From the NCBI GenBank assembly GCA_038245295.1, contig JBBRSP010000010.1, forward strand, positions 151,102 through 215,101: a stretch of DNA of 64,000 nucleotides, read 5' to 3'. Made by a program: the position numbers and the translations under genes. This DNA is from Candidatus Binatia bacterium. GTDB taxonomy: Bacteria; Desulfobacterota; Binatia; HRBIN30. Shown here piece after piece: positions 1 through 64,000 of this stretch (position 1 is the first letter of the stretch; the number at the start of each line of letters is the position of its first letter). The notes below the pieces were generated by a model. That model saw only the letters and a program-made list of their open reading frames with translations, was not told the origin of the DNA and did no database searches.

Positions 1-1
1 C

Positions 2-76
2 AACGGCGATGGCCGTATCGATGACGACGATGTCGACGGCCTCGCCCGGCGCGCCGTGATAGTGGGGAACGTGTAA
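2..76 (+). CDS. C-terminal fragment of a protein ending in a dockerin/EF-hand-like Ca-binding loop (truncated by window start)
   Basis: Frame from base 2 reads NGDGRIDDDDVDGLARRAVIVGNV*; its TAA (74-76) overlaps the next ATG (TAATG). Confidence 0.6.
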   Translation, partial: NGDGRIDDDDVDGLARRAVIVGNV

Positions 77-555
77 TGACGCCCGAACCCCGACGCCCGA
101 CGCCCGCCCCCCGACCCGCGACCACGCTGTTGTTCGCGCTCCTGCTTGCGGCAGCCTTGCCGCTCAATGCCATTGCCGAGGCGACCGCGACGCCGGCGTC
201 GCGCTTCGTCACCGTCGGCATCGTTGTCGATAGCGGCAAGGATGATCTGGCGGCGTATCAGGTGGAAGTCGTCACCACCGGCACGGCGCAGTTCGTCGGC
301 GTCGCCGGCGGCGAGCATCCGGCGTACGCTGCGCCGCCGTACTTTGATCCGGCGGCGATCCGCAGCGGCAATCGCGTCATCGTCGCCGCTTTCAGCCGCG
401 ACACCAATCTGCCCACGGGGGCCACGAAAGTCGCCGAGCTGCAGGTGCGCGAGGTCGGCCCGGTCACCTACACGGCGCGCCTGATGGCCGCGGCGCGCCC
501 CGATCTGTCGCGCTTCACGCCAACGGTCCGGCTCGTCGTCGGAGGACAGCAATGA
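76..555 (+). CDS. Secreted hypothetical protein, possibly cohesin-like beta-sandwich
   Basis: Hydrophobic signal peptide, then beta-strand-rich ~120 aa (VGIVVDSG..LAAYQVEV..FVGVAGGE..VIVAAFS..KVAELQV); start and stop overlap both neighbours. Confidence 0.6.
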   Translation: MTPEPRRPTPAPRPATTLLFALLLAAALPLNAIAEATATPASRFVTVGIVVDSGKDDLAAYQVEVVTTGTAQFVGVAGGEHPAYAAPPYFDPAAIRSGNRVIVAAFSRDTNLPTGATKVAELQVREVGPVTYTARLMAAARPDLSRFTPTVRLVVGGQQ

Positions 556-2564
556 GCGTATGGAGTTGTGAGCTTGATCGCATCCGCATCACCCACTGCC
601 GGCCGACTGCCGTCTACCGACTACCGTCCACCGTGTCGCGTGCCGGAATCCCAACCCTACTTGCCATGGCCATGCTCGGGCTCGCCGCCTGTACTCCGTT
701 CGAACGCCCGGGCAATCGCCTGCAGGTTGCGCCGCCGCCAACGGCCACGCCGGCGGCGCCGTTGGTGCCGGCGTTACGCACGGGCGCCGAGGAGGTGTGG
801 ATCGTCGCGCGCACCGCGCCCGCAGCGCCGCCGACCGGCGCGGCGCCGCAGGTGCCCGCCCTGCCCTACCTGCAGGTTCGCGATGACGGCGCCGTCTTGC
901 CGCTGCAGCACACCACCGTGCACGCCGCGGTGGCCGGGCACGTCGCCAGCGTCGATCTGCGCCAGCGCTTCCATAATGCCGGCGCGCCAGCGGTCGAAGC
1001 GGAGTACGTCTTCGCCCTGCCGCTCGACGCCGCGGTCGACGATTTCGTCATCACCATCGGCACGCGCACCATTCGCGGCTACATTCGCGAGCGCTCCGAG
1101 GCCGAGGTGATCTACGCCGACGCCAGGAAGCAAGGCCGGCGGGCCTTCCTGCTCACTCAGGAGCGGCCGGGCGTATTCCGGCAGGCGGTGGCCAACATCG
1201 CTGCGGGGCAGACGGTGGATGTCAGCCTGACCTACTTCCACACGCTGTCCTATCGTGATGGCGAGCTCGAGTGGCTGTTCCCGATGCGCGACGCGGCGGC
1301 GGCAAGCTCCATCGAGCTGAGCGCCGACATCGATGCCGGCGCGCCGATCGCCACGGTCCACAGCCCATCGCACCAGATCGTCGTCGAGCGCCCGAACCCC
1401 GAACGCGCTCGCGTGCAGTTGGCGCCACAAGAAGGTCGCAGCGCCGCCGACTTCGTGCTGCGCTTCGGCACCGCGGGCGACGATGTGAGATTCGGCCTGC
1501 TGACGCATCGCGATGCGCGTGGCGGGTTCTTCTCGTTGCTCTTGCAGCCGCCGGCCGACATCAGCCGCGTGCCGCGCCAAGCGCTCGAGCTGATCGCCAT
1601 TGCCGACTGCTCGGCCAGGATGGCGGGGGCGCCGATGGCCGGCGTGCGCGCGGCGATCAAGCAGGCTCTGCGCCAGCTCGACGACGGCGATCGTTTCAAC
1701 CTGCACTGCTCGACGGAGAGCTGGCCGTTTGCCGATCAGGCGCGGCCGGCCGATGCGGCGGGGCGCGCTGCCGCCATTGCCTGGATCGAGAGCCAGAACG
1801 GCAACGGCAGCAGCCCTCTGCGCGAGGCTCTACGCGCCGCTCTCGCGGCACCGCCCGATCCGTCGCGCCGGCGTGTGGTGATGCTGCTCGGCGACGGGCG
1901 CAGCGACGACGACGGCGCGCTGGCAGGCGTGGTGCGCGAGCAGCGCAGCGCGGCGCGTATCCTCAGCGTCGCGATCGGTGCGGTGGTCGATGTCCACGAG
2001 CTCGTCGAGGTGGCTCGGCTCGGGCGCGGCGCTGTGGCGCAAGGCTTCACCGGCGCGCAAACCTGGGCTGAGATCGACGCGTTCATCGGCGTATTCTTGG
2101 AGGGTGTTCGGCGCCCGGTGCTGAGCGATCTCGAGATCGACTCGGACGGGCTCGAGCTTGCCGACCTCCACCCGGCGCAGTTGCCCGACCTGTTGGCCGG
2201 ACGGCCGCTGGTGGTGACTGGGCGCTTCCGCGGCAACGGCCCCGCCGTCGTTCGCATTCATGGAAACGCGGCTGGTGCGGCGACGGCGGCCGGCAACGCC
2301 GGCGCAGAGCGCCGCAGCTTGACGCTGAAACTGAGCCCGGCCGAGTTGGCGCAGACCCATCCGGCGCTCGCCACCCTGTGGGCGCGGGCCAGTATCGCCG
2401 CACTGGAATACCGCGGGCTCGACCAGGCGGAGACATCTGGCGGCGATGGCACGTCGGTCTCCGCCGTCGTCGAGCAGATCAGGAATTTGGGGCTCGACTA
2501 TCACATCGTCTCGACCGCCACGGCATTCATCGCGATCGACGCGCGGGCGCAGGCCGAGGAATGA
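552..2564 (+). CDS. VIT and vWA domain-containing (inter-alpha-trypsin inhibitor-like) putative lipoprotein
   Basis: Lipobox LAAC; VIT motifs (LPLQHT..QRFHN..EAEYVFALP..A.VIY..A); vWA core; C-terminal IVSTATAFIAID. Exact start uncertain. Confidence 0.85.
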   Translation: MSVWSCELDRIRITHCRPTAVYRLPSTVSRAGIPTLLAMAMLGLAACTPFERPGNRLQVAPPPTATPAAPLVPALRTGAEEVWIVARTAPAAPPTGAAPQVPALPYLQVRDDGAVLPLQHTTVHAAVAGHVASVDLRQRFHNAGAPAVEAEYVFALPLDAAVDDFVITIGTRTIRGYIRERSEAEVIYADARKQGRRAFLLTQERPGVFRQAVANIAAGQTVDVSLTYFHTLSYRDGELEWLFPMRDAAAASSIELSADIDAGAPIATVHSPSHQIVVERPNPERARVQLAPQEGRSAADFVLRFGTAGDDVRFGLLTHRDARGGFFSLLLQPPADISRVPRQALELIAIADCSARMAGAPMAGVRAAIKQALRQLDDGDRFNLHCSTESWPFADQARPADAAGRAAAIAWIESQNGNGSSPLREALRAALAAPPDPSRRRVVMLLGDGRSDDDGALAGVVREQRSAARILSVAIGAVVDVHELVEVARLGRGAVAQGFTGAQTWAEIDAFIGVFLEGVRRPVLSDLEIDSDGLELADLHPAQLPDLLAGRPLVVTGRFRGNGPAVVRIHGNAAGAATAAGNAGAERRSLTLKLSPAELAQTHPALATLWARASIAALEYRGLDQAETSGGDGTSVSAVVEQIRNLGLDYHIVSTATAFIAIDARAQAEE

Positions 2565-3175
2565 TCGTGAGGTGGAAAAGACAAGCCCTGATCTTGCGCA
2601 CGTTGGCGTTCGCCGGGGCGCTGATTGCGGCGGCCGGTTGCTACACCGTCGACGCCGCCGGGCAACGCATTTTCTGGCGCGATGACGCCGGCGGATCGGC
2701 GCACCGGGGATACGTCGACTTTCACCTTGCCGCCGACTCTGAGCTGAGCGACGGGGTTGTGGTCAGTCGCCCCGGGTGGTGGGCGCTACAGGAGATGGGT
2801 TTGGGGATCGTGCCAGACAGCCTGCTGTTCCCGGCGGCGCAACGCGGCCAGCCGATCCACAGCCGCGTTGCCGTCGAGGCCGGCATTGCCGCCTTCGAGC
2901 TGCACCTGCAGCCGCGCCCCGGCATCACGGCGCCGCGGCGCACGATCGAGGTGCCGGTGGAGGAAGGGATGCTCACCGTCGTTGCGGTCCGAGCCGTGAC
3001 CAGCGGCGTGATCTACCCCCAGAACGCGCCGGTCAGCCTCAAGACCATCCGATCCGGCGGCGCCTGGCTGACCTACGACCTAGAGGTACAGATCTCACCG
3101 CCACTGCGTTTGTCTTTGGCAAATGATGCAACGCCTGAAGTCGGCGTTAAAGCTGATCGTACCAAGGGCGATTGA
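2561..3175 (+). CDS. Hypothetical lipoprotein
   Basis: ATG overlaps previous stop (ATGA); MIVRWKRQALILRTLAFAGALIAAAGC signal and lipobox. Confidence 0.6.
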   Translation: MIVRWKRQALILRTLAFAGALIAAAGCYTVDAAGQRIFWRDDAGGSAHRGYVDFHLAADSELSDGVVVSRPGWWALQEMGLGIVPDSLLFPAAQRGQPIHSRVAVEAGIAAFELHLQPRPGITAPRRTIEVPVEEGMLTVVAVRAVTSGVIYPQNAPVSLKTIRSGGAWLTYDLEVQISPPLRLSLANDATPEVGVKADRTKGD

Positions 3176-3289
3176 ACTCCTGAGCCTTTGCCGAAGCCCG
3201 AGCCTTCAGCCTCAGCCGTCAAAGGCTTCCGCCTCCGCCCGGCTACGGTGGACGAGGAGGCACGGGCGTAGGCTGAGGCTGAGGATGAA

Positions 3290-3363
3290 TGGTCGCACCT
3301 GGACTCGAACCAGGGACCTCCTGCATGTGAGGCAGGCGCTCTAACCGTCTGAGCTATGCGACC
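3290..3363 (-). tRNA. tRNA-Val (anticodon CAC)
   Basis: Reverse complement GGTCGCA TAGCTCAGACGGTTAGAGCG CCTGC CTCACAT GCAGG AGGTC CCTGG TTCGAGT CCAGG TGCGACC A forms a full cloverleaf; CCA is not encoded. Confidence 0.95.
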
Positions 3364-3533
3364 GCGAACCATTTGGCCAGGTGGCCATTTGGTCGGTTTG
3401 CCATCTGACTTTGTGGCCGCGGGGCCAGTTGGTCATTTGGCAGAGGGCGCGAGGTAACACACGGCTCAGGGGGCTTCAAGATTCATCCTTCGCCTACGCC
3501 ATTGCCTGTGCCTTCGCCTGTTCCCATCGTCCG

Positions 3534-3590
3534 GCCCTCACCCCGACCCTCTCCCACCGGCGGCGTGCTCGCTCGGAGTGGGAGAGGGGC
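3534..3590. repeat. REP-like palindrome family C (CCCTCACCCCGACCCTCTCCC...GGGAGAGGG)
   Basis: Same motif recurs at 17394-17537, 40415-40532 and, degenerate, at 58752-58806. Confidence 0.8.
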
Positions 3591-3616
3591 GCTTTGGGGG
3601 CGTCAGGAGAATTCTT

Positions 3617-3655
3617 GACGCACCGCGTTGACATAACGACGCAGCGCGTTATTAT
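3617..3655 (+). promoter_or_regulatory. Sigma70-like promoter with overlapping tandem operator-like boxes
   Basis: TTGACA (3628-3633), 16 bp, TATTAT (3650-3655); GACGCA(C/G)CGCGTT at 3617 and 3638; RBS AAGGAGG at 3665-3671. Confidence 0.6.
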
Positions 3656-3680
3656 GGGTTCTGCAAGGAGGCAACACGCA

Positions 3681-4262
3681 ATGGCAACCAAGGCAAAGAA
3701 GAAGATGGTGAAGAAGGCTCCGATGGTCACGACGCGGGCCGAGAAGATCCGCAAGGATGTCGAGAAGCAGGTACGCGAGGGTTTGGACCGCGCGATCAAC
3801 TTGCTGCCGCCTGTGCCGCGTAAGGCGGTGAAGGACGCGACGGTCAACGTCGAGAAGTTCCGCAAGACGGCTGAGAAGCAAGTGCGCCAGGGGCTCGCCG
3901 AGGCGACGGCCAACGTCGGCAAGCTGCGCAAGACGGCCGAGAAGCAGGTGCGTCAGGGGATCGATCAGGCGATTGGCATGATCCCGCCGGCGCAGAAAAA
4001 GGCTTTCAAGACCGCCACCACCAACTTGGCGACCGCTCGCAAGGATTTCCGCAAGCGTGCCGAGAAGCTGGTCGCCGAAGTGCAAGATCGTACCGAGACC
4101 ATCGTTGGTGACGTTCAGGAACGTTTCGCCAAAGTGGTCGAGCCGGTCACGCGTCGCCTCGATGTTGCTAGCCGCGCCGATGTCGAGCGTTTGCGCACGC
4201 GTCTCGACCACATCGAGCGCCGCATCGAGTCGCAGCTGCGTTCGACCCGCTCGGCCGCTTAA
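3681..4262 (+). CDS. Phasin-like (PHA/lipid granule-associated) helical protein
   Basis: Good RBS; Lys-rich amphipathic helices with 22-aa repeats; C-terminal RLDVASRADVERLRTRLDHIERRI resembles the phasin PhaF/PhaI tail. Confidence 0.6.
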   Translation: MATKAKKKMVKKAPMVTTRAEKIRKDVEKQVREGLDRAINLLPPVPRKAVKDATVNVEKFRKTAEKQVRQGLAEATANVGKLRKTAEKQVRQGIDQAIGMIPPAQKKAFKTATTNLATARKDFRKRAEKLVAEVQDRTETIVGDVQERFAKVVEPVTRRLDVASRADVERLRTRLDHIERRIESQLRSTRSAA

Positions 4263-4394
4263 TCTCTACCTCGCGCCCCGCGGCATCGCCCTTCGACACC
4301 ATGCGAAGAAGGGGCGCGAGTCGACTTTCTACAAGGGGCAGGGGTATCACGGCCTGGAGGTCGGGCAACCGATCTCCAGCCCCGTGCCTTCTGG

Positions 4395-5966
4395 TCAGCG
4401 CCGTTTGCCCCATCCGCCCCCGCCGGGCGTCTCGATGCGGATGCGTTCTCCCGACTTCACATCGACACTGACCTTGCCGGGCAACATCTCCGCCCGCCCA
4501 CGGCGGATCAGACTATTCTTGCCGCGCTTCCCATCAGCACCACCGCGTAATCCGTAGGGCGCTAGAACGCGTCGCTCACTCAGCAACGTCACGCGTGCCG
4601 ACGCCAAATACTCGACCTCGCGAATCACCCCGTCGCCGCCGCGATGCTCGCCGGCGCCACCGGAGCCGGCGCGGATGCCGTAGTGGGTGACTCGCACCGG
4701 TAGACTCGCCTCGAGCGCCTCGATCGGCGTGTTCAGGGTATTGGTCATGTGCGTGTGTACCGCGCTGGCGCCGTCGCCTAGTGGGCCCGCGCCGGCACCG
4801 CCGGCGATGGTTTCGTAGTACGCGAACTGTGTCGCGTCCCGATCGGCGCGTGTGCCACCGAACGAGAAGTTGTTCATCGTCCCCTGGCTCGCCGCCGGCA
4901 CACGTTGCGGCGCCGCTTTGGCTAAGGCGCACAGCAATACGTCGACGATACGCTGCGACGTTTCGACGTTGCCGCCCGCCACCGCGGCCGGGAACGCCGC
5001 GTTGACGATGCTGCGCGGTGGCACGGTGATCCGGATCGGCCGCATGACACCGGCGTTCGACGGGATCGGCACGCGACTGAGGATCTGGACCGTGTACAAC
5101 ACACTCGCCACCGTCACCGCGTAGTTGGCGTTCACACCTCCCGGCACCTGCGGCGATGAGCCGGTGAAATCGACGTGTACTTCGCCGTTGCCGAGCTTCA
5201 CACGGACACGAATTGGAATGCGCCGCGCCGCGAAGCCATCGTCGTCGAGGTAGTCGACGGCTCGATAGGTCCCGGCGCGCAACTCACCGAGCGCCGCGCG
5301 CATCAAGCGCTCCGAGTAGTCCTTCAGACCGCGCATCGCTGCCTGCACGGGTTGGCGGCCGGTGCCATCCACCAACTCGACCATGCGTCGGGCGCCGAAA
5401 CGCAAGGCGGCGAGCTGGGCCAGGAGATCGCCGCGGCGCTCCTCCGTGACACGTGTGTTGGCGAGGAAGAGCTGCATGACGTCGCGTGCCACGACTCCGG
5501 CACGCACCAGATGAACCGGCGGCAGGCGCAGTCCTTCCTGGTAGATCTCGGTTGCCAGAGCCATCGAGCCGGGGCTGCCGCCGCCGATGTCGGCATGATG
5601 GGCGCGGTTGGCGACGTAGGCGAACGGCCGCCGCCCGCCCGGGAGAAACACCGGCGCGACGACGGTAACGTCGGGCAGGTGGGTTCCGCCCGCGAACGGA
5701 TCGTTCAGCATCACCACATCGCCGGCGTCCATCGGCAACGCGTCGATCGCGGCGCGCACCGAGAGGGCCGTCGAGCCCAGATGCACGGGGATGTGCGCCG
5801 CCTGCGCCACGAGCTCGCCGCCGGCATCGAACAACGCACACGAGAAATCACGGCGCTCCTTGATGTTCGCCGAGAAGGCGCTGCGGCACAGGGCAACGCC
5901 CATCTCCTCGGCGATGGCCGCAAAGCGGTGGTTGAAGATCTGGAGATCGATCGGGTTGAGGGTCAT
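4395..5966 (-). CDS. Hydantoinase B / 5-oxoprolinase family protein
   Basis: [51 protein letters not shown] motifs. Confidence 0.93.
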
Positions 5967-6018
5967 GTTAGAGCCTTCGTCCTGGCGAAGGAGTTTTGTT
6001 GGCAAGCTGACAAACCGG

Positions 6019-6094
6019 CTTCGACGGGCTCAGCCTGAGCGGTTGATGGGTTGAGATCATGAATCATTCTCCGCTCACCCTGAGCGCGTCGAAG
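6019..6094. repeat. REP-like inverted doublet (CTTCGAC..GCTCAG..TGAGCGG)
   Basis: Arms 6019-6042 and 6071-6094 are near-perfect reverse complements; the right arm lies in the hydantoinase A 3' end. Confidence 0.75.
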
Positions 6095-8091
6095 GGTGAC
6101 TGCGTCGCCGGATGGCGCAATACCAGATGCCCTTCCTCGCCGAGCGTCAGCCGCCAGCCCGGCGGGACAAACGTCGTGGCGCTGAATTCGGTGACCAGCA
6201 ACGGACCACGCTGGTGCTTGCCCGGTACGAGTGAGTCGCGCCGGATCACCTGGGTTGGCCACCAGCGATTGTGCCAGCGCACGCGGCCGTGTGTGGGCGC
6301 TGATTTGATCGCGACGAGCGCGGTGGCGCGACCAGACACGGGTCGCGGCACGGCGGCGCTCAGACGCAGGCTGACGACCTCGATATCGCGTTGGCGATCG
6401 GCGTAGCCGTAGCGGCGTTCATGCAAGCTATGAAAGTCGCGCAGCGGATTGGCTCGCAGGGGAATGGCAAGCTCGTGGGCCTGGCCGATGTAGCGCATGT
6501 CGAGGCTGACGCGAATGTGCACTTTCGCCCGTGTTCCCGTCTGCTCGCGCATGTCGCGGCGGGCGCGCCGGATCAGTGGCGCCGCGGCAGCGCGTAGGCG
6601 TGCCGTTGTTGGGTTGATCCATCTCAGCGTGCGCACGTAGTCGCGCTGGATGTCGGCGCTGGCGGCACCGAGAGCCGATAGGACACCGGGATGGCGCGGG
6701 ATTACCACCGTGGTCATGCCGAGTAGCTCGGCCAGATCACAAGCGTGCTGGCCGCCGGCACCGCCGAAGGCGATCAGCGCGTGTTCGCGTGGATCGACGC
6801 CGCGCTCGACCGACACCTGACGCAGGGCGCGCTCCATGCCGGCATTGACGACACGCACGATACCCTCCGCCGTGGCTTCGACACCTAGACCAATTTGCCG
6901 TGCGAGTGCGGCGATCGCTTTTCGAGAGCGGTCGACGTGTAACTTCATACGACCGCCGAGGAAGTTGTCGGCGGCGAGGCGCTGGAGAACAGCATTGGCA
7001 TCGGTCACCGTGGCGCGTGTGCCGCGGCCGTAACAGGCCGGCCCCGGATCGGCGCCGGCGCTTTCGGGTCCGACCTTCAAAGCGCCGCCGGCGTCGACGT
7101 AGGCTAGTGAACCACCGCCGGCGCCGACCGTATGAATATCGAGCGCCGGTACCTTGACCGGATGGCCGCCGATTTCCCACTGGTGGCGTAGAGGCATGTC
7201 GCCGGACAACAGGCTGACATCGGATGACGTGCCGCCCATATCGAAGGTGATGACGCGATCCAGGCCGAGCGCCTGCGCCACATGCCAGGCGCCGCGCACG
7301 CCGCCGGCGGGGCCGGAGAGGCAGGTGCGCACCGCCTCGTGCGCCGCCAGGGCCGGTGTGATGGCGCCGCCATTCGATTGCAGGACAAACCAGCGGCGTT
7401 TGCCGAGACCCACGGCGAGGCGCTCCAAGTGACGGCTCATGACCGGACCGATGTAGGCATTGATCACCGTCGTGCTGCCGCGTTCGAACTCGCGATATTC
7501 GGCGACCAGCTCACTCGAGACACTGACGAAGATGTCGTGGCGGCGCAGCGCGGCGGCGAGCTGCTGTTCGTGTGCTGGATTGGCGTAGGAGTGCAGGAGG
7601 CAGATCGCTACGGCGTCGGCATTACGCCGGGCGAGCTTGGTGACTCGTTGTACTTCTGAAGCGGATAACCTCTGCAGCGCCGAACCGTCGAAGAGCATGC
7701 GCTCGCGGACACCGATGCGTTGGCGCCGCGCCACGAGCGGTTCGGCACGTTGCGGCTCGAGGGCGTAGAGATCCGGCCGGTTCTGGCGGCTGATCTCGAT
7801 GATGTCTTCAAAGCCGGCGGTCGTCAGCAGCGCGACGCGGGCGCCTTTGTGTTCGAGCAACGCGTTGGTGGCGACCGTCGAGCTGTAGGTCAGGGTGAAG
7901 TTGGGGGTCGGGCGGGGCATTCCGTCGTCGAACGTTGCCAGGAGCTGGTCCAGTCCCTCGAGAACGGCTCGCGACGGGTCGTCTGGTGTGGAGAGGACTT
8001 TGTGGAGATGGACGGCGCCGCGGTGCAGCGCGATCAGGTCGGTGAAGGTGCCGCCGGTGTCGATTCCGACCAACAGCGGAATGCCTCCCAC
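6064..8091 (-). CDS. Hydantoinase A / 5-oxoprolinase family protein
   Basis: GIDTGGTFTD, STVATNALLE, SGPAGG, DMGGTSSD, GAGGGS, GPESAGADPGPACYG. Start uncertain (GTG 8091 or ATG 8145). Confidence 0.93.
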   Translation of the reverse strand: MGGIPLLVGIDTGGTFTDLIALHRGAVHLHKVLSTPDDPSRAVLEGLDQLLATFDDGMPRPTPNFTLTYSSTVATNALLEHKGARVALLTTAGFEDIIEISRQNRPDLYALEPQRAEPLVARRQRIGVRERMLFDGSALQRLSASEVQRVTKLARRNADAVAICLLHSYANPAHEQQLAAALRRHDIFVSVSSELVAEYREFERGSTTVINAYIGPVMSRHLERLAVGLGKRRWFVLQSNGGAITPALAAHEAVRTCLSGPAGGVRGAWHVAQALGLDRVITFDMGGTSSDVSLLSGDMPLRHQWEIGGHPVKVPALDIHTVGAGGGSLAYVDAGGALKVGPESAGADPGPACYGRGTRATVTDANAVLQRLAADNFLGGRMKLHVDRSRKAIAALARQIGLGVEATAEGIVRVVNAGMERALRQVSVERGVDPREHALIAFGGAGGQHACDLAELLGMTTVVIPRHPGVLSALGAASADIQRDYVRTLRWINPTTARLRAAAAPLIRRARRDMREQTGTRAKVHIRVSLDMRYIGQAHELAIPLRANPLRDFHSLHERRYGYADRQRDIEVVSLRLSAAVPRPVSGRATALVAIKSAPTHGRVRWHNRWWPTQVIRRDSLVPGKHQRGPLLVTEFSATTFVPPGWRLTLGEEGHLVLRHPATQSPFDALRVSGE

Positions 8092-8159
8092 CTTAGCCTC
8101 AGCCTGAGCCGTTGCCTTTGCCTTGTCAGACGTAGGCTTGGGCATTGGCTCGGGCTTAG

Positions 8160-8341
8160 TACTCCGGTTCATTAGTTCGGCGACGCATTTCGCGGCTGTT
8201 CGGAAGCATCGGGCTCACGCGCCGCAGGCTGAAGCCTGCGCCTACCAGACTGAGTACGCACCCTAAAGCGGATCGGTAGGCGCAGGCTTTAGACTGCGGA
8301 GGGCGGTTGCGGATACGTCACCGCATTTGTGCCGAACAGTA
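8160..8341. mobile_element. 182-bp MITE-like element, copy 1, carrying a GTAG-type REP doublet
   Basis: Near-identical to 54205-54386; ends TACT...AGTA; flanked by CTTAG direct repeats (8155-8159, 8342-8346). Confidence 0.85.
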
Positions 8342-8346
8342 CTTAG

Positions 8347-8694
8347 TTACGCCGCGGCGGCCGGTTTGCTCGGCTTCGCCTCGGATTTGCTTTCGGATTT
8401 GCTTTCGGACTTGCTCTCGCTTTTGGACTCCGACTTCGATTCCGACTTCGACTCGGACTTGGATTCACCGCTCGACTCGCTCTTCGAGTCGCCGTCTTTC
8501 TTGGAGCCGCCGGAGCCGGAGCGGCCGTAGTCGGTAATGTACCAGCCACTGCCCTTCAGTTGGAAAGACGTGTTGGAGATAAGCTTGGTGACCTTGCGCT
8601 TGCAGGTCGGGCACTTCTTCAGAGGTGGGTCGGTGATGCGTTGGGTGGTTTCGAACTCACCGCACTTGTCACAACGATATTCGTAAATTGGCAC
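8347..8694 (-). CDS. FmdB family zinc-ribbon regulatory protein with SESK-repeat tail
   Basis: [29 protein letters not shown] signature. Confidence 0.9.
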
Positions 8695-8784
8695 TGGTTA
8701 ACCTCCGAACGATGGCCTGTGGGAGGGATTAACCACAGGCCATGGGTGTGTCAACGCGAATGGGCGGCGGTTTGGTGCAGCACG

Positions 8785-8820
8785 CCGCAAGCTAAAGCTA
8801 AGCTAAAGCTTGCGCCTACC
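8785..8820. repeat. GTAG-type REP, family A (consensus GGTAGGCGCAGGCTTCAGCCTGCGG)
   Basis: CCGCAAGCTAAAGCT AAGCTAAAGCT TGCGCCTACC, with an internal duplication; its GTAG supplies the DUF167 stop codon. Confidence 0.8.
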
Positions 8821-9097
8821 GATCCACCGAGCAGTGCACCGCCAGAACGGCCTCGGCGGCGGCGACATCGGGCACGTCGATCTCGACGAGTTTGTTGCGG
8901 TTGCTGAGGCCGTGCAGGATGCGCACGTCGGCGCGGCGCACTTCGAAAACGTGGGCCAGCAACTCGATGACGGCTTCATTGGCGGCGCCGTCGCGTGGCG
9001 GGGCTTTCACCTGGACCTTGATGGCGTCGCCGTGGCGGCCGGTGATGCGACTCAGCGACGCTCCGGGTTGGACTCGCAAGCGCAGCCGCAACGGCAT
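8816..9097 (-). CDS. DUF167 (YggU) family protein
   Basis: RVQPGAS..IKVQVKAPPRDGAANEAVIELLA..ILHG.SNRNK; follows yggT. Confidence 0.9.
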   Translation of the reverse strand: MPLRLRLRVQPGASLSRITGRHGDAIKVQVKAPPRDGAANEAVIELLAHVFEVRRADVRILHGLSNRNKLVEIDVPDVAAAEAVLAVHCSVDR

Positions 9098-9103
9098 GGA
9101 CGG

Positions 9104-9406
9104 CTACCAGTGCAGTGTGACGGCAATGTCGCGCAGACTGCCGACGAGGAAGATCTGCAGGAAGTAGATAATCAGCAGGACTACCAGCGGCGACAGGTCG
9201 AGCCCGCCATAGATCACCGGCAGAGAGCGTCGAATGCGATAGAGCAGCGGCTCGGTAGCATTGTTCAGAAAGCGCACGAGCGGACTGCGCGGGTCCGGGT
9301 TCACCCACGACAACAGAGCGCGGATGATCATCAGCCACATATAAAGGTTGAGGAGGATATCGAGGACTCGGGCGAGGCCGAGAATGAAGTTGGCGATGAC
9401 GAACAT
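9104..9406 (-). CDS. yggT: YggT family membrane protein
   Basis: ALLSWVNPDPRSPLVRFL..TEP.L..IRR..GGLDLSP. Confidence 0.92.
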   Translation of the reverse strand: MFVIANFILGLARVLDILLNLYMWLMIIRALLSWVNPDPRSPLVRFLNNATEPLLYRIRRSLPVIYGGLDLSPLVVLLIIYFLQIFLVGSLRDIAVTLHW

Positions 9407-9610
9407 TCGGTTGCAGGCGAGTCTAGCGGGCTGGGATTGGGGCAACAAGGAAGGGGCGGATGGTGACCGAGGCGGGAAGTTGGTCGAGAGTCGAGGCCGC
9501 CCGACCGGTCCGAGCCTAGCAGCGTTACACCCTTCTAATAGAATCTCGTCCACTGGGACCCTCACCTTGACGGGTCCGGGGGCAGCAACTAATTGCGGCC
9601 CAAGGGCTGA

Positions 9611-10714
9611 ATGACGACACCTGACAAGCAACTTCCCTCTGCTGCGGCTCCGGTTGACGGTGCGGCGCCAGACTCGCACGGCGCCTGGGCCAAATGGGCG
9701 ATGATGCTTGGCTTCGTTGCGTTGGTCGGGCTGTTTGCCCTCTCCGACGGGCGCAAGTTGTGGGACGCGGCGCAGGCAATCGACGCCAAGCTACTGCTCT
9801 TACCCTTGGGCCTGGCCGTCGGCAGTTACATGGTGATGGCCCTGTCCTACCAAGGGATCGCGCGCGCCTCGGGTACCGAAGTGCCGTTCGGCACCATGCT
9901 GCGCATCACCTTCGTGTCCAATACGATCAACTACATCGTCTCCACCGGCGGCATCAGCGGCCTGGCGGTGCGCATCTACTTCTTTGTGCGTCTCGGCATG
10001 CCGTCGGGCACGGCGGTGATCGTCGCCCTGGTGCAGACCTTCATCACCAACTCGGTATTGCTGATCTTTGTCGCCATCGGTTTTGGCATCCTGGTGCAGA
10101 ATCACGAGTTGCACGGCCCGACGTTGTGGATGACGACCACGTTGCTTGGGATCTTCGTCGTCGCGGCGGTGTTGCCGCTACTCCTGCTCATTCATCGTCA
10201 GGTACGCCGCCGCACCTTGTTCTGGATCGCTGAGGCGACCAACAGTGTGATGCACCGTGTGGCGCCGAAGCGTAAGCCGGCGCGTGTGCGCATCTGGCGC
10301 TTCCAGCGTAATCTGAATCGCGGCATCGAGTTCGTCCTGTCGCAGAAGCGGCAGATGCTCGTTCCGACGCTGTGGATCTTCGTCGATTGGATCGTCACCT
10401 TGTTGATCCTGTACACGGCCTTTATCGCCGTCGGTTACCCGGTGCCGGTTAGTTTCGTGATTGTCGGCTTCGCGGTGGGGATCATCCTGTCGCTCATCTC
10501 ATTCGTGCCGGCGGGGCTCGGCGTCATGGAGGGGTCGATGGCGGCGGTCTTCCGCAGCCTCGGCGTGCCGTTCGAGACGGCGGTGGTGGCGGCGCTGGTG
10601 TTTCGGTTCTCCTATTACATCATGCCTTTGATCGTCAGCGTGTTCTTCTTCCGCGGGATGCTGCAGCAGAGCCGCGAAGCGACGGCCGCGCCGGTGCCGG
10701 ATCAGAGTGTTTGA
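9611..10714 (+). CDS. Lysylphosphatidylglycerol synthase TM / flippase-like (UPF0104) membrane protein
   Basis: About 8 TM segments; VPAGLGVMEG motif; ALVFRFSYY. Confidence 0.85.
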   Translation: MTTPDKQLPSAAAPVDGAAPDSHGAWAKWAMMLGFVALVGLFALSDGRKLWDAAQAIDAKLLLLPLGLAVGSYMVMALSYQGIARASGTEVPFGTMLRITFVSNTINYIVSTGGISGLAVRIYFFVRLGMPSGTAVIVALVQTFITNSVLLIFVAIGFGILVQNHELHGPTLWMTTTLLGIFVVAAVLPLLLLIHRQVRRRTLFWIAEATNSVMHRVAPKRKPARVRIWRFQRNLNRGIEFVLSQKRQMLVPTLWIFVDWIVTLLILYTAFIAVGYPVPVSFVIVGFAVGIILSLISFVPAGLGVMEGSMAAVFRSLGVPFETAVVAALVFRFSYYIMPLIVSVFFFRGMLQQSREATAAPVPDQSV

Positions 10715-10740
10715 TTCGGCCGTCGGCCGGCCCCATCAAC

Positions 10741-10770
10741 CCTCAGCACAGGCTTCAGCCTGCGCTGAGG
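10741..10770. repeat. REP family A partial hairpin
   Basis: CCTCAGCACAGGCTTCAGCCTGCGCTGAGG. Confidence 0.6.
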
Positions 10771-10867
10771 GCGCTTCGCAGGAAAATTCTCCTTCCATCC
10801 GAGCTTTCGGTTGACAGCGCGCGTCGCATAACACACACTGCGCGCCTGGCTTTGGTGGGAGGGGTAT

Positions 10868-12031
10868 GTGAAGAAAAGTCCCCGGTTGAGAGTGTCGTAC
10901 GCCATTTTGGCCCTTGGATTTCTGGCGACCACAGCTGTGGCTACGCCGATTCGTTCGAATCGGCCGCCGCAAATCACCGCCCGGTCATTGATTTTAATCG
11001 ACAATTCAACTGGACAGGAGCTTCTATCCCAGAATCCTGACCAGCCCTTGCCGCCGGCCAGCACGACCAAGGTGCTCACGGCGCTGATCGCCCTCGAGAG
11101 CGGCCGTCTCGATGAATCGATGTATGTCTCGGAACAGGCCGCCGAAACGCCTCCTTCGAAGATCGGTGTCAGGGCCGGCTGGAAGGTGCGGCTCTACGAT
11201 CTCGTCTATGCCCTCATGCTCAACTCGGCCAACGACGCCAGCGTCGTCATCGCCGAAGGTCTGGCCGGTTCGGTGCCCAACTTCGCGGCTCGCATGAACA
11301 TCAAGGCGCACTCGCTCGGGGCGCGCAATTCGCATTTCAACAATCCCAACGGCTTGCCCGACGACGAGCACTATTCGACGGCGCGCGATCTGGCGACGAT
11401 CTTCGGACACGCGATGCGCGACCCGCTGTTCCGCCGCGCCGTCAGCACCAAGGTTGGTGAGATCACGCCGACCGCCGGTTCGGTGCGCCGCATCAAGTTG
11501 CATACGCACAATCGCCTGCTCGACGAGGGGCCGATTCAAGTGGTTGGTAAGACCGGTTGGACCCGTGCCGCCAAGAAGTGCTTCGTCGGTACGGCCAGCC
11601 AGGGCGGACGCGAATTCACGTTTTCAATCATGGGATCGCGCGATCTGTGGGGCGACATCCGCCGCCTGCTCGATTACGCCTTCGAGGGCGGCATGCGGCC
11701 GGAGCCGGGGCCGCAGGAACTGCTCGTGGCTTCCGCGTCGAAATCGATCTCGCGTGGCGGCGGCGATCGCAGTCGGCCTGAACCAGTCGCGGACGCCGGT
11801 CGCTACTCGATCAAAGTCGGCGCTTTCCGCAGCATGAAGGACGCCACGGCCGTAAGCCATGCCGTGGCTCGCCACGGCTACAGCGCCCGTATCGAAAAGG
11901 TCAAACACAAGCGCGGCGAGATCTACCGCGTCGCCGTAGGATCCTACGATGATCGGCGCGAAGCGCAGCGTGCTGCCAAGACGATTCAGCGCACGCAGCG
12001 CGTGCCAGCCCTTGTCGTAGCGCACCGCTAA
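10868..12031 (+). CDS. D-alanyl-D-alanine carboxypeptidase (peptidase S11) with C-terminal SPOR domain
   Basis: Signal peptide; STTK (SxxK), SAN (SxN), KTG; C-terminal YSIKVGAF..YRVAVGSY. Confidence 0.9.
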   Translation: MKKSPRLRVSYAILALGFLATTAVATPIRSNRPPQITARSLILIDNSTGQELLSQNPDQPLPPASTTKVLTALIALESGRLDESMYVSEQAAETPPSKIGVRAGWKVRLYDLVYALMLNSANDASVVIAEGLAGSVPNFAARMNIKAHSLGARNSHFNNPNGLPDDEHYSTARDLATIFGHAMRDPLFRRAVSTKVGEITPTAGSVRRIKLHTHNRLLDEGPIQVVGKTGWTRAAKKCFVGTASQGGREFTFSIMGSRDLWGDIRRLLDYAFEGGMRPEPGPQELLVASASKSISRGGGDRSRPEPVADAGRYSIKVGAFRSMKDATAVSHAVARHGYSARIEKVKHKRGEIYRVAVGSYDDRREAQRAAKTIQRTQRVPALVVAHR

Positions 12032-12042
12032 GAACCGCGACG

Positions 12043-12534
12043 ATGGCGATTCGCGACGCCACGGAAGCTGACCTCAGCGCCATCGTCGCCATCTACAACA
12101 GCTCGATTCCAGGACGCCTGGCGACCGCCGACACCGAACCGGTGAATGTCGAGTCGCGTCGAGCCTGGCTGCATGAGCATTCGCCGACAACCTATCCCTT
12201 GTGGGTCGCCACGGCCGACGAGCAAATCGTTGGCTGGTTGAGCTTCCAGGCCTTTTACGGGCGACCGGCGTATCGCGCCACGGCCGAGTTGAGCATCTAT
12301 GTCGAACCCGCCCGGCAGCATGCCGGTATCGGTCGAGCCCTACTCGATGCCGCCATCGTCCGAGCTCCGCAGCTGCACATCAAGACCCTGCTGGCCTTCA
12401 TCTTTGGGCACAATGAACCGAGTCTGCGACTCTTCGGTAGTCGCGGGTTCGAGCGCTGGGCGCATCTGCCGCGGGTGGCCGAGTTGGATGCGGTGGAGCG
12501 TGATCTGGTGATTCTGGGGCGACGGTTGGGGTGA
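12043..12534 (+). CDS. GNAT N-acetyltransferase (phosphinothricin/methionine sulfoximine acetyltransferase-like)
   Basis: IYN..I...LATADTEP, RPAY..TAELSIYV, QHAGIG, NEPSLRLF. Confidence 0.88.
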   Translation: MAIRDATEADLSAIVAIYNSSIPGRLATADTEPVNVESRRAWLHEHSPTTYPLWVATADEQIVGWLSFQAFYGRPAYRATAELSIYVEPARQHAGIGRALLDAAIVRAPQLHIKTLLAFIFGHNEPSLRLFGSRGFERWAHLPRVAELDAVERDLVILGRRLG

Positions 12535-12558
12535 CACCACGGCGCTGATTGACGCAAG

Positions 12559-12586
12559 GTAGGGGCGGCTCGCGAGCCGCCCCTAC
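12559..12586. repeat. GTAG-type REP, family B (GTAGGGGCGG..CCGCCCCTAC)
   Basis: Perfect palindrome; relatives at 25970-25993 and 26560-26591; supplies the stop of the GH36 gene. Confidence 0.8.
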
Positions 12587-14583
12587 GCGGTCGGGAACAC
12601 TAGCACGCGACTGGTTCGCGGCGGCACCTCGCCGAAGTTGGCGACGCCGTCGGCGATCGGCACGCTGCCGCCCGACCACAGGTCGTTGGCATACGGCGCG
12701 CCGCCGGTGTTGATGCCATACTTGGCCAGGTCGAGGGTCAAGCGCAGCGAATGATCATTTGCATTGATCGCTGCGACGACCGTTTGCTCTTTGCCGCGCG
12801 ATACCAACAGGGCCGGCACGTCACGCTCGAGAATATCGACCAGGCGCGGCGTGCCGCCTACCAGCTTGAGTGCCTGCGCCAGCAAGGCCTGACTTTGCGG
12901 CGACAGCTTCTCCAGCCGATCACTCAAGACGAGCAAGCCATCGGTGACGGCGATGGTTGTTGCCAGGGTCTGGATCTCGGGAATCGTCAGGTCGGTGTCG
13001 CTGTCGCGCACCATCAAACAGTCCGGATCGTTGAGCCACCAGCGCCGGTGCACGAAGGCGCGCGTCAGCGTGTTGCGAATGGCGTGTTTGGTGGCGACTC
13101 CATGCTGGTCGCGCTGTATGCTGCGGCTCAACACTCCACTCCAAAATGGCGCGACATCCGGGCCGATGCGCATCGCGTCGACGACACCGACGGCCGGCGT
13201 CAACGGGCAGCCGCAGCCGATGAGGAACGCGTCGTCGCCAGCGCCCTCGCGGATGGCGTCGAGGCCGCGTCGTAATGCCTCGGCGCGCGACGCCTGGCGA
13301 TCGTGGCGTACGCCCGGCAAGGCAGCGGCGTAGAGGAAGTCGAGCTTGAGGACATTGTAGCCCCACTCGTGCACGATCGTACGGAACGTCGAGCGCAGCC
13401 AATCGAGCACCTTCGGGTGCGTCGTATCGAGGGCGTAGCAACCGCCGAAACCCCACATCGGGTTCCACAACGCGAAGCACGGCGTGCCGCGGTCGTTCTT
13501 GACGAACCAGTCGGGATGCTGCTCCAGCAGATCGGAGCCGGCGCGGGCAATGAACGGGGCCGTCCAGATGCCGGCTTCGAAGCCGGCGCCACGGATTCGT
13601 TCCGACAGCCAGGCCATGCCGTGCGGGAACTTGGAGTTGGGCGTCAGCCAATCACCGATCGCCGATTGGTAGCCGTCGTCGACCTGCACATAGTCGCAGG
13701 CGAACCGGTCGCGCATCGCCGCCAAAGCTTGGACGTTCTCGAGAATCTTCGCCTCGTCGATGTTGGTGAAGTAGTAGTACCACGAGCACCAACCGGTGGG
13801 GTTGCGGTCGCCGATGCGTGCTTGCATCGTCTCGCCCGACACGCGGGCATAGTCATCGAGTAAGGCGCTTGGATCATCACCCGCAGCGATCCAAAGAGGT
13901 TGCGTCGTTAGCGACGCGCCCGGCGCCAACAAGCGATCATCCCAGTCGATCGTCGCGGCCCACAGGCCACACTGACGTGGCCCGAGCGACACCTCGACGC
14001 CGGCGAAACTCTCCTTGCCGGAGAGGAACCCGGCAACCAACGCCTCGCCGCTCACCAGGTTGCCCATGGCAATGACGGTATCGGAGCGGAAGCGTCCGGG
14101 CTGACCAGCCGACGGGCGGCGCAAATCGATCAAGCTCACCTGCAGCAAGTGGCTCCACGGGTCGAGGTCGGTTTCCGTCGGGCGAAAGCTGCGCGCGCCG
14201 GTCCACGATTGATAACCCTGGCGGAATACGCCCCACTCCGAAACGTCCTTGCCGAGCCGCAGGTCGCCGGAGGCGCGCAGGGCGAGCGGCGAGACTTCGC
14301 GTAGCCGCAAGGCTTCCGAGGAACGATTGGTTACGGTTAGCTGGGCAACCAACGCGTTGCCGCGCGGTTCGATTTTCAGCGTCGCCGTGAGCGGCGAATC
14401 CGCGTCGTTGCTTTCGAAGCCGTCGCCGGCCGGTCGAAGATGCGGTCGCCAGCGCCGCGGGTCGTCGCCACGCAGGATGACGACCTCCGGTTGCAGGCCT
14501 TCGATGAGAATGTTGGCGGCGCCCTGGCAATCGAGGTGCAGGCGGCCGGCGCGCAGAGTGTGGATCAGGCGAGGATTCTTCAT
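12583..14583 (-). CDS. Alpha-galactosidase, glycoside hydrolase family 36
   Basis: GWCSWY, QVDDGYQ, KFPHGM, LKLDFLY (nucleophile), GCG.P, MRIGPD, WLNDPDCL. Confidence 0.9.
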   Translation of the reverse strand: MKNPRLIHTLRAGRLHLDCQGAANILIEGLQPEVVILRGDDPRRWRPHLRPAGDGFESNDADSPLTATLKIEPRGNALVAQLTVTNRSSEALRLREVSPLALRASGDLRLGKDVSEWGVFRQGYQSWTGARSFRPTETDLDPWSHLLQVSLIDLRRPSAGQPGRFRSDTVIAMGNLVSGEALVAGFLSGKESFAGVEVSLGPRQCGLWAATIDWDDRLLAPGASLTTQPLWIAAGDDPSALLDDYARVSGETMQARIGDRNPTGWCSWYYYFTNIDEAKILENVQALAAMRDRFACDYVQVDDGYQSAIGDWLTPNSKFPHGMAWLSERIRGAGFEAGIWTAPFIARAGSDLLEQHPDWFVKNDRGTPCFALWNPMWGFGGCYALDTTHPKVLDWLRSTFRTIVHEWGYNVLKLDFLYAAALPGVRHDRQASRAEALRRGLDAIREGAGDDAFLIGCGCPLTPAVGVVDAMRIGPDVAPFWSGVLSRSIQRDQHGVATKHAIRNTLTRAFVHRRWWLNDPDCLMVRDSDTDLTIPEIQTLATTIAVTDGLLVLSDRLEKLSPQSQALLAQALKLVGGTPRLVDILERDVPALLVSRGKEQTVVAAINANDHSLRLTLDLAKYGINTGGAPYANDLWSGGSVPIADGVANFGEVPPRTSRVLVFPTA

Positions 14584-14607
14584 AGAGTTTGTGAAGCAGT
14601 GTCTTTC

Positions 14608-15906
14608 CTAGATTGCCTGGCGGATCAACCGGTCGATGTCTTCTTGCGATTTCTCGAAGTCGGCGTCGGCCAATAGCGTAAACAGGGTATCGATGGGTAG
14701 GCGAGCGGTTAGCGGTGAATCGAGTTGGGGCAGGTTTCCGGCGCCCATTTCCTGCCACTGGCTCGGCGTCGGCGAGTAGAAGAAATCGCCGAAACCGGCC
14801 CTGTCGAAGTGGCGGAACACGTCGTCCCCATCTCGTAGCGCGGCGAATTCGCGTGTGGCGCGGAACTCCGACAGAAATTGGATCAATTCGGGTTCGACCT
14901 TGTACGTTCGGGCGATCCCCTTGGTGCCGAGGCAGTCGTCGACGTCGGGCGCAACACCCAGGCGATCCTCGTAGGAGGTATCCAGCTGGCTGGTGATCTG
15001 CTCCGGCGCCAACTCGCGTTGCTCCATGAAAGAGCGAATAGCGCCGCAGGGCGACGTGAAGCCGTCACAGCCGGCGACGTGCACGAAGGTGCGCCAGTCG
15101 CGTAGACCGGCGACCGTCAGTTCGGTTTTGATTGCGGCGGTGCGGCGCAGTTGTGTCAGCCAACGTTGGGCGCACAGGTCGACGTGTTCGCCGAGCAGCT
15201 CCGCTTTGAGTCCGTGGTTCAGGCGCCACGTGAAGATGTTGGTGAGTGTGACATTGGCAAACAAACCGCCAACGACAACTTGACGGGCCGAAAAGGTGGA
15301 GGTCAGGTTTACCGGAATACCTTCGTTCTCCAGGTCGCGCGCGACCAGCAGGCATTGCGGCGCGTGTGGGAGGAAGGGCACCTTGATAACAGCCGACGGC
15401 ACCATGCGACGCAGGACGCGTCCGATACGTTTTGCCGCGTCCGGCTCGGTCGGCAATTGCATGTGCAGTTGCAGACTGATGTCCCACGGACGTCCCGAGG
15501 CTAGCGAGCTGACGATGTTGTTGGCGATGCAACCGTTGAGGATGGTGTAGATCAAGCCAACCGTTTCGTCGGCGGTCAGAGTCGAGTCGATCAAGCGCAG
15601 GCGCTTGGCGTATTCAGCGACGGCGCCACCCGTGAGATGGCCATCGACGACCTGGCGCAACAACCGCTGGTTGGAGGTCGAGCCGTTGATCTCCTGGACG
15701 GTCCGGCCATCGCGGTTGACCAGTGTGTCGATTTCTTTGGTGTCGGCGGAGGCGGCGTAGATATGTTTGGTTCCGGCGCGGCGCAGCGCCGCGAGGGATG
15801 GATTCGACGCAAAGCGGCGCGGCTGCGAACCAGCGGTGTGACCGCCGAGCGCTACCAGCTCGTCGTCGAGGCCATCCTCGCTCAGGCGACGCGCATGAGC
15901 TTGCAT
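14608..15906 (-). CDS. Transaldolase family protein (divergent)
   Basis: TSNQ, VIKVP (Schiff-base Lys), GIPVNLTSTFS..Q, AGCDGFTSP. Confidence 0.75.
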   Translation of the reverse strand: MQAHARRLSEDGLDDELVALGGHTAGSQPRRFASNPSLAALRRAGTKHIYAASADTKEIDTLVNRDGRTVQEINGSTSNQRLLRQVVDGHLTGGAVAEYAKRLRLIDSTLTADETVGLIYTILNGCIANNIVSSLASGRPWDISLQLHMQLPTEPDAAKRIGRVLRRMVPSAVIKVPFLPHAPQCLLVARDLENEGIPVNLTSTFSARQVVVGGLFANVTLTNIFTWRLNHGLKAELLGEHVDLCAQRWLTQLRRTAAIKTELTVAGLRDWRTFVHVAGCDGFTSPCGAIRSFMEQRELAPEQITSQLDTSYEDRLGVAPDVDDCLGTKGIARTYKVEPELIQFLSEFRATREFAALRDGDDVFRHFDRAGFGDFFYSPTPSQWQEMGAGNLPQLDSPLTARLPIDTLFTLLADADFEKSQEDIDRLIRQAI

Positions 15907-16057
15907 GTCTCTTTCCTCCGCCCCGCCATGTCCGCTTCTCTAAACCTCAGGATAATTGCCCCCTACTGCACTTTTCGTTCGAAGCGCCCTCACAGTCAAG
16001 TTTGTTCTCGAACAATTGGCGCTTGGGAGCCTCTCCCGGGTTTTGCATCGGAGCACT

Positions 16058-16119
16058 CCGCAGGCTGAAGCCTGCGCCTACCGACTTGCGGAGATCCGGA
16101 GGGTAGGGGCAGCCTGCGG
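16058..16119. repeat. REP family A doublet (right arm degenerate)
   Basis: CCGCAGGCTGAAGCCTGCGCCTACC...GGTAGGGGCAGCCTGCGG. Confidence 0.75.
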
Positions 16120-16215
16120 TCAGCCGAGCGGAGCGTGGAGTTCATAGGCAAAGCAGCCGTGAGCGTCGACGAAATCCCTTGCAACCATCCGGGCGTGAAT
16201 TCTAAGGGAAGTCGC

Positions 16216-16539
16216 ATGCTGACTATCGACGAGTTCATGAAGGTGGAGCTACGCGTCGCGACAATCCTGGCTGCCGAGCCACATCCCAATGCCGATCGCT
16301 TGCTAGTGCTGCAGATCGATCTCGGCGACGAGAAGCGGCAGTTGGTTGCGGGCATTCGCGCCCACTATGAGCCGGCGACACTTGTCGGTCGGCAAATCAT
16401 CGTCGTCGCCAACCTGCAACCGGCGACGCTGCGCGGCGTTGAAAGCCAGGGCATGCTGTTGGCTGCGACGGATGCCGAGGGGCGTGTTGCCTTCGTTACT
16501 TCGGAGAAGCCTGTTTCTGCGGGGGCCAAGGTTAAATGA
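16216..16539 (+). CDS. Stand-alone tRNA-binding OB-fold protein (MetRS beta subunit / CsaA / Trbp111)
   Basis: IDEFMKVELRVATI..HPNADRLL..DLG.EKRQLVAGI..VVANLQPA.LRGVESQGMLLAA. Confidence 0.9.
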   Translation: MLTIDEFMKVELRVATILAAEPHPNADRLLVLQIDLGDEKRQLVAGIRAHYEPATLVGRQIIVVANLQPATLRGVESQGMLLAATDAEGRVAFVTSEKPVSAGAKVK

Positions 16540-16585
16540 GCAAGCATCTCAACGACTGCACGGGCGGGGGCACGGGCGCGGGGGA

Positions 16586-17335
16586 TTACATCCAGGCGCC
16601 GCCGTCGACGCGGAGGATCTTGCCGGTGACGAAGCTGGCGTCCTCGCTAGCCAGATAGACCGCTGCTTTGCCGATGTCTTCGGGTTGGCCGGGGCGGCCG
16701 AGCGGGATCGTCGACAGCAGGGCGTCGCCGTAGAACTTGATCATGCGGTCGCCCATGTCGGTGGCGACGACTCCGGGCGCAATGCAGTTGACGCGTACAC
16801 CGGCGGCTGCCGTTTCCTTTGCCAGCGACTTGGTCAGCGCGTTCACCGCCGCCTTGGCGCAGTAGTACGGCGCGCCCAGCGGGCCGCACATGTCGGCACC
16901 AACCGATGAGATCAGGATGATCGTGCCGCTGCGCCGATCGACAAGATGCTTGGCGGTCGCTTTGCACGTGTAGAAGGCGCCGTGGAGATTGGTGCCGATG
17001 ACCTTGTGCCAATGCTCGACGTCCATGTCCCACACCGACTGCACGCGTGAGGCAATGCCGGAGTTGGCGACGACGATGTCGAACCGCCCGAAGGCTTCGA
17101 TGGTCTTGGCGACCAGATTCTGAACCTGGCTCCAATCCGACACATCCCCTTGCACCGCGACAGCGCGGCGGCCGAGGGCGCTGATGGCTTCAACGGTGGC
17201 GTGCGCCGCTTCCTCATCGCGGCGGTAGTTGACGACGACGTCCGCTCCTTCACGGGCGAACTCGATCGCGATACCGCGGCCGATGCCGCGAGAGGAGCCG
17301 GTGACCAGGGCGATCTTTCCTTGCAAGCGAGGCAT
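16586..17335 (-). CDS. SDR family oxidoreductase (FabG-like)
   Basis: TGSSRGIG, NSG, YYCAK (YxxxK), VNCIAPG, LRVDGG. Confidence 0.92.
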   Translation of the reverse strand: MPRLQGKIALVTGSSRGIGRGIAIEFAREGADVVVNYRRDEEAAHATVEAISALGRRAVAVQGDVSDWSQVQNLVAKTIEAFGRFDIVVANSGIASRVQSVWDMDVEHWHKVIGTNLHGAFYTCKATAKHLVDRRSGTIILISSVGADMCGPLGAPYYCAKAAVNALTKSLAKETAAAGVRVNCIAPGVVATDMGDRMIKFYGDALLSTIPLGRPGQPEDIGKAAVYLASEDASFVTGKILRVDGGAWM

Positions 17336-17393
17336 GGTGCTTTCCTTCCAATCTGATGCCGATGATTTGAACTTCTCTCCTGAAAGCAATCAT

Positions 17394-17537
17394 CCCCTCG
17401 CCCAGATCGAATGGAATCACCGACGCTGGGAGAGGGTTAGGGTGAGGGCCACCAGTGGAATCGCATTGCGATATCTACGGGCCCTCACCCCGACCCTCTC
17501 CCACAATTTGCGAGTCCACTCGCGGCGGGAGAGGGAG
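17394..17537. repeat. REP-like family C doublet
   Basis: GGGAGAGGGTTAGGGTGAGGGC...GCCCTCACCCCGACCCTCTCCC...GGGAGAGGG. Confidence 0.8.
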
Positions 17538-17539
17538 AT

Positions 17540-18727
17540 CTACTGCCGGGCGCCGACCAGGGCCTGCACCGCCTGGCTGAGGCCGTCGACGCTCAGGTGG
17601 TACATCGGGAAGACGCGGCGGATGGTGCGGCAGGTGTCAGCCTCCCAGTATGCCGGGCCTTCCGGATTCATCCACACGGCGCGATCGAAGTATTGCGCGA
17701 TGCGCTGCAGCCAGACGATACCGGGCGTCGACGAGGTCCGGCGCGGATCGATGTTGCCGAATGATTCTACCAATTCGGCCGGATGCATCGCGGCGTCGCC
17801 GACAACGACGACCTTCCAGCGGCTGTCGAGGCGGCGCAAGATGTCGCCGGTCGGTACCGCGTCGCTGCGCAACATGCGCGCCTTGTTGAAAACGTTCTCG
17901 TAGATGCAGTTGTGGAAGTAGTACGCCTCGAAAGCGCGCAGGCCGCGCTCTTCGTGCAGCGCCGTGAGCAGTTGGCTGACGGGCTCGAAATACGGGTCCA
18001 TCGTGCCGCCGACGTCCATCAGCAACAGCAGACGCACGTCGTTCTTACGGGGCGCCCGGAAGACCATCTCGATCTCGCCGGCGTTCTTGCACGTCTCGTC
18101 GATCGTCTCATCGAGATCAAGCTCGGTGGCATCACCGCGGCGGGTCAGTTGCCGCAGCCGGCGCAAGGCGACGCGCATCTGGCGCAGGTCGAGGGTGATA
18201 TCGGTGCGGTAATCCTTGAACTTGCGTTCTTCGGCGACCTTCATCGCCGAGCGACTCTTGGCCGGACCGCCGACACGAATGCCGGTCGGATGTTGGCCGC
18301 CGTGTCCATAGGGCGACTTGCCACCGGTGCCGACCCACTTGTCGCCGCCGTCGTGGCGCTCGGTCTGCTTCTGCAGCGTCTCGAGAAAACGCTGCATCAG
18401 CTCGTCGTGCGAAAGGCGCTCCAACTTAGCGAGATCTTCGGGCGACAGGTTGGGAAAATTCTTCGGATCGCGCAGCCAGTCGTTGACCTTCTCGGCGACA
18501 TCATCGCCGAAGGCGCCCTCGACACCGTGGAAGACACGCGAGAAGACGCGGTCGTAGGCATCGAAGTAAGTTTCGCTCTTGATCAGACACGAGCGCCCGA
18601 GGTGATAGAAACGCAGCAGGCTCGAGCCGTGCAGGCCCTCCTCGAGGGCGCTCAGGAAGGTCATCCACTCCTGGATCGCCAGGGGCACGCCCGCGTCACG
18701 CAGTCCGTAGAAGAGATCGAGAAACAT
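17540..18727 (-). CDS. vWA domain-containing protein (CoxE-like, partner of MoxR AAA ATPases)
   Basis: H.GG.KWVGTGG.SPYGHGG.HP.GIRVGG, LLMDVGGTMD, YYFHNCIY, VGDAAM.P.E. Confidence 0.88.
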   Translation of the reverse strand: MFLDLFYGLRDAGVPLAIQEWMTFLSALEEGLHGSSLLRFYHLGRSCLIKSETYFDAYDRVFSRVFHGVEGAFGDDVAEKVNDWLRDPKNFPNLSPEDLAKLERLSHDELMQRFLETLQKQTERHDGGDKWVGTGGKSPYGHGGQHPTGIRVGGPAKSRSAMKVAEERKFKDYRTDITLDLRQMRVALRRLRQLTRRGDATELDLDETIDETCKNAGEIEMVFRAPRKNDVRLLLLMDVGGTMDPYFEPVSQLLTALHEERGLRAFEAYYFHNCIYENVFNKARMLRSDAVPTGDILRRLDSRWKVVVVGDAAMHPAELVESFGNIDPRRTSSTPGIVWLQRIAQYFDRAVWMNPEGPAYWEADTCRTIRRVFPMYHLSVDGLSQAVQALVGARQ

Positions 18728-18809
18728 CGTCGCTCACCTACCAGCTTTCCATTCTTACTCAACCTGGGGCCCGCATTTGGTGGCGCCACACGGCGGCGGC
18801 GGGGCCATT

Positions 18810-18995
18810 GGTAGGCGCAGGCTTTAGAGGGCTCCGCGACGGCCCGGCACCGAGGCGGTGAGGTAGGCGCAGGTCTTTAGCCTGCGGCGGATAGAGCGCT
18901 TCAGCACGGGCATTCCGCCGCAAGCTAAAGCTTGCGCCTACCCCGCGACGGCCCGGCATCGATGCGGTGAGGTAGGCGCAGGTCTTTAGCCTGCG
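18810..18995. repeat. Cluster of four REP family A units including a 53-bp direct repeat
   Basis: 18834-18886 and 18943-18995 differ at 2 positions; the last unit supplies the stop of the upstream gene. Confidence 0.85.
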
Positions 18996-20413
18996 AAGGC
19001 GCGCCGCAGCGCGCTCTGCGCCGCGAAGTAACCGCACAGCCCGTGCACCCCGCCGCCCGGTGGAGTTGATGCCGAGCAGAGGAACAGCCGAGGATTCGGC
19101 GTCGAGTAAGGATCAAGCCGCGCCACCGGGCGGGTGAAGAACTGCAACAGATCCGACACACCGCCGGTGATGGCGCCGCCGACGTAGTTGGGATTGTCGC
19201 GGTACAAGTCGGCCGTGTTCATCGCGTGGCGCGCCAGAATGCGATCGCGGAATCCCGGTGCGAAGCGCTCGATCTGCGCCTCGATGGCCTTGGTGCAATC
19301 GACCGTCGAACCGGACGGGACATGACAGTACGCGTACCCCGTGTGTTTACCCGCCGGCGCACGGCTGGCGTCGAACTGGCTCTGCTGCACCACCATGACG
19401 AACGGTCGCGGCGGATGTTCGCCACGCCACACGGCCGCCTCGGCCGCGGCGATTTCTTCCACGCTGCCGCCGACATGGACTGTCGACGCCTCAAGGCAGC
19501 GTGGATCGCGCCACGGGATCGGACCGTCTAGAGCCCAGTCGAGTTTGAACACACCAGGCCCGTAACGATAACGCCGCAGACGTTGCACGTAGGGCGCCGG
19601 CAAAACGGGTGCACCGATGTCAGCCAACTGATCCGGACTGGTGTCGAACAGAACCGCGCCGGTCTGCGGCAGGTCGCCCAACGATTGGATGCGGCGGCCC
19701 ACTTCGATGCGTCCGCCAAGCTCGTGAAAGTAGGACGCGAGAGCATTCGTGATGGAACGCGAGCCACCCTCGGCGACCGGCCAGTCTTCGACATGCCCGG
19801 TGAACGCGAAGATCATGGCGACAGCCGCCGTGAGCGGTTGCTCGAGCGGCAAGATCGAATGGGCGGCGCAGCCGGCAAGTAGGACGCGGGCTCGGTGGCT
19901 GCGAAAACGCAGCTTCAGGAATGTTGTTGCCGGCAACAGTCCCGGCAAACCAAAACGCGCCATGCGCAGCGGATGGTGCGGGATGCGGAACGGACCGAGG
20001 AGATCCGCCAGCAACTCATGCGGCTGGTGCAGGAATGGCGCGAAGAGATTGCGGTAGCTGGCGGCATCCGCGCCGAGGTCGTCCGCCGTTTCGTCGAGTG
20101 AGCGCCGCAGCAACACCGCCGGTTCATTGTCGAGTGGGTGGGCGGCTGAAGCAATCGGACGCAGCCAGCGCAGGCCGTGTTGCTCGAGCGGATACTGGCG
20201 CCATACGGGCGACAAGATGCCCATCGGATGGCAGCCGGAACAGACGTCGTGCCAGAAGCCCGGCAGTGTCAGCTCCGCCGTGCGGGTGCCACCGCCGATC
20301 TCGTCGCGTCCTTCGACAACGACAACCGACTTGCCATGGCGCGCCAACTCGATCGCCGCGGTAAGCCCGTTCGGCCCGGAGCCAATGACGACGGCGTCGT
20401 CCACGCCGCTCAT
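18986..20413 (-). CDS. NAD(P)/FAD-dependent oxidoreductase, phytoene dehydrogenase family
   Basis: DAVVIGSGPNGL, GGG.RT.ELT.PGF.HD.CS, YCHVP, STPPGGGVHGLCG; ATG overlaps the upstream stop. Confidence 0.9.
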   Translation of the reverse strand: MSGVDDAVVIGSGPNGLTAAIELARHGKSVVVVEGRDEIGGGTRTAELTLPGFWHDVCSGCHPMGILSPVWRQYPLEQHGLRWLRPIASAAHPLDNEPAVLLRRSLDETADDLGADAASYRNLFAPFLHQPHELLADLLGPFRIPHHPLRMARFGLPGLLPATTFLKLRFRSHRARVLLAGCAAHSILPLEQPLTAAVAMIFAFTGHVEDWPVAEGGSRSITNALASYFHELGGRIEVGRRIQSLGDLPQTGAVLFDTSPDQLADIGAPVLPAPYVQRLRRYRYGPGVFKLDWALDGPIPWRDPRCLEASTVHVGGSVEEIAAAEAAVWRGEHPPRPFVMVVQQSQFDASRAPAGKHTGYAYCHVPSGSTVDCTKAIEAQIERFAPGFRDRILARHAMNTADLYRDNPNYVGGAITGGVSDLLQFFTRPVARLDPYSTPNPRLFLCSASTPPGGGVHGLCGYFAAQSALRRAFAG

Positions 20414-22041
20414 ACCTTGCCGTAGTCCCACGGCGCGCGCCGCTTGAGCTCTGCCAACTCGACGTACCCTTGCTCGATCAGGCCGCGCTTGGCGTCGACG
20501 ATGCGCCAATGCAGCGTCGAGCCGAGCAGTGGTTGCGACTCGACCATGATGGCGCGCAGCTCGCCGTCTTCGAAGTGGCATTGCGACTGGATACACTCGA
20601 GCAACTGCTCGTCGCACAGATGGCCTTCACCGAAGTTCCAACCGAGCACCGAGGCGGCGATCACTTCGCCATCGTAATAATTGTAGTCTTCGAACGGTCG
20701 CCCCTCGATCGCCTTGGGCAACATCAAGCCGAGGGTGCGCCCCTGCAAATGCAGCGAGCGGAAGGCCATGCCACGCGAGTCCATACCTTCGGCATCCGCC
20801 GGTGAGAACTTCTCGAGTTGCTCACGTAGCAGCGGTGCCGCACGCTTGAGTTGGTCGAGCTTCTTGTGGCTATCGCCGCGAAACATCCAGGCGCTCCAGG
20901 CCCAGTTGCCGGCGTAATAGCGCATGGCGAGCAGGAAGGAGATCTGCGCCGGCACCAGGTTGCCGACCAATGGCAGCAGCACGAGCATGATGGTCAGGTA
21001 CAACGCCAGCGGCGTCGAGCCGATGCCGAGAACACTGATTTCCGGATGACCGACGAACAGAAAAAAGGCGGCGAAGAGGCTCACCGTGTTCCATTCAAAC
21101 ACGGCGCCGGCCGGCATGTTGCTGATGATGAAGCCGTGCAACAGGATCGCGAAGCAGATGCCGATGACCTGTAGCGGCCCCGGCCCGGTGACGAATAGAA
21201 GTGTGAGCGGTGCCGCAAACTCGAGGAAGGTGCCGCCGTGGGCCATCAGCTTGCCGAGGCGTGACGGCGTCAGATCCTCCGGATACGAAACGAACATCCG
21301 GCGTCGCAGCGTCGGGCTGCGTAGCATCGGGTTGTTGACGGTCATTACCGGCACGACGTAGCTGAAGGCCACCGTCAGTTTGGACACGCCGGCCCAAAAC
21401 CACACCGCCAGCTGCACCGCCTTGCAGGCGGCGATCCAGTTGCCGGCGAACAGAAAGCAGATGATCATCGCGAAGTGGTGCTCGAAACGCGCCGCCAGCA
21501 GCACGGTCTTGTCGCCCAGGCCGCACAGCGGCAGCAACACGACGATCGGCCAGAGAAGCGTGGCATCAATCGCCGGGGCTACCAAAGCGCGCAGCAGGGA
21601 GAGGGTGAAGGCGGCATACAAGGCAACGTCGAGCCAGGTGCGCGTTACACCCCCGAACAGGGGCAGATTCGGAAACGGCGCCAGCTTGATGGTTCCGGGG
21701 CGCAGGAAATGCAGGAAGGCGGTGAACGGCGGGAAGATGCGGAATCCCAAAGGTCCGCTCATACAGCCGAAGCCGAGCACCTCGACCAGGCAGGCCCAGA
21801 TGAACGCTTTCTGGAAGACGATGCCTTCGGCCCACCACGAGCGGAAGTTGAACGGGGAGCCCAGGCCGGGCGTGAAGCTACAGAAGTACATCCAGGCCAG
21901 GATCAGCAGGGACAGCTTGACCGCGTGGATGATGTAGGCGGCGATCGGTAGGCCGATTCCTTTGAGGACGTAGTCTTCACATCCGGCGCGGACGAGCTCC
22001 GAAAATCCCTGCTTCGGTCGGAGGGTGGCTTCAGCATTCAT
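20410..22041 (-). CDS. DUF3556-like multi-pass membrane protein
   Basis: Many TM helices; FQKA..W..L.EVLG.G, LRPGTIKL.P, WAGVSKL, SFL.AMRYYAGNWA, GWNFGEGHL. Confidence 0.75.
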   Translation of the reverse strand: MNAEATLRPKQGFSELVRAGCEDYVLKGIGLPIAAYIIHAVKLSLLILAWMYFCSFTPGLGSPFNFRSWWAEGIVFQKAFIWACLVEVLGFGCMSGPLGFRIFPPFTAFLHFLRPGTIKLAPFPNLPLFGGVTRTWLDVALYAAFTLSLLRALVAPAIDATLLWPIVVLLPLCGLGDKTVLLAARFEHHFAMIICFLFAGNWIAACKAVQLAVWFWAGVSKLTVAFSYVVPVMTVNNPMLRSPTLRRRMFVSYPEDLTPSRLGKLMAHGGTFLEFAAPLTLLFVTGPGPLQVIGICFAILLHGFIISNMPAGAVFEWNTVSLFAAFFLFVGHPEISVLGIGSTPLALYLTIMLVLLPLVGNLVPAQISFLLAMRYYAGNWAWSAWMFRGDSHKKLDQLKRAAPLLREQLEKFSPADAEGMDSRGMAFRSLHLQGRTLGLMLPKAIEGRPFEDYNYYDGEVIAASVLGWNFGEGHLCDEQLLECIQSQCHFEDGELRAIMVESQPLLGSTLHWRIVDAKRGLIEQGYVELAELKRRAPWDYGKV

Positions 22042-22247
22042 GCGTCGAGAATCTTTCCACCCCGGGCAACTGCCATGGATGCGGGGTGGTTTCTAGAGGC
22101 GATGGGTGCGTCTTGCGTTGAGGGTCTAGAGTCGGGAGCGTCTGACCGACCCTGCACCCCGCACCCGCTGCGTTCTTGTCCAAGAACCCTTGCGGCCTAC
22201 CAACTCGCATGTTAACACGCGCCGCCAATACAAAGGTTGGAGGAAAG

Positions 22248-22517
22248 ATGGGACTGGCTCCCGAACGTGTCCAGGAGCTGATTCAGAAGTACCAGCGTCA
22301 CGCTGGCGATACAGGTTGCGCGGAAGTGCAGATTGCTCTGCTGACCGGCCGTATCGAGTACCTTACGGAACACTTCAAGACGCACAAGAAAGATCACCAC
22401 TCGCGTCGTGGCCTACTGAAGCTGGTTGGCCAACGTCGGCGTATGCTCGATTATCTGAAGCGCGAAGAGTTCAGCCGGTACCGTAGCGTGATCGATAGCC
22501 TGGGCATCCGTAAGTAA
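22248..22517 (+). CDS. rpsO: 30S ribosomal protein S15
   Basis: [40 protein letters not shown]. Confidence 0.98.
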
Positions 22518-22591
22518 AACGGCCCGCGCCTGGATATCCTTCGCCCCTTTCCCTCCCACCACGAGGCCGCAAGGCCAGGGAGGTACCTAAT

Positions 22592-24676
22592 ATGATGAAG
22601 AAGATACAAGTGGACTTCCACGGACGTCCACTTACCTTCGAAACCGGTCGGATGGCGAAACAGGCCAGCGGATCCGTCGTAGCTTCGCTCGGCGAATCCG
22701 TTGTCCTCGTCACCGCTGTCTCCGACCGCAAAGCTCGGGAAGGAATCGATTTCTTCCCGCTCACCTGCGACTACCAGGAACGCACCGCTGCGGCCGGAAA
22801 GATTCCCGGCGGCTTCTTCAAGCGCGAAGGACGTCTGTCCGAGCGTGAGACGTTGACGTCGCGCCTGATCGACCGTCCGATCCGACCGCTGTTCCCGGAT
22901 GGGTTTCTCTGTGAGACCCAGGTCATCGCCACGGTGCTGTCGCACGACCGCGAAAACGATCCGGACGTTCTGGCGGTCACCGCCGCGTCGACGGCTCTGC
23001 ATATTTCCGACATTCCGTTCAACGGACCGATCGGTTGTGTGCGCATCGCCCGTGCCGGCGACAAGTTCGTCATCAACCCAACCCTCGAACAGTTGGCCGC
23101 CAGCGATCTCAACATGATCGTTGCCGGGAGCCGCGAAGGTCTGGTGATGGTCGAAGGTGGCAGCAAGGGCCTGTCGGAAGAAGTCATGCTCGACGCCCTG
23201 TTCACGGCGCACGCGGCGATCCAGCCGCTGCTCGATGTGCAAGACGAGCTGCGTAAGGCGATCGGCAAGGAGAAGCGCAAGGTCGAGGCCCCGAAGGTCG
23301 ACAAGGCGCTGTTCACCAAGTTTTCCAAGGAAGCCACGCCGCGCATTACGAAAGCCTTCGAAGTGAAGGGCAAGTTCGAGCGCTCCGCCGCCGTGCGTGC
23401 GGCGGTCGAAGAGTCGATCGCCAAGTTCGCAACCGACAGCCCTGAGCGCCTGGGCGAGTTGAAGCACTTCGCCGAAGAGGTCAAGTCGACGGTCATGCGT
23501 ATGGCCATCGTCAAGGACAGCCGGCGCGTCGATGGCCGCGGTCTCACGGACGTTCGCGCCATCAGCTGCGAAGTCGGCGTTCTACCGCGCACCCACGGCT
23601 CGGCACTGTTCACGCGCGGCGAGACACAAGCTCTCGTCACCGCCACGTTGGGCACCTCGTCCGACGAACAGCGCGTCGATGCCCTGGTCGGCGAACATTT
23701 CAAGAAGTTCATGCTGCATTACAACTTCCCGCCGTTCAGCGTCGGTGAAGTCAAGTTCCTGCGCGGCCCGGGGCGACGTGAAATCGGCCACGGCGCGTTG
23801 GCGGAACGCTCGATTCTGGTGACTCTGCCGGATGAGGACAAGTTCCCCTACACGATCCGCATCGTCTCGGACATTCTCGAGTCGAACGGCTCATCGTCGA
23901 TGGCGAGTGTCTGCGGCGCCACCTTGGCGTTGATGGATGCCGGTGTGCCGATCAAGGCGCCGGTGGCCGGTATCGCCATGGGCTTGATCATGGAAGGCAA
24001 GGAAGTCCGGGTTCTGTCGGACATCCTCGGCGACGAAGATCACCTCGGCGACATGGACTTCAAGGTTGCCGGCACCGCCGAAGGCATCACCGCTTTGCAG
24101 ATGGACATCAAGATCGGCACGGTGACGCGCGACATCATGAAGACCGCCCTGTATCAGGCTCTCGAGGGACGTCTGCACATCCTCGGTGAGATGAAGAAGG
24201 GCCTCGAGCTGCCGCGTGGCGAGATGTCGGTGTACGCACCACGCATCCACACGATGAAGATTCGCCCAGACAAGATCCGCGACGTCATCGGACCTGGCGG
24301 CAAGGTCATCCGCGGCATCATCGAGGAGACCGGCGTCAAGATCGATGTCGAAGACGACGGCACGGTGCGTATCGCTTCGAGCGATGGAGTTGCGATGCAA
24401 CGTGCCATCGAGATCATCGAAGGGATCACGGCCGAAGCCGTAGTCGGCAGGGTCTACAAGGGAACCGTCGTTCGTATTGTCGACTTCGGTGCCTTCGTGC
24501 AGATCATGCCGGGGACCGACGGTTTGCTGCACATCTCGCAAATCGGACCCGGCCGTGTGAACAAAGTCAGCGACGTCCTCAAGGAAGGCGAAGAGATCCT
24601 CGTGAAGGTTCTCGAAGTCGACCGCTCGGGCAAAATCCGCTTGAGCCGTAAAGAGGCCGAAGAGCAGGCGAAGTAA
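22592..24676 (+). CDS. pnp: Polyribonucleotide nucleotidyltransferase
   Basis: [56 protein letters not shown] and S1 domains. Confidence 0.98.
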
Positions 24677-24686
24677 GCTGCCGGCC

Positions 24687-25955
24687 ATGGCTCAGCCAGT
24701 AGTGTCCCGGACCCGCTTGCCGAACGGCTTGCGGGTGGTGACGGAAGCGATGCTTGGTGTACCCTCGGCGACGATCGGGGTGTGGGTCGAAAACGGCTCG
24801 CGCTACGAACGTCCCGAGCAAGCCGGCATCTCGCACTACCTCGAGCACCTGTATTTCAAGGGCACGGAACGCCGCTCTGCCGCGCAAATCGCCGAAGAGG
24901 CCGACGCGGTAGGCGGCGTTCTGAACGCCTTCACCGGTAAAGAATCGACGTGTTACTACGCCAAGGTCCTTGGCGAGAACGTCGCCATCGCCGAAGATAT
25001 TCTAAGCGACATCTTTCTGCACTCGCGCTTCGATCCGACCGAGATCGACCGTGAGCGCTCGGTCATCTTGCAGGAAATCGCCCAGGCCGAAGACCAGCCG
25101 GATGACTACATCCACGAGCTGTTCAACTTGCGTTACTGGCCTGGTCATCCGTTGAGTTTCCCGGTCGCCGGACGTTCCGAAACTGTGAAGGACCTGACAC
25201 AAGCCGACTTCCTTGCGTTCATCGAGCAACGCTACCGGCCCGACCGACTGATCATCGCCGCCGCCGGCGACATCGAGCACGAGCATATTGTCGAGTGGGC
25301 GAACCGCGAGTTCGGTGGCCTTTCCGGGGTCACGCCGCCTCCCAATGGCGAAGCGCCGCAAGCCTCGCGCAACGTGACGTACGAACAGAAGAACCTCGAG
25401 CAGGTGCATCTGTGCCTCGGCACGCCTGGCATCGGCCACGGCGCGCCGGAGCGTTACGCGGCGTACCTCATGAATACAGCGCTTGGCGGCGGCATGAGCT
25501 CGCGGCTGTTTCAGGAAGTGCGCGAGAAACGCGGCCTCGTCTACAGCGTCTATTCGTTCCTCAATTCCTACGCCGACGGCGGCTATCTCGGCATCTACGC
25601 CGGCACGAGTCCCGACTCGGTGGATGAAGTCATGACGCTGATCCTGCGCGAGCTTCAGAAGATGGAACGCGACGGCTTGGCGCCGGGCGAATTGGCGCGC
25701 GCCAAGAATCAGCTCAAGGGCAATATCCTCCTCGGGCTCGAAACCAGCGACAGTCGCATGCACCGCATCGCGCGCAACGAGATCTACTTCGGCGCCGACG
25801 TATCTCCCGCGGAAGTGGCAGCGCGTATCGACGCGACGACCAATGACGAGATCATCGCCCTGGCCAAAAAGCTGTTCGACACGGATGCACGCGGCCTGAC
25901 CCTGGTCGGCAACCTCGGTGAGAAAAGCCCGGGCGAAGAGATCCTCGGCCTCTAA
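24687..25955 (+). CDS. M16 family (pitrilysin-like) zinc peptidase
   Basis: HYLEHLYFKGT (HxxEH), NAFT.KE.T, LGGGMSSRLFQEVREKRGL.Y. Confidence 0.93.
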   Translation: MAQPVVSRTRLPNGLRVVTEAMLGVPSATIGVWVENGSRYERPEQAGISHYLEHLYFKGTERRSAAQIAEEADAVGGVLNAFTGKESTCYYAKVLGENVAIAEDILSDIFLHSRFDPTEIDRERSVILQEIAQAEDQPDDYIHELFNLRYWPGHPLSFPVAGRSETVKDLTQADFLAFIEQRYRPDRLIIAAAGDIEHEHIVEWANREFGGLSGVTPPPNGEAPQASRNVTYEQKNLEQVHLCLGTPGIGHGAPERYAAYLMNTALGGGMSSRLFQEVREKRGLVYSVYSFLNSYADGGYLGIYAGTSPDSVDEVMTLILRELQKMERDGLAPGELARAKNQLKGNILLGLETSDSRMHRIARNEIYFGADVSPAEVAARIDATTNDEIIALAKKLFDTDARGLTLVGNLGEKSPGEEILGL

Positions 25956-25969
25956 GTCTGGGCTAGTTG

Positions 25970-25993
25970 GTAGGGGCGGTTCGCGAACCGCCC
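25970..25993. repeat. REP family B copy
   Basis: GTAGGGGCGGTTCGCGAACCGCCC. Confidence 0.75.
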
Positions 25994-26079
25994 GGCGGCC
26001 GACGCTGCCTCCGTGCACCGACCATCACCGCTGATCCCCGCGGTTCCCAGCGTAACGAAGAGCGTGTAGGAAGGCCCGC

Positions 26080-26532
26080 ATGCATTCCATCCAAGTCCTC
26101 GTCCGCCGCGTCCGCCCAACGGACGACCCACTCCCACTGCCGCGCTACATGACCCCCGGCGCCGCCGGCATGGATCTGTTCGCCGATATCGACACGGATC
26201 TCGTCATCAACCAGCAGCAGAGCCTACTCGTGCCGACCGGCCTCGCCGTCGCCATCCCCGAAGGCTTCGAAGCCCAGATCCGTCCTCGTAGCGGTCTGGC
26301 GTTGAAACATGGCCTGACGATACCGAACGCCCCCGGCACCATCGACAGCGACTATCGCGGCGAGGTCCAGATCATTCTTCTCAATCTCGGCGATCAACCC
26401 TACGTCATCAAACGCGGCGAACGTATCGCCCAGATGGTCGTCGCGCCCGTGATCCAGGCCGAACTGGAGCTCGTCGAGGAGCTGCCGAGCTCCGAACGCG
26501 GCAGTGGCGGCTTTGGGCACTCCGGTACCTGA
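26080..26532 (+). CDS. dut: dUTP diphosphatase
   Basis: [39 protein letters not shown]. Confidence 0.96.
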
Positions 26533-26559
26533 AATCAAGCGTTGGAAAGCGTACCGCTG

Positions 26560-26591
26560 CGTTAGGGGCGGTTCGAGAACCGCCCCTAACG
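26560..26591. repeat. REP family B palindrome (possible terminator after dut)
   Basis: CGTTAGGGGCGGTTC GA GAACCGCCCCTAACG. Confidence 0.7.
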
Positions 26592-26622
26592 AACAGTCAC
26601 GGCCTGATCCTCCAAAGTCGTT

Positions 26623-26650
26623 TTGACTTGGCGCCAGCCAGGAGTAGTAT
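26623..26650 (+). promoter_or_regulatory. Putative sigma70 promoter for korAB
   Basis: TTGACT, 16 bp, TAGTAT about 100 bp upstream of the start. Confidence 0.45.
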
Positions 26651-26750
26651 CGCTGCTGTAACGCATTAGTAGCTGCACGAGCGAGATGACGTCTTCAGGC
26701 GTGTCTGCGAGCGCCACGAGGATCAATCCGCTCTTAAGGAGAATGCATCC

Positions 26751-28628
26751 ATGGCGGTTCCTCCTCCCGACTCGATTGGTGCGACGGCTCTAAAATCGAC
26801 CGAAGAACGCGAGTCCGTCGTCATTCGTTTCTGCGGCGATTCGGGCGACGGCATGCAGGTCGCGGGCATGCAGTTCACCGCCGAATCGGCCCTGGCCGGT
26901 AACGACTTCAGCACACTGCCCGACTTTCCCGCCGAGATCCGCGCTCCCACGGGCACCTTGGCCGGCGTGTCCGGATTTCAACTCAACTTCTCGAGCCGCG
27001 AAGTTTTCACCCCGGGTGACGATCTCGATGTGCTGGTCGCCATGAACCCGGCGGCGCTGAAATCGAATCTCGCCGATCTCCAGGCCGGCGGGATTTTGAT
27101 CGTCGATCAGGAACAGTTCAACGAGCAGAACCTCACGAAGGCGGGATACAAGGCGAGCCCGCTCGCAGACGCTTCGCTCGCCGCGTATCAGTTGTTTAAG
27201 GTCGACATCACCAAACTCACCGCCGCGACCTTGCGCGACAGCAATCTTCCGGCGCGTACCGTCAATCGTTGCAAGAACTTCTTCGCCTTGGGCCTGGTCT
27301 CGTGGCTATTCCACCGGCCGATTGGCTCGACCGAGCAGTGGCTTGAGCAGCGCTTCAAGAAGACCCCGGAGCTGGCGCAGGCCAACATGCGGGTGCTGCG
27401 CGCCGGCTACAATTTCGGCGACACGACGGAAATCTTCGCGCACTCCTACGAGATCAAGCCGGCTCGCATTACGCCGGGGACATATCGCAACATCACCGGC
27501 AACACGGCGCTGGCTCTGGGCCTCGTGGTCGCGGCGCGGCAAGCCGGTCGTCCGCTTTTCCTGGGCTGTTATCCAATCACGCCGGCGAGCGACGTCCTAC
27601 ACGAGCTGGCGACGTTCAAGAACTTCGGTGTCTACGCGTTCCAGGCTGAAGACGAGATTGCCGGTGTCGGAGCGGCGCTCGGGGCGGCCTTCGGCGGGGC
27701 GATCGGCGTGACGACCACGAGCGGGCCCGGGATGTGTCTGAAAGCCGAGACGGTCAACCTTGCCATCAGTGTCGAGTTGCCGTTGGTGATCTGCGACATC
27801 CAGCGCGGCGGGCCAAGCACCGGGTTGCCCACGAAGACCGAGCAGGCTGACTTGCTGATGGCGATGTATGGCCGCAACAGCGACTCGCCGATCCCAATCC
27901 TGGCGCCGACGACGCCGGCCGATTGTTTCGATATGGCCATCGAGGCAGTGCGCCTCGCCACCAAGTACATGACTCCGGTCATCCTGTTGTCGGACGGATA
28001 CCTGGCCAATGGCGCCGAGCCGTGGCTAATCCCCAAGGTCGCCGATCTGCCGCCGGTGGATGTCGAGTTCCGAACCGACCCCGAAGGATTCTTCCCGTAC
28101 CTGCGCGACCCCCACACCCTGTCGCGGCCGTGGGTCATTCCGGGGACGCCGAACATGGAGCATCGCATCGGCGGTCTCGAGAAGGAGCACATCACCGGCA
28201 ACGTCAGCTACGCGCCGGCCAATCACGAGCAAATGGTACGCGTGCGCGCCAGCAAGATCGCCGGCATTGCCGCCGACATCCCGCCGACGGAAGTGCACGG
28301 GCCGCCCGACGGTGATCTCGTCGTCGTCGGTTGGGGCAGCACCTACGGGTCGATCGCCGCGGCCGTTCTCGACGCGCAACGGCGCGGCCAATCGGTGGCC
28401 CACGTCCACCTGCGCCATCTCAACCCGCTGCCGCGCGACCTCGGCGATATTTTGAAGAGCTTCAAGCAGGTGCTCGTGCCCGAGATGAACATGGGGCAGC
28501 TCATCAAAATCCTACGCGCCGAGTATCTCGTCGACGCGGTTGGCATCAACAAGATCCAGGGCCTGCCGTTCAAGGTCTCGGAGCTCACACAACGCATCAA
28601 TCGCATGTTGCGCATGTTGGAGGCGTAA
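26751..28628 (+). CDS. korA: 2-oxoacid:ferredoxin oxidoreductase subunit alpha
   Basis: GDSGDGMQ, DFPAEIRAP.GT, YPITPAS, QAEDEIA, QRGGPSTGLPTK, HRIGGLEK. Confidence 0.93.
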   Translation: MAVPPPDSIGATALKSTEERESVVIRFCGDSGDGMQVAGMQFTAESALAGNDFSTLPDFPAEIRAPTGTLAGVSGFQLNFSSREVFTPGDDLDVLVAMNPAALKSNLADLQAGGILIVDQEQFNEQNLTKAGYKASPLADASLAAYQLFKVDITKLTAATLRDSNLPARTVNRCKNFFALGLVSWLFHRPIGSTEQWLEQRFKKTPELAQANMRVLRAGYNFGDTTEIFAHSYEIKPARITPGTYRNITGNTALALGLVVAARQAGRPLFLGCYPITPASDVLHELATFKNFGVYAFQAEDEIAGVGAALGAAFGGAIGVTTTSGPGMCLKAETVNLAISVELPLVICDIQRGGPSTGLPTKTEQADLLMAMYGRNSDSPIPILAPTTPADCFDMAIEAVRLATKYMTPVILLSDGYLANGAEPWLIPKVADLPPVDVEFRTDPEGFFPYLRDPHTLSRPWVIPGTPNMEHRIGGLEKEHITGNVSYAPANHEQMVRVRASKIAGIAADIPPTEVHGPPDGDLVVVGWGSTYGSIAAAVLDAQRRGQSVAHVHLRHLNPLPRDLGDILKSFKQVLVPEMNMGQLIKILRAEYLVDAVGINKIQGLPFKVSELTQRINRMLRMLEA

Positions 28629-28632
28629 ACCT

Positions 28633-29646
28633 ATGTCGACCGCTGTTGCGACGAACAAACTGACACGTAAGGACTTCATTACCGATCAAGACGTCCGCTG
28701 GTGCCCCGGCTGTGGTGATTATGCGATTCTGGCGCAGGTGCAGAAGGTCATGCCGGAGCTCGGTGTGGCGCGCGAGAACATCGTCTTCATCTCCGGCATC
28801 GGCTGCTCGAGCCGGTTTCCATATTACATGAACACGTACGGCTTCCACAGCATCCACGGCCGCGCTCCGGCGATCGCCAGCGGTCTAAAGATCACGCGTC
28901 CGGAGCTGTCGATCTGGGTGGTAACCGGTGACGGCGACGGCTTGTCGATTGGCGGCAACCATCTAATCCACCTGCTGCGGCGCAACATCGACGTCAACGT
29001 GCTGCTGTTCAACAACCGCATCTATGGGCTCACCAAGGGGCAATATTCGCCGACCTCGGAGATGGGCAAGGTGACCAAGTCGACACCGGCCGGCTCCGCC
29101 GACTTCCCATTCAGCCCACTCACCGTCGCCCTGGGCGCTCAGGCAACGTTCATGGCACGCACCATCGATGTCGAGGCCAAGCACCTGCAGGACATGATTA
29201 AGCGCGCCTACGCCCACAAGGGCACATCGTTCGTCGAGATCCTGCAAAACTGCAACATCTTCAACGACGGCGCCTTCGCCGACCTGAGCGATCGCGACAG
29301 CAAGGCCGATCACCAGCTTGTCCTCGAACATGGTAAGCCGATGATCTTCGGCAAAGATCGCAACAAAGGCATCCGCCTGCGCGACCAGAAGCTCGAGGTT
29401 GTGACGATCGGCGAGACGATCAGTGAAGGCGATCTTTTGGTGCACGACGAACAAAACGCCATGCTCGCCTTCCTGCTGGCGCACATGGGCCCGCCACAGT
29501 TTCCGACTCCGATCGGTGTCCTGCGTGCCGTCGAGCGTCAGCTCTATGAGGAGATTGTCGCCGAGCAGATCAACAAGGCGCAGCAGCGCGGCATCGGTGA
29601 CCTCGATGAGCTGCTGCACCGTGGCGACACCTGGGTTGTCCGCTGA
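28633..29646 (+). CDS. korB: 2-oxoacid:ferredoxin oxidoreductase subunit beta
   Basis: RWCPGCGDY, SGIGCSSRFPYY, HSIHGRA, GDGDGLSIGGNH (TPP), YGLTKGQYSPT. Confidence 0.93.
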   Translation: MSTAVATNKLTRKDFITDQDVRWCPGCGDYAILAQVQKVMPELGVARENIVFISGIGCSSRFPYYMNTYGFHSIHGRAPAIASGLKITRPELSIWVVTGDGDGLSIGGNHLIHLLRRNIDVNVLLFNNRIYGLTKGQYSPTSEMGKVTKSTPAGSADFPFSPLTVALGAQATFMARTIDVEAKHLQDMIKRAYAHKGTSFVEILQNCNIFNDGAFADLSDRDSKADHQLVLEHGKPMIFGKDRNKGIRLRDQKLEVVTIGETISEGDLLVHDEQNAMLAFLLAHMGPPQFPTPIGVLRAVERQLYEEIVAEQINKAQQRGIGDLDELLHRGDTWVVR

Positions 29647-29665
29647 AGCGATGCCGCTCCGAAGG

Positions 29666-30293
29666 TTCACCACGAAGAGCGCGAAGGGCACGACGCGGGC
29701 TTTTTGCCCGCAACCCAACCCCACACCCCGCAGAGCGAATTCAACAGGATAAACAGGATAAACAGGATGGAACGGGGAAGACATTCTTGTCGTGTTAATC
29801 CTGTACATCCTGTCCATCCTGTTGAAATGCGCGTCCTGCCACAAAATCGGACGTAAGTAATACGACAATCGCTGCCCGGAACATTCATCTCGCCGGAACT
29901 TTTGACGCGGAGGCGCGGAGCCACGGAAGGGACGATTACCCCGCAGAAAAGCGCGAGTTCATGGTCGGATTCCGCGCTCTCGTTCCGCGCCTCCGCGTGA
30001 GAGAGTCCCTTGGTTTCACCGCGGCGCTGTAGTGCTCTCCGTCGCGATTCCTTATGCTCCGCTTCGTATCACCGTCGTTCGAAATCATCGCGGCGCGCGA
30101 CGATCTGGCGAGCTTGAAAGCAGCGTGCGGTTCCTTGCCACGGATGAACACAGATGCAGGCCCGTCGGGCCTGTGATGCTGGCGATGTCTGTTTACAAGC
30201 CATCTGTGTTCATCCCATTCATCTGTGGCAATAGGCCTGCGTTGGGTTGCGGGCGAAGCCCGCGTCGTGACCTTCGTGAGCCCTCGTGGTGAA
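29666..30293. repeat. Nested composite of inverted-repeat elements
   Basis: Outer IR arms 29666-29719 and 30241-30293 enclose IR doublets 29740-29826 (ACAGGAT), 29905-29998 (CGCGGAG) and 30135-30231 (CACAGATG). Confidence 0.8.
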
Positions 30294-30369
30294 GATCTGC
30301 GTCTGATCGAGGCGATCAAGGCATCTGTCTGAAGAAGGGCGCGGGGGCGGAACCACCGGTTGAAAGAGC

Positions 30370-30735
30370 CTAGGGGCGAAGTATTCCGGCAAGGGTCTCA
30401 CCGAACCACGAAGCAGCCTCGTAGCCTGCCACGACAGCCCCGGTCTCAACGATCGCGACGAGGCCCGCGCACCACCCGCGCGATCGGAAAAAGTAGTAGG
30501 GCAGGCCGATGATCGCCAGGCCAACGGTCAGCGTGCGCAGACCGAAGCCTACCTCGTAGTTGTGCTCGGCGCTGTCGAGCGACAGCCACTGCAGCAACAG
30601 CACGATGGCAATGGCGATGGTGGCCCATTCGCCCGGGCCGACCGGGTCGATCTCGCCGGTGGCAAGTCGTTCGATGAAGGACACCAGGAAGCCGGAGATC
30701 AGGAACAGGGCTACGACGTTGCGCTTTTTCTGCAT
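30370..30735 (-). CDS. Hypothetical small membrane protein
   Basis: Four hydrophobic segments; GLPYYFFRSRG motif; GAGGAG RBS upstream. Confidence 0.7.
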   Translation of the reverse strand: MQKKRNVVALFLISGFLVSFIERLATGEIDPVGPGEWATIAIAIVLLLQWLSLDSAEHNYEVGFGLRTLTVGLAIIGLPYYFFRSRGWCAGLVAIVETGAVVAGYEAASWFGETLAGILRP

Positions 30736-30781
30736 CGGTCTCCTCGCGGCTATACTCGAAGGTAATCCGGCGATGCCAGCT

Positions 30782-30853
30782 CCGCAGGCTGAAGCCTGCG
30801 CCTACCCCGCTCCGGCGAAGCGCCGGTCGGTGGGCGCAGGCTTCAGCCTGCGG
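30782..30853. repeat. REP family A inverted doublet
   Basis: CCGCAGGCTGAAGCCTGCGCCTACC...GGTGGGCGCAGGCTTCAGCCTGCGG. Confidence 0.85.
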
Positions 30854-30980
30854 CGTGTGTCGCCGCGACCTTGAGAGCAAGCCGCCCGACCCTCAACCGC
30901 CCAACCCAGCCGGGTGACAAGACCAAGCGAACCGGCTAGGGAGTTGTGCGAGTGGCGCGCTCGCTGCTCGGAGCCAAACG

Positions 30981-31691
30981 ATGGAAAAACGCGAGTTGCT
31001 CTACGAGGGGAAGGCGAAACGGGTGTTCTCGACGGACGACCCGAATCTCGTCATCCAGTATTTCAAAGACGACGCTACCGCGTTCAACGCCAAGAAGCGC
31101 GGCACCATCGAGTCCAAAGGTATTTTGAACAATCAGATCAGCTCGACGTTCTTCCGCCTGCTTGGCGAGAAGGGGGTGCCGACGCATTTCGTCAGCCATC
31201 TCAACGACCGTGAGATGCTGGTCAAGAAGCTCGAAATCGTCCCTGTCGAGACCGTCGTCCGCAATATTGCCGCCGGCAGCCTGGCCAAACGCCTCGGGAT
31301 CGAGGAAGGCAAGACGCTGCCGGGACCGATCGTCGAGTATTACTACAAGAGCGACGCCCTCGACGACCCGATGATCAACAACTTCCACATCACCGTATTG
31401 GGCATGGCCACTGCCGAGGAACTGCAGCGCCTCACCGAGATGTCGCTGCAGATCAACTCGATCTTGCAGCCGTTCCTCGATGCGCGCGGGCTGTTGTTGG
31501 TCGATTTCAAGCTCGAGTTCGGCCGCCACAAGGGGCAACTGCTGCTGGGCGACGAAATTTGCCCGGATACCTGCCGTTTCTGGGACAAGGCGACGCGCAA
31601 GAAGCTCGATAAGGATCGTTTCCGCCAGGATCTCGGTGAGATCGAAGAAGCGTATCAGGAAGTTCACCGGCGCATCTGCGCCGCGGCGTGA
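30981..31691 (+). CDS. purC: Phosphoribosylaminoimidazole-succinocarboxamide synthase
   Basis: LYEGKAK, FKDDATAFN, VRNIAAGS, LVDFKLEFG, DEICPDTCRFWD, DKDRFR. Confidence 0.97.
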   Translation: MEKRELLYEGKAKRVFSTDDPNLVIQYFKDDATAFNAKKRGTIESKGILNNQISSTFFRLLGEKGVPTHFVSHLNDREMLVKKLEIVPVETVVRNIAAGSLAKRLGIEEGKTLPGPIVEYYYKSDALDDPMINNFHITVLGMATAEELQRLTEMSLQINSILQPFLDARGLLLVDFKLEFGRHKGQLLLGDEICPDTCRFWDKATRKKLDKDRFRQDLGEIEEAYQEVHRRICAAA

Positions 31692-31703
31692 GGAGGCAGA
31701 GGG

Positions 31704-31946
31704 ATGCGGGCGCGTGTCTTCATTACCCCGAAACAGGGGGTTCTCGATCCACAAGGCAAGGCCGTCGAGCATTCGCTCCACTCGCTCGGCTTCAAAGACG
31801 TACACGATGTTCGCATCGGCAAGTACGTCGAGCTGGTGCTCGAAGCCACCGATCGTCAGGGCGCCGAACAACAAACCGACGAAATGTGCCGCAAGCTACT
31901 CGCCAACGGCGTCATCGAGGATTATCGCTTCGAGCTGACTGAGTAG
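31704..31946 (+). CDS. purS: FGAM synthase subunit PurS
   Basis: VLDPQGKAV, VRIGKY, MC.KLLAN.VIEDY. Confidence 0.96.
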   Translation: MRARVFITPKQGVLDPQGKAVEHSLHSLGFKDVHDVRIGKYVELVLEATDRQGAEQQTDEMCRKLLANGVIEDYRFELTE

Positions 31947-32000
31947 AAGACGCGCGCGGCGATGTCGTGCGACGCTGCAATTCAAGCATGAGGTGAAGCG

Positions 32001-32741
32001 ATGCGCTGGGGAGTGGTAACCTTTCCGGGTTCCAACGACGATCACGATACTCAATACCTGCTCGACCACGTGCTCGGGCAGGATGTGGTGGCGCTGTGGC
32101 ACAAAGACCGCGAGCTCCAGGGCGCCGACTGCGTCATTCTGCCGGGCGGCTTTTCCTACGGCGACTATCTGCGCTGCGGTGCCGTGGCGCGCTTTTCGCC
32201 GATCATGGAGCCGATCATTGAGCACGCCCGCGCCGGCGGCTTCGTGTGGGGAATCTGCAATGGCTTCCAGATCCTCTGTGAGTCCGGCCTGCTACCCGGC
32301 GCGCTGCTGCGCAATCGCGATCTACGCTTTATCTGCCGGCCGCAACGGCTACGCGTCGAAGAAACCGGCACCCCGTTCAGTAATCAGTGCCGCTCAGGTG
32401 AAATCCTTACACTGCCGATCAAGCACGGCGACGGCTTCTACATCGCCGATCCCGTGACCCTGGAGCAGATCGAGAGCAACCGCCAAGTTGTCCTGCGTTA
32501 CGTCGATGCCAGCGGGCGTGTCACCGCCGATGGCAATCCGAACGGCTCCATCAACAATATCGCCGGGATCACCAACGCGCGCCGCAATGTCTTCGGCCTC
32601 ATGCCGCATCCCGAACATGCCGGCGAGAAGGGCCTAGGCGGCGAAGATGGTCTGAAGTTGTTCCGTTCCGTGATGACAGCGCACGCCGAAGGCGCCCTCG
32701 GCTCGGCCGGCGCGCCCACCGCCGTGGCTTCGGGGTTGTGA
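32001..32741 (+). CDS. purQ: FGAM synthase glutaminase subunit PurQ
   Basis: [36 protein letters not shown]. Confidence 0.97.
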
Positions 32742-32745
32742 TCGC

Positions 32746-34995
32746 ATGAGCAAGCAGACGGACCCGGTCAGCGAACGCGACGCCATTGATCACGGCCTGA
32801 CAACCGACGAGTTCGCGCACATCTGCAAAGTTCTCGGGCGCAATCCCAACATGGTCGAGCTCGGGGTCTTGTCGGTGATGTGGTCCGAGCACTGCAGCTA
32901 CAAGAGCTCGCGCCGCCATCTGAAGCGCCTACCGACCAAAGGTCCGCGCGTCCTTCAGGGCCCCGGTGAAAACGCCGGGGTTATCGACATCGGCGACGGC
33001 CTGGCGGTCGTCTTCAAGATGGAAAGCCACAATCATCCGTCGTTCGTCGAGCCCTACCAGGGCGCGGCCACGGGTGTCGGCGGCATCCTGCGCGACGTTT
33101 TCACCATGGGCGCTCGCCCCATCGCCAATCTCAATTCCCTGCGCTTTGGTAGCTTCGACAACGCCCGCACCCGTTTCCTCATTAATGGTGTCGTGCGCGG
33201 TGTCGGCGGCTACGGCAACTGTATCGGCGTGCCGACCGTCGGCGGCGAGGTCTACTTCGACGCCGGTTACAACGGCAACAACCTGGTGAACGCCTTCACG
33301 CTCGGTATCGTACGCACCGACCGCATCTTCCTCGCCAAGGCGGCCGGCATCGGCAACCCGGTGATGTACGTCGGGTCGAAGACCGGTCGCGACGGTATCC
33401 ACGGCGCCAGCTTGCTCGCATCCGCCGAATTCAGCGGCGAAGCGGAAGTGAAACGACCGACCGTCCAGGTCGGCGATCCGTTCACCGAAAAACTCCTGCT
33501 CGAAGCCTGCCTGGAGCTGATGCAGCTCGACGCGATCGTTGCCATCCAGGACATGGGTGCCGCCGGGCTCACCAGCTCGAGTGTCGAGATGGCCGGCCGC
33601 GGCGGCATGGGCATCGATCTGGATCTCGACAAGATCCCCGTGCGCGAAGTCGGTATGACGCCCTACGAGATGCTGCTCTCCGAATCGCAGGAGCGTATGC
33701 TGATTGTCGCCCACCGCGGCAAGGAAGATATCGTCGAACGCGTCTTCTCGAAGTGGGATCTCGATGCGGTGGTGGTCGGTACCGTCACCGACGACGGCCT
33801 GTTCCGCGCCCGATTCCATGGTGAAGAAGTCGCCTGTATTCCGATCCCGCTGGTGACCGACGAGGCGCCGGCCTACGATCGCCCGCTCGAAGCGCCGGCG
33901 GACAATCAAGCCAATCCGCTTCTGGCGTTGGACCAGCTGCCGCTGCCGGGCGACTACAACCAGGTCCTGCTGAAGCTCCTCGATTCGCCGAACATTGCGT
34001 CGAAAGAGTGGGTCTACCGCCAATACGACTACCTCGTCCGCAGTAACAGCATCGTTGTGCCGGGTTCGGACGCCGCCGTCCTGCGCGTCAAGGGAACGCA
34101 GAAAGGCGTTGCCCTGAGCGTTGATTGCAATAGCCGCTATTGCCAGCTCGATCCTTATGTCGGTGCGATGATCGCGGTCGTCGAGAGCGCCCGTAATGTC
34201 GTGTGCTCCGGTGCCGAGCCGATCGGCCTTACGGATTGCCTCAACTTCGGCAACCCGGAGAAGCCGGCGATCATGTGGCATTTCTCCGAGGCCATCAACG
34301 GCATCCGCGACGCCTGCAACGTGCTTGGTGTGCCGGTCGTCAGCGGCAACGTCAGCTTCTACAACGAGACCGAAGGGCGTCCGATCCCGCCGACGCCCAC
34401 CGTGGCGATGGTCGGCCTGCTCGAAAACATCGACCACCACATGACCCAGTGGTTCCGTAACGAAGGCGATATCATCGTCATGCTCGGGCGCACGCGCGAA
34501 GAGCTCGGTGGCAGCGAGTACCTGGCGTTGCAGCACAAGAAGGTTACCGGCGCCCCACCCTGGATTGATCTCGCCTTCGAGAAGCAGGTGCAGCAGGTCT
34601 GCCTCGGCGCCATCCGCGAGGGCCTGGTGCAATCGGCCCACGATACCAGTGAAGGTGGCCTGGCCGTCGCCCTGGCCGAATGCTGCATCAGCGGGCCCGG
34701 GCCGGTGATGGGCGCGGCGATCGAGCTCGAAGGATCGATTCGACCCGACGCCCTGCTGTTCGGCGAGAGCCAATCACGCATCATTCTGTCCATGCGGCGT
34801 CGCCATCTGGCGCGCCTGAAGGAGTTGGCCGGTACGGATGTTCCGGTTCATGTGCTCGGTGAAGTGCGCGGCCGCCGCCTCGTCATTGCGCCCTTGATCG
34901 ATGCCGACTGCGAGCAACTGCGACGGGTGTGGACAACCGCCCTGCCGCGTCGCATGGAGAGCGAGGCCGGCGAGGTGCTCGCGGCGCCGGCTTGA
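32746..34995 (+). CDS. purL: FGAM synthase subunit PurL
   Basis: [62 protein letters not shown]. Confidence 0.97.
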
Positions 34996-35067
34996 GGGGG
35001 CACTTTCCCTCGTCACTTGAATCACGGTAAAGAAGACCTAACTACTCAAACTCGTCACAAGGAGCGG

Positions 35068-36477
35068 ATGGATCGTTTTCGCGAAGAGTGCGCGGTGGTG
35101 GGAGTGTTCGGGCATCCCGAGGCGTCGAACCTCGTCTACCTGAGCCTGTACGCCATGCAGCATCGTGGGCAGGAAGGCTCCGGAATGGTGTCGGCCGATG
35201 CCGGCATGCTGTTATCGCACCGTGGCCTCGGCCTTGTGGCTGAGGTCTTCAACGAGGACATCATCCGTCGCCTCAGCGGTACCGCGGCCATCGGCCACAA
35301 CCGCTACTCGACCGCCGGACAGACCCTGCTCAAGAATACCCAGCCGTTTGTCGTCGAATATGGGCGCGGCGGTCTCGCCGTGGCGCACAATGGCAATCTG
35401 GTCAACGCCATCGAATTGCGCGAGCGCCTCGAGGCGAGCGGCTCGATTTTCCAGTCGAACGTCGATACCGAAGTCATCGTTCACCTGATCGCCACCGCCA
35501 AAGGCGAACGCATCGTCGATCGTGTATCTGCCGCCCTGGCCGCCGTGCGCGGCGCCTACTCGCTGGTCTTCCTGACGCCACGCGAGCTGATTGCGGCGCG
35601 TGACCCGCATGGGTTTCGTCCGTTGGTTCTGGGACGCATCAAGGAAGCCTACGTTGTGGCCTCCGAGACCTGCGCGTTCGACTTGATGGACGCCGAGTAC
35701 GTGCGTGAAGTCGAGCCCGGCGAAGTCATCCGAATCTCCGACGACGGCCTGGAGAGTTTCTTCCCCTTCGGCCCGGCGCCGCGCGCCGCGTGTATTTTCG
35801 AGTACATTTACTTCTCTCGCCCCGACAGCAAAGTGTACGGGCGCAGCGTCTACAACGTACGCAAGGAGCTCGGCCGGCAACTGGCGCGCGAGGCGCCCGT
35901 GGAAGCCGATATCGTGATCCCGGTGCCGGATTCCGGTGTTCCGGCCGCCCTTGGTTATGCCGAGGAAGCGCAAGTACCGTTCGAGATGGGCCTGATTCGC
36001 AATCACTACGTCGGCCGCACGTTCATCGAGCCGCAAGATCACATTCGCCACTTCGGCGTGAAGGTGAAGCTCAATGCGCAGGCGGACGTGTTACGCGGCA
36101 AACGAGTCGTCGTGGTCGACGACTCGATTGTCCGCGGCACGACGAGCAAGAAAATCGTCCAGATGCTGCGGCACGCCGGCGCTGCCGAAGTCCACATGCG
36201 GATCAGCTCGCCGCCCACCATTGCTTCGTGTTTCTACGGTGTTGATACGCCGACAACCAAGGAGTTGATTGCCTCGACCTCGAGCGTCGAGCAGATTCGC
36301 CAGTTCATCACCGCCGACAGCCTTGCCTACTTGAGCGCCGAGGGCATCTTCGCCTTCCGTGAAGACAAGGCGAGCAACGGTTTTTGCGCTGCCTGTTTCA
36401 CCGGCAAGTATCCTGTCCCCGTCACCGACGTGGGTCGCAAGAATCAGCTGGTGCTGTTCGAAGTGGGCGACCGCTAG
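35068..36477 (+). CDS. purF: Amidophosphoribosyltransferase
   Basis: Propeptide MDRFREE then catalytic Cys; [28 protein letters not shown]. Confidence 0.97.
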
Positions 36478-36497
36478 GCGGGGCACGTGCGGCGCGT

Positions 36498-36992
36498 ATG
36501 AAGTGTCCGTTCTGTTACGACCTCGATAACCGCGTCATCGATTCGCGGCTCACGAAAGAGGGCTTCACGATCCGCCGGCGCCGCGTGTGCGAACACTGCG
36601 ACCGCCGCTTCACGACCTACGAACGCGTCGAGGAAGTCCTGCCGATGATCGTCAAGAAAGACGGTCGCCGCGAGGTATTTGATCGCCAGAAGGTCGTCGC
36701 CGGTTTGAAGAAGGCATGCGAGAAACGGCCTGTCAGCACGACACAGATCGATCACACCACCGACCGCATCGAGCAATCGTTGCAAGAGCGCGGCGAGAAA
36801 GAAGTTGCCAGCTCGATTGTCGGTGAGGCCATCATGCGCGAGCTGCACAAGCTCGATCAGGTGGCGTACGTACGCTTCGCCTCGGTGTATCGCGAGTTCA
36901 AGGACGTCAACGAGTTTATGCAAGAGCTCCAGGGCCTGATGCGCGAACGCCGCGGCACCGCCCGGCCGAAGAAAGCAAAGCGTCCAAAGTAG
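36498..36992 (+). CDS. nrdR: Transcriptional repressor NrdR
   Basis: MKCPFC..VIDSR..IRRRR.C..C..RFTTYE, ATP cone, [10 protein letters not shown]. Confidence 0.97.
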
Positions 36993-36997
36993 CCGCC

Positions 36998-38095
36998 GTG
37001 GGCGATCCGAGCGACAAGCGCTTCATGCGCATGGCGATCCGTCTGGCCCGGCGCGGACTGGGACGGACACGTCCGAACCCGCCCGTCGGCGCCGTCGTTG
37101 TGCTGGATGGAACGGTCGTCGGACGCGGGTATCATCGCAAGGCCGGAACGGCGCACGGCGAAGCGGCAGCGCTCGTGGCGGCTGGCGACAAGGCGCGCGG
37201 CGCGACATTGTATGTCACTCTCGAGCCATGTGCCCATCATGGGCGCACGCCGCCATGTACGGAGGCTGTCCTGGCTGCCGGCATTCGTCGTGTTGTCATC
37301 GGCACACGCGATCCAAATCCGAAAGTCGTGGGACAGGGCATCGAGCGTCTGCGCGAGGCGGGGCTCGACGTCGCGTATGGCATCGAGCAGCGGGCCTGTG
37401 ACGCCCTGATTGCCGGCTTTCGCCGCCATGCGTCGACCGGCTTGCCGTTTCTTACGTTGAAGCTGGCGACCTCGTTGGACGGTCGCATCGCGACCGTTGG
37501 GGGTGAATCGAAATGGATCACCAACGCGCGTTCGCGCCGTCATGCGCATCGCTTGCGCAACGAACACGATGCGATTCTGGTTGGCGCGGAGACCGTGCGC
37601 CGTGATGATCCCGAGCTGACGTGCCGCTTGCGCGGTGGGCGCAACCCGCTGCGGGTGATCCTTGACGGACGTTTACGAATTCCCCTCACCGCCAAGGTGC
37701 TCGATGTCTCACTGGCGCCGACGCTGGTGATCGCCGCCGCCAGTGCGCCGGCGCGGCGCGTCGCTGCCTTGCGGGAACGTGGCGTCGAAGTCGTTTGTCT
37801 GGCGGGGACCCGCGGGGTCATTCCGTTCAAACGTGTGCTGCAGGAGTTGGGGCGTCGCGACATCACCTCGGTCCTTGTCGAAGGTGGTGCGGCTGTGGCT
37901 GCTTCGGCGTTGCAGGCGCGTGCCGTCGATCAACTTCTGATGTTCATGGCGCCAATCCTCATCGGCGGCGACGGCAAGGGCGTGCTTGGTCCGCTCGGGG
38001 TGCGCCGCTTGCGACAAGTCGTGCGCCTCGGCACCCTGCGGGTGAAGCGGTTTGCCGAAGACCTGCTGATTGCTACGGAGGTGTCACGAACATGA
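36998..38095 (+). CDS. ribD: Bifunctional riboflavin deaminase/reductase RibD
   Basis: [39 protein letters not shown]. Confidence 0.96.
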
Positions 38096-39297
38096 CCGAT
38101 TCAATGATCGAGGCGGCGCTGAGCGACCTGCACGAGGGCCGCATGGTGCTGATTCAGGACGCGCGTCGTGGCGAGGCAATCGTTTGCAAAGCTGCCGAGC
38201 GGGTGACCCCGGACGATGTGAACTTCATGGCGACCCATGCGCGCGGCCTGGTCGAGGTCGCGCTGCCGAAGGAGCGCCTGCAGCTCTTGGGAATTCCGTT
38301 GATGCCTGAGGCGACGCCGCAGGGTAAGCGTTACGGCGCGTCGGTGGAGGCGAGCAAGGGTGTGACGACGGGAATCTCGGCCGGCGATCGGGCCGCGACG
38401 ATTCGTGTTCTGGTCGCCAAGGGCAAGGGTCCGGATGACGTCGTGATGCCCGGACATGTCTTTCCGATTCAGGTGCACAGCGGTGGTGTCCTAGGTTTTG
38501 CCGGCCTCGCCGAAGCCTCGGTGGATCTCGTGCGGCTGAGCGGCATGAAGCCGGCCGCAGCAATCTGTACGGTTCTCGACGATGCCGGGAATCTCGCCGA
38601 CCGTGAGGATCTCAAAAGTTTTGCCGACTTGTTCGAGCTCAATGTCGTATCGATCGACGACCTGGTGAACTATCGACTGCGGCGCGAGGCGTTGGTTGAA
38701 CGGGTTGCCGACGTGCCGATCGTCACGGCGTTCGGCACCAAGTTCCGCATGGTCGTCTACAGCAACGAGGTGGATCGCAAGGAACACCTGGCGTTGGTGA
38801 AGGGGCGCGTCAAGCCGGGCGAGGCGGTTCTGTGTCGCATCCACTCTGAGTGTTTGACCGGCGATGTCTTCGGTTCGGAGCGCTGCGACTGCGGCGATCA
38901 GCTGCGTCAGGCACTGGCGCACATCGATGCCGAGGGCAAGGGTGTGCTGGTCTACATGCAGCAGGAGGGGCGTGGCATCGGGCTCGCCAACAAGATTCGC
39001 GCCTATGCGTTGCAGGATCAGGGGCGCGATACGGTCGAGGCCAACCTCGAGCTGGGCTTCGCCGACGACGGGCGCGACTACGGGATGGCGGCGCAGATTC
39101 TGCGCAACCTTGGCGTCACCAAGGTTCGTCTGATGACCAACAACCCGAAGAAGATCGAAGGCATCACCGCCTATGGGATCGAGGTCGCCGAACGCGTCGG
39201 CATCGAGATCCCGCCGCACCGCGGCAACCTGCGTTACTTGCAGGCGAAGAAGCAGAAGCTCGGGCATCTGTTCTCGAATCTCAACGTTCCAAACTAG
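38092..39297 (+). CDS. ribBA: GTP cyclohydrolase II with N-terminal degenerate DHBP-synthase (RibB-like) domain
   Basis: Intact [42 protein letters not shown]; the N-domain keeps TTGISA.DR and PGHVFP but lacks the RibB acidic loop. Confidence 0.92.
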
Positions 39298-39309
39298 GAA
39301 GAGCCAACC

Positions 39310-39774
39310 ATGCCACGTGTTCTCAGGGGCAGTAACGACGCGCGCGAGTTGCGCATCGGCATCGTCGTGTCGCGCTTCAACAGCATCGTCACCGAGCGGT
39401 TGTTGAACGGAGCGCTACGGGCGCTCGAAGCGTGTGGGCGAGGATTGGGCGATCTTGATGTGGCGCACGTCCCGGGCGCCTTCGAGATCCCGCTGCTGGC
39501 GGAAGCGATGATCGCCACCCAACGTTACGACGCCATCATCTGCCTCGGCGCCATCGTGCGCGGCGACACGATGCACCACGAGTACCTCGGCAAAGCGATC
39601 TTCAATACCCTGCAAGAGATGCAGGTGCGGCACCGTCTGCCGATCGCCGTCGGCATCCTGACGACGGAGAACATGGAACAAGCCCTGGCGCGCGCGTCGG
39701 ACGACGTCGGCAACAAGGGTTACGAGTCGGCGATGACCGTCATCGAGTGCGCCACGCTGCTGCGGCAGCTCTGA
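39310..39774 (+). CDS. ribH: 6,7-dimethyl-8-ribityllumazine synthase
   Basis: IVVSRFN, VPGAFEIP, CLGAIVRG.T.H, GILT, NKG. Confidence 0.95.
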   Translation: MPRVLRGSNDARELRIGIVVSRFNSIVTERLLNGALRALEACGRGLGDLDVAHVPGAFEIPLLAEAMIATQRYDAIICLGAIVRGDTMHHEYLGKAIFNTLQEMQVRHRLPIAVGILTTENMEQALARASDDVGNKGYESAMTVIECATLLRQL

Positions 39775-39813
39775 CGCCGCGGTCCTGCGGCCTCGGACCG
39801 CATCGGGGCGAGG

Positions 39814-39892
39814 CCGCAGGCTGAAGCCTGCGCCTACCGGTTCCGATTCCACCTGCATGTTCAGCGTGGTAGGCGCAGGCTTCAGCCTGCGG
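39814..39892. repeat. REP family A inverted doublet (REPIN-like)
   Basis: Perfect 25-bp arms with a spacer ending TTCAGCGT. Confidence 0.88.
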
Positions 39893-39953
39893 AGTGCTCC
39901 GACGCCGGCCCGGTTTCTCCGCGCTCGTTTCATTGCTAAGCCCTGTCGGACAC

Positions 39954-40400
39954 ATGGGATCACGACGCAAAGGACGCGAGCTTGCTGTGCAGGCTCTGTA
40001 TCAGATCGAGGTGCGTGGCGGCTCTTCGGCGCCGGACATGGCCCTCTTCTGGGAACAGGCGGATGCCGGTGAGCGGGCACGTGAGTTTGCTGCCGAGTTG
40101 ATTTCTGGCGTGCGCGAGCGTCAGGCCGAGATTGATCCGCTGATCGCCGCCGCGGCGCAGCACTGGAAGCTGGAACGTCTGCCCCCCGTCGATTTGTGTG
40201 TGCTGCGCGTCGCGACGTACGAGCTTGTCGAGAGTGACCGCCCGCCGACCAGCGTCGTGATCAACGAGGCGATCGAGGTCGTGCGCAAGTTTGGGACGAT
40301 CGACTCGAGTAAGTTTGTCCACGGCGTGCTCGATCAAATTGCCGTCAAGCTCGGCGTGAAGGAACGGCCGGGCGAGGAGAAGCAGGAAGCCGACGATTAG
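39954..40400 (+). CDS. nusB: Transcription antitermination factor NusB
   Basis: RRKGRELAVQALYQ, W.LERL..VD..VLR, VVINEAIE..RKFG..DS.KFV.GVLD. Confidence 0.96.
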   Translation: MGSRRKGRELAVQALYQIEVRGGSSAPDMALFWEQADAGERAREFAAELISGVRERQAEIDPLIAAAAQHWKLERLPPVDLCVLRVATYELVESDRPPTSVVINEAIEVVRKFGTIDSSKFVHGVLDQIAVKLGVKERPGEEKQEADD

Positions 40401-40414
40401 ATTGCGGCGGCGTT

Positions 40415-40532
40415 GCCCTCACCCTAACCCTCTCCCACCAGTGGGGCCTCCGCTGGTAGTGGGAGAGGGGACTCACTCCCTCTCCCGCCTCATCAGGACC
40501 ATCAAACGGCGGGAGAGGGTCGGGGTGAGGGC
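40415..40532. repeat. REP-like family C inverted doublet
   Basis: GCCCTCACCCTAACCCTCTCCC...GGGAGAGGG / CCCTCTCCC...GGGAGAGGGTCGGGGTGAGGGC. Confidence 0.85.
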
Positions 40533-40557
40533 GCGCAGCCGAGCAGTTAGGAACATC

Positions 40558-42969
40558 ATGGAAGAGCGTTACGATTCGACAACGGTAGAACAGAAATGGC
40601 GTCGCCTGTGGCACGAGCGCGGCACCAATAGTCCCAACCTGCGCGACGCCAAACGCCCGTACTACACGTTGATGATGTTCCCCTATCCCTCGGCGGAGGG
40701 GCTCCATGTCGGGCACGCCTTTGCTTTCCCCGGTGTCGATATCCACGGGCGCTTCAAACGCCTGCAGGGTTACGATGTCTTCGAGCCCATCGGCTTCGAT
40801 GCGTTCGGCATTCACTCGGAGAACTACGCGCTCAAGGTCGGCAGCAACCCGATTCAACTGATCCCCAAGACGATTGACAACTTCCGTCGTCAACTGAGTC
40901 GCCTCGGCCTGATGGTCGACTGGCGGCACGAAGTCGATACGACATCGCCGGAGTATTACCGCTGGACCCAGTGGATCTTCCTGCAGCTCTACAAACACGG
41001 CCTGGTGGTTCGCAAGAAGGCGCCGGTCAACTGGTGCCCGGCTTGTCAGACGGTGCTGTCCAACGAGCAGGTCATCGACGGCTTCTGCGAGCGCCACCCC
41101 GATGTGCAGGTGGAACAACGCTCGATGGAACAGTGGTTCTTCAAGATCACGCAGTACGCCGATCGGTTGCTGAAGAACCTCGATTGGATCGATTGGTCGG
41201 AGTCGACACGCGCGGCGCAGCGCAACTGGATCGGCCGCTCCGATGGCGCGCAGATCGATTTCACCGTCGCTGATCGAAGCGAGAAGTTGCGTGTGTTCAC
41301 GACGCGTCCCGATACGCTCTTCGGCGCGACCTACATGGTCTTGGCGCCGGAGCATGCGCTGGTCGAATCGCTGACAACCGCCTCCCAGCGTGCCGAGGTC
41401 GAGGCCTATCGCGAGCGTGTGAGCAAGATGGACCTGGTGACGCGCAAGTCACTCAAGGAGAAGACCGGCGTCTTCACCGGCTCGTACGCCGTCAACCCGG
41501 TCAACGACGCGCGCATTCCGATCTGGATCGCCGACTATGTTCTCGCGGAATATGGCACCGGCGCCATCATGGCCGTGCCGGCGCACGACGAGCGCGACTT
41601 CGACTTCGCCCAATTGTTCAAGCTGCCGATCATTCGCGTCATCGCTGCCGACGGTGATGGCGCCGACACGCCGCTCGAGGCAGCCTATGTCGGGCCGGGC
41701 CGCCTGGTGAACAGCGGTCGCTTCGATGGGCAGGGCGTTGCCGAGGCGAAACCGGGCATCACGGCGTGGCTTGCCGAACGCGCCTGCGGTCAAGCGCGTG
41801 TCGAGTTCCGTCTGCACGATTGGTGCATCTCGCGGCAGCGTTACTGGGGCCCACCCATCCCGATGATCTACTGCGATGCCTGCGGCATCGTGCCGGTTCC
41901 GGAGAAGGATCTGCCGGTGGTCTTGCCGCCGACCGATGACTTCCGTCCCGACGCCAGCGGCATCGCCCCTCTGGCGCGTGTGCAATCGTTCTACGAAGTT
42001 CCTTGTCCGCAATGCGGTGCCCAGGCGCGGCGCGAGACCGATGTCTCCGACACCTTCCTCGACTCGGCTTGGTATTTCCTGCGCTACCCATCGACCGATC
42101 GCGACGATGTGGCGATTGATCCGGAGCTGACCAAGAAGTGGCTGCCGGTCGACATGTACATCGGCGGCAACGAACACGCCGTCTTGCACCTGATGTACTC
42201 GCGCTTCATCACCATGGCGCTCAAGGATATCGGCGTCATCGACTTCGAGGAGCCGTTCAAGAAGTTCCGCGCCCACGGGTTGATCATTAAAGACGGCGCC
42301 AAGATGTCGAAGTCGCGCGGCAACGTCGTCAATCCCGATCAGTACCTGGAGAAATTCGGCGCCGACGTGTTCCGCATGTACATGATGTTCCTCGGCCCGT
42401 ACGAGGAAGGCGGCGACTTCCGCGACGAAGGCATCACCGGCATCCAGCGTTTCCTCGAAGCCCTGTGGCGTCAGGTGCGTGAGCTCGATGTCACCGCCAA
42501 AGTGTCGGACGGCCTGCTGCGCGCCACACACAAGACGTTGAAGAAGGTGCAGGAGGATCTCGAAGGGCTGCGCTACAACACGGCCATCGCCGCCTTGATG
42601 AGCCTGCTGAACGAGATCCGCCGCCAGGGCCCAGCCGACCGCTTCGTCCTCGAGAGCTTGCTCCTCATGGTGGCGCCCTACGCGCCGCATATCGCCGAGG
42701 AGCTGTGGGAGGCTCTCGGTCATACGACAAGCATCTTCGACGCCCGTTGGCCGGCGTTCGACCCGGCCCTTACGGTCGACGAAACGGTCGAGCTCGGCGT
42801 TCAGGTCAACGGCAAGATCCGCGCCCGCATCGTCGTTGCCACCTCGGCGAGTGAAGACACGATTCTCGCCGCGGCCATGGCCGAGCCTGCGGTCCAGGCG
42901 CTGATTGCCGGCAAGGAATTGAAGAAGAAGGTCGTGGTTCCCGGCCGCCTGGTGAGCCTGGTGCTGTAA
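40558..42969 (+). CDS. leuS: Leucine--tRNA ligase
   Basis: MFPYPS..GLHVGH (HIGH), FTTRPDT editing domain, DWCISRQRYWG, KMSKS, VQVNGK. Confidence 0.97.
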   Translation: MEERYDSTTVEQKWRRLWHERGTNSPNLRDAKRPYYTLMMFPYPSAEGLHVGHAFAFPGVDIHGRFKRLQGYDVFEPIGFDAFGIHSENYALKVGSNPIQLIPKTIDNFRRQLSRLGLMVDWRHEVDTTSPEYYRWTQWIFLQLYKHGLVVRKKAPVNWCPACQTVLSNEQVIDGFCERHPDVQVEQRSMEQWFFKITQYADRLLKNLDWIDWSESTRAAQRNWIGRSDGAQIDFTVADRSEKLRVFTTRPDTLFGATYMVLAPEHALVESLTTASQRAEVEAYRERVSKMDLVTRKSLKEKTGVFTGSYAVNPVNDARIPIWIADYVLAEYGTGAIMAVPAHDERDFDFAQLFKLPIIRVIAADGDGADTPLEAAYVGPGRLVNSGRFDGQGVAEAKPGITAWLAERACGQARVEFRLHDWCISRQRYWGPPIPMIYCDACGIVPVPEKDLPVVLPPTDDFRPDASGIAPLARVQSFYEVPCPQCGAQARRETDVSDTFLDSAWYFLRYPSTDRDDVAIDPELTKKWLPVDMYIGGNEHAVLHLMYSRFITMALKDIGVIDFEEPFKKFRAHGLIIKDGAKMSKSRGNVVNPDQYLEKFGADVFRMYMMFLGPYEEGGDFRDEGITGIQRFLEALWRQVRELDVTAKVSDGLLRATHKTLKKVQEDLEGLRYNTAIAALMSLLNEIRRQGPADRFVLESLLLMVAPYAPHIAEELWEALGHTTSIFDARWPAFDPALTVDETVELGVQVNGKIRARIVVATSASEDTILAAAMAEPAVQALIAGKELKKKVVVPGRLVSLVL

Positions 42970-43673
42970 TGAGGATTGCCGCACGCCAACCAGGTCACGC
43001 CCAGCTGGCTCCCCTCTCGCAAATCGGGAGGACACGCCGGTGGTGGCAGAAGACCAGGGGACCGAGTGTTTTCTACGCCCTCGTTTTGACCCTCGCCGGC
43101 TGCGGCTATCACCTCACCGGCAGCAAGATCGGTCTGCCGGCAGAGATCCATTCCATCCGCGTCGGCGACATCGAGAACCGCACTCCCGAATATGGGCTCG
43201 AGAAGCGACTGCGCTTCGCCCTGGAGCGCGAGATTCATCAGCGCCAGCAGCTGAGGCTAGGTGATTCCGACAGCGGCGCCGACGCCGTCCTCAGCGGCCG
43301 CATCCGTAGCGCCATCATGCGTCCGGTCGCCTTCAACAGCTCCGATCAGGCGACGCAATACAATGTCCTCATCGTGCTCGATCTGAGCCTCAAGCGTGAG
43401 CGCGACGGCGCCATCCTCTGGAAGGGGAACGGCATCCGTCAGGAGGCCGAGTACAGCACCGCCGCCGGCGTCGTCCTGGTGAGCTCGTCGCAGTTCCAGC
43501 AGGGCACCCTCGACCCAGCCAATCTGAACAATCCGCAGTTGAGCCCCGGCGCGGCTGGCAATCCCCAGGCGCCGAGCCTGCAGCTTGGTGAGTCCGATCG
43601 CGAACGCGCCCTCGCCCGCTTGCTCGAGCAAAGCGCGCGTGACGTCTACGACCAGATGATCGAAGACTTCTAA
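42969..43673 (+). CDS. lptE: LPS assembly lipoprotein LptE family
   Basis: LAGCGYHL lipobox; directly follows leuS; exact start uncertain. Confidence 0.8.
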   Translation: MRIAARQPGHAQLAPLSQIGRTRRWWQKTRGPSVFYALVLTLAGCGYHLTGSKIGLPAEIHSIRVGDIENRTPEYGLEKRLRFALEREIHQRQQLRLGDSDSGADAVLSGRIRSAIMRPVAFNSSDQATQYNVLIVLDLSLKRERDGAILWKGNGIRQEAEYSTAAGVVLVSSSQFQQGTLDPANLNNPQLSPGAAGNPQAPSLQLGESDRERALARLLEQSARDVYDQMIEDF

Positions 43674-43707
43674 AACAAAAAACGGGCTCTGCTTGCACAG
43701 AGCCCGT
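43672..43707 (-). terminator. Rho-independent terminator for rpsT (between convergent genes)
   Basis: Stem ACGGGCTCTG/CAGAGCCCGT preceded by an A-tract, which is a U-tract on the minus strand. Confidence 0.8.
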
Positions 43708-43739
43708 GGAGATTAACGTCGAAATTTCGGGTAGTTCGC

Positions 43740-44015
43740 TTACGAAGCAGCCTTGAGCTGGTCGACCTGAGTGGTCAGACGGGAAACCCGGCGCGAGGCG
43801 CTGTTGCGATGGATGACGCCTTTGCTGGCCGCCTTGGTGATCGTCTTGATCACCGTCGGCAGCATCTCGGCAGCCTTGGCGGTATTCTTCTCTTCGAGGG
43901 TGCGGCGCAGCTCACGGATCGTGTGACGCAGGTGCGTGCGGATGGATTGGTTACGCGCCGCTCGCTTTACAGACTGCGTATGACGCTTGATTGCTGACTT
44001 GTGTCGCTGTGCCAC
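43740..44015 (-). CDS. rpsT: 30S ribosomal protein S20
   Basis: HKSAIKR..Q..KR..RN, KAASKGVIHRNSASRRVSRL; GGAGGA RBS. Confidence 0.96.
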   Translation of the reverse strand: MAQRHKSAIKRHTQSVKRAARNQSIRTHLRHTIRELRRTLEEKNTAKAAEMLPTVIKTITKAASKGVIHRNSASRRVSRLTTQVDQLKAAS

Positions 44016-44048
44016 TAGAGTTCCTCCTAGACAATTACCGAGCGGCGG

Positions 44049-44077
44049 TTGCTAGCGCCCAGTCTAGGGGGAGTCAA
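44049..44077 (-). promoter_or_regulatory. Putative rpsT promoter
   Basis: TTGACT, 17 bp, TAGCAA on the minus strand. Confidence 0.5.
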
Positions 44078-44086
44078 CAGTAATCC

Positions 44087-44233
44087 CGTCGTCCCCGCCG
44101 GGGCTGGAGCCTGACCCAGCCCGCGGTCGACGGATCATCCTCAATCCCAGGCGGATGGCGGCGGCGTGAGGGCCATCTCTCACGCCGAGCGCTCCGGACG
44201 GGAGCCACGCCGACTTCGTTCGCGGGGACGACG
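44087..44233. ncRNA. Candidate structured RNA of unknown family
   Basis: 12-bp closing stem, several internal hairpins, two loops complementary to adjacent central segments; no known riboswitch consensus recognised. Confidence 0.4.
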
Positions 44234-44244
44234 ACGCCCCGTCC

Positions 44245-44272
44245 TTGTCGCCGCGCCGATGCTTGCTAGACT
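44245..44272 (+). promoter_or_regulatory. Putative ettA promoter
   Basis: TTGTCG, 16 bp (ending TGC), TAGACT. Confidence 0.4.
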
Positions 44273-44322
44273 CCCGCCTCCCCTCGCACCCCGAGGGTGT
44301 CTCGGAAAGGACAATTCGTTTC

Positions 44323-46002
<1,680 letters not shown>

Positions 46003-46056
46003 ACGCGGGGTAGGCTGGGGCATGGGCAGAGGCTTAGGCTGAGGTTGAAAGGTTGA

Positions 46057-46908
46057 ATGGATCTCGCCAAGGACACTGCTGTCACGAAGTTGAAGGTCGC
46101 GCCGGGCTGGTACACGGCGCAGCTCGGCAACGAGTGGGATTTCCGCACGCCATCCGGCGGTGTGTTGATGACCGTCGCCATGCGCGCCATGCAGCAAGAG
46201 CTCGGCGATCCGGAGCTGCACGCCCTCTCGGCAAACACGCACTTCTGTTCGCCGGTGCCGGCCGGTCCGCTCGAGATCCGCGTCGAAGTGTTGCGGCACG
46301 GCCAGGCGGCGGCGCAGGTGCGGGCGCAGTTGTCGTCGACGACGCAGCCGGGGCCGGGGCTCGAAGTGAGCGCGACGTTTGTACGGCACCGCGACGGCAT
46401 CGATGTCTTCGACGCCAAGATGCCCGACCTGCCGTTGCCCGACGCGGCACGTGTCATCACGCGGCCACCGGGCAGCATCACCACCTGGTATCCGCCGTTC
46501 TACAACAACTTCGAGACCCGCCTGGCGCTCGGCGCCGCGTGGTGGGAGCGTGACTGGGAACCAGGTCCGGCGCGCATCGCGCGGTGGTTTCGGTACAAGA
46601 TCGCCCAGAAGCGCACCGACGGTTGCCTCGATCCCTTCGCGCTACCACCGGTCATCGACACCATGCCGCAAGCGCTGCTGCAGTTCCTCGGACCGGATCA
46701 TCCGCCATTCCATGCCCCCAGCCTCGATCTCACCGTGCACTTCCTTGAGGATACGCGCGCGGAGTGGCTGTTGACCGATGTCCGCTCACGCCGCGCCCGT
46801 GCGGGCTACGCGACGGCGGATTGTGAAGTGTGGGATGACCAGGGGCATCTGATCGCCTTCGCGACGCAGACGATGATGTTGCGCACGCCGCCGGAGATGA
46901 AACCTTAA
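46057..46908 (+). CDS. Thioesterase family protein (TesB-like double hotdog)
   Basis: W..RTP.GG, SLDLTVHF, A.AGYA..DCEVWD..G.L.A...Q. Confidence 0.85.
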   Translation: MDLAKDTAVTKLKVAPGWYTAQLGNEWDFRTPSGGVLMTVAMRAMQQELGDPELHALSANTHFCSPVPAGPLEIRVEVLRHGQAAAQVRAQLSSTTQPGPGLEVSATFVRHRDGIDVFDAKMPDLPLPDAARVITRPPGSITTWYPPFYNNFETRLALGAAWWERDWEPGPARIARWFRYKIAQKRTDGCLDPFALPPVIDTMPQALLQFLGPDHPPFHAPSLDLTVHFLEDTRAEWLLTDVRSRRARAGYATADCEVWDDQGHLIAFATQTMMLRTPPEMKP

Positions 46909-46982
46909 AACATTTGGCCAAATGGTTGAGGGCCAGACGCCCAATGACCACACGGCCAGCTGGCCAAATGGCCAAATGGCCC
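46909..46982. repeat. Short tandem 8-mer repeats (GGCCAAAT-like)
   Basis: Similar tracts at 3370-3440 (opposite strand) and 48353-48385. Confidence 0.65.
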
Positions 46983-47068
46983 GAATATGTCTTACTGCAG
47001 CCCTAACCGCTTTGTTTTTACTGCCGAGTCCATCGCGCTAGGGCACAAGAGTTGCACCTGGGGACATC

Positions 47069-48352
47069 ATGCACCTGATCGAAAAGCTCGATGACCTTCT
47101 GTTCGGTGGGGAAATGTTGCTGCGCGCCGCCGCCGAGCGGCTGATGACGGGGGCTCTATTCAACCCGCTGCAGCACAGTATGCGTGTCGACCCGTATCCG
47201 GCCTACAAGCAATTGCGCGAGCGTGATCCGGTGCATCGGAGTTATCCGGCCGATGGCTGGGTGCTGACGCGTTACGAAGACATCTTCACGATCCTTTCCG
47301 ACCGGACCTTCTCGGCCGACGAGCGCAATTGGTTGCGTTACGAGCGCGAGCGGGCGCGCAACACACGGGCGCAGATCCCCGACGTTTACGAGGTTGGCAT
47401 CGTGTCGATGTTGCGCTCCGATCCGCCTGATCACACGCGCCTGCGCACACTCGTGTCGAAAGCCTTCACGCCGCGCGCCGTCGAGCGCATGCGGCCACGC
47501 ATCGAGGCGGTGGTCGACGAGATCGTCGACGGCCTGAAGCAGCGCCAGAGTTTCGATCTGATGGCCGACTTCGCGTCGCCGCTACCGGTGGTCATCATCG
47601 CCGAGATGCTGGGTGTCGATGTTGCCGATCAGCCACGTTTCCGTGCCTGGTCGAACGACGCGATTCGGCTGCTGGGCGACGGCAGCAAAGACGATCGCCG
47701 CCGCGCTTTCGTGGCGCTCAACGAAATGCGGCTTTGGCTCGAAGGCCAGATCGAGCAGCGCCGCCGCGAGCCGCGTGAGGATCTGCTGTCGGGCCTCGTC
47801 GCCGCCGAGGAAGCCGGAGATCATCTGACTACGATGGAGCTGTTCTCCACGTGCCTGCTGCTGCTGATTGCCGGCAACGAGACGACCACGAATCTCATCG
47901 GCAACGGCACGATCGCGCTGTTGCGCAACCCCGAGCAGTTGGAGTTGCTGCGCGCCGAGCCGGAACGTCTGAGCAATACGATCGAAGAGATGCTGCGCTA
48001 CGACAGCCCCGTGCAGCTCACCTCGCGCATCGCCCTCGAGGATCGCGATTTCGCCGGCAAGCGATTCCAACGCGGCCAGCAGATCGTCCTGCTCCTCGGC
48101 GCCGGCAACCGCGATCCACAGCGTTTCCCCGATCCGGACCGCCTCGATATCAAGCGCGAAGACGTGCACCCGCTGTCTTTCGGCCACGGCATCCACTACT
48201 GCCTCGGCGCCCAGCTGGCCCGCCTCGAAGCACGCATCGCCTTCGAGCGCCTGCTGGCCAATATCCCCAACTTCCACGCCGGCAGCGGCGAAATCGTCTG
48301 GGGAGAGAACACCGTATTACGCGGCCCGCGGGTGTTGCCGCTGGCAGCCTGA
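47069..48352 (+). CDS. Cytochrome P450
   Basis: DPPDHTRLR, AGNETT (I helix), EEMLR (ExxR), FGHGIHYCLG heme ligand. Confidence 0.96.
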   Translation: MHLIEKLDDLLFGGEMLLRAAAERLMTGALFNPLQHSMRVDPYPAYKQLRERDPVHRSYPADGWVLTRYEDIFTILSDRTFSADERNWLRYERERARNTRAQIPDVYEVGIVSMLRSDPPDHTRLRTLVSKAFTPRAVERMRPRIEAVVDEIVDGLKQRQSFDLMADFASPLPVVIIAEMLGVDVADQPRFRAWSNDAIRLLGDGSKDDRRRAFVALNEMRLWLEGQIEQRRREPREDLLSGLVAAEEAGDHLTTMELFSTCLLLLIAGNETTTNLIGNGTIALLRNPEQLELLRAEPERLSNTIEEMLRYDSPVQLTSRIALEDRDFAGKRFQRGQQIVLLLGAGNRDPQRFPDPDRLDIKREDVHPLSFGHGIHYCLGAQLARLEARIAFERLLANIPNFHAGSGEIVWGENTVLRGPRVLPLAA

Positions 48353-48449
48353 ACATCTGGCCAAATGACCAAATGGCCAAATGCCTTGTCTCCTCCGCAG
48401 CCTTCAACTAACCCACGCTCGGCCCTACTGGCCCCGCAACGGAGGACCG

Positions 48450-49559
48450 ATGATCATCGTGATGAAGGCCGATACACTTCCTGAATCGAAGGAAGTTGCC
48501 GAGGTCATCAAGCTTTCGCAGAACTACCCGAATGTGCGCGCCGAAGTGCGCAAGATCGAGGGGGCGACGCGTGTGCTGACCGAGGTTTACCTGCTGGGAT
48601 CGACCGGATCGATTCCGCTGGAGCCGTTCGAAGAGCTGACCGCCGTCGAGAAGGCCATCCGGATCCGCGAGAAGTACCGCGCCATCGGCCGCCACGAAGG
48701 CCAGGCCGAGGCGGTCGGCTTCGAGTACAACGGCGTCGACTTCACGCAAGACAATCTGCACGTCTTTGCCGGCCTGTGTGCAGTAGACAATCGCCGCAAC
48801 GTCGAGACGATGTTCAAGGCGCTCAAGGACGTGGGTCTAACTACAACCCGCGCCGGCGCGTACAAGCCACGCACCAGTCCGTACGATTTCCAAGGCCATG
48901 GCAAAGAGTGTCTGCCATTCGTCTTCGAGCTGGCCGGCAAATACGGCATCAAAATCATCGCCATGGAGATCACCCACGAGTCCCACGTCGAGGAAATCCG
49001 CGACGCCTTGGCCGCCTCCGGCAATGCCACCGGCGTGATGTTGCAGATCGGCACACGCAACTCGCAGAACTTCGAGCTCCTCAAGGCCGTCGGCCAGCAG
49101 CATGAGTTCCCGGTCCTGTTCAAACGCGGCATGGGCATCACGCTCGACGAGTCGCTCAACGCCTGCGAATACCTCGCGACGGCGGGCAACCACCGCATCA
49201 TCTTCGGCCTGCGCGGCATGAAGACCAACCTCGGTGACCCGCACCGCAACTTCGTCGACTTCGGCATGGTGCCGGCGGTGAAGCGTCTGACACGCCTGCC
49301 GGTGTGCATCGATCCGTCGCACTCCGTCGGCAAGAAGCTCGTCGCGCCGGACGGCATTCTCGACATCGCCCACGTCACCGCACAAGGCGTCATCGCCGGC
49401 GCCAACATGATCCTCGTCGACTTCCATCCCAAGCCCGAAGAGGCGTTGTGCGACGGACCGCAGGCGCTGTTGATGAATGAGCTCGAGCCATACCTGCGCG
49501 ACATCGAGATCGTGCGCAAAGCGTATGAAGAGCGGCGCAAGGTGTACGCTGCGGCGTAG
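48450..49559 (+). CDS. aroF: 3-deoxy-7-phosphoheptulonate (DAHP) synthase, type I-beta, with N-terminal regulatory domain
   Basis: GAYKPRTSPY.FQG, QIG.RN.QNF.LL, KRG, DPSH, DG.QAL; MIIVMK N-terminus; GGAGGA RBS. Confidence 0.88.
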   Translation: MIIVMKADTLPESKEVAEVIKLSQNYPNVRAEVRKIEGATRVLTEVYLLGSTGSIPLEPFEELTAVEKAIRIREKYRAIGRHEGQAEAVGFEYNGVDFTQDNLHVFAGLCAVDNRRNVETMFKALKDVGLTTTRAGAYKPRTSPYDFQGHGKECLPFVFELAGKYGIKIIAMEITHESHVEEIRDALAASGNATGVMLQIGTRNSQNFELLKAVGQQHEFPVLFKRGMGITLDESLNACEYLATAGNHRIIFGLRGMKTNLGDPHRNFVDFGMVPAVKRLTRLPVCIDPSHSVGKKLVAPDGILDIAHVTAQGVIAGANMILVDFHPKPEEALCDGPQALLMNELEPYLRDIEIVRKAYEERRKVYAAA

Positions 49560-49649
49560 GGCGTTGGGGTGCGGCGTCGGGTGCAAACTTCGGGTGCAGG
49601 GCCGATCTCGTGGCCTACTGCCTTTTGCCTAGTGCCTTTTGCCTAGTGT

Positions 49650-50864
49650 CTAGGCGAGCGCGCCGGCGATCAACTTCTGGGTCGTCTCCTGCAGCGGCAA
49701 TCCAGTGTACGACAAGAGCTGGATCATGCCGACGAAGATGAGGTAGTGCTCGGGATCAACCCAGAACCAGGTGCCTGCGGCGCCGTCCCAGTGGTAGGTA
49801 CCGCGCCCTACCGGGACGCCGGCGCGGACCGGGTCGGTGAACACGACTCCGTTATACCCGTAGCCAAATCCGGGGCGGAATCGCTGCTGTCCGGCGACCC
49901 AACCCGGCTCCAGCATCTCCTCCGGCAATCGATTGGTCATCTGCGCTTGCACCGCCGCGGCGCTGACGATGCGCCGGCCTCCAAGCTCGCCGCGGTTGAG
50001 CAGCATTTGCGCATAGCGTGCATAGTCGAGGACGGTGGAGAACAGCCCGCCGCCGCCCAGCGCCAGCGTCGGCGGCGTATCCGCATCGGAGCCCAGCGGG
50101 TTGTCGATCGCGGTAAGGGGCATCTCGCCGATCTTCAAGTAGAGCTTGGCGAGCCGGTCGCGCTTGTCGGCCGGAACGTGGAAGGCGGTATCACTCATGC
50201 CGAGCGGCGCGAAGATCCGCTCGGCGCAGAAATCAGGGAGCGACTGCCCCGTCAGCCGCTCGATCATCGCGCCCTGGACGTCCATCGACAGGCTGTAGCG
50301 CCACTTGCTGCCGGGCTGATGGGCAAGCGGCAATCGCCCGAGTCGCGCTACCATCTCGTCGAGCCCCGGCGCCCCCAGCACCTTGGCATCGCGGTACATC
50401 GCCTCGACGCGGTCCACGGCCGGGCCGATGTCGATGCCATAGGCGAAGCCGGCACGATGCGTCATCAACTCGTCCATCGTCGGCGCGTGATCGGCGCGCG
50501 CCAGGATCGGTGTGCCGTCCGCTTCCTCGCCGACGAGTACCTCCACATCGGCGAGCTCGGGGAGATGTTTGGCGATCGGATCGTCCGGCTGCCAGCGTCC
50601 TTCGTCATGCAGGATCATCATCGCCGTGCCGGTGATCGGCTTGGTCATCGAGAAGATGCGGAAGATGGTGTCTTCCGCCAGCACCTTGCCGGTGTCGCGA
50701 TCGTCGACACCCAGCGCGCCGACGCGCGCGATCTTGCCATGGCGCGCCACCAGCGTCAGTGCGCCGGCCAGCTCACCGGCATCGACGTGACCCTGAATCG
50801 CGGCATCCACCGCGTCGAGACCGGCACTCGAGAAACCAACCGCCTCGGGAGTTACGCGATCCAT
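49650..50864 (-). CDS. Serine hydrolase, beta-lactamase family
   Basis: FRIFSMTKPI (SxxK), LMTHRAG, PG.KW.YS, WDGAAGTWFWVDP. Confidence 0.92.
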   Translation of the reverse strand: MDRVTPEAVGFSSAGLDAVDAAIQGHVDAGELAGALTLVARHGKIARVGALGVDDRDTGKVLAEDTIFRIFSMTKPITGTAMMILHDEGRWQPDDPIAKHLPELADVEVLVGEEADGTPILARADHAPTMDELMTHRAGFAYGIDIGPAVDRVEAMYRDAKVLGAPGLDEMVARLGRLPLAHQPGSKWRYSLSMDVQGAMIERLTGQSLPDFCAERIFAPLGMSDTAFHVPADKRDRLAKLYLKIGEMPLTAIDNPLGSDADTPPTLALGGGGLFSTVLDYARYAQMLLNRGELGGRRIVSAAAVQAQMTNRLPEEMLEPGWVAGQQRFRPGFGYGYNGVVFTDPVRAGVPVGRGTYHWDGAAGTWFWVDPEHYLIFVGMIQLLSYTGLPLQETTQKLIAGALA

Positions 50865-51047
50865 TCAAATCCTCCCGCTTGTGGGCGCGCGCCGCGACGG
50901 CGGACGCTGCCATGGTTCGTTGCCGGCGGCGGACAAAACCGCCGTGCTGTAGCGGACCCAACCTCGAGCCATCGGTGCACGCGCGCAGCATTGTCCCCGG
51001 CTAAAGCCCTGCGCCTACCCACACCACTCTCCGCAGGAGGGTGGTGT

Positions 51048-51416
51048 CTAGAGCGGTTGCCCAAGAACGACAGTGCTGTAGCCATGCTCCACCAGGAGAT
51101 CGTTCTTGAACACGAGCCGCAGCGAGCGTGATGGGAGCAGCCACGCCGGGCGCTCCGGTAGGTAGACCCATATATTGTCGTCGGCGCTCTTCTCGGCGGG
51201 CGAGCCGAGGAGCATCAGCACCTCGAGTCTTGCCATGCCGTCTTGGAGCTGCTCGGCCTGGTGCTCCACGGTGGCGAACTCGTACTTCTGACCTGAGCGA
51301 GGGGTGGGCCTCCCCGTTTCGGGGTTGATGTTGACGCAACCAGCAAGAATCAACGCGATCAATGCCGAGCCGATTCTCACGATGAACTCTTCGTTGACGA
51401 CAGTGGCTTCACCCAT
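51048..51416 (-). CDS. BamE/SmpA-OmlA domain lipoprotein
   Basis: LAGC lipobox; L..GM...EV...LGSP..W.Y..L.F motif; exact start uncertain. Confidence 0.7.
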   Translation of the reverse strand: MGEATVVNEEFIVRIGSALIALILAGCVNINPETGRPTPRSGQKYEFATVEHQAEQLQDGMARLEVLMLLGSPAEKSADDNIWVYLPERPAWLLPSRSLRLVFKNDLLVEHGYSTVVLGQPL

Positions 51417-51471
51417 GAACCACTACTCTCCACGCGGCACAAAACCAACTCGCGGCTCACGCCGCGGACAG

Positions 51472-51537
51472 CGCAGGCTACCGAACTGCGGGGCGATCCA
51501 GAGATCGAGACGGGTAGGCGCAGGCTTCAGCCTGCGG
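51472..51537. repeat. REP family A doublet (left arm truncated)
   Basis: CGCAGGCTACC...GGTAGGCGCAGGCTTCAGCCTGCGG. Confidence 0.75.
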
Positions 51538-51627
51538 CAATCAGTGTACGCGCCAACATTCATATGGTACGCCCCGGGCGCACGACAACAAGCATCTTCC
51601 GAAGCGACCAAGGATGAGGAATTTGAA

Positions 51628-54198
51628 ATGAACGCCATGCCCTCGCGATCACGCCATCTTCTGTTGAGTCTCGTTCTCCTGACCTTCGCCGCGTGTTCGG
51701 AGGATGCGGAGCCGGTAACGCAAGCCAAGACGGCGTGTGATCCCCTGCCCCTTCCCGCCGCGGCAACCGGCATCCTCGGGCGGCAAAGTGACGGCAGCTA
51801 CAATGGCCACAACGGCCGCACCGCCGGTGGCGTCGGCAGCAGCATCGTGCTCGATGGCGTCGCCCAGGGTGTGGTCACACATCCGACCAAGCCGCTGGCG
51901 TTTGTCTCGGCCTACGGGGACGACGGGCGGCGCTTGCTGGTCGTCAATCTCGCCACCAGGACCATCGTGCAGAACCTCAACTCGGGTATCCCGCAAGGAA
52001 AGGCCGTCTTGTCGGTCGACGGCAATCGGCTGTTTGTGCCGCAGGGCACGCAGGGCGACGTGGCAGTCTATGACGTTGGCGCCGACGGCAAACTCACACC
52101 GGGACCGAGCGTGACGGTCGGCGATCGTGTCGTCGCCCTGCACGCCGCCGCTGATGGCCACACCTTGTGGGCCGCAAGGTTCACCGAACGCGAGTTGGTG
52201 GCCATCGATCTCACATCACTGCAAGTGCGCAACCGTATTCGGCTCACACAAGGCGCCTGGGACATCGTCGAGCTACCCAGCCGCTCGGAGCTCTACATCT
52301 CCGACCTGACGGGTGACAAAGTCGGGGTCATCGACACGCGTACCGAAACCGTCGTCGCCTCGATCGCCTTGCCCACCGCGCCGGCGCGCATGGTGCGCAA
52401 GCCCGACGATAGCCGCGTCTGGGTACCGGTCAGCGGCCACGATGATGTCGTAGCGATCGACACCAGCACACGCGCCGTGATCGGTCGCAGCCTCGTCGCC
52501 GAGGACGACCTCATCGATTCCACCGGCGCGCCCTTGCCGAACAGCAATCCCAACGCCGCCGCCTATGAGCCGACAACGAATCGCTTGTTCGTCACCCGCG
52601 GCACCGACAACGCGGTGTCGGTCTTCGACGCGACAAGCTTGCAGCATCTTGGCTCATTCCCGACCTCCTGGTGGCCAACCGACATCGGCATGCCGGCGGC
52701 GTTGCCGGGCGTCCTGATGGTCGCCGAAGGTTTCGGCGGCGGTCTCGACCCCGCTCCCAAGGCGAACGGCGAAAACAGCAACATCAACAACGGCACGCTG
52801 ACGCTGGTCACCTTGAACACACTCGATCTGACGGCGGGCACCAAGTTGGTGAAGACCAACCAAGTGCGCTCGCTCGATCGCTATCCGTTCGAGTGTGCCA
52901 GCGGCAAGTTCCCGATCCCGACCAACGACAAGCAAACGTCGCCGATCAAACACGTCGTGCTGCTGGTCAAGGAGAACAAAAAGTTCGACTCGTACTTCGG
53001 CGACGCCAATATCCCGGGCGCCGACGCCGATCCGCATCTGGTGCGGTGGACGGCCGACATCAACCCGAACCACCGCAAGCTGGCGCGCGACTTCAACATC
53101 TCCGATCGCTTCTTCCTCGAGTCGCAGGAGTCCGATTCCGGCCACCTTTTTCTCACCGCGGCGCACATGACCGAGTTCGTCCAGCGCTTCTTCTCTGAGC
53201 CACCCGGCTCGCTGACCGACCTATGGCCGCTGCGCAACCCGGCGGTTCCGGATGTCGGCAACGTGTTCACGCATGTCATCGATCACGGCAAGACACTGCG
53301 CGTCTACGGCGAGATCGTCGGCATGACCGTACCGGGGCGCATGGGAGTCATGCCCGCAAGTTTCAGCGACCAGAGTTACCCGGGTGGTCCCGTCATCAAC
53401 TACGCTACCCTCGATCGCGACCGCGCCACCTACGTCGTCGACCAGGCCAACCAGCACGGCCTGCCGGATTACACCTACATGCTGCTTCCCAACGATCACA
53501 CGCAGGGAACGACACCGGGGCAGCCCACGCCGGAGAGCTACGTCGCTGACAATGACGACGGGCTCGGCATTCTGATCGATGGACTGTCGCACAACGCCGA
53601 ACTGTGGAAGGAAACCGCCATCTTCATTCTCGAGGATGATCCGCAGGGCGGCAGCGATCACGTGTCGGAGGCCCGCTCGTACCTGATCGTAGCCTCGCCA
53701 TGGGCCCGCCGCGGCTACGTGAGCCATCACCAGACTTCGTTCCTGTCGGTTCATGCCACCATCTTGCGCATCCTCGGTGTGCCACCGCTCGGCCGCGAGG
53801 ACGCCTCGGCAGCGCCACTTTGGGACATCTTCACCGAGACGCCCGACTTCACGCCATGGACACGTCTGCCGCGCACGTACCCCGAAGAAATAAACCCAGC
53901 GAATGCATTCGGTGCGGCGCTGTCGGCACGGATGGATTTTCGCAGCGCCGACCGCAACCCTGACCTCGGCAAACTGCTCGACCTCTACCGATCGTGGAAG
54001 CTCGGCCTCATGAGCCGCGTAGAAGCTGAAGCGAAACTCCACGAACCCATGGATGCGGAAGAGTACGAGGACCGCGCCGAAGAGGCACGCCAGGAACAGA
54101 CCGCGTTCGATGGCGCGTTGAAAGACTACAACGTCTGGCTGGCGCCGCAGGGGAAGAAGTACCTGCCGACCGGAGAGCTGGTCTCGCCTAAACCCTAG
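51628..54198 (+). CDS. YncE-like beta-propeller / phosphoesterase (alkaline phosphatase superfamily) lipoprotein
   Basis: FAAC lipobox; YVTN-like propeller repeats; PIKHVV..KEN..FD..FGD, LPNDHT.G, VADND, EDDPQGG.DHV. Confidence 0.88.
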   Translation: MNAMPSRSRHLLLSLVLLTFAACSEDAEPVTQAKTACDPLPLPAAATGILGRQSDGSYNGHNGRTAGGVGSSIVLDGVAQGVVTHPTKPLAFVSAYGDDGRRLLVVNLATRTIVQNLNSGIPQGKAVLSVDGNRLFVPQGTQGDVAVYDVGADGKLTPGPSVTVGDRVVALHAAADGHTLWAARFTERELVAIDLTSLQVRNRIRLTQGAWDIVELPSRSELYISDLTGDKVGVIDTRTETVVASIALPTAPARMVRKPDDSRVWVPVSGHDDVVAIDTSTRAVIGRSLVAEDDLIDSTGAPLPNSNPNAAAYEPTTNRLFVTRGTDNAVSVFDATSLQHLGSFPTSWWPTDIGMPAALPGVLMVAEGFGGGLDPAPKANGENSNINNGTLTLVTLNTLDLTAGTKLVKTNQVRSLDRYPFECASGKFPIPTNDKQTSPIKHVVLLVKENKKFDSYFGDANIPGADADPHLVRWTADINPNHRKLARDFNISDRFFLESQESDSGHLFLTAAHMTEFVQRFFSEPPGSLTDLWPLRNPAVPDVGNVFTHVIDHGKTLRVYGEIVGMTVPGRMGVMPASFSDQSYPGGPVINYATLDRDRATYVVDQANQHGLPDYTYMLLPNDHTQGTTPGQPTPESYVADNDDGLGILIDGLSHNAELWKETAIFILEDDPQGGSDHVSEARSYLIVASPWARRGYVSHHQTSFLSVHATILRILGVPPLGREDASAAPLWDIFTETPDFTPWTRLPRTYPEEINPANAFGAALSARMDFRSADRNPDLGKLLDLYRSWKLGLMSRVEAEAKLHEPMDAEEYEDRAEEARQEQTAFDGALKDYNVWLAPQGKKYLPTGELVSPKP

Positions 54199-54204
54199 CC
54201 TAAG

Positions 54205-54386
54205 TGCTCCGGTTCATTAGTTCGGCGACGTATTTCGCGGCTGTTCGGAAGCATTGGGCTGACGCGCCGCAGGCTGAAGCCTGCGCCTACCAGACTGAGT
54301 ACGCACCCTAAAGCGGATCGGTAGGCGCAGGCTTTAGACTGCGGAGGGCGGTTGCGGATACGTCACCGCATTTGTGCCGAACAGTA
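54205..54386. mobile_element. 182-bp MITE-like element, copy 2
   Basis: Matches 8160-8341 with 4 substitutions; flanked by CTAAG direct repeats (54200-54204, 54387-54391). Confidence 0.85.
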
Positions 54387-54481
54387 CTAAGCCTGCGCCG
54401 CGCCCCTTCAACACAGGCGGAGGCGATGGCGCGGGCGAAGGCAAGGTTGACCCCGATCGCAGCGGCCCGTATGGCACCGGT

Positions 54482-55984
54482 ATGCCATCCAAGTTTGCGG
54501 GTAAGAGTCGCCGGCCGTCGAGCACGATCTCGGCGTCGGGGATAACACGTCGTGATGTGATCAAGGGTGCGGGGTTGCTGGGCCTCGGCTTGATGCTTGG
54601 CGGCTGCGGTGACGATGGCGAGAACGCCCAACCCGCGGTCATACGCCAGCCCGGTTCGCTGCCCAATCCAAATCTCCCGGAAGGCACCGACACGCTGCCG
54701 CAGATCGAGCACATCATCATTCTGATGATGGAGAACCACTCGTTCGACAATTACTTCGGATTGCTCGACCCGGGCGTCGGCCTCGAACTGCGTAACGGCG
54801 TGCCCATCACCTCGAACCCGGATGGTCAAGGCAACCTCGTCCACTCGTTCCATATGCCGAATACTTGCCAGTTCCAGGCTCTGCCCGGCCAGGATTGGGA
54901 TCGCAGTCACACCTCGTACGCCAATGGCCGCAACGATGGTTTCGTACGGGCAAGTGGTCCGGTCTCGATGGGGTATTGGACCGGACAAGACATCCCCTTC
55001 TACTACGGCCTCGCAAAAACATTTCCGCTGGCCAGCCGGTGGTTTGGTTCGACTTTGTGCCAGACCTATCCGAACCGCCGTTTCCTGATGGCCGGCACCG
55101 CCGCCGGTATCATCGATACCAGCGACAAGGCGTTGCGCGCTCCGGCCCCGCCGAACGGCAATATCTTCGAACGTCTCGACCAGCACGGCATCGCATGGCG
55201 TAACTACGCTACAGATGCGCCGTCGGTCGCCATCCTCGTCCAGTATGCGCTGCGACATCAGGAGTCGATCCTGCCGATCAATCAGTTCTTCCTCGACGCC
55301 GCCGCCGGCACTCTGCCCGCTGTGTCGGTCGTCGATCCGGCCTTCAGCGGCGGCGGCTCGGAAGAGAATCCGGACGATATCCGCATCGGTGAGCAATTCT
55401 CGTCGCGCGTCATCAACGCCGCCATGGCGGGGCGCGGCTGGCCGAAAACGCTCCTGGTCTGGCTCTACGACGAACACGGCGGCTACTACGATCACGTGCC
55501 GCCGCCGGCGGCGATTCTACCCGACAACATTCCGCCGAAACTTGGGCCTAACAATCAGCCGGGAGCATACGACCGTTACGGCTTCCGTGTGCCGGCGGTG
55601 ATCGTCTCGCCCTATGCGCGGCGCAACTACATCTCACGCACGGAGCGCGACCATACGGCGATCCTCAAGTTCATCGAACGCAAGTTCAACCTCGGGGCGC
55701 TGACGTACCGCGACGCCAACGCCGACGACCTGTTCGATTGCCTCGACTTCGCCCATCCGCCGGCATTTCTCGAACCGCCGGTGCTACCGGCGCCGGCCCT
55801 CGCCGATGCCAACGCTCCCGTCTGCACACCTGGCGATCCCGGGACGATTCCACCGCCCGGGGCTGTCACGCCGGCGACAACGGCGGCGAAGTTTGATCGA
55901 CAACTGGTCGACGACTTGGAAGAGCCCGCGATACCCATGGGTGAGCCGCTGGCGCGCCTGTGGAACGAGCGGCAGCGTCTATGA
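54482..55984 (+). CDS. Phospholipase C / phosphoesterase family Tat lipoprotein
   Basis: TRRDVIK twin-arginine, LGGC lipobox; IEHIIILMMENHSFDNYFG, TYPNR, YDEHGGYYDHV.PP, GFRVP. Confidence 0.9.
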   Translation: MPSKFAGKSRRPSSTISASGITRRDVIKGAGLLGLGLMLGGCGDDGENAQPAVIRQPGSLPNPNLPEGTDTLPQIEHIIILMMENHSFDNYFGLLDPGVGLELRNGVPITSNPDGQGNLVHSFHMPNTCQFQALPGQDWDRSHTSYANGRNDGFVRASGPVSMGYWTGQDIPFYYGLAKTFPLASRWFGSTLCQTYPNRRFLMAGTAAGIIDTSDKALRAPAPPNGNIFERLDQHGIAWRNYATDAPSVAILVQYALRHQESILPINQFFLDAAAGTLPAVSVVDPAFSGGGSEENPDDIRIGEQFSSRVINAAMAGRGWPKTLLVWLYDEHGGYYDHVPPPAAILPDNIPPKLGPNNQPGAYDRYGFRVPAVIVSPYARRNYISRTERDHTAILKFIERKFNLGALTYRDANADDLFDCLDFAHPPAFLEPPVLPAPALADANAPVCTPGDPGTIPPPGAVTPATTAAKFDRQLVDDLEEPAIPMGEPLARLWNERQRL

Positions 55985-56038
55985 CGTCGGCATCAGGACG
56001 CGCTCAGATGTCCGTAGCATAGAGAGGCTATCTCTACT

Positions 56039-56116
56039 CCGCAGACTCAAGCCTGCGCCTACCGGTTTCCAATTCGCCGTGTATTCAGCGTGGTAGGCGC
56101 AGGCTTCAGCCTGCGG
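56039..56116. repeat. REP family A inverted doublet (REPIN-like)
   Basis: Arms as at 39814-39892, with a related spacer ending TTCAGCGT. Confidence 0.85.
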
Positions 56117-56240
56117 TCAGCAACCAACCTGCCCTCGATGGTTGCGTTAACCTGCCGTCGTGGCATGGTGGCAGTATCAGTGCCATAAGTTACGAGATCG
56201 CCGCGGCAGAACGGAAGCTGCGACAAGAAGGGACCTCACC

Positions 56241-58616
56241 ATGCCCAGTATGAAACGACGCGACTTGCTGATCGGCGCCACTACCGGCGCCGCGGTTACG
56301 GCACTCGGCGCCGCCGGCTTGATGACGGTGCGTGAAAAACAGCGCAAGCTGCTCACGCCAAAGGAGATCGAGGCGGGTGGCAAGGCCGAGATCGCCGAAT
56401 CTTTCGCCGACTCGCGACCCGCGTACGTCGGCGAGGTCAGCGCCAAGCCCGGTTCACCGAACATCGTCGTCATCGTGCTCGACGATGTGGGCTTCTCCGA
56501 TCTCGGTGCCTACGGCAGTGAGATCCGTACACCGCAGATGGACGCACTGGCCGCCAGCGGTCTGCGCTACAACAACTTCCGCACCTGCGCCATGTGCTCG
56601 CCTACACGTGCGGCTCTGATGACCGGGCTCAACCACCACTCGGCCGGCATGGGTTGGCTCGCCGATCTCGACGCCGGATATCCCGGCTATCGCGGCGACA
56701 TGACGCTGGAAGCCGCCACACTGGCCGAGGTCCTACGCGACGCCGGCTGGGCAACGATGCACATTGGCAAGTGGCACGTGAACCTTGCCGCCTCGAACGG
56801 CGCCAACGGCCCGTATCACAATTGGCCGACCAATCGTGGCTTCGAGCGCGCCTACTGGTTCCAGGGTCACTCGACCGACTACTTCAAGCCGGGCGAGCTC
56901 ATCGACGGCGTCGCCCCGGTCGAACCGCCGACCAAGGACGACTACTTCGTCACCGAAGATCTTACCGACCGCGCCATCACCTACGTGCGCACGCAGAAGG
57001 CGCTGGCGCCGGACAAACCATTCTACATGCAGATCGCCTACCCGACCGCGCACTCGCCGCTGCAATGCCGGGCCGCCGACCGCGACGCCTACAAAGGTCT
57101 GTACGACGCGGGATGGGATGTCGTGCGCGCGGCGCGCCTCGAGCGTCAGCGCAAACTCGGCGTCGTGCCGCCGACGACACAACTGCCACCGCTGTCCCCT
57201 GGAGCCGATCCGTGGGACAAGCTCGACGCGACGCAGAAGCGGATCTACGCGCGCTATATGGAAGTGTACGCCGGCGCCATCAGCAGCGTCGATGCGCAGA
57301 TCGGCCGATTCCTTGATTCCCTCACGGAGATCGGCGAGCGCGACAACACCCTCGTTCTCTTGTTCTCCGACAATGGCGGTTCCGCCGAAGGAACATCCAC
57401 CGGCACACCCAACGTCTTCGCCGCCGCCTTTGGCCGACCGGTTCCGGTCGAGGAAGCCGCCAAACATTACGACATCATGGGCCAGGATCCGACCTTCCCG
57501 CATTACCCGATCGGTTGGACGTGTGTCTCGAACACGCCGTTCCGCATGTACAAGCAATACGCCCATCTCGGCGGCGTCGCCGATCCCCTCCTCGTCTCGT
57601 GGCCGAAGACGATCAAAGCGCGCGGCGAGAGCCGTGACCGTTTCGTGCATGTCATCGATCTCTACCCGACCATCCTCGAAGCCGCCGGCGTGCCGCGGCC
57701 GGAGGTGTATCGCGGCCGCAAACTGAAGCCGCTCGAAGGCGCGAGTGTCGCCGCGACCTTCGCCAACGCCGAAGCGGCGACACGTACCGAGCAGTACTTC
57801 GAGCTCGGCGGCCAGCGTGGTTATCTCGACGGCAACTGGCGGCTGGCGACGCGTCATGAGCGCGGTACGCCGTTCGAAAACGACGTCTGGGAACTTTACG
57901 ACATGACGAAGGATCCAAACGAGCTGCAGGATCTGGCGGTGGCGAATCCCGACAAGGTCAAAGAGATGGTCGCCAAGTGGAATGCCGCCGCCGAGAAACA
58001 TGGTGTCTTCCCGCTCGATGATCGCAACTTCATCATCAAGATGAGTCAGGACCGCCTGCGCCGCGGCCTGCGTCCGAAGTGGGAGTTCCGCCCCCCGGTG
58101 GAGCGACTGCCGGCGTACGTCGCCCCCAATTGCAGCGGCTTCAGCCACGAAATCCGCGCCGAGCTCGTACGACCAGCCGGGCATGGCGACGGTGTCATCG
58201 TCGCCAGCGGTTCACAGCCCGCCGGCTACGTCCTGCACATCACCGGCGGCAAGTTGATCTACGAGCAGAGCTTGTTTCCGTGGAATGAACGCATCGAGGC
58301 GGCGACACCACTGCCCGATGGCGAGGTCACCGTACGTTACGTGCAGACTATGACCAAGCGACCGTTCGAAGGCAGCGGCGCCTTGTTCGTCAACGACGCC
58401 AAGGTCGCCGACTACAAGTTCACGCGCACACTGGTGTCGACATCGTATGACGGCTTCACACTCGGCGCCGACCTCGGCAATCGTGTATCGACGCTGTATC
58501 AGGGGCCGCATCCGTTTCAGGGTCGAATCGTGCGCGTCAACATCGACATCGACACAACGCCGTTCACGGCGCTCGAGCAGCTGAACTTCGTCAACTCGCT
58601 GGCCATCAAGGTTTGA
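56241..58616 (+). CDS. Arylsulfatase (formylglycine-dependent), Tat-exported
   Basis: KRRDLL twin-arginine; PNIVVIVLDDVG, CSPTRAAL.TG (CxPxR), GKWH, SDNG. Confidence 0.93.
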   Translation: MPSMKRRDLLIGATTGAAVTALGAAGLMTVREKQRKLLTPKEIEAGGKAEIAESFADSRPAYVGEVSAKPGSPNIVVIVLDDVGFSDLGAYGSEIRTPQMDALAASGLRYNNFRTCAMCSPTRAALMTGLNHHSAGMGWLADLDAGYPGYRGDMTLEAATLAEVLRDAGWATMHIGKWHVNLAASNGANGPYHNWPTNRGFERAYWFQGHSTDYFKPGELIDGVAPVEPPTKDDYFVTEDLTDRAITYVRTQKALAPDKPFYMQIAYPTAHSPLQCRAADRDAYKGLYDAGWDVVRAARLERQRKLGVVPPTTQLPPLSPGADPWDKLDATQKRIYARYMEVYAGAISSVDAQIGRFLDSLTEIGERDNTLVLLFSDNGGSAEGTSTGTPNVFAAAFGRPVPVEEAAKHYDIMGQDPTFPHYPIGWTCVSNTPFRMYKQYAHLGGVADPLLVSWPKTIKARGESRDRFVHVIDLYPTILEAAGVPRPEVYRGRKLKPLEGASVAATFANAEAATRTEQYFELGGQRGYLDGNWRLATRHERGTPFENDVWELYDMTKDPNELQDLAVANPDKVKEMVAKWNAAAEKHGVFPLDDRNFIIKMSQDRLRRGLRPKWEFRPPVERLPAYVAPNCSGFSHEIRAELVRPAGHGDGVIVASGSQPAGYVLHITGGKLIYEQSLFPWNERIEAATPLPDGEVTVRYVQTMTKRPFEGSGALFVNDAKVADYKFTRTLVSTSYDGFTLGADLGNRVSTLYQGPHPFQGRIVRVNIDIDTTPFTALEQLNFVNSLAIKV

Positions 58617-58625
58617 AGATGCTGC

Positions 58626-58704
58626 CCGCAGGCTAAAGCTCGCGAGTACCACGCTGAATTTGAGGGCGGAATGCAAACGGGTAGGCGCAGGCTTCAGCCT
58701 GCGG
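58626..58704. repeat. REP family A doublet, inverted relative to the 39814 and 56039 copies
   Basis: Spacer begins TACCACGCTGAA, the reverse complement of TTCAGCGTGGTA. Confidence 0.8.
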
Positions 58705-58840
58705 CGTGCTCCGATGCGGATTGATATGGGGCCGTCGCGGACATGGGCAAAGCCCCTCACCCCGGCCGTCTCCCGCGGCAGCCCCCGGCCGGAGCGGGAG
58801 AAGGAGCGTTTGCGCATGTCGCTGATGGGTGCGAGGGAAA

Positions 58841-59692
58841 GTGATGATTGAGATCCCGGCAGGTCGCTACCGCATTGGTTCCGACGAGCACTATCCGGAA
58901 GAAAGGCCGGCGCGCGAGATCGGCGTCGCGGCGTTCCAGATCGACGCGACGCCGGTAACCAACGATGCCTTTGCGCAATTCGTTGCGGCGACCGGTCACA
59001 TCACAGCCGCAGAGAAGGCGCAGCCGCCAGGCTCGGCCGTATTCGTGATGAGTGCCGGTCCGGTAGATCTCCACGACCCTTCGAACTGGTGGCGTTTCGT
59101 CGCGGACACCAACTGGCGGGCGCCGGAGGGACACGGATCTGATCTTGCCGGGCGCGGACATCATCCGGTGGTGCACGTCGGTTACGAAGATGCCGTGGCC
59201 TTCGCACGCTGGAGCGGTAAACGTTTACCGAGCGAAGCAGAGTGGGAAGTCGCCGCCCGTGGTGGCCACGCCGCGACGGAGTACGCCTGGGGCAATGATC
59301 TAATGCCCGGCGGCCGCCTCATGGCCAACATCTGGAGCGGCTCGTTTCCATGGTACTTCGCGCGCGACGGCAAGCCCGGGACCATGCTGGTCGGTTCGTT
59401 TCCCGCCAATGGCTACGGGTTATTCGATGTGATCGGCAATGTCTGGGAGTGGACGGCTTCGGTGTTTGCAACGCAGGGTAGCTGCTCGTGTGCACCTCCT
59501 AGCGACGGCAACGACAGCAACGACGGCAAGGACGATGACCTGAGGATGGTGCTCAAGGGCGGATCATTCTTGTGCGCAGCGGAGTATTGCGCGCGCTATC
59601 GGCCGGCGGCACGGATTGGGCTGACACGCGATTCAACGACCATGCACGTTGGCTTTCGATGCGCTCGCGATGTGGTAGACGGAGCGCCATGA
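58841..59692 (+). CDS. Formylglycine-generating enzyme (sulfatase-modifying factor)
   Basis: [54 protein letters not shown]; follows the sulfatase. Confidence 0.93.
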
Positions 59693-60246
59693 CGCTTTGG
59701 ACGTGGAGTGGCCCATCGCTGGCGCGTATCGCGCTGACGGCGCTGCTCCCGCTCTTGCTCCTTTACGGCTCGGGTTGCGCCGGCCGAACCGTGCCGCATC
59801 TTGAGACCACCGCCTACTGCGGTTGCGGCGCCTGCAGTGGTTGGGAGCGCGGCAGTTGGAAATATCTCAAGCTCGATTTCTGGAACCGCTATGTAAGCGT
59901 CGGTCGCAATGCCGGCTCTCCGTACTCGGGCAAGACCGCCAGCGGCACCTGGCCGCACGAGCCGCAGCCCGGACTGATGTCGGTCGACACGATCATCCAC
60001 CCTTGGATGATGCCGTTCCGTCTCCTGTTCCCATGGCTGTGGCTGCCACACGACGGCACGGCGGCCGCCGACACCGGCTACTATCCCTTCGGCACCCGGC
60101 TATGGGTGCCCGGCTACGGCTACGCCGTCGTCGAGGATCGTGGCTCGGCGATTCGCGGCCCGCGACACATCGATCTCTACTTCGATTCCCACAACCACGC
60201 GCTGCGCTGGGGCCGGCAGAAGTTGGACGTGACGGTGTATGACTGA
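59689..60246 (+). CDS. 3D (Asp-Asp-Asp) domain-containing protein
   Basis: TTAYC, TASG, AAD..YPFGT, VEDRG.AI.G..HIDLY; ATG overlaps the upstream stop. Confidence 0.85.
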
Positions 60247-60265
60247 GGCAGCGATGACCAAATCC

Positions 60266-60290
60266 GGTAGGCGCAAGCTTTAGCTTGCGG
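60266..60290. repeat. REP family A singlet
   Basis: GGTAGGCGCAAGCTTTAGCTTGCGG, with compensatory changes in the stem. Confidence 0.8.
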
Positions 60291-60366
60291 TGATCAACTC
60301 GCCGGACCACGCACGGAGAAGCCCCAGACGGTTGCCGCGCGAGCCGCGACAAAATACAGAGGGTCC

Positions 60367-61773
60367 ATGGTGCAGAAACTCCTCGTTCTGATGATGGCGA
60401 TTTCCCTGTCGACGCTGCTGGGTTGTGGCGACAACGGCGAAGGGGCAGCCACAACCGCGGCCCCGAGCCACGATTGGGTCCCCGACGGCAGCTGGATTCG
60501 CGATCAGCAAGGACGCGTATTGTTGCTGCGCGGCAGCAACTACAGCGGTCTGGAGTGGGGCAACTTCAGCGATCAACCACACGGGCCACAGGAAGCGGAC
60601 TTCGCGCGCATGGCAAGCTGGGGCGTCACCGTGGTCCGCTTGCCGATTGCCTGGACCTATCTCGAACCCGAGCCCGGACACATCACTCTCGACTACCTCC
60701 ACAAGGAGGTGGATCCGGTCATCGCCTTCGCCCAGCGCCATGGCATGGTCGTCATCCTCGACATGCATCAGTTCAATTGGTCCAGCTGCTTCAACGGCGG
60801 CCTCGGTGTGCCGCCGTGGACCTGTGCGGGCAAGTATCCCAAAGGACTCAGCGGTCAGTTCAAGGCCGAGAGTGATTTCTGGCGCGGCACCACGGCGCCG
60901 GATGGACGGCCGCTGCTCGAGCACTTCGTCGACGTGTGGCGACAGGTTGCCGCGTATTACCGCGATTCGCCGACGGTGGTCGCCTTCGACATTTTCAACG
61001 AGCCCCTGGATCCCGGCGATCTGCGAATCAAGCCGCCCGAGCAGGTTTCGATGGAATTCGAGCACAACGTCTTGTTTCCGTTCTATCGGCGCATGGCGGC
61101 ACTGTATCGTAGCCTCGGCGCGAGGCAGACTCTGGTGATCGAGCCGGCCGTAACGCGCAACCTCGGGGTTCGCTCGCACCCGGAGTCGATCGGCGACACC
61201 AACGCGATCTACGCGCCGCACATCTACCTCGGCGCCGACACGGGCGGCTTCACCGGGACCCAGGAGGATCTGTCGGCGCAGTATGCCCAGGCCGTCACCG
61301 AAGCGGGCGAGATGAACGCGCCGGCGTGGGTCGGCGAATGGGGCGGTGGCGATCCGACCTTCTATCGCTACTCGCTGTTCGCGCAGGATCAATATCTCCT
61401 CGGCGGCGGTGTGTGGGGTTACTTCCCGAGCGGCAACGAGCTGGTCGACGCCAACGGCAACGAGAATCCCGCCCTGGTGAATGTCCTGGCTCGGCCCTAC
61501 CCCATCCAGACCGCCGGAATTCCGCAGTCCCTCCTCTGGGATCTCGACAACCGCGAGCTCACCTATTCATGGAAGGAAGACTCGACACACAACATCCCCA
61601 ACCCGACGATCCTCTTCGTGCCGGTGGCGCGCCACTTTCCCAGCGGCGTAGAAATCACCGCCACGCCGGGGGATGTAGTTGAAGTCCAAGGCGACCACGT
61701 CATCATCAACGCCAGCCGTGCCAACCCAGTGCATTCAGTGCACCTCGTTCCAAACCCGGCACCGCGTGTCTGA
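60367..61773 (+). CDS. Glycoside hydrolase family 5 lipoprotein, endoglycoceramidase-like
   Basis: LLGC lipobox; D.QGRVLLLRG.N, LDMHQ, IFNEP (acid/base), YAPH.Y, GEWG (nucleophile), RPYP...AG.P C-domain. Confidence 0.85.
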   Translation: MVQKLLVLMMAISLSTLLGCGDNGEGAATTAAPSHDWVPDGSWIRDQQGRVLLLRGSNYSGLEWGNFSDQPHGPQEADFARMASWGVTVVRLPIAWTYLEPEPGHITLDYLHKEVDPVIAFAQRHGMVVILDMHQFNWSSCFNGGLGVPPWTCAGKYPKGLSGQFKAESDFWRGTTAPDGRPLLEHFVDVWRQVAAYYRDSPTVVAFDIFNEPLDPGDLRIKPPEQVSMEFEHNVLFPFYRRMAALYRSLGARQTLVIEPAVTRNLGVRSHPESIGDTNAIYAPHIYLGADTGGFTGTQEDLSAQYAQAVTEAGEMNAPAWVGEWGGGDPTFYRYSLFAQDQYLLGGGVWGYFPSGNELVDANGNENPALVNVLARPYPIQTAGIPQSLLWDLDNRELTYSWKEDSTHNIPNPTILFVPVARHFPSGVEITATPGDVVEVQGDHVIINASRANPVHSVHLVPNPAPRV

Positions 61774-61876
61774 TGCGACACCATCGACAAACCTCAAGCG
61801 GAAACCCAAGCATCGTCCCGGCCTTCGAGTCGGTCGATTTTCTCTGATTCATCGTTTGAAACAGCGCAAACACCCC

Positions 61877-61958
61877 CGTCATACCGGCGAAAGCCGGTAT
61901 CCCCCCCGCCATTTTCGGCCTTCCACTCGAGGAGATCCCGGCTTTCGCCGGGATGACG
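61877..61958. repeat. REP-like doublet (CGTCATACCGGCGAAAGCCGGTATC / GATCCCGGCTTTCGCCGGGATGACG)
   Basis: Two GC-rich hairpin arms in inverted orientation. Confidence 0.8.
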
Positions 61959-62134
61959 TTCCTCCACTTTGGTTTTACGACAGTCTCTTTCGCCGGGATG
62001 ACGTTCCTCCACTTTGGTTTTACGACAGTCTCTTTCGCCGGGATGACGTTCCTCCACTTTGTTTTACGACAGTTTCTTTCGCCGGGATGACGTTCCTCCA
62101 CTTTGTTTTACGACAGTCCTTCGCCGGGACGACG
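61942..62134. repeat. Tandem array of a 45/44-bp unit, about 4.3 copies
   Basis: CTTTCGCCGGGATGACGTTCCTCCACTTTGGTTTTACGACAGTCT starting at 61942, 61987, 62032, 62076, plus a partial copy near 62119. Confidence 0.92.
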
Positions 62135-62155
62135 ATCAGGAGTATCCTCACCCGA

Positions 62156-62944
62156 ATGACGCTAATTCGGCTCGTCGCTCTCTTCGCCTGTGTGTTCACA
62201 TCTCACCTGGCCCTCGCAGCCGACACTAACAACATGTCGCCTGCCGCGGCGCATGCGATCTACGACCCCAGTGAGTGGACGCTCGTACGGTCGACATCCG
62301 CCCACTTCGGCAAGACGCTAACCAACGCCGAGGTGATGCTGCTCAAGTCCGTGCAGGCGACGGGCAGCTCGGGCAGCGGCGAGCCGCTGTACACGGTCAA
62401 CCTCGTGGTCGCCGCCGCCGGTAAGGTCATCTACAGTTTCGCGCCTCTCGTTGTGCCGCCGCGTGATGACAGGCGATACGATCCGGTCTTCTATATGGAC
62501 GACGGCCTCGAGGTGCGTGACGTCACCAACGATGACGTACCCGAGATCGTTTTCCGCTCCGGATTTCTGGGCGTGTCCGACCGCGGCATCTATACCCACA
62601 TTCTCCAAGTCACGAAGGCGGTGCCAATTCGCTTTCGCGACATCGCCGCCAAGAGCTTCCTTGACTCCTGGTGGCATGGGGTCCGCCTTCTCGATCTCAA
62701 TGGCCGCACCGTCGCCATCGTCGCAGAGCCGGTCGATCCGCCGCTGGCGCCGGGCGACTTCGTGTCGCACGGGCAACCTCGATTCCATCGCTACGTCGTG
62801 TACGCATGGGATCAGCGGCGCGAACGATTCATCCAACAACAACGGATCGCCGCGACCCGGCAGTTGCACCAGAGCGCGCAAGAAGGGCTGGAGACCGACT
62901 GGGCCTACATCGCGGCGACGGTGAAGAAGCACCATCCCCGGTAG
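62156..62944 (+). CDS. Hypothetical secreted protein
   Basis: AGGAG upstream; signal peptide ending ALA-A; one FG-GAP-like DVTNDDVPEI motif. Confidence 0.7.
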   Translation: MTLIRLVALFACVFTSHLALAADTNNMSPAAAHAIYDPSEWTLVRSTSAHFGKTLTNAEVMLLKSVQATGSSGSGEPLYTVNLVVAAAGKVIYSFAPLVVPPRDDRRYDPVFYMDDGLEVRDVTNDDVPEIVFRSGFLGVSDRGIYTHILQVTKAVPIRFRDIAAKSFLDSWWHGVRLLDLNGRTVAIVAEPVDPPLAPGDFVSHGQPRFHRYVVYAWDQRRERFIQQQRIAATRQLHQSAQEGLETDWAYIAATVKKHHPR

Positions 62945-62991
62945 GCGGTCCGCCTTGCCCACAAGTGTCTCTTGTGACCCGTTAGTCGTCA

Positions 62992-63243
62992 ATGAAAACG
63001 ATTTCGATCAAAGACCTCCACGACAAGACCGGCCACTGGCTGCGCCGGGTGGTCGCGGAAGGTGAGCTCATCGTAACCGAGCGCGGCACTCCGGTGGCGC
63101 GGATGCTCCCTCCGGCGAAAGCTCGAGCGGGGAACCCCCTGGCGAAGCGCAAGCTATTGCGCGGCGTCGCGGCGATCATGAAGCGACCCATCGGTGGTCC
63201 CGATAGCGCCGACATCATCTCGTCCATGCGCGACGGGCGATGA
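62992..63243 (+). CDS. Type II antitoxin, Phd/YefM (prevent-host-death) family
   Basis: MKTISIKDL....L.RV...GE.IVT.RG.PVA; stop overlaps the toxin ATG. Confidence 0.9.
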   Translation: MKTISIKDLHDKTGHWLRRVVAEGELIVTERGTPVARMLPPAKARAGNPLAKRKLLRGVAAIMKRPIGGPDSADIISSMRDGR

Positions 63244-63537
63244 TTTACTTCGACTCCTGCTAGCTGGCGAAGCTCTATCTCATGGAGCCAGACAGCGAGC
63301 GGGTTCGGTCGCGAGCCGAAACTTCGGATGGGCTCGCCTGCTGCGCGACGGGTCGCGGCGAAGTGGTGGCAACCTTCCACCGCCACTTCCGCGAGAAGCG
63401 ACTCACGCAGCGCGCGTTCCGCTGATGCCCTGCACTTGCAGTGCGCCGCGTCAGCCGGGCTCCACGAAGTGTACAGCAGCGATCGGCACCTGGTGGCCGC
63501 GGCGCCGCACTTTGGGTTACGCGCGGTAACCCTGTAA
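63240..63537 (+). pseudogene. VapC/PIN toxin pseudogene
   Basis: MIYFDSC*LAKLY..EP.S with in-frame TAG at 63261-63263, then a frame change near 63420 into SADALHL.CA...VYSSDRHL..AA.HFGL*; central part appears deleted. Confidence 0.85.
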
Positions 63538-63698
63538 GAGCGCCGGCGGTACTCATTCAGTCTGCAAAAATCGCCGTGAGCATTTTTGACAGGCGGCACA
63601 AATCACCGCAGCTTGCCGCTTTGACGTTCCTGCGTGCTCTCGTTTGACGCACCAGTTCGGCTCTGGGGGCTTTGCACATTAATTCGCATCGCAGCACG

Positions 63699-63718
63699 CC
63701 GCAGGCTTTAGCCTGCGG
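63699..63718. repeat. REP family A core palindrome
   Basis: CCGCAGGCTTTAGCCTGCGG. Confidence 0.7.
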
Positions 63719-63835
63719 CCGGCTGAGCGCCGGTGGATCGCGGAGTTTAGATCGGGGCAAAGCCAGCACCAGAAAGGGCTACGGCCGGCCGACCGCCAAC
63801 TACCGACCCCGCCCGCGACCCGCTAAAAGCGCCGC

Positions 63836-64000
63836 ATGAGCGTCGTCAAGAAAGCCCTTCACAACATCGCCATCGCCGCCACCGCCGGCGTCTCGAGGTT
63901 CATCCCCGATCGCGTGCCGATGACCTTGCTGGGTCCGGGCTCCTCGAAAGACCTCTGTTCGGCGATCGCCCAGGCCGGCGCCAAGAAGTTGCTGATCGTC
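63836..64000 (+). CDS. Iron-containing alcohol dehydrogenase, N-terminal fragment (runs off window)
   Basis: MSVVKK...P.TLLGPGSS..L...IA..GAKKLLIV matches the Fe-ADH N-terminal pattern. Confidence 0.65.
   Translation, partial: MSVVKKALHNIAIAATAGVSRFIPDRVPMTLLGPGSSKDLCSAIAQAGAKKLLIV

Follow-up and report, generated by a model that had tools for sequence, protein, structure and literature searches.

The 147 bases between rpsT and ettA in a Candidatus Binatia bacterium fold into an elaborate structure, which raises the question of whether this stretch is a new RNA or something else. Positions below are those of the window, the whole 64,000-nucleotide stretch of DNA that was analysed. An earlier note had proposed an unannotated ncRNA, ribozyme, switch or structured mobile element; the last of these is favoured by the results presented here, and ncRNA, ribozyme and switch are unsupported. 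The rpsT-ettA element is very probably a decayed, nested REP doublet, that is, ordinary repeat debris and not a new RNA. The features of the locus are listed in Table 1.

Table 1 Features of the rpsT-ettA locus, in window positions.
Feature	Position	Strand	Basis
rpsT (ribosomal protein S20), left neighbour	43740..44015	-	TIGR00029, 80 bits (cut-off 33)
Predicted rpsT promoter: -35 TTGACT 44077-44072, 17-nt spacer, -10 TAGCAA 44054-44049	44049..44077	-	Read from sequence
Left arm of 12-bp outer stem	44087..44098	+	Sequence; origin inferred
REP hairpin B remnant, GGAG foot deleted, loop altered	44099..44123	+	Alignments; history inferred
REPIN spacer	44124..44161	+	Alignments and sequence
REP hairpin A, foot mutated from GGAG to GAAG	44162..44221	-	Motif census, sequence
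33-nt insert in REP A loop	44173..44205	-	Comparison with other copies
Right arm of outer stem	44222..44233	-	Matrix score against CGTC/Ssn-type hairpins
Predicted ettA promoter: -35 TTGTCG 44245-44250, extended -10 TGcTAGACT 44264-44272	44245..44272	+	Read from sequence, prediction only
ettA, right neighbour	44323..46002	+	TIGR03719 and NF008775 above cut-off

The pairings first described for the element are all present. A perfect 12-bp outer stem (44087-44098/44222-44233) encloses hairpins at 44101-44122, 44162-44187 and 44191-44205. GTCG pairs with a CGAC arm at 44211-44214, a second CACGCCG lies at 44206-44212, and both loop complements that had been read as potential pseudoknots, GCCTG/CAGGC (PK1) and GCCATC/GATGGC (PK2), are found in the sequence. 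Folding is stronger than chance, with z-scores of -3.54 on the plus strand and -3.15 on the minus strand for a 150-base region against 200 shuffles. The core (44099-44221) without its outer stem scores only -1.72/-1.06, so most of the folding excess comes from the outer 12-bp stem. The view that no known riboswitch is involved held for the element, which has no Rfam match at gathering score; six weak Rfam matches in 43650-44400 all fall short of the respective cut-off, and one tRNA is the sole Rfam match at gathering score in the window. The element thus resembles Rfam riboswitches, ribozymes and sRNAs in its multi-stem fold with possible loop pairings, but differs from them in that Rfam match, covariation, and positional or strand conservation are all lacking.

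Such a fold might also arise from chance pairing in GC-rich DNA or from an assembly artefact, given that the element has a GC content of 73% and that in two DNA runs from a single study the contigs break within it, at 44183-44212. However, the break coincides with an insert that is multi-copy in the genome, the overlapping contigs from both runs (one of which may be the source) show 0 differences to the element, and a folding z of about -3.5 argues against chance. This explanation is largely refuted, and we give it next to no probability. In the RNA run examined (share 0.05), only a diverged rpsT piece of a relative was recovered, without this organism.

The element had been placed between the -35 boxes of rpsT and ettA. 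Manual reading of the boxes supports this position, and by eye a box pair of like kind is seen upstream of rpsT in many relatives, but a strict sigma-70 promoter scan returned 0 sites. Lying upstream of the two predicted -35 boxes, the element would be outside both predicted leaders. An intrinsic terminator that looks bidirectional, reported by the scan on the minus strand, is located at 43674-43707, between a lipoprotein gene and rpsT.

Within the window the element is present once, as its motif has 3 matches where 2.55 are expected, and to that extent it does stand outside the window's repeat families, but across the genome it belongs to a repeat family of its own. A BLAST search of its own genome with the element returned further copies at E values of 1e-21 to 4e-15, and a profile made from 15 other copies, from which the rpsT-ettA copy was left out, matches the latter at E 8.9e-9. 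Positions 44116-44221 are identical to the copy on contig C42 at 95 of 106 bases, gaps aside. The 30 rows of the profile search correspond to 27 places once three reverse-strand duplicates are dropped. The copy-number check therefore speaks against a lone novel ncRNA, and a unique ncRNA is ruled out by membership of a family dispersed over at least 27 places. Among the 15 other copies, nine have a stronger folding z than the rpsT-ettA copy.

A motif census of the genome resolved two related family units, A (GGAG-T-CGGCGTG-CCCT-CACGCCG) and B (GGAG-T-CGGGCTG-CCCY-CAGCCCG). Both have a 7-bp stem and a 4-nt loop, within the 20-50 nt size of REP hairpins, and a foot of four bases, as in REPs, is conserved 5' of the hairpin across the family; this foot is GGAG and not the canonical GT[AG]G. 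Most units form inverted doublets, separated by a spacer that varies and is often self-complementary. After two of 18 matches were dropped as false, 16 inverted doublets remain in the genome, the rpsT-ettA copy included, and this is the doublet layout of REPINs. Gene context was scored at the 26 of 27 places that lie on contigs long enough for a gene model. With a simple codon model all 26 copies are intergenic, in 8 convergent, 6 divergent and 12 tandem gaps, and the tandem-gap copies are sense to transcription in four cases and antisense in eight. This intergenic scatter in all gene orientations is a REP-like distribution, unlike that of a cis-acting RNA. Since the layout is that of a REPIN but the foot is non-canonical and no cognate REP-associated tyrosine transposase (RAYT) was found in the genome, the family is filed as a REPIN variant.

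At rpsT-ettA the doublet has lost one foot, and the other is mutated. The altered loop of REP B, which is the source of GCCTG, has the appearance of a stub left by deletion of a 33-nt insert, with three added bases. Of the hairpin found in the family's spacers, this copy has the left arm (44130-44144), together with CAGGC, a motif also present in 4 of the 15 other copies; the right arm is mostly deleted, and GATGGC is located at the deletion junction. The hairpin at 44162-44187 in REP A is a perfect 9-bp one here because of three substitutions, whereas the family's pairing is wobbled. The loop of A holds a 33-nt insert whose site and direction are those of related inserts in other A and B copies. 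Inserts are present or absent at this one loop position: a regex search returned 43 empty and 15 filled loops, of which 33 and 10 were judged genuine by eye. The insert motif is also found free in the genome, outside REP loops, and in 51 other genomes of the order it gave single matches in three, none inside a REP loop. The hairpin GCTCC/GGAGC of the earlier note simply is this insert, and its second CACGCCG simply is the true right arm of A. The insert was also considered as a repeat belonging to GIY-YIG genes; this was rejected, as other repeats flank the short GIY-YIG loci at the three of six matches that were inspected.

The pseudoknot partners GCCTG and GATGGC are found in none of the 15 other copies, and the covariation check on the proposed structure was negative: on a 7-copy alignment of paralogues, covariation does not exceed that of shuffles, since the observed score is reached in 399 of 500. 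Pairing of the PK1 cells in this alignment is 44%; around hairpin B the copies align poorly, and the figures for that helix mean little. When the linkers were shuffled 20,000 times, a complement of PK1 type (5 nt or more) arose in 12.9% of cases and one of PK2 type (6 nt or more) in 4.7%, with both jointly in 0.6%, or 2.0% in either order. The two complements together are therefore a modest excess and not pure chance.

This excess bears on a second explanation, in which the repeat copy was recruited as a structured RNA or as a folding DNA switch, with the outer stem and pseudoknots under selection. Selection on an RNA could account for the joint shuffle probability of 0.6-2%, and all visible copy-specific changes add pairing: the outer stem, the perfect 9-bp hairpin, GCCTG and GATGGC are four such changes, each of which creates a pairing. 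However, by the geometry rules of H-type pseudoknots, the 1-nt loop of PK2 would have to cross a 6-bp helix, and as one nucleotide would have to span six pairs, PK2 cannot form alongside the full 9-bp stem. Moreover, the spacer arm holds a local partner of GATGGC that is inherited. In proteobacteria, inverted repeats are reportedly made perfect by template switching (PMC5941160), which would explain copy-specific pairing without selection. For a decayed REP doublet, deletions and hairpin-perfecting changes of the kind produced by template switching may have given rise to the copy-specific pairings, both pseudoknot-like complements among them. The strong fold would then be incidental, a consequence of nested palindromes that act as DNA, upstream of the two predicted promoters.

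Recruitment can also be assessed from the position of the element in relatives. None of the other genomes compared has the rpsT-ettA junction, as might suit a recruited copy. An empty allele of the locus, which would speak for mobility, was not seen. In 23 of 29 relatives murJ adjoins rpsT divergently, and ettA does so in none of the 29. A profile search of the 29 rpsT loci and of 10 ettA loci in relatives found no copy of the element. BLAST with the element in 40 relatives gave six weak matches that look coding or unrelated on inspection, and its B-plus-spacer core was found in none of 300 other genomes of the phylum. Together with the location upstream of both predicted promoters, the pairings private to this copy and the lack of covariation, these results argue against recruitment, which we regard as very unlikely. 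Its most specific form, a REPIN fused with two Ssn-repeat heads and domesticated at the new rpsT-ettA junction as a young regulatory RNA, with four independent changes leading to a closed double-pseudoknot RNA or DNA fold, is likewise most improbable; if true, nested selfish repeats would here be seen giving rise to a regulatory RNA. The murJ gene of this genome is on another contig, behind octamer repeats. A repeat-mediated rearrangement from murJ to ettA was considered and is unsupported, with no copy seen by eye in the 600 bases upstream of murJ.

REPINs are expected to have a RAYT partner. The hairpin motif was found in 7 of 250 other genomes of the class, all from two families (reversed control, 0), as two exact stretches in the genome collection, and in at least 128 metagenome stretches; viral contigs gave one motif locus, without a RAYT relative. 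A custom Y1 profile run over the motif loci returned five matches. Four are a 154-residue RAYT beside a sister hairpin, GGAG-A-CGGCCTG-CCCT-CAGGCCG, whose stem CGGCCTG differs from those of A and B; the fifth match, to another kind of Y1 gene, has a single hairpin copy upstream. Inverted sister hairpins lie on both sides of the RAYT at L163, L219 (the same sequence as L163) and L201, and on one side only at the truncated L235. The L201 RAYT passes NF047646 (84.1 bits, cut-off 80), and the named relatives of its protein are from Verrucomicrobia. Related RAYTs in the order of this genome have GGAG- or GGGAG-footed hairpins with other stems. The clade comprises L163, L201, L219, L235, L252, L283, L284 and L288, with GGAG-footed flanking hairpins of differing stems, and is represented both in Verrucomicrobia-like contigs and in the genome's order.

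Searches with PF01797, NF047646 and the L201 protein found no RAYT of the L201 clade in this 96.6%-complete genome, and none flanked by A or B across the genome, its family and its order. Among 35 Y1 loci from the genome and five relatives, none is flanked by the repeat, and one has a single copy about 260 bp upstream. Because no RAYT of this clade was found in the genome, the link to the enzyme is drawn through the sister sequence. The REPIN-like doublet was likely once spread as single-stranded DNA by a RAYT and is predicted to be immobile now; the enzyme would have come from the GGAG clade and would since have been lost from the genome, or be missing from the assembly. The one RAYT of this genome above the NF047646 cut-off (G000:C51:10760-11197, L259), which PF01797 misses, is flanked by GTAG-type REP doublets.

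No other copy of the family has the 12-bp outer stem, which raises the question of its origin. Likeness of its arms to CGTC/Ssn repeats was suspected before it was scored, and the matrix test is post hoc. The left arm resembles the CGTC-tagged Ssn/NTS-type head of the genome, with one mismatch in 12 to one variant; this likeness is limited to its 12 bases, the 17-base score being -1.4. Read on the minus strand, the right arm and the adjoining five bases resemble a CGTC/Ssn-type hairpin in its 5' half and loop. With 15.5 bits they rank within the best 488 positions out of 13.3 million, and 393 of these 488 continue as members of the CGTC/Ssn family. Both outer arms correspond to 5' halves only and not to a complete CGTC-tagged hairpin. 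The REP doublet probably sits between two CGTC/Ssn-type heads. It may have come to lie between two such heads in inverted orientation, generating the 12-bp stem, probably via five bases common to the REP end and the loop of the CGTC/Ssn-type repeat.

The genome contains 92-93 full hairpins and about 400 heads of the CGTC/NTS type, with copies in the window at about 61934-62134 (C10:213035-213235). A short GIY-YIG (Ssn-like) gene at G000:C22:5122-5912 is flanked by CGTC/NTS repeat clusters, and two near-identical short GIY-YIG genes (G000:C12:172419-172634 and C43:25299-25514) are flanked by a different inverted repeat family. The genome matches the NTS/SRM repeats and Ssn GIY-YIG nucleases in the portion of PMC11893778 consulted in that its CGTC hairpins are alike and flank a GIY-YIG gene, and the outer arms read as the 5' half of an NTS-type hairpin; the arms differ in being half-hairpins only, with one mismatch to the local family and no complete Ssn site.

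The family might instead be MITE-like or an Ssn(GIY-YIG)-linked repeat, moved or amplified by an enzyme other than a RAYT. The missing cognate RAYT, the further palindrome that several copies share, and an outer stem resembling Ssn-type repeats in a genome with a nuclease gene of that kind would all suit this origin. However, no common target duplication is evident by eye in the flanks of the copies, A and B hairpins also occur singly and tail-to-tail as REPs do, and RAYT genes are bracketed by sister hairpins. We consider a movement of this kind scarcely probable, and retain a RAYT-spread REP doublet as the preferred origin.

Several known systems can be set beside this doublet. It shares with REPs and REPINs (BIMEs) and their RAYTs, in the portions of PMC3116915 (Bertels & Rainey 2011), PMC6006769 (Quentin et al. 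2018) and PMC8266576 consulted, short extragenic hairpins with a conserved four-base foot, inverted doublets with a variable spacer, many dispersed copies that decay into singlets, and RAYT genes flanked by hairpins, here sister ones. Unlike those systems, the family has a GGAG foot instead of GT[AG]G and two different hairpins per doublet, no cognate RAYT was found in its genome, and both feet of the rpsT-ettA copy are lost or mutated. A foot of GGAG type has a precedent, a GGAGTG-footed REP of Chloroflexus with a different stem being listed in the supplement of PMC6006769, and among the 61 occurrences of GGAG in supplement 2 of that paper none equals A or B. We found no description of this repeat family in the literature, but it may be included in figures or further supplements of the REP papers. 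Like the GTAG- and CGTC-tagged repeats of Di Nocera et al. 2013, in the part of PMC3733652 compared here, the family forms head-to-head dimers 20-100 bp apart; REP dimers of some families there are regularly inserted within other palindromes, as is our family at rpsT-ettA. The tag differs from those of that study, which has 24 GTAG families.

Three repeat systems appear to be joined in 147 bases: a RAYT-type doublet, a 33-nt loop insert and Ssn-type heads. The element itself is minor, and it calls for caution in that nested REPs can mimic pseudoknotted ncRNAs. Whether the foot guides the choice of cleavage site could be examined in the RAYT clade whose REPs have GGAG feet.

Nesting is also seen elsewhere in this genome. 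An outer palindrome, GCTTTGC...AATT, holds GTAG-type or GGAG-type doublets and is thus a host repeat common to two REP systems; copies lie at G000:C2:33048, C5:25858, C10:38918 and C56:2465, and at C42:14164, C5:109560 and C2:110909. At G000:C5:107386-107960, some 480 bases with an ORF lie between an A unit and a filled B unit, both of which have the outer palindrome; the enclosed stretch is possible cargo or a later insertion.
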